DNA of 21,296 nt from a bacterium (GTDB lineage: Bacteria; Methylomirabilota; Methylomirabilia; CAVQYV01), in assembly GCA_043800755.1 (NCBI GenBank), contig JAZDMQ010000141.1:1-21296 (forward strand). Reading direction: 5' to 3'. A program made the translations under genes and the position numbers. Of the stretch, positions 1-21,296 are shown one piece after another. Numbering within the stretch: position 1 is the first letter of the stretch; every line of letters starts with the position of its first letter. Below the pieces are notes generated by a model. That model worked only from the letters and a program-made list of their open reading frames with translations. It made no database searches and had not been told where the DNA came from.

Positions 1-201
1 ATAAGAGCAGGCCATTGAATGTGCTTTATGGGTTGGGGAGTGAAGCGAACCCGTAGGGAATGAGGATTTCACCATAGGATTAACCATAACATCCCACGAG
101 GGGAGTTGCAAGGCACCTCCTCTTCCTTGCCTTGAAGCTCCTCGCAGAGGGCAGCTGGGATTGCACTGGCCACCCATTTTGAAAAAATTGAAAAAACCCT
201 C

Positions 202-230
202 TTGACAGAAGAATGGAGTTCAAATATGAA
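202..230 (+). promoter_or_regulatory. Putative sigma70 promoter of the hydrogenase operon
   Basis: TTGACA (202-207), 17 nt spacer, TATGAA (225-230). A-tracts lie just upstream (UP-like) and the first ATG is about 70 nt downstream. Confidence 0.55.
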
Positions 231-300
231 TTACGGCGGTTTTGTCCGAACAAGTATTTCACTCCTCTTTCTCCTCTGAATCGGCCTGGGGCGAGGTATA

Positions 301-2001
301 ATGCGGAATGCTTTTTCGACATGCAATTATTGCGGGTGCGGCTGCGGCCTCTTCCTTATGGAGAAGGATAGCCGGATCATCGGCGTTGGGCCTTCCTTAA
401 GTCATCCGGTTTCTCAGGGCACCCTTTGTTTGAAGGGCTGGACCTCTTACCAGTATATTCATAGTCCTTCCCGATTGACGCAGCCACTCATCAGAAAAGG
501 CTCAAACCTGAAAGAGGCCACCTGGGAGGAAGCACTTTCCGCAGCGGCTGAAGGACTCAAATCGGCAAGACAGAAATTTGGCCCCCAGGCGATTGCTTTC
601 TTCGGCGCTGGAAGAGCTACCAACGAGGAACTTCTTCTCCTCCAATATTTGGCAGAAGAAGTCATTGGCACCCGCCTCATCTTTCTCGACTCCCTCTCCC
701 ACTCTCTCTCCTATAAGGACCTCTTTGATGGGAAGGTCGATCAGGCCAATATCGAGGATATTGGCGTCTCTGACTTGTTGGTCCTTGTCAACTCTGACTC
801 CAAAGAACAGCATCCGGCCTTCTCTGGGCAGGTTTGGAAAGCCCTGGATAACGGGACCAAGGTGCTTTCCTTTTCCACGCGAAGGGATCCTTTGGCCAAG
901 CATTCGCAGATCCATCTTCAAATCAGCCCCTTTACCGAAGGTGCCCTGCTGAAAGGCCTCATCAATCTCTACTTCAGTGACGAGGCTTCCCGATGGGGAA
1001 CGATTCCAGGAGTTAACGAACTGAGGGAGATGGCCAGGGATTACTCCCCGCAGCGGGTGAGTCAAATCTGTGGTATCCGAGAGGATGATTTAAGGTCTGC
1101 CTTTTCTCTTCTCAGCTCTGCCCGGGCTCCGGTGTTCATTTATCCATGGGGGAGCATGGAGGCGACGAGGGAAAAGGCTTTAATTGAGGACCTCAAGGAC
1201 TTACTGATGATGAAAGGGGAAGGAGGAAAGTTGGCCATCCTCTATCCTTCTTGCAACTCTCGGGGTGCACACCTCCTGGCCAAGAATGGAATTGGGCAGG
1301 ACCTTTCCCAAGTGAAGGTGCTTCTCCTGCTGGGGGAGCCTTATGGAGAAGATAGGAGAGCGATTCTCTCCCTCCGGGGTCGCCTGGATCTCCTCATCTC
1401 GCTTGACTTGTTCATGTCCCCCACAGCCGAGGCGGCTGATATTGTCTTCCCCAGTTCGAGCTTCGCGGAGAAGGCGGGAACCTTCACCAGTACCGAGGGA
1501 CGGATTCAAGAGATTATTCCGGCGATCGATCCCCTGAGAGGCACCAGGCCAGATGCGGAAATATTGACGAGCCTTTGTGCCCAATTGGGAGCAAAAGTCC
1601 CCTCATGGGAGGATGTCAGGAAGCAGGTGTCCCAAATCCTGGGGACCCCGGGGCCCAGAAATAGCGAGATGAGATTTGAAGCTGAGCCAGTTCCGCCCCC
1701 CCCCGAGTTGGACGAGAGCTTTCCTTTCACCTTCGTGGGGGATGCGGTCAACCTGCGCTGGCACACGGATACGAGGGTCATGAAGACTCCCATTCTGGCC
1801 CGTGAGCTATTTGAAAATTATATCGAGATGAATCTGGAGGAATTCCGGGATCTCGGTTTACGGGAGGGAATGACTGCCAAGTTCATAACCAGAGCCGGGG
1901 AGGTGGTCGCCAAAGTGAGACCGACGGAGGTCCTCAAAAAGGGGACCCTTCTCAGCTCTTACTATTCTCTCCTCGGTCCAGTGCGGGTGGAAAGGGCCTA
2001 A
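301..2001 (+). CDS. FdhF/NuoG-like molybdopterin-oxidoreductase-family Fe-S protein, probably non-catalytic
   Basis: N-terminal 4Fe-4S motif CNYCGCGC...LCLKG, then RLTQPLIRK and ATWEEAL, TNEE, ADIVFPSSSFAEKAGTFTSTEGRIQ and a C-terminal molydopterin-binding-like domain. The Mo-ligand Cys/Sec position reads Ser (LSH). SD GAGG upstream. Confidence 0.85.
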   Translation: MRNAFSTCNYCGCGCGLFLMEKDSRIIGVGPSLSHPVSQGTLCLKGWTSYQYIHSPSRLTQPLIRKGSNLKEATWEEALSAAAEGLKSARQKFGPQAIAFFGAGRATNEELLLLQYLAEEVIGTRLIFLDSLSHSLSYKDLFDGKVDQANIEDIGVSDLLVLVNSDSKEQHPAFSGQVWKALDNGTKVLSFSTRRDPLAKHSQIHLQISPFTEGALLKGLINLYFSDEASRWGTIPGVNELREMARDYSPQRVSQICGIREDDLRSAFSLLSSARAPVFIYPWGSMEATREKALIEDLKDLLMMKGEGGKLAILYPSCNSRGAHLLAKNGIGQDLSQVKVLLLLGEPYGEDRRAILSLRGRLDLLISLDLFMSPTAEAADIVFPSSSFAEKAGTFTSTEGRIQEIIPAIDPLRGTRPDAEILTSLCAQLGAKVPSWEDVRKQVSQILGTPGPRNSEMRFEAEPVPPPPELDESFPFTFVGDAVNLRWHTDTRVMKTPILARELFENYIEMNLEEFRDLGLREGMTAKFITRAGEVVAKVRPTEVLKKGTLLSSYYSLLGPVRVERA

Positions 2002-2031
2002 GAGATTGCGAGCCGGAGCGAAGACAGCGAT

Positions 2032-3141
2032 ATGGGGAGATTCCTGATGCAGAAAGAGGCGAGGATCATATCCAAATCCCATGTGCTCGAGTGGGTCAAG
2101 AACCTTCAAGGGATAGGCGAGGTAATCGGGCCGACCAAGGACCCAAAGGCTCCCACCCATGATTATGTCTTTGCCCGCCTCTCTTCCCCTGAAGAAATCC
2201 GCCTGGATTACACCCATGACCTCCTTCCCCTGAAGCGCTTCTTCTTTTCTCCCACCGAAACCCTGCTGCGATATCGATATCAGGATGGCGTTCATCTGGA
2301 AGCTGAGATTGACGAGACGAAGAGATTCTTCTTCGGAGTGCGGTCCTGTGATATGATAGGTGTTAGGTATCTTCAAAATATCTTCTCTGCCAATTATGAG
2401 GATCCCTATGTACTCAAGAAGATAGAATCCGCTACCTTCATCACCCTCGCCTGCCATACGCCACCGCTCGATACCTGTTTTTGCATCTGCATCGATGGAG
2501 GACCCTCCCTGGCTGAGGGGTACGATATTCAACTCTGGGATTTGGAGGATCGTTATCTGGTCGAGGTGGGATCTGAGAAGGGAATGGCCGCCATTTCGGC
2601 CTCAGAAGGGTTGTTCAAGGCGGCCCGAGATCAAGATTTCAGAGACCGGGAAAAGAGGCAATCCGTAACTGACCAGATGTTCAAGATCGACGCCTACTTT
2701 TCGCGCAGCATCTATCGCGTGACCACCGGAAAAGTTCCCGATGAGGTCTGGCAGGAACTGGAGGATAGGTGCTTCAATTGCGGAGGCTGCTATTACGTCT
2801 GTCCGATGTGTTATTGTTTTCAGATCATAGATTGTCCCCATTCTCCCACGGAAGGGGAGCGGCAGCGCATTTGGGATTCCTGCGTCCATGTGGGATTCCA
2901 GAGGGAGACTTCCGGCCACAACCCGCGTCCCAAGTTAGCCGAGACGATTAAGCATCGTTATTTCCATAAGATCAGCTATCAGAACTTCAAACGGGAGGGA
3001 AGGAACGGTTGTGTGGGGTGCGGCCGTTGTCTCATTGCCTGTTACTCGAATATCGATATGCCCTCCGTCTTAAGGAAGATTAGAAAAGATCAACTGACTA
3101 TGAGCTGGAAGGGTCATTTCGATGGCCATCCTCTCAAATGA
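2032..3141 (+). CDS. AsrA/sulfhydrogenase-beta (HydB)-like 4Fe-4S dicluster protein
   Basis: Motifs GVRSCD, C...TCFC, RCFNCGGCYYVCPMCYCF, RIWDSC and GCVGCGRCLIAC are characteristic of the AsrA/HydB family. Confidence 0.88.
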   Translation: MGRFLMQKEARIISKSHVLEWVKNLQGIGEVIGPTKDPKAPTHDYVFARLSSPEEIRLDYTHDLLPLKRFFFSPTETLLRYRYQDGVHLEAEIDETKRFFFGVRSCDMIGVRYLQNIFSANYEDPYVLKKIESATFITLACHTPPLDTCFCICIDGGPSLAEGYDIQLWDLEDRYLVEVGSEKGMAAISASEGLFKAARDQDFRDREKRQSVTDQMFKIDAYFSRSIYRVTTGKVPDEVWQELEDRCFNCGGCYYVCPMCYCFQIIDCPHSPTEGERQRIWDSCVHVGFQRETSGHNPRPKLAETIKHRYFHKISYQNFKREGRNGCVGCGRCLIACYSNIDMPSVLRKIRKDQLTMSWKGHFDGHPLK

Positions 3142-3153
3142 TGAGAGCCTGGA

Positions 3154-3990
3154 GTGGATGAAGTGGATAACATCTATCTCCCAAAGATAGCGAAAATCTT
3201 AGGCATCCAGACCGAGACCTCGGATGTCAAGACCTTTGTCCTCCAGTTAAAGGATGAAGGTGCGCATTCATCCTTCGATTTCAAGCCTGGACAATTCGTG
3301 GAGGTGGGAGTTTTCGGAGTGGGGGAGGTGCCCATCGGCCTTTCCTCCAGTCCCCTCCAGAAGGGATCCTTCGAAATTGCGGTGAGGGCAGTGGGGTCGG
3401 TCACCAATGCCCTCCACCAACGCTCCCCAGGGGATGAGGTCGGGATTCGGGGGCCGCTGGGCAACTCCTTTCCTTTCGAAGAGGTAATGGGAAAGGACAT
3501 CCTTTACATTGGAGGAGGAATCGGCCTCCCTCCCTTGAGGTCGCTGATCAATAGCATGTTTGAAAAGAGGCAGGATTTCGGCAAGATCACCATCCTCTAT
3601 GGGGCAAGGACTCCCGGAGACAGGACCTATAAGAAAGAGTTGGCCCAGTGGGCGGCAAGGGAAGATATCGAATTCCATGAGACAGTGGATGTGGGCGATG
3701 AGAGCTGGACAGGAAATGTTGGAGTGGTGACCACCCTGCTCAAGAAGATCAAAGTGGATCCCATAAGAACGGTAGCCTTTACCTGTGGGCCGCCTATTAT
3801 GATCAAGTTTGTGATCGAAGATCTCTTAAACTTGGGTTTTCCGGGAGAAAACATCGTTACCACTTTAGAGCGGTATATGAAATGTGGAGTGGGCAAGTGC
3901 CGACATTGCTGCATTGGCCATAAGTATGTTTGTCTCGATGGCCCCGTCTTCACCTACCAGCAGATCTCGGAATTGACCGAGAGGGTCTGA
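3154..3990 (+). CDS. AsrB/sulfhydrogenase-gamma (HydG)-like FAD/NAD(P)-binding 2Fe-2S protein (start may be GTG 3163)
   Basis: FKPGQF, GVGEVPI, RGPLGNSF, GGGIGLPPLRS, CGPPIM, and the C-terminal 2Fe-2S motif MKCGVGKCRHC...VCLDGPVF. Confidence 0.92.
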   Translation: MDEVDNIYLPKIAKILGIQTETSDVKTFVLQLKDEGAHSSFDFKPGQFVEVGVFGVGEVPIGLSSSPLQKGSFEIAVRAVGSVTNALHQRSPGDEVGIRGPLGNSFPFEEVMGKDILYIGGGIGLPPLRSLINSMFEKRQDFGKITILYGARTPGDRTYKKELAQWAAREDIEFHETVDVGDESWTGNVGVVTTLLKKIKVDPIRTVAFTCGPPIMIKFVIEDLLNLGFPGENIVTTLERYMKCGVGKCRHCCIGHKYVCLDGPVFTYQQISELTERV

Positions 3991-4013
3991 CGCCTTCTCA
4001 GGAGATTATCCCC

Positions 4014-4499
4014 TTGGAGTCGTTGGAAGAGGCCCTCAAGGAGAGGCTGAAGGGCAAAGTAACCCTGGTGGGAGTGGGCAATACCTGGAAGGGGGATGAT
4101 GGCGCGGGTCCCGCATTGGTAAGTCGCCTCCAAGGTAGAGTGCGGGCGCAACTGATCGATGCGGGGGAAGTTCCGGAGAGCTTTTTAGGCAGAATCGGGG
4201 AGACCAGCCCTGATACTATAGTTTTACTGGATGTTGCGGACTTGGGGGCTGCACCCGGAGAAATAGCCATCATTGAGGGAGAGCAGCTGAGAGATATCAG
4301 CTTTTCGACCCATCGCCTCAGCCTGGCTCTTTTGATGAAGTATTTGAAATATTCAACTGCCGCCGATGTCTTCCTTCTGGCCATCCAGCCGAAGGGCGTT
4401 GGGTTTGGGGAGAGGATGAGTCAGGAAGTGGAGGAAGCGGTAGAGGCCTTGGGAGAAATCCTGCAGAGGGCCGCCCCGATTACAGAGCCTTCATTATGA
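4014..4499 (+). CDS. hycI: Hydrogenase 3/4 maturation endopeptidase
   Basis: GVGNTWKGDDGAGP, DAGEVPE, STHRLSL and IQP motifs. The likely start is TTG 4014 behind GGAG (4001-4004), because the track start at 3930 overlaps the upstream gene. Confidence 0.9.
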   Translation: MESLEEALKERLKGKVTLVGVGNTWKGDDGAGPALVSRLQGRVRAQLIDAGEVPESFLGRIGETSPDTIVLLDVADLGAAPGEIAIIEGEQLRDISFSTHRLSLALLMKYLKYSTAADVFLLAIQPKGVGFGERMSQEVEEAVEALGEILQRAAPITEPSL

Positions 4500-4554
4500 A
4501 AAAAGGAAAGCATTCTGTTAGCGTGATCCGCCGAGGGGAAGAGAGAGGTCGAAG

Positions 4555-6012
4555 ATGTCACTATCGCTGATGATTGCACTGCTTGCGTTGCCTTTCATGG
4601 GCGCCCTTCTCTCTACGCTCACCCGAGGGAGGGGTAAGGATACTCTGTCCATCCTCGTCTCCTTTGCCACCATGGTCTTGTCTCTCATAGTTGTCTTTCA
4701 ATCCCATCTGCAAAAGCTCTACTTGTCTCTCATTGAGCTTCCGTGGTTGCCATCCACTGGAAAGATCTTTGGCTTCATGATCGATCCCTTGTCATCCTTG
4801 CTGCTTTTAGTGATTACTATTATCGGTTTCTTGGTGGTCTGCTATTCTGCTAATTATTTGAGCTCCCAGAATAGAGACCACGCCACCACCAATGGGAAAG
4901 GAAGGTATTCCTTCTGGCTCTTCCTCTTCATCGGCTCCATGATCGGAGTGGTGATCTCCCCCAACCTGCTCCAGCTTTTTATCTTCTGGGAGCTTACCTC
5001 CGTCTGTTCCTGGGCCTTGATCTCTTTTTACGGAAAAGAAAAGTCCGTCTTCGCAGGGTACAAGGCACTTTTAATGACCCATCTGGGTGGTCTTTTCTTC
5101 ATGGTGGCCCTGGTTATTCAATATGTTCATACCCATTCCTTCTCCTTCGAGAGTCTGAATGGCCTGCCCGGAGGCCTTAAGACCACTGTTTTCATCCTCC
5201 TCTTGGCGGCGGCCTGGGCCAAGTCAGCACAGATTCCCTTTTACACCTGGCTTCCCGACGCCATGGAGGCTCCGACTCCCATCTCTGCTTACCTTCATGC
5301 CGCGGCCATGGTGAAGGCCGGCGTGTATCTCGTCGCCAGAGTGGTGGTAAGCACTTCCGATCTCTCCATGGTATCCGGGATCATCGTGGCGGTGATGGCT
5401 ATCGTTACCATGTTGATTGGAGTGTTTTTCTTCTTCTTTCAGGATGATCTCAAAAAACTGCTGGCCTATTCCACCATCACTCATCTCGCTTACATCCTCC
5501 TGGGGGCGGGTCTGGGCATCCTGGGTTCCGCTGTCGGCTTCACCGGAGGGATGCTGCATATCATGTGTCATGCCTTTGCGAAGGCCCTCTTATTCCTAAG
5601 TGTGGGTGCCATTGCTTATTCCACAGGAGTCAAAAGCATAAAAGAGTTAAGCGGCCTATCCAGCCGCATGCCTTTGGTTTCGGCTGCGTTTTTTGTGGGG
5701 TTGCTATCGGTCACCGGGATTCCTCCATTTTCCTGCTTTTGGAGCAAGTTTTTCCTGCTCACCGGGGCCATAAGTCTCGGAGGGTTAGCAGGATTTTTCA
5801 TATTGGTTCCATTCATTCTTGAGGCCATTGTGGCCTTTGCGTGGTTCATCAGGGTGGGACAGAACGTTTTCTTCGGGGAGGTATCGGAGAAGGCGATTAT
5901 TGCCAAAGATCCGCCCTTTCTCATGAGCGCCACCCTGATCATCCTGATGATTTTTTGTGTGCTCGCTCCGTTGATCGCTTTGCCCATCGTGCACAACATT
6001 AGAATCCATTAA
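4555..6012 (+). CDS. hyfD: Hydrogenase-4 membrane subunit D-like (NuoL/MrpA-type antiporter-like)
   Basis: 485-aa polytopic protein with FIFWELTSVCSWALISFY, AKSAQIPFYTWLPDAMEAPTPISAYLHAAAMVKAGVY and DLKKLLAYSTI. Confidence 0.85.
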   Translation: MSLSLMIALLALPFMGALLSTLTRGRGKDTLSILVSFATMVLSLIVVFQSHLQKLYLSLIELPWLPSTGKIFGFMIDPLSSLLLLVITIIGFLVVCYSANYLSSQNRDHATTNGKGRYSFWLFLFIGSMIGVVISPNLLQLFIFWELTSVCSWALISFYGKEKSVFAGYKALLMTHLGGLFFMVALVIQYVHTHSFSFESLNGLPGGLKTTVFILLLAAAWAKSAQIPFYTWLPDAMEAPTPISAYLHAAAMVKAGVYLVARVVVSTSDLSMVSGIIVAVMAIVTMLIGVFFFFFQDDLKKLLAYSTITHLAYILLGAGLGILGSAVGFTGGMLHIMCHAFAKALLFLSVGAIAYSTGVKSIKELSGLSSRMPLVSAAFFVGLLSVTGIPPFSCFWSKFFLLTGAISLGGLAGFFILVPFILEAIVAFAWFIRVGQNVFFGEVSEKAIIAKDPPFLMSATLIILMIFCVLAPLIALPIVHNIRIH

Positions 6013-6015
6013 GGA

Positions 6016-8109
6016 GTGGTGCGAGAGATGACGGCCATCCAAGTTTATATATTATCGATTCTCATCCTTTTCGTGGGAGCTATCCTCACCCTTTTCTTCT
6101 ATAAAAAACCCAGAGGAATGGGGTACTTTTCTTTCTTCTTGGTTCTGGTTTCCTCTCTCGGCATCTTTTACGTAGCAGGACAAGTTTTCCTGTATGGGCC
6201 GATCGTTACCGCCGGGACCATTTTTTCGAATGTCAAGGCAGAAAACCTCTTGGCTGTTCCCGGCTTGGGGGCGACTCTGACTTTCCGCATCGACATGCTA
6301 AGCTCTGTCTTCCTAATTCTGGTAGCTTTTGTGGGGATTTGTGCCACCCTCTACTCTATCCGGTATATGGATCTCTACAAGAAATCCAACCTCTCCGCCT
6401 ACTATCCTCCTCTCCTTGTGTTCCTGGGGGCCATGTGGGCATTGGTGGGGATGGCTGATATGTTCTTTTTCTTCATTTTTTGGGAGTTTATGACCCTGAG
6501 TTCCTATCTCTTGATCATCTTTGAAAAGGAGAAGCGAGAAAATCTGCGGGCTGGCTTCAAGTATTTCCTTATGACCCATATCGCCACCTCCTGCATGTTT
6601 ATCGGGGCGATCATGATTTATGTCCATGGCAAATCCTTCTCCTTTGAAAACCTGCGGGAGACCTTGGGTCAGCTCATGGTTTCTCACCCGAGTCTGGTCC
6701 ATCTCATCCTGGGGCTGTTCTTTATCGGATTCGCAACCAAGGCAGGCATTTTCCCCTTTGGCGATTGGTTGCCTGATGCCCACCCGGCTGCCCCCTCCGG
6801 GGTATCTGCCATCCTCTCGGGGGTCATGATTAAGATGGGGGCCTATGGGCTTCTGCGGGTATTCGTCACCATCCTGCCTACTTCCCATTACTCCTCCTCC
6901 TGGGGAGGGGTGATCGCCTTCTTTGGGGTGCTCTCTCTCTTCGTGGGGAGCCTGACCGCCCTCATACAAAAGGATTCTAAGAGACTGCTGGCTTTCTCTT
7001 CCATTGGCCAGATCGGATACATTTTCCTCGCCTTGGGAATGGGCATTGCCTTCATGCGTATCAACCCGGCCATCTCCGCTGTCGCGCTTATCGCTGGCCT
7101 CTTCCATACCGTCAATGACGCCCTATTCAAGGCTCTCCTCTTCCTCAATGCGGGATCTATTTTGTACAAAACCGGTACCCGAAACCTGAACGAAATGGGT
7201 GGGCTACATAAATGGATGCCACTCACCTATTTTGCCACCCTGATCGGATGCCTTTCTGTGGGGGGCTTTCCGCCGCTCAATGGCTTTGCCAGCAAATGGA
7301 TGATCTTTCAGACCACGATTCTTGGAGGAATCGATAGGCCAATCTATGTTTTCTTCGCCATCTTCGCGCTCTTTATTAGTGCGGTCACCCTTGCTTACGG
7401 GGTGAAATTCATGGGTTGCGCCTTTTTCGGAAAACTCCCTGATCCGCTGTTGCACAGGGTCAAATCGGATGTGCCCGCCTCCATGCAGTTTCCTCAGATC
7501 ATCCTGGCCTTATTCTGCTTTCTCCTCGGTCTTTATCCGATGCTCCCCATCTCTTTCCTTTACCAGACATTACCTGCCTTGGGGGGGAGTGTGGCTTTTC
7601 CGGCGATGACTTCACTGTTTGGAACCTCTTTTTTTGGAGTAATGATTAATTTAGGAGAGGGAATTGGTGGAGTGTATAATGCCAGTGTTTTGCTCGTAGT
7701 TTTTCTGATTTCCTTTTTCATCGCTTTCTTCCTTTATAGGGCGGGGGGGGCAAAGGTGAGAGAGGATGTCACTTGGTATTGTGGGGAGGAACACCTTCCG
7801 GCAGAGGTTCGCTTCTCCGCCGATAGCCTCTATTTGCCCTTCAAGAGGTTCTTCCGCATTCGCGTGGGACGCTATCAGCGAGAAGGCGTTTATCCCACCT
7901 TTCAGCTCCCAAAGCTCTCCTTGCCCACCCGGCTGAAGCGGATTTTCGATGTGGATGAGTACTTCTTCTATCCTATCGTGCGGGGTTCCATGATCCTTTT
8001 CAATAAATTCTCTCGTACCCATGTGGGGATACCTCAAGTTTATGTCCTTTGGATGATCGTGGGATTGATTTTGGCCATCATCGTCTTGTTTTCCCTTTCC
8101 AGTTTCTAA
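6016..8109 (+). CDS. hyfB: Hydrogenase-4 membrane subunit B-like (HyfB/HycC; antiporter-like); start may be ATG 6028
   Basis: About 697-aa polytopic protein with [67 protein letters not shown] and a C-terminal TM helix. Confidence 0.82.
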
Positions 8110-8135
8110 ACCCTCCCCAATTATATGGGAGGAAG

Positions 8136-8186
8136 ATGTCACCAAAGTTAAAGAAAAACTTGATGCGAGAAAGGTTCAAAAAATGA
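8136..8186 (+). CDS. Possible 16-aa upstream ORF ([16 protein letters not shown]) coupled to the large-subunit start
   Basis: Strong SD GGGAGG (8127-8132), ATG 8136, and a stop TGA (8184-8186) that overlaps ATG 8183 (ATGA). Confidence 0.3.
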
Positions 8187-9859
8187 ATGCAAAAGGATTA
8201 ATGGAGAAAATTCGAGAGAGATTCAAAGAAAAGGTCCTTGAGATCGAGGAAAAGGTAGCCAACAAGATCTATATGACCGTAGAGAAGGAGGCATTGGCAG
8301 GGACCGCGAGATTTCTTTTTGAGGAAATCGGCTGCCGTTACATTGTGGGCGCGGGAACTGACAGACGTAGCGCGAATGGAGATTTCTTGGTAACTCATTT
8401 CTTTTCCTTGGACGAGGAAAAGATCTTTGTGGTTCTCCATACGAGAGTGATGGCTTCTGATCCTCAATTAGAGGTGGAGTCGATTACTCCTTTTATTCCC
8501 CCCGCCAACTTTGCGGAAAGGGAGACCTACGATCTTTTGGGGATTAGCTTTAGAGGACACCCTGATCCGAGACGCCTGGTATTGCCGGATGATTGGCCGG
8601 AAGGCCTTCACCCATTGCGTAAGGACTTTCCTCATGATTTCCGGCCAGAGCCCGTGGAAGGGCAGGCCCCCAAGCGAAATGATCCGCCCGCAGGTGCCAC
8701 GGTGCTCCCGATTGGCCCCTTCTTTACCGTTTTGGAGGAGCCCGCCTATTTTAGACTTTTTGTGGAAGGCGAAACGGTCGTAGGCTGCGACTATCGCGGA
8801 TTTTACAACCACCGAGGGATCGAGAAATTGGGCGATAGCACTTTGACTTACAATCAAACCTGCTTTCTCGCTGAGCGCATATGTGGGATATGAGGGTTCG
8901 TACACAGTACGTGTTACTGTCAAGCAACTGAAGAAGCAGCCGGAATAGAAATACCAGCAAGAGCTCGATATATCCGCTCAATTCTTTTAGAGTTGGAGAG
9001 AATCCATAGTCATATCCTTTGGCTTGGAATCGCAGGGCACATCATCGGCTTCGATACGGTTCTCATGCAGACATGGCGCATCCGAGAACCGGTGATGTGG
9101 CTCTGTGAGATGATAACTGGCAATCGTAAAAATTATGGGATGAACTTGATCGGGGGAGTAAGGAGAGATATCCCGAAAGAGATGCATCCCAAGATTCACG
9201 AGGTTATCGATAAGATTGAAGCGGAATGGAAAGCACTGATCGCTGCCATTGGTGGTGACACCCCTCTTATGATGCGCCTCAAGGATGTAGGGATTCTGAG
9301 CTATGATAAGGCGAAGTTGAACTGCGTGGTTGGACCGACCGCTCGGGGTTCCGGAGTCGGCATCGATGCGCGGTTGGATCATCCCTATGCAGCATTCGCA
9401 CAGATTTCTCCCGAGCGAAAAGTACAGCAAAGTGGGGATGTGCTGGGGAGAACGATCGTCAGACTGGAGGAAACATTAGAATCGATCAATGTGGTTCGAC
9501 GGGCCCTGAGGGAGATGCCTGAAGGACCCATAATGGCTAAGATAGACTCCGAAATTCCTCCGGGCAGAGAGGGAATATGCACGGTGGAGGCGCCCCGGGG
9601 TGAGGTCTTTCACTACGTCCTCACGGGAGAGGATAATAGACCGTATCGCTGGAAGGTGAGGGCACCCACCTTTGTCAATTTGCAGGCTGTTCCCCTCTTG
9701 ATTCAGGGTGGCACGGTATCGGATGTAACTATTTCGCTGGGAAGCATCGACCCCTGTTTTTCCTGTACGGAGCGATTGGAAGTAGTAGATCTTAAGTCAG
9801 GAGAGATGAAGGTTTATCGAAAGGATGAGATCCTTCAAATCACGAGGAGAAAAAAGTAG
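8183..9859 (+). CDS. hycE: Group 4 [NiFe]-hydrogenase large subunit (HycE/HyfG, fused NuoC+NuoD-like), 558 aa with in-frame TGA at codon 237 (candidate selenocysteine)
   Basis: Track ORFs 8183-8893 and 8993-9859 share a frame. Reading through TGA 8891-8893 gives HRGIEK...[48 protein letters not shown] with no other stop. Also present: NuoC-like [42 protein letters not shown], and DPCFSCTER followed by a cleavable-type C-terminal extension. Confidence 0.9.
8894..8929 (+). promoter_or_regulatory. Candidate bacterial SECIS hairpin
   Basis: Stem ACAGTA (8904-8909) pairs with TACTGT (8915-8920) around loop CGTGT, which has G at position 2. The stem begins at +11 after the UGA and 16 nt separate the UGA from the loop. 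A weak lower stem GTT/AAC (8896-8898/8926-8928) is possible. Confidence 0.55.
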
Positions 9860-9870
9860 GGAATGACAAA

Positions 9871-10776
9871 ATGAATATTGACTGGAAATTAGCGATCCTG
9901 AATATTGCCGTGGTCCTGCTCCTTTCCCCTCTGCTGGAGGGAGTGATTCGGAAAATCAAGGCCCGGATCCATTCTCGGATGGGCCCCCCGATTATCCAGC
10001 CCTACCTTGATCTGCTGAAGTTATTGGGGAAGGAAGATATTAAGGTGACAGACAATTTTCTGGTGAGCATTTCCCCCATGCTGGCGCTGGCGGCCGTCAT
10101 GGTCTCGAGCCTGCTGATTCCTATGGGTACAATTGCACCTCTGGGGAGTTCCGGCGACATGGTGGCCTTCATCTATTTTGTCGGACTTGCCGCGGTGGCA
10201 GTGATCTTAGGGGGCATGGCTTCGGAGAGCCCATTTGCATCGGTGGGTGCCGGTAGGGAAATGATGATCTTTCTGATTGTGGAGCCGGTCCTGTTTATTA
10301 GCCTAATTACAGCGGCCGTCAATTCCCATTCCATGCGGATGTATGATATGGTACTTTGGCATCAGGCGGCGGGGCCCAAGATCTCCATGATCATCGCCGC
10401 CATCGCCCTCTTCCTGGCCCTTCAGGCCCAGCTGGCCAAACTTCCTTTCGACATTGCCGAGGCAGAAACGGAGATCATGGGAGGTCCCTTTATCGAGATG
10501 AGCGGGCCCAAGTATGCCCTTTTCAAATGGTCTATTCTGGCGAAACAAATCATCTTTACTTCGATCTTTGTGCAGATCTTTATCCCTTGGCCCAAAACCT
10601 TCGTTTTTGCCTTTGACCTCTTGATCACCCTCGTGAAGGTCTTGGTGGTGCTATTAGTGGTATGTTTGGTCGATGTGGTGAATCCGAGGCTGCGGATTGA
10701 CCAGGCGATCGCCTATTTCTTCGGAGTAATCATCATCGCCCTGGCGGGATTGGCTTTCGCTATGGTGGGTGCTTAA
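9871..10776 (+). CDS. hyfC: Hydrogenase membrane subunit HyfC/HycD (NuoH-like)
   Basis: RKIKARIHSRMGPPIIQPYLDLLKLLGKE, KLPFDIAEAETEIMGGPFIEMSG, NPRLRID. Confidence 0.9.
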   Translation: MNIDWKLAILNIAVVLLLSPLLEGVIRKIKARIHSRMGPPIIQPYLDLLKLLGKEDIKVTDNFLVSISPMLALAAVMVSSLLIPMGTIAPLGSSGDMVAFIYFVGLAAVAVILGGMASESPFASVGAGREMMIFLIVEPVLFISLITAAVNSHSMRMYDMVLWHQAAGPKISMIIAAIALFLALQAQLAKLPFDIAEAETEIMGGPFIEMSGPKYALFKWSILAKQIIFTSIFVQIFIPWPKTFVFAFDLLITLVKVLVVLLVVCLVDVVNPRLRIDQAIAYFFGVIIIALAGLAFAMVGA

Positions 10777-10800
10777 TCATCGAAATTAGGGGGTTACAGT

Positions 10801-11235
10801 ATGTTTATTAGCAAGCTAAAGGAAGCACTGATCTGTCTGAAGGCGGGCAGGGTAACCCTTCCCTATCCTTTCAAGCCTGCACCTCCCGTCCCCGAGGGAT
10901 TTCGGGGGAAGGTCGCCGTGGATGTGGAACAGTGCATCGGGTGCGGAGGCTGCGCGAATGTCTGTCCCAGCAGACTGATCATCCTTCGGGATCAAGATAG
11001 AGTGAGGACTCTGGATTTCTTTCTGGAGAGGTGCACCTTTTGTGGGAGGTGCGCAGAGGTCTGTCCGGAGGATGCGATTACGATGACGATGGAATTCGAG
11101 ACCGCTACGGACTCCGTAGAAGATTTGCACATTCACCTTGAGATCTTCATGGCTACTTGTTCCCGCTGCGGCCGCTGTTTCCCGCCGCCGAGTGCCCTCG
11201 ATAAAATGATGGTTACCGGGATGAGAACCGGCTGA
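10801..11235 (+). CDS. hyfH: 2x[4Fe-4S] subunit HyfH/HycF (NuoI-like)
   Basis: TLPYPF...GFRGK, CIGCGGCANVCP, CTFCGRCAEVCP, plus an extra C-terminal CSRCGRC. Confidence 0.88.
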   Translation: MFISKLKEALICLKAGRVTLPYPFKPAPPVPEGFRGKVAVDVEQCIGCGGCANVCPSRLIILRDQDRVRTLDFFLERCTFCGRCAEVCPEDAITMTMEFETATDSVEDLHIHLEIFMATCSRCGRCFPPPSALDKMMVTGMRTG

Positions 11236-11270
11236 GGCTTGGAAAGACGAAGGAGAAGAGGTAAGTAGAA

Positions 11271-11948
11271 ATGGCCAGCTACGTTACGGGAAATCTAATC
11301 ATTACCCTGATCTTGGCTCATCTCATCGCCTCGATCGCTGCGGTGGAAATTCGGAATCTCAAGGTGTCCACTTGGGCCCTTTGCATTCAATCATTGTTTC
11401 TCTGTTCCATTTTTGCCGCCTTCGCCGTCATCTCCCATAACGCGACCCTCTACTGGTGGGTCCTTTCCACTTTCGTCACCAAGGCGATCATCGTTCCTTG
11501 GATGCTCTTTCATTACATCAAAAAACTTCCAAAGTCCGAAGTGAAGCCGATCATCGGTTTTGCTGCCTCCCTTACCCTGCTCTTCGTTTTCTTGATCGTG
11601 TTCTATCGTTTCGTTCACACCCATATAGACTTTGTAGCTCCCACCCCAGAGGCGCTGATCGAACCTGCCCGGTCCTGCTTGGCCATCGCCTTTGCGATCT
11701 TCGTGTTGGGCCTTTATGTGTTGGTCGCCCGAAGGGATGCAGTCAAGATCGTCATCGGCCTCGTTTTATTGGAAAATGGTGTGCACCTGTCTTTGGTTAC
11801 CTTGGCACCAAACCTTCCCGAGACCACGGTTTTTGGCATCACCACCAATGTGATTGTAGCTGCCTTCCTACTGCTCTATCTGACGGAGCGGATGTACCGG
11901 CAACTCGGTACCACGGATACCGTGGAGCTTTCGCAGCTGAAAGGCTGA
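11271..11948 (+). CDS. hyfE: Hydrogenase-4 membrane subunit E-like
   Basis: 225-aa multi-TM protein with QS, TKAIIVP, GLVLLENGVHL and C-terminal T-D-x-x-x-L-x-x-LKG. Confidence 0.82.
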   Translation: MASYVTGNLIITLILAHLIASIAAVEIRNLKVSTWALCIQSLFLCSIFAAFAVISHNATLYWWVLSTFVTKAIIVPWMLFHYIKKLPKSEVKPIIGFAASLTLLFVFLIVFYRFVHTHIDFVAPTPEALIEPARSCLAIAFAIFVLGLYVLVARRDAVKIVIGLVLLENGVHLSLVTLAPNLPETTVFGITTNVIVAAFLLLYLTERMYRQLGTTDTVELSQLKG

Positions 11949-12008
11949 GATGTTCGTTAGGACCTCGTATCTCAAATGTAATCTAACCAGAGAATTGGCG
12001 GAGAAGAA

Positions 12009-13523
12009 ATGGCGACCGATTCGATCCTGACCGTGCTGGTATTTCTTGTCCCCTTGGCCTTTGCCCTGTTGATCTTCCTTTGCGGGGGGATATCTCGGGT
12101 CTTGCGTGAAGGAGCTGCCCTGGTGGGGATCTGCTCCACGCTTGTCATATCCGGGATGATCGCCTATCGGGTCCTTAGGGGAGAGGTATTGACCTATTGG
12201 AACATGAACTTTTATGTGGATGGGCTCAGCTCTCTCATGGAGCTTCTGGGATCGGTCATGGGGGTGGTCATCATTATCTACTCTTTAAGCTATGTGAATC
12301 ATCATCCCCGCCTGGGAGACCTTCCGGAACACCGGCTCCGCCTTTACTATGGCCTGATCCTCCTGTTTCTCTCCATGATGAACTGGACCTGCGCCACTAA
12401 TAACATGATCATGCTTTATGTCTCTTTGGAGGCTACCACCCTGGCCACCGCTTTCCTGGTCACCTTCTATTGGAGGAGAGAATCGATAGAGGCGGGCTAC
12501 AAATATCTCCTTCTGGTAACAGTGGGGGTAACCTTCGCCCTTTTGGGCTGCGTGCTTATCTACTCTGCGGGCATTCCCTATCTTCCAGCGCGTAAGATCC
12601 TCCTCCTTACGGAGCTGGGAAAGATAGCGGGTAGCATACCCCGTAGCATCGTCCTTCTCGCCTCTTCCCTGATCATCGTGGGTTTTGGCACCAAGGCTGG
12701 CCTCGTTCCTTTCCATACCTGGCTTCCAGACGCTCATGCAGAGGCGCCCATCCCCGTGTCCGCTTTGCTCTCGGGGATCGTGATCAAGGTAGGGGCTTAT
12801 GCCCTGGCGAGGACCATTACGATATTTGCCCCGCGATATCCGGCCATTGTCCTATTCGTGGCAATCCTGTGCTCTTTTGGGATGCTGGTGGGTATGATCA
12901 TGGCCCTGGTTCAGGACGATATCAAGCGCATGTTGGCCTACTCCAGCGTCAGCCAGATCGCCTATGTGGTCGAAGGATTGGGGCTGGGTACCTATTTAGG
13001 GATCTATGGGGGACTCTTTCAGTTGATGAATCACACCATCATCAAAGGCCTTCTCTTCTTGACCGCGGGTTCTCTCATGTTCGCTACGGGAGAACGAAAC
13101 ATCAGCGGGCTCTCCCAGCTTCGAAAACGGATGCCCATAACCGCCTTTTGCTTCTTTGTGGGAGCCCTGTCCATCAGCGGGATGCCGCCCTTTAACGGAT
13201 TCGTGAGCAAGTTCACGATCTTTTTGGCGGTGGCCGAACAGGGGCTGCTATGGGCGGCAGTCATCGCAGTGATCACCGGATTCCTCTCCGTTGCCTGCTT
13301 TGCGAAAGCCGCCTATCTCATCTTTTGGATGACGCCAGCGGAAGGCCATGGCCATGGGGGCTCAGCAGAGCTTGCTCCCATGAAAGAACCTCCTCCTTCC
13401 ATGCTGGCAGGAATGATTTTCCTGTCAGGCCTGTGCATCCTGCTCGGAGTTTATCCTCAATTGGTTCATCCCATGCTCGATTCGGCTGCCAAGACCATCC
13501 TGAAACTCCTAGCGGGACTATGA
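12009..13523 (+). CDS. hyfF: Hydrogenase-4 membrane subunit F-like (NuoM/N/MrpD-type antiporter-like)
   Basis: LEATTLATAFLV, EAGYKY, GFGTKAGLVPFHTWLPDAHAEAP.PVSALLSG, DIKRMLAYSS, GMPPFNGFVSKF. Confidence 0.82.
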   Translation: MATDSILTVLVFLVPLAFALLIFLCGGISRVLREGAALVGICSTLVISGMIAYRVLRGEVLTYWNMNFYVDGLSSLMELLGSVMGVVIIIYSLSYVNHHPRLGDLPEHRLRLYYGLILLFLSMMNWTCATNNMIMLYVSLEATTLATAFLVTFYWRRESIEAGYKYLLLVTVGVTFALLGCVLIYSAGIPYLPARKILLLTELGKIAGSIPRSIVLLASSLIIVGFGTKAGLVPFHTWLPDAHAEAPIPVSALLSGIVIKVGAYALARTITIFAPRYPAIVLFVAILCSFGMLVGMIMALVQDDIKRMLAYSSVSQIAYVVEGLGLGTYLGIYGGLFQLMNHTIIKGLLFLTAGSLMFATGERNISGLSQLRKRMPITAFCFFVGALSISGMPPFNGFVSKFTIFLAVAEQGLLWAAVIAVITGFLSVACFAKAAYLIFWMTPAEGHGHGGSAELAPMKEPPPSMLAGMIFLSGLCILLGVYPQLVHPMLDSAAKTILKLLAGL

Positions 13524-13551
13524 TGATTACCGCATTCAGAGAGGAAATGAG

Positions 13552-14037
13552 ATGCTAAAAACCCTTTGCAGGAAAGCCTTCCCCAAGGCTCTGTGGGTCT
13601 ATCATACCAACACGGGTGCCTGCAATGGCTGCGATATCGAAGTAATTGATGTACTTACCCCATACTATGATGCGGAGAGATTTGGCATTAAACTGGTGGG
13701 TTCTCCTCGGCATGCAGACGTGTTGCTCGTCACGGGTCCAGTTACCCGCCAGGTGCTGCCAGCCCTTAAGCGACTGTATGAAGCCACTCCTGATCCGAAG
13801 CTCGTTTTCGCTATTGGAGATTGCGCAAGTGGCGGCGATATCTGGTTTGATTCCTATAGTCTTTTGGGCGGGGTCCAGAAGGCCATCCCGGTCAATTTCT
13901 ATGTTCCCGGATGTCCTCCGCGGCCGGAGGCCATCCTTTATGGTGTGGCGGTGGCTCTCGGTCTGGCACCGAAGAAAGCGGCCCCTCAAATCAGCAAGCA
14001 AGAATTTCTCAGGATGATCGAGGAGGAAGAGGTGTGA
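13552..14037 (+). CDS. hyfI: Group 4 hydrogenase small subunit HyfI/HycG (NuoB-like)
   Basis: GACNGCDIE, SPRHADVLLVTGPVT, AIGDCA and VPGCPPRPEAI; all four Fe-S cysteines are present. SD GAGG upstream. Confidence 0.92.
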   Translation: MLKTLCRKAFPKALWVYHTNTGACNGCDIEVIDVLTPYYDAERFGIKLVGSPRHADVLLVTGPVTRQVLPALKRLYEATPDPKLVFAIGDCASGGDIWFDSYSLLGGVQKAIPVNFYVPGCPPRPEAILYGVAVALGLAPKKAAPQISKQEFLRMIEEEEV

Positions 14038-14101
14038 AAGTTCGAGGGCACCTCCCCCTATACTTTCCCAACCTATCGGAACACCTTCGAGGAAAAGGAA
14101 T

Positions 14102-14965
14102 ATGAGAAGAAAGGCTTCCCTCGTCATAATGCTACTTTTTTTGGGCCTATTGGTTAGCTGCCATCCTACCTCTCGCACGGATGGAAAGAAAACAGTGAAG
14201 GTTGCCATCCTGCCTGAGTATTCGCTTGAACTCATGGCGGGAAAGTACATGGACTTGATCAGCTATTTAGCGAGGGAAACTGGGTATCGTGTGGAATATG
14301 TCTCCTCCCTGAGCTACAGCAACTATCTATCTACTGTCGAAGCGTCTAAGGCGGATATTGGATTCCAAAATGCCCTGATTTATCAGATATTAGTCAATAC
14401 CCATGGGGCTTATCCCTTGTGCCAGGCCATCGGCCTTGACGGATCGAGGACGAATCGGGGAATTATTATCACCCATGAAGGCAGTGGCATTCACAACATC
14501 CTTGAGCTCAAGGATAAGAGGGTGATGGTTGCCTCCAAGAAGGCGGTATCCGGGTACCTGGCACAGATTGCAGACTGCGCGGCGCAGGGAATCGATCCCG
14601 ACAAGAATTTGAAGATCATCATTGCGACCCGACAGGATGAAGTGGTGAGGAAGGTCCTGGGCAAAAAGGTGGATGCAGGATTTGTGCGCGAGGATGTCTT
14701 GCAGACGGTGGGAAGGGTGGTGGATATTTCAAGCATTCGAATCGTCCACCAGACGACGCCTTATCCCAATTGGGTGGTCTCGGCCTTCAGAGAAACAGAT
14801 CCGGAAGTGGCTTCCAGGGTCAAGGAAGCCCTCTTGAAGCTGAACGAAGGGGATGAGAATCGGGCGACCTTACAGTTGTTGGAGCTGAAAGGCTTTGCTG
14901 AATCGCAGGATAGTGACTACCTAGAGGTGAGAAAGGTCGCTGCCAGATTGGGCCTACCTTTGTAG
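14102..14965 (+). CDS. PhnD/PtxB-family (phosphate/phosphite/phosphonate-type) substrate-binding lipoprotein, orphan
   Basis: Lipoprotein signal peptide ending LLVSC; YLARETG, GIIIT...I..LKDK, SGYLA, V...VL.KKVDAGF, T.PYPNW and SDY..VR match this family. No ABC permease or ATPase is adjacent. Confidence 0.75.
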   Translation: MRRKASLVIMLLFLGLLVSCHPTSRTDGKKTVKVAILPEYSLELMAGKYMDLISYLARETGYRVEYVSSLSYSNYLSTVEASKADIGFQNALIYQILVNTHGAYPLCQAIGLDGSRTNRGIIITHEGSGIHNILELKDKRVMVASKKAVSGYLAQIADCAAQGIDPDKNLKIIIATRQDEVVRKVLGKKVDAGFVREDVLQTVGRVVDISSIRIVHQTTPYPNWVVSAFRETDPEVASRVKEALLKLNEGDENRATLQLLELKGFAESQDSDYLEVRKVAARLGLPL

Positions 14966-14984
14966 TTTTGCATTTACTGCAAAA
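14966..14984. terminator. Short inverted repeat right after the last operon stop (possible terminator)
   Basis: TTTTGCA-TTTAC-TGCAAAA, located between convergent transcription units. The stem is weak and AT-rich. Confidence 0.3.
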
Positions 14985-15247
14985 GAGTCTCTTGCCTTCC
15001 TGATTTGCTCTTCATCACCAGTGGAAATCTGATCCTCCCTCCCTTTCCTCAGCCAAGTCTATCGCTCCCTTCTCTCCTTTACCTCAGACCCCCTGATCGC
15101 CTGAATGGAGTCATGCCGGTCTCCGTTCGGCCTGCAAATGCATAGCGAGCATAATCCCCGTAGCAATCCCCAGGAAGAAGGCCAGGATCAGGATGAAGTT
15201 TCGGTTTCGGAGCAGACGGAAGATGATCGTTGGCTACTCGTTTTGTG

Positions 15248-18200
15248 TTATGCGATTTCCTGGTGATATTCTTGCAGCGACTTGATATTCATCTGGGGTC
15301 TCTTAATCAAGTTCTCGATTCCATTCACCGAGGCCTGGGCGCCGGCGATGGTGGTAATGATCGGCACGCTGTAGAGGGTGGCCTGGGACCTGATCTTGGC
15401 CTCGTCCTCTTTGGTTGCCTTCCCGGCCGGGGTGTTGATGATGAGATCCACCTTGCCGTCCTTGATGAAATCGATGATGTTAGGTCGGCCCTCGTGGAGT
15501 TTGGGCAGGGTCTTCACCTCGATATCGTTGCGCAGCAGGGCCGAGGCCGTGCCGGAAGTGGACATGATCTGGAACCCGAGGTCGGCCAGCTTCTTGGCGA
15601 TGAAGACGATGCTCCGTTTATCCTGGTTCTTCACGCTGATGAAGACATTGCCCTTCTTGGGTAACTTCTGTCCGGCCGCGATCTGGCTCTTGGCATAGGC
15701 TGCGCCGAAGGTGGAGTCGATCCCCATCACCTCGCCTGTGGATTTCATCTCCGGCCCCAAGAGGATATCCACCCCGGGGAACCGAATGAAGGGGAATACC
15801 GACTCCTTCACCGCCACATGGTTGATCTCCTTCTCCTTGGTGAACCCCAACTCCTCCAGGCCCTTGCCCAACATTACCTTGGTGGCCAACTTGGCCAGGG
15901 GGACCCCGATCGCCTTGCTCACGAAGGGAACGGTCCGACTGGCCCGGGGATTGACCTCCAGGACATAGACAATATTGTTCTTCACCGCATACTGGATATT
16001 CAGGAGCCCTTTCACATTCAGCTCCAAAGCCATGGCATAGGTATTCCTCTTGATCTCCCCGATCGTGTCTTCCCCCAGGGTATGGGGAGGGAGGACCATG
16101 GCGGAATCGCCGGAATGGATACCTGCCTCCTCGATGTGCTCCAGGATCCCGCCGATGACGCACCTCTTCCCATCGGCGATGGCATCCACATCCACCTCAA
16201 TCGCATCCTCCAGGAACTTGTCGATCAGGATGGGCCGATCCGGGGAGGCCTCCACCGCCTTCTCCATGAAGCCCTTCAAGTCCTCATCATCGTAAACGAT
16301 CTCCATGGCCCGCCCCCCAAGGACATAGGAGGGCCTCACCACCACCGGATACCCGATCTTGTTGGCCACCTGCCTGGCCCCCTCGAAGGAAGTCGCCGTT
16401 CCATTGTCCGGCTGGATGAGCTTCAGCTTCTTGAGCATCTGCTGGAACCGCTTTCGGTCTTCTGCACGGTCAATGGAATCCGGGCTGGTCCCCAAGATGG
16501 GCACCCCGGCCCGATGCAGCGGAACGGAGATATTGAGCGGGGTCTGGCCCCCGAACTGGACAATGACCCCCATCGGCTTTTCCACATCCACGATGTTCAG
16601 GACATCCTCCACGGTCAATGGCTCGAAATAAAGCTTGTTGGAGGTGTCGTAGTCGGTGGAGACGGTCTCCGGATTGCAGTTGACTATGATGCTCTCGATC
16701 CCCTCTTCCTTCAAGGCGTAGGAGGCGTGGCAGCAACAATAGTCGAACTCGATCCCCTGGCCGATCCGGTTCGGCCCCCCTCCTAAGATCAGGACCTTCC
16801 TGTTGCTCGTCGGATGACTCTCATCCTGGGTCTCGTAGGTAGAATAGAAATAGGGCTGCTCGGCCTTGAATTCCCCCGCGCAGGTGTCCACCAATTTATA
16901 GACCGCAGCGATCTTGTGCTTCTTCCGGTAAGCTCTTACCCTGTCTTCGGTGGAATTGAGGAGATGGGCGAGCTGCATATCGGAGAACCCATCCTGCTTG
17001 GCCCTCAGCAAGAGGTCAACCGGGATCTTGAGCGGGGACCTGGGCTCCTTATTTCGGTATTGCTCGATCTCCACCTCCAATTCTAAGATCTGCTTCATAT
17101 TGTCCAGGAACCAGCGGTCGATCTTAGAGAGCTCATAGATCTCATCCACTGAGAGGCCCATCTTCAGGCCGTAGCGGATGTAGAATAGCCGGTCATCATT
17201 GGGGATCCGGATCTTCCTCTTGATCTCCTCACGCAGATCCTGAGAGGGGGATCTGAGGGCCAGGTCGGTGATCTTATCCTTTCCGTCCGCGCCCAACCCG
17301 AATCGGCCGATGTCGATGGAGCGGATCCCCTTCTGCAGTGCCTCCCGGAAGTTTCTCCCGATGGACATCGCCTCGCCCACGGCCTTCATAGAGGTGTTGA
17401 TGACCCTCTCCGCCTTGGGGAACTTCTCAAAGGTGAACCGGCAGATCTTGAACACGCAGTAATCCACGGTTGGCTCAAAGTAGGAGGTGGTCTTGCCCGT
17501 GACCTGGTTGAGGACTTCAGGGAGGGTGAGGCCCACCGCCAGCTTGGTGGCGACCCGGGCGATGGGAAAGCCGGTCGCCTTGGAGGCCAGGGCGGAGCTG
17601 CGGGAGAGCCGGGGATTGACCTCGATGATCACGATCTCTCCGTTTTCCGGATTCTGGGCGAACTGGATGTTCGAGCCTCCCCCAGTGATGCCGATCTTGC
17701 GGATGATCCTCTTGGAATAATTCACGAACCGGGCGTACTCCTCGCTGGTCAAGCTCTGGGAGGGCGCCACCACGATGCTATCCCCGGTGTGCACCCCCAT
17801 GGGGTCCACATTCTCCATCGAGGTGATCATGATGACATTGTCCACGCAGTCCCGCATGACCTCGAACTCGATCTCCTTCCAGCCCAGCACCGACTGCTCC
17901 ACCAGCACCTGGCCCACCGGGCTGATCTCGATGGCCTTGCCCAGAAAATCCTCCAGCTCCTCTTTGTTGTAAGCGGTCGCCCCCCCGAAGCCTCCCAGGC
18001 AGTAGGCGGGCCGCAGGATCAAGGGGAACCCGATCTCCAGGCCGATCCGCATGCCCTCCTCCAGGCTGGTAGCAATCCCGCTCCGGGGGACCTGGATGCC
18101 GATCTCCTGCATCGCCTGCTTGAAGAGGTCCCGGTCCTCGGCCCGGGAGATCGCCTCCACGCTGGCCCCGATGGATTCCACCCCATATTTCTCCAGGATC

Positions 18201-18517
18201 CCTTCCTTCATCAGGAAGTAGGCCAGGTTCAAGCCGGTCTGACCGCCCAGGGTGGGCAGGATGGCATCGGGCCGCTCCTTCTCGATGATTGCGGTGACCG
18301 CCTCCACGGTGAGGGGCTCAATGTAGGTTACATCGGCCATCCCGGGGTCGGTCATGATGGTGGCGGGGTTGCTGTTCACCAGGATGGTGAAGAAACCCTC
18401 CTCTTTGAGGGCCTTACAGGCTTGGGAACCGGAGTAATCGAATTCGCAGGCCTGCCCGATCACAATAGGGCCTGACCCGATCATCAAGATCTTATGAATA
18501 TCGGTGCGCTTCGGCAT
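15248..18517 (-). CDS. carB: Carbamoyl-phosphate synthase large subunit
   Basis: [75 protein letters not shown] and a C-terminal MGS domain; 1089 aa. Confidence 0.98.
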
Positions 18518-18531
18518 GTAGCATCCTTTCC

Positions 18532-19602
18532 CTATCTCATTCCCAAGAACCTGCTGAAGACCCCATGGACCTCATCTGAGCTGGGACTGACCGGATAGTA
18601 TTGAGTGGAGATCATGCGCAGGGACTGGCTTTCGATCTCCTCGATGGAGTGATCATTGAGGTTGCGCAGGGTGATCTGGGCCTCCGATCTGCCCCTGAGG
18701 CTCTCCTCGTCCACCACCCAGGAATGGTTTTGAAAGGTGATATGGCCCTTATAGGAGGAGGGGGAGATCACGGGATAGTTCGCCCCGTGATGGCCGACCT
18801 TCATCTTATTGAGCCTCCCTCCCAGGGCCTGGCAGATGGTTTGATGCCCGGTGGAGATGCCCAGGAGGGGGACCTTGCCTAAGAGGCCCCGGACAGTCTC
18901 CGTGATTTTTGGGAGGGCATGATCCTCCTCGGGACCATTCGAGATGACGATGCCATCCGGCTTCAAGCTCAGAATCTCCTGGGCCTCCATACCATAGGGC
19001 AATAGCAGGATATGGCATCCCAAGGACTGAAGTTGCTTGAGGAAGGAATTCAAGACCCCGAGGTCGAGGACCGCAATACGAGGCCCGGATTCATTCCCTT
19101 TGAATTCGAAGACCTGATCCACCGATGTCTGGCTGATGAAATCGCGCTGGGGGCTTTTCTTGTAGTCCTTCAGCCTCTTCAGCAGCCTGCCTTTCTGCGG
19201 GTCTTCCGTGGAGACAATTCCCAGCATCTGTCCATCATCCCGGATCTTGACCGCCAGGGTCCGGGTGTCCACCTCGCCGATGGCCACCAGCCCCTGCTTT
19301 TGCAGGAAGTTGGGAAAAGTCCCCTCGGCCTGCCAGTTGGAGGCGATCCGGCTCTGCTCCTTGATCACCAGGGCCTCAATCCAAGACCTCCTGGATTCAT
19401 TGAATTTATCTGCCACCCCGTAATTGCCGATGAGGGGATAAGTGAGGATCAGGATCTTGCCCGCATTGGCCGGATCGGTCATCAACTCCTGATAGCCCAC
19501 CACGCCGGTATGCAAGATGACCTCTCCCACCCGCTCTCCAGGAACCCCCAGGGAGATGCCCTCGAAGAGCGTTCCATCCTCTAACATTAGAATCGCGCGC
19601 AT
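18532..19602 (-). CDS. carA: Carbamoyl-phosphate synthase small subunit with substituted glutaminase triad
   Basis: [44 protein letters not shown] and QNH. GISTGHQ stands in place of GICLGHQ, and QYYPV in place of QYHPE. Confidence 0.95.
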
Positions 19603-19797
19603 ATTCGGCTCCTCTCCCTTTTCTTCATTCTTTCCAGGGATTCTCGATCGTCCTGTTCGCCCGCCAACCCCTGGTCAAGCAAGGAAGGACACGAAGAATA
19701 GGATAGAAATGGGCGGAACTTTGATCTTTATCCGCTCTCCTCTCTTCCGTCCGTAAAGTTGACTTTGGAGATCCCTGGATTGGCGACTTGCCTGGGG

Positions 19798-19827
19798 AGC
19801 ATAACCGAGAATTGCCCTGGAAGTCAA
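19798..19827 (-). promoter_or_regulatory. Putative sigma70 promoter for carAB
   Basis: Minus strand TTGACT (19827-19822), 18 nt spacer, TATGCT (19803-19798). Confidence 0.4.
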
Positions 19828-19873
19828 GGATCGTTATTCGAGTTGGGGGAACGGCGGCGGCCTTAGAAAAAGG

Positions 19874-19902
19874 TTGACAAATGGCCGCCGGTTGGTTAAA
19901 TA
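19874..19902 (+). promoter_or_regulatory. Putative tRNA promoter
   Basis: TTGACA (19874-19879) followed 16-17 nt later by an imperfect -10 (TTAAATA), about 30 nt upstream of the tRNA. Confidence 0.5.
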
Positions 19903-19933
19903 GATCTCTTATCCCGCCTGGAACAGATCGCTT

Positions 19934-20010
19934 GGCGGTGTAGCTCAGTTGGTCAGAGCACGCGGCTCATATCCGCGGAGTCACTGGTTCGAATCCAGTC
20001 ACCGCCACCA
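19934..20010 (+). tRNA. tRNA-Met (CAT), elongator type most likely
   Basis: 77-nt cloverleaf: acceptor GGCGGTG/CACCGCC, D arm TAGCTCAGTTGGTCAGAGC, anticodon stem CGCGG/CCGCG with CAT at 19968-19970, T loop GGTTCGAATCC, encoded CCA. The G1-C72 pair argues against an initiator tRNA; Ile2 is not fully excluded. Confidence 0.95.
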
Positions 20011-20183
20011 CCCCTCTCCTGCTTTTTCCTTTTGTCTCCGTCTCCGCTCCTGAGATCTCTTCCTCTCAGCTTTGCCCCATCCGGGCTCCTTAGCGATCCG
20101 CCCAGATGAAGTAAGACCTCCTGCCTGCACCAGGGCCTTTCCTCTCATTTTCCCTGGTCAGCATCTGGCAACCAACACACATG

Positions 20184-20212
20184 TTGACTTCATCGCCCGA
20201 TCTTCCTATTAT
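20184..20212 (+). promoter_or_regulatory. Putative sigma70 promoter for the HTH gene and downstream cassettes
   Basis: TTGACT (20184-20189), 17 nt spacer, TATTAT (20207-20212). Confidence 0.6.
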
Positions 20213-20258
20213 GGCTTAGGATAAAATCTATCAGGTTAGAATGGAATGGAAACAACAG

Positions 20259-20459
20259 ATGACCGACACCTGGTTGACAGTCAAGGAAGTGGCTCAATAC
20301 CTCAAGCTCAGCACCGACCTGATCTACAAGCTCGCGCAACAGGGCAGAATCCCCGCCTCCAAGGTGGGAGCTGCTTGGCGATTCAAGAGGGAGAAGGTCG
20401 ATCAATGGATGGATGCCAATGAGAATCGTCACCAAAGGCGCGTCAGGAGAAAGGAATAG
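20259..20459 (+). CDS. Excisionase-like (HTH_17) DNA-binding protein (start 20259 or 20241)
   Basis: WLTVKEVAQYLKLSTDLIYKLAQQGRIPASKVGAAWRF is a typical Xis-family winged-HTH pattern. Confidence 0.88.
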   Translation: MTDTWLTVKEVAQYLKLSTDLIYKLAQQGRIPASKVGAAWRFKREKVDQWMDANENRHQRRVRRKE

Positions 20460-20634
20460 GTAGGCGTGAATCGAGGAGTACGAAGAGATGTATGATCTGT
20501 CGATGATTTCGAATCTCTTGGATATGTCCCAGCGGCACGAACATGCCCAACAGGAAGATTCCTTCGAGATCCTCGCTACTCCCGATTCTCTCGGAGGTGC
20601 TGGAAGCGGACTGAAAGGAAAATAGGGTGTAAAG

Positions 20635-20896
20635 ATGCCAGAGATATGTCGATTTTATGGTATCATTATTGCCATGTTTTACGACGATCACAATCCACCG
20701 CATTTCCATGCGCGGTACGGGAAAGACAGGGGTGGCAATCGAGATAAGCTCCTTGCGAGTGCTCGAGGGGTACATTCCGCCACGAGCTCTGGGACTTGTG
20801 ATGGAATGGGCTTCTCAGCATCAGAAAGAGTTGCTCAGTAATTGGGAACTTGCGAAGAGGAGCCAGCCACCAAAGAGAATTACGCCGTTGGCGTAG
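20635..20896 (+). pseudogene. DUF4160-family protein (putative toxin), frameshifted
   Basis: MPEICRFYGIIIAMFYDDHNPPHFHARYG continues in another frame as VAIEISSLRVLEGYIPPRALGLVMEWASQHQKELLSNW...ITPLA. Removing one G from GGGG (20729-20732) restores a single ORF. Confidence 0.85.
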
Positions 20897-20906
20897 ATGG
20901 AGGTCC

Positions 20907-21233
20907 ATGATGATCCACGATGTTGTTTCTGCGTCTTACAAGGGGAAATACAAGATTCAAGTAACATTCGATGATGGGAAGGGTGGGATCGTAGATTTCT
21001 CAAAATATCTTACCAAAGGAGGCGTCTTTAACCGTTTCAAGGACATCAATTTCTTTAAGGATTTTTCGATAAACCAGGAACTCGGGGTTCTCACCTGGAA
21101 GGATGAGATAGACATCGCGCCAGAGACACTTTACGCCGAAGCCACCGGGACATCGCTTCCGAATTGGATGGAAAAGAAACGAAAACCTTCAGCGAACAAG
21201 ACACTCCAGCGGACGGCGAATAGCCGCCGCTGA
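20907..21233 (+). CDS. DUF2442-family protein (putative antitoxin)
   Basis: SD GGAGG (20899-20903). YKIQVTFDDG..GIVDF...GGVF...F...LGVLTW...IDIAPETLY fits the family, and the gene lies directly after DUF4160. Confidence 0.85.
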   Translation: MMIHDVVSASYKGKYKIQVTFDDGKGGIVDFSKYLTKGGVFNRFKDINFFKDFSINQELGVLTWKDEIDIAPETLYAEATGTSLPNWMEKKRKPSANKTLQRTANSRR

Positions 21234-21248
21234 CTTTAATCGTTAGCG
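21191..21248 (+). mobile_element. Integron attC recombination site (58 bp)
   Basis: R'' AGCGAAC (21191-21197) and R' GTTAGCG (21242-21248) enclose the imperfect palindrome CAGCGG-A-CGGC-GAATA-GCCG-CCGCTG with an unpaired base. The upstream ORF ends in NKTLQRTA, a typical read-through into an attC. Confidence 0.8.
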
Positions 21249-21255
21249 ATACATT

Positions 21256-21296
21256 ATGAAAGAAACGACGTGTCCATTCTGCCAGAGCTACGACGT
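21256..21296 (+). CDS. 5' end of a probable next gene cassette (MKETTCPFCQSYD..., possibly HIT family), truncated by the window
   Basis: ATG lies 7 nt after the attC R' box. An N-terminal CPFC is common in HIT proteins, but only 13 codons are visible. Confidence 0.4.
   Translation, partial: MKETTCPFCQSYD

Follow-up and report, generated by a model that had tools for sequence, protein, structure and literature searches.

A probable natural CXXU-type [NiFeSe] group 4 hydrogenase with a UGA codon at a Ni-Fe bridging ligand

Introduction

In the [NiFeSe] enzymes characterized so far, the selenium is on a terminal ligand, and its presence there increases both H2 production and tolerance to O2. 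To our knowledge, selenium has not been shown by experiment in any group 4 enzyme, and no group 4 selenocysteine (Sec) enzyme has been purified. In the canonical [NiFeSe] hydrogenases, Sec is found where the C-terminal motif would otherwise have its first Cys; this residue is a terminal Ni ligand and lies beside a proton-relay Glu (PMC8020662 and PMC13582414). The first of these papers also reports on the engineered Escherichia coli variant Hyd-1 C79U (Evans et al., PNAS 2021), which assembled and had 13% of native H2 oxidation, the highest activity of the four single variants (PMC8020662).

Among natural enzymes, Group 4b CXXU-type [NiFeSe] hydrogenases are known in silico from the work of Takano, Inoue, Aono, Ochi, and Mihara (Front Microbiol, September 2026;17:1925269; PMC13582414). 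Their article reports 27 CXXU-type group 4 sequences and 47 sequences overall, from nine phyla, and cites Baltazar 2011 for N-terminal CXXU motifs in groups 1 and 3. The authors state that the reported recoding of UGA by both UCA and GCA types limits any in silico Sec call, and they leave a stepwise CXXC-to-CXXU-to-UXXU change unresolved.

Here, we analyze a 21,296-nucleotide stretch of a draft Methylomirabilota genome (GCA_043800755.1, contig JAZDMQ010000141.1; the whole stretch is referred to as the window), in which the large-subunit gene of a group 4 hydrogenase is interrupted by a TGA codon. It is chemically unusual for selenium to occupy the Ni-Fe bridging ligand of an ion-translocating, complex-I-like hydrogenase, and an earlier note on this DNA had taken such an enzyme to be undescribed. 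That claim does not hold, as Takano et al. (PMC13582414) already describe this kind of enzyme and its discovery is therefore in print.

Results

The TGA codon aligns with a Ni-Fe ligand of HycE

The gene and codon under study are as follows.

8183 to 9859, plus strand: catalytic large subunit, a HycE-like NuoC-NuoD fusion (558 amino acids [aa] with the UGA read through)
8891 to 8893, plus strand: in-frame TGA, codon 237, in the context AERICGI*GFVHST (asterisk, TGA)

Compared with solved relatives, the read-through protein scored 415 bits against E. coli HycE and 272 bits against P. furiosus MBH alpha; its best NuoCD match, which is without the Cys motifs, scored 202 bits. Both the N-terminal and the C-terminal Ni-Fe ligand motifs align with those of HycE (7z0s_E; E value, 4e-123; query residues 9 to 550), and the TGA column falls on the second Cys of the HycE sequence RVCGICGFAHS, which bears out the earlier note's placement of the codon at the second Cys of the L1 motif. 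The N-terminal motif of the product thus reads RICGI(U)GFVH and the C-terminal one DPCFSC, with one ligand encoded by UGA. The C-terminal motif is normal, as had been noted, with its Cys codons being TGT or TGC in the window gene and in all other TGA carriers described below.

This TGA is the sole internal one in the 13 plus-strand genes checked. Because 7 of the 15 window genes also end in TGA as a normal stop, a change in the genetic code can be set aside, in agreement with the earlier reading. The same count could, on the other hand, be taken to favor a pseudogene or a deliberate truncation, in which translation stops at the UGA to give a 236-aa NuoC-like fragment while the rest stays untranslated or restarts at the TTG at 8993. 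A gene caller would indeed see it this way, splitting the gene at 8893 and listing 8993 to 9859 as a separate open reading frame (ORF). We nevertheless regard this explanation as very improbable. Reading-frame conservation extends through the 33 codons that separate the UGA from the TTG at 8993, the His of the L1 motif among them, and a restart at that TTG would remove part of the active site. Selection on the two sides of the codon also speaks against it: the NG86 dN/dS ratios between the window and the diverged metagenome contigs L112, L113, L114, and L115 were 0.050, 0.071, 0.034, and 0.065 upstream of the TGA and 0.069, 0.046, 0.035, and 0.059 downstream, i.e., equal at 0.03 to 0.07 on either side, with dS near-saturated at approximately 1 to 2. 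Finally, the arrangement is kept by 11 diverged lineages.

The codon recurs in other assemblies and lineages

As the source is a draft assembly of 166 contigs, the TGA might be a sequencing or assembly error for TGC or TGT. We consider the probability of such an error to be negligible. Positions 8891 to 8893 had zero variants in Logan contigs (contigs, not raw reads) of four runs from three studies, among which X3 record 21, X14 record 2, and X18 record 17 span the TGA with more than 31 letters on either side. X18 is an RNA library, although contigs from RNA libraries are no proof of transcription, and the cover of the window by such contigs is gappy (bins with a depth of 0 in both X17 and X18). 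TGA was also present in two near-identical metagenome contigs (L110 and L111) and in the diverged L112 to L115.

In a broader set of relatives, TGA occupied the same column in 5 of the 28 motif-bearing loci from a total of 48 genome_contigs loci and in 11 of the 32 motif-bearing loci from 49 metagenome loci; TGC or TGT was found at that column in 22 and 21 motif-bearing loci, respectively. Together with the window, the 16 TGA loci make 17 sequences, which collapse into 11 distinct lineages (less than 90% nucleotide identity). The tree neighbors of the TGA carriers have TGC or TGT at the column, so the pattern anticipated in the earlier note, TGA in independent genomes and Cys in their homologs, is present. 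The tree contains two well-supported Sec clades, but a single Sec clade is not rejected (P = 0.32 by the AU test).

Some relatives (UXXU type) carry TGA at both N-terminal Cys positions and share 85 to 88% aa identity with the window protein. The shallow clade to which the window belongs (78 to 87% nucleotide identity) includes both arrangements, with the window, L113, and L114 being CXXU and L112 and L115 being UXXU. Sixty genomes of the same class as the source genome yielded four hydrogenase-type matches with a recognizable motif (G047, G059, G001, and G052), all of the Cys type and at no more than 53% identity; the other 25 loci returned were NuoCD-like. As a separate observation, one unrelated metagenome-assembled genome of a Campylobacterota-like lineage carries a UXXC gene (L071). 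It is a singleton: a search of 40 relatives of that genome gave two matches (36 to 37% identity), neither with a stop.

A SECIS-like hairpin is conserved in the carriers

Downstream of the TGA, a consensus structure was obtained from the carriers.

8900 to 8925, plus strand: SECIS-like hairpin (RNAalifold consensus of 11 carriers)

In the upper stem, positions 8904 to 8909 pair with 8915 to 8920 (ACAGUA/UACUGU) around a CGUGU loop (8910 to 8914) that has G as its second base, and two lower pairs join 8900 and 8901 with 8924 and 8925. The 6-bp hairpin begins 10 nucleotides (nt) past the UGA in 11/11 carriers. When the register was tested, every one of the 11 carriers formed all six pairs, and none of the 17 Cys-type relatives formed more than five. 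The underlying codons, CAC AGT ACG nnn TAC TGT, are invariant in all 11 carriers and yield the 6-bp stem and a CGNNN loop, the loop G being the third base of the Thr codon ACG.

No covariation was observed in the hairpin, as all eight pairs are invariant among the 11 carriers. The minimum free energy folds of the window alone (8885 to 8960 and 8891 to 8930) differed from the consensus and were no better than those of shuffled sequences (z = 0.44 and 0.02). Because of this lack of covariation and the undistinctive single-sequence fold, the case for a SECIS element is solely one of conservation at synonymous sites. An Rfam scan of the window gave a tRNA as its sole match.

The genome encodes Sec machinery and an additional long tRNA

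Of the genes for Sec synthesis and insertion, the genome contains tRNA-Sec(UCA) (75 bits), selB (371 bits), selA (568 bits), and selD (394 bits), i.e., all four of the sel genes that the earlier note had named as a check. The selD gene is itself of the Sec type, with its own TGA in a GAG*ACK context. The hydrogenase maturation genes hypD and hypF are also present, outside the operon. In all five of the other carrier genomes examined, both tRNA-Sec and selB were found.

The genome also encodes a second candidate for decoding the UGA. On contig C141 there is a 96-nt tRNA(GCA) with a long variable arm, discriminator U, and an encoded CCA, which scores 55.9 bits on the Rfam tRNA-Sec model (gathering score, 47). 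As a normal 76-nt tRNA-Cys(GCA) is present as well, the long tRNA is an extra one. By the rule of Takano et al. for tRNA-ReC (at least 80 nt, a UCA or GCA anticodon, and discriminator U), it would be classed as tRNA-ReC-like. The review PMC10778597 makes no mention of tRNA-ReC. The neighbors of the C141 tRNA (cupin, DsrE-like, and ABC ATPase genes) provided no lead.

The presence of this tRNA makes SECIS-directed Cys insertion, the alternative raised in the earlier note, a live rival. Readthrough of the UGA via SECIS and SelB would then insert Cys from the C141 tRNA, either always or when selenium is scarce, so that an unusual route would lead to an ordinary [NiFe] enzyme. According to Takano et al. 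(PMC13582414), tRNAs of the UCA type and of the GCA type have each been reported to recode UGA when a SECIS element is present. Against this, a GCA anticodon would lack canonical pairing to UGA, and the genome has kept a canonical tRNA-Sec(UCA), selA, and a Sec-type selD, so that Sec insertion is available. Moreover, the other four CXXU genomes examined retain the same UGA and hairpin, and among the best tRNA-Sec-model matches listed for them there are only tRNA-Sec and ordinary tRNA-Ser. On balance, we judge Cys insertion, and with it the ordinary [NiFe] product, to be unlikely.

We therefore favor Sec insertion as the likely explanation, by which 8183 to 9859 encodes a full-length CXXU-type [NiFeSe] group 4 subunit whose UGA is recoded as Sec via SelB and SECIS; it is very probable that the TGA genuinely encodes selenocysteine, at a position that binds metal. 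The proposed mechanism would run as follows. The hairpin at 8900 to 8925 would recruit SelB with Sec-tRNA(Sec), codon 237 would be recoded, and the gene would thereby be translated in full into the catalytic subunit of a group 4 [NiFe] hydrogenase that is membrane-bound and complex-I-like. Within the N-terminal CXXC, Sec would stand in for the second Cys, which acts as the bridge between Ni and Fe. We infer the insertion of selenium, the bridging of the metals by it, and the function of the complex. The tests reported here back the earlier note's proposal of a membrane-bound group 4 enzyme with Sec at the second N-terminal Ni ligand.

The co-occurrence of CXXU and UXXU genes in one shallow clade, together with tRNA-Sec and a tRNA-ReC-like tRNA in the window's genome, raises the further idea that the lineage has been caught in a change from CXXC through CXXU to UXXU, with the Ni-Fe ligands being Sec or Cys depending on selenium supply; the active site of this energy-converting hydrogenase would then be a facultative Se/S one. 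We consider this idea to be speculative and rather doubtful.

The operon encodes a predicted complex-I-like membrane complex

The large-subunit gene is surrounded by the following genes, all on the plus strand.

301 to 2001, plus strand: Fdh-like molybdopterin-oxidoreductase subunit, 566 aa (Pfam Molybdopterin, Molybdop_Fe4S4, and Molydop_binding)
2032 to 3141, plus strand: sulfhydrogenase I beta-like Fe-S subunit (Pfam Fer4_22)
3154 to 3990, plus strand: sulfhydrogenase I gamma-like FAD/NAD(P)-binding subunit with a 2Fe-2S domain (Pfam NAD_binding_1, FAD_binding_6, and DHODB_Fe-S_bind)
3930 to 4499, plus strand: HycI-like hydrogenase maturation endopeptidase (Pfam HycI, residues 65 to 177; E value, 5.7e-16)
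4555 to 6012, plus strand: antiporter-like membrane subunit (Pfam Proton_antipo_M and Proton_antipo_N)
6016 to 8109, plus strand: antiporter-like membrane subunit (Pfam Proton_antipo_M and Proton_antipo_N)
9871 to 10776, plus strand: HycD/HyfC/NuoH-like membrane subunit (Pfam NADHdh)
10801 to 11235, plus strand: HycF/NuoI-like 2x[4Fe-4S] subunit (Pfam Fer4 families)
11271 to 11948, plus strand: HyfE/NuoK-like membrane subunit (Pfam Oxidored_q2)
12009 to 13523, plus strand: antiporter-like membrane subunit (Pfam Proton_antipo_M and Proton_antipo_N)
13552 to 14037, plus strand: HycG/NuoB-like small subunit (Pfam Oxidored_q6; E value, 7.5e-30)

The small subunit, the HycI-like protease, and the membrane subunits of the earlier note were thus all recovered with Pfam; the true start of the HycI-like ORF probably lies later than 3930. 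For the sulfhydrogenase beta-like subunit, the sole PDB match was sulfhydrogenase 1 subunit beta (9nez_B; E value, 1.7e-42), and the top PDB match of the gamma-like subunit was 9nez_C (E value, 1.7e-63). In the Fdh-like subunit, the catalytic Sec/Cys position is occupied by Ser (SLSHS versus RLCHA in 7qv7_S and RLXHS in 9t1s_L).

We also considered a true formate hydrogenlyase of the FHL-1 or FHL-2 kind. Since the Fdh-like subunit has Ser in place of the Sec or Cys that ligates Mo, the complex is probably not one. The product would instead be a CXXU-type [NiFeSe] enzyme joined to a sulfhydrogenase-type NAD(P)H module and an Fdh-like subunit. With such a module and an Fdh-like subunit that lacks the catalytic Cys/Sec, it is more probable, judging from the gene content, that the complex couples H2/H+ to NAD(P)(H), perhaps with a third partner, than that it splits formate. 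The enzyme may therefore link H2 to NAD(P)H.

Discussion

Compared with canonical [NiFeSe] hydrogenases of Groups 1 and 3 (Hys of Desulfovibrio and Desulfomicrobium and the methanococcal Fru and Vhu), the window enzyme would share the use of a UGA-encoded Sec for one of the four Ni-ligand Cys residues and a dependence on the Sec machinery. The two differ in position, as the canonical enzymes are C-terminal UXXC proteins, whereas in the window the C-terminal codon is TGT or TGC and the predicted Sec occupies the N-terminal bridging position. They also differ in setting: the canonical enzymes are periplasmic or cytoplasmic, soluble or uptake-type, while the window encodes a complex-I-like membrane complex. 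The position of the predicted Sec, the second Cys of the N-terminal motif, is instead that of Hyd-1 C79U. In that Group 1 O2-tolerant uptake enzyme, however, Sec was placed artificially at a UAG via EF-Tu, in contrast to the natural and apparently SECIS-dependent group 4 case described here.

The best solved relative of the window large subunit is HycE of E. coli FHL-1 (PDB 7Z0S/7Z0T). In both, a NuoC-NuoD fusion carries the two Ni-binding motifs and extends C-terminally beyond DPCxSCT(D/E)R, and a HycI-type protease is present. All four ligands of HycE are Cys, and the Sec of FHL-1 is in FdhF rather than in the hydrogenase. Unlike FHL-1, the window has Ser in its Fdh-like subunit, a sulfhydrogenase I (SHI) beta/gamma module of the NAD(P)H type, and three antiporter-like subunits.

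The closest match is with the 4b CXXU type of Takano et al. In their enzymes, as is proposed for the window, Sec replaces the second Cys of the N-terminal CXXC while the C-terminal motif is all Cys. The gene clusters have in common the large and small subunits, HyfE-like and HyfC-like subunits, several antiporter-like subunits, an Fdh-like subunit without the catalytic Cys/Sec, and SHI-beta and SHI-gamma homologs, and in both a Thr ACG codon supplies, as its third base, the G of the SECIS apical loop. Genes of the Sec type and of the Cys type are mixed in one clade in their set as in ours, and selABCD co-occur with the hydrogenase gene. The matching cluster, motif, and SECIS details suggest that the window enzyme belongs to subgroup 4b, and nothing distinguishes it in kind from the enzymes described there.

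What the window adds lies in its particulars. According to the same article, tRNA-ReC occurs in only about 2.3% of non-UXXU Sec-type genomes, whereas the genome studied here has a tRNA-ReC-like tRNA. The clearest CXXU/UXXU sister pair of Takano et al. spans two phyla, whereas the CXXU and UXXU proteins compared here have 85 to 88% identity. Gene callers split genes of this type, and the family is therefore counted too low in databases. The window provides a well-supported natural example of it in a complete-looking genome, accompanied by a SECIS-like hairpin, Sec and Hyp genes, RNA-library contigs over the gene, and close UXXU relatives with which it can be compared.

An in-frame TGA at the second cysteine of a HycE-like large subunit

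The open reading frame at 8183 to 9859 (+) contains a single in-frame TGA (8891 to 8893) with AERICGI*GFVHST as the surrounding protein sequence, and its read-through product is 558 amino acids long. The best solved relative of this protein is Escherichia coli HycE (7z0s_E; E = 4e-123, residues 9 to 550 aligned), and the TGA column aligns with the second Cys of the HycE motif RVCGICGFAHS; the C-terminal motif DPCFSC is ordinary. In [NiFe] hydrogenases, the second N-terminal Cys is the bridging position. TGA terminates 7 of the 15 window genes, and no internal TGA was found in the other plus-strand genes of the window. The earlier note's description of this codon was correct as written when the frame and the HycE alignment were checked. 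The finding is real, and the note's reading is right except for its claim of novelty and its "hydrogenlyase" flavour.

The window stretch or part of it is contained in 20 runs from 19 studies. We compared Logan contigs (contigs, not raw reads) of four runs, two DNA and two RNA-library, from three studies: no differences were listed at 8891 to 8893, and at this contig level the TGA proposed for checking in sequence data is kept. The codon is bridged by record 21 of run X3, record 2 of X14, and record 17 of X18, the last from an RNA library, although contigs from RNA libraries do not prove transcription of the gene. Two metagenome contigs with 99.8% nucleotide identity to the window (L110 and L111) likewise have TGA.

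For selection on either flank, another check that had been suggested, we calculated NG86 dN/dS between the window and four diverged relatives (L112 to L115; 78 to 81% nucleotide identity to the window). The values were low and equal, at 0.034 to 0.071 upstream and 0.035 to 0.069 downstream of the TGA (dS of about 1 to 2). Therefore, purifying selection is the same after the TGA as before it, which argues against a truncated product.

Recurrence of the TGA and a conserved downstream hairpin

Hydrogenase-type homologues in the genome's own class are all of the Cys type and distant (≤53% identity). Two genomes flagged as unpublished (G030 and G039) support none of the claims made here. The scan of genome contigs returned 48 loci, 28 with the motif: TGA occupies the window's column in 5 (L053, L054, L056, L059, and L074) and the first Cys in 1 (L071), and 22 are Cys/Cys. 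Among metagenome contigs (49 loci, 32 with the motif), 11 have TGA at the window's column and 21 are Cys/Cys; in two of these 11 carriers, L112 and L115, the first Cys is also TGA. Including the window, the 17 carriers represent 11 lineages (<90% nucleotide identity), so the TGA recurs at the same column with Cys in other homologues, as the earlier note had proposed looking for.

The codons CAC AGT ACG nnn TAC TGT are identical in all 11 carriers, with synonymous sites elsewhere near saturation. These codons form the following hairpin:

8904 to 8909 paired with 8915 to 8920 (+), SECIS-like hairpin: 6-bp stem and 5-nt loop CGNNN with G second, starting 10 nt after the UGA, in 11 of 11 carriers

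For comparison, we took 18 genes of the Cys type from the carriers' clade; more distant genes were excluded, as were L118 and L126, apparent copies of L052 and L117. Full 6/6 pairing in the carrier register was found in none of the 17 that were scored (L140 is cut short), the best being 5/6 (L116). There were no compensatory changes in the hairpin among the 11 carriers, and the minimum-free-energy fold of the window alone differs from the conserved hairpin and is not better than shuffles. The Ile codon just before the UGA column (8888 to 8890) is AUA in 11 of 11 distinct carriers, versus 1 of 18 Cys-type genes (mostly AUC), which may reflect a codon-context constraint on recoding.

Selenocysteine machinery and the possibility of cysteine insertion

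The window's genome (2.43 Mb, 166 contigs, scored 100% complete) encodes tRNA-Sec(UCA), selA, selB, and selD, all four of the components that the note had named, together with hypD and hypF. The selD gene has a TGA of its own:

8011 to 8934 of contig C131 of the same genome (G000), selD: TGA in frame where Sec or Cys is known to lie (context GAG*ACK), a Sec-type SelD

tRNA-Sec and selB were also found in all five other carrier genomes examined. Elsewhere in the window's genome lies a further unusual tRNA:

4264 to 4359 (-) of contig C141 of the same genome, outside the window, tRNA-ReC (selC*)-like tRNA: 96 nt, anticodon GCA, long variable arm, discriminator U, encoded CCA

This tRNA scores 55.9 bits on the Rfam tRNA-Sec model, over the gathering score, and neighbours cupin, DsrE-like, and ABC ATPase genes; by the rule of Takano et al. 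(PMC13582414), it is tRNA-ReC-like. In genomes with such a tRNA, UGA may be read as Cys, according to that paper. Insertion of Cys instead of Sec at the UGA, unlikely in our judgment, thus stays the main rival. Besides this tRNA, the genome carries a canonical tRNA-Sec and an ordinary tRNA-Cys.

Gene neighborhood and predicted function

Upstream of the hydrogenase core are three genes, for a formate dehydrogenase (Fdh)-like subunit and homologues of Pyrococcus furiosus sulfhydrogenase I beta (9nez_B; E = 1.7e-42) and gamma (9nez_C; E = 1.7e-63), followed by a HycI-like protease.

301 to 2001, Fdh-like subunit: SLSHS, Ser replacing the catalytic Cys or Sec of solved Fdh chains; next His and N-terminal 4Fe-4S domain kept

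The Fdh-like subunit may serve in electron transfer or as a scaffold, or may act on another substrate. With this Ser and the sulfhydrogenase homologues, the complex is probably not a classical formate hydrogenlyase. NAD(P)(H) is likely its input or output, a role that Takano et al. (PMC13582414) proposed from AlphaFold models.

The longest frame for the HycI-like protease shares 61 nt (3930 to 3990) with the end of the gamma-like gene, and its Pfam match runs from residue 65 on; translation probably starts downstream of 3930. Downstream of carA lies a tRNA-Met(CAT) gene (19934 to 20010), followed by small open reading frames, including a DUF2442 gene (20850 to 21233).

Origins of Sec and comparison with described group 4 enzymes

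The window's own clade comprises five lineages (SH-aLRT, 100) in which CXXU genes (Sec, U, at the second Cys of the N-terminal CXXC) and UXXU genes (Sec at both) are mixed at 85 to 88% protein identity.

L112, 2194 to 2253, and L115, 1183 to 1242 (metagenome contigs), UXXU relatives: ERI*GI*G, 86 to 87% protein identity, same downstream hairpin

Two Sec clades have the same stem nucleotides, and an AU test of a single Sec clade did not reject one origin (P = 0.32); ancestral Sec with later reversions fits as well as repeated gains. The first-Cys (UXXC) locus is as follows:

3518 to 3600 of MAG contig CAZXGR010000039.1, L071: HycE-like, ERI*GICGFSH, TGA at the first Cys

L071 clusters with FHL-type genes labelled Campylobacterota; a hairpin (stem GCACGC/GCGUGC, loop GGUC) follows its TGA, and the genome it comes from has tRNA-Sec and selB. 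A search of 40 relatives of that genome gave no close match to L071, and its UXXC motif is therefore unreplicated. In Takano et al. (PMC13582414), UXXC is reported from Group 4e of Desulfobacterota alone.

The earlier note did not know such an enzyme to be described, yet its kind is in print. Takano et al. (Front Microbiol 2026;17:1925269, PMC13582414), who cite Baltazar et al. on CXXU in the N-terminal motif of groups 1 and 3, report 47 non-redundant Sec-type sequences, from nine phyla, among 23,473 group 4 sequences, report 27 group 4 sequences of the CXXU type, and state the bridging position for the CXXU Sec. In E. coli Hyd-1, Sec was engineered at C79, which the numbering of that study places at the second N-terminal Cys; the variant retained H2-oxidation activity at 13% of native, more than any of the other three single Cys-to-Sec variants (PMC8020662). 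The Group 4b clusters of Takano et al. (PMC13582414) combine a Cys/Sec-less Fdh with sulfhydrogenase I beta and gamma, their Sec/Cys phylogeny is mixed, and the G of the SECIS apical loop is the third base of the Thr ACG codon. Because all these features match the window, the kind is already described in silico, and we infer that the window enzyme belongs to subgroup 4b. What the window adds is a tRNA-ReC-like tRNA in a CXXU genome, the shared stem nucleotides of the two Sec clades, the UXXC locus L071, and a shallow mixed CXXU/UXXU clade, whose pair is far closer than the cross-phylum pair mentioned by Takano et al. (PMC13582414).
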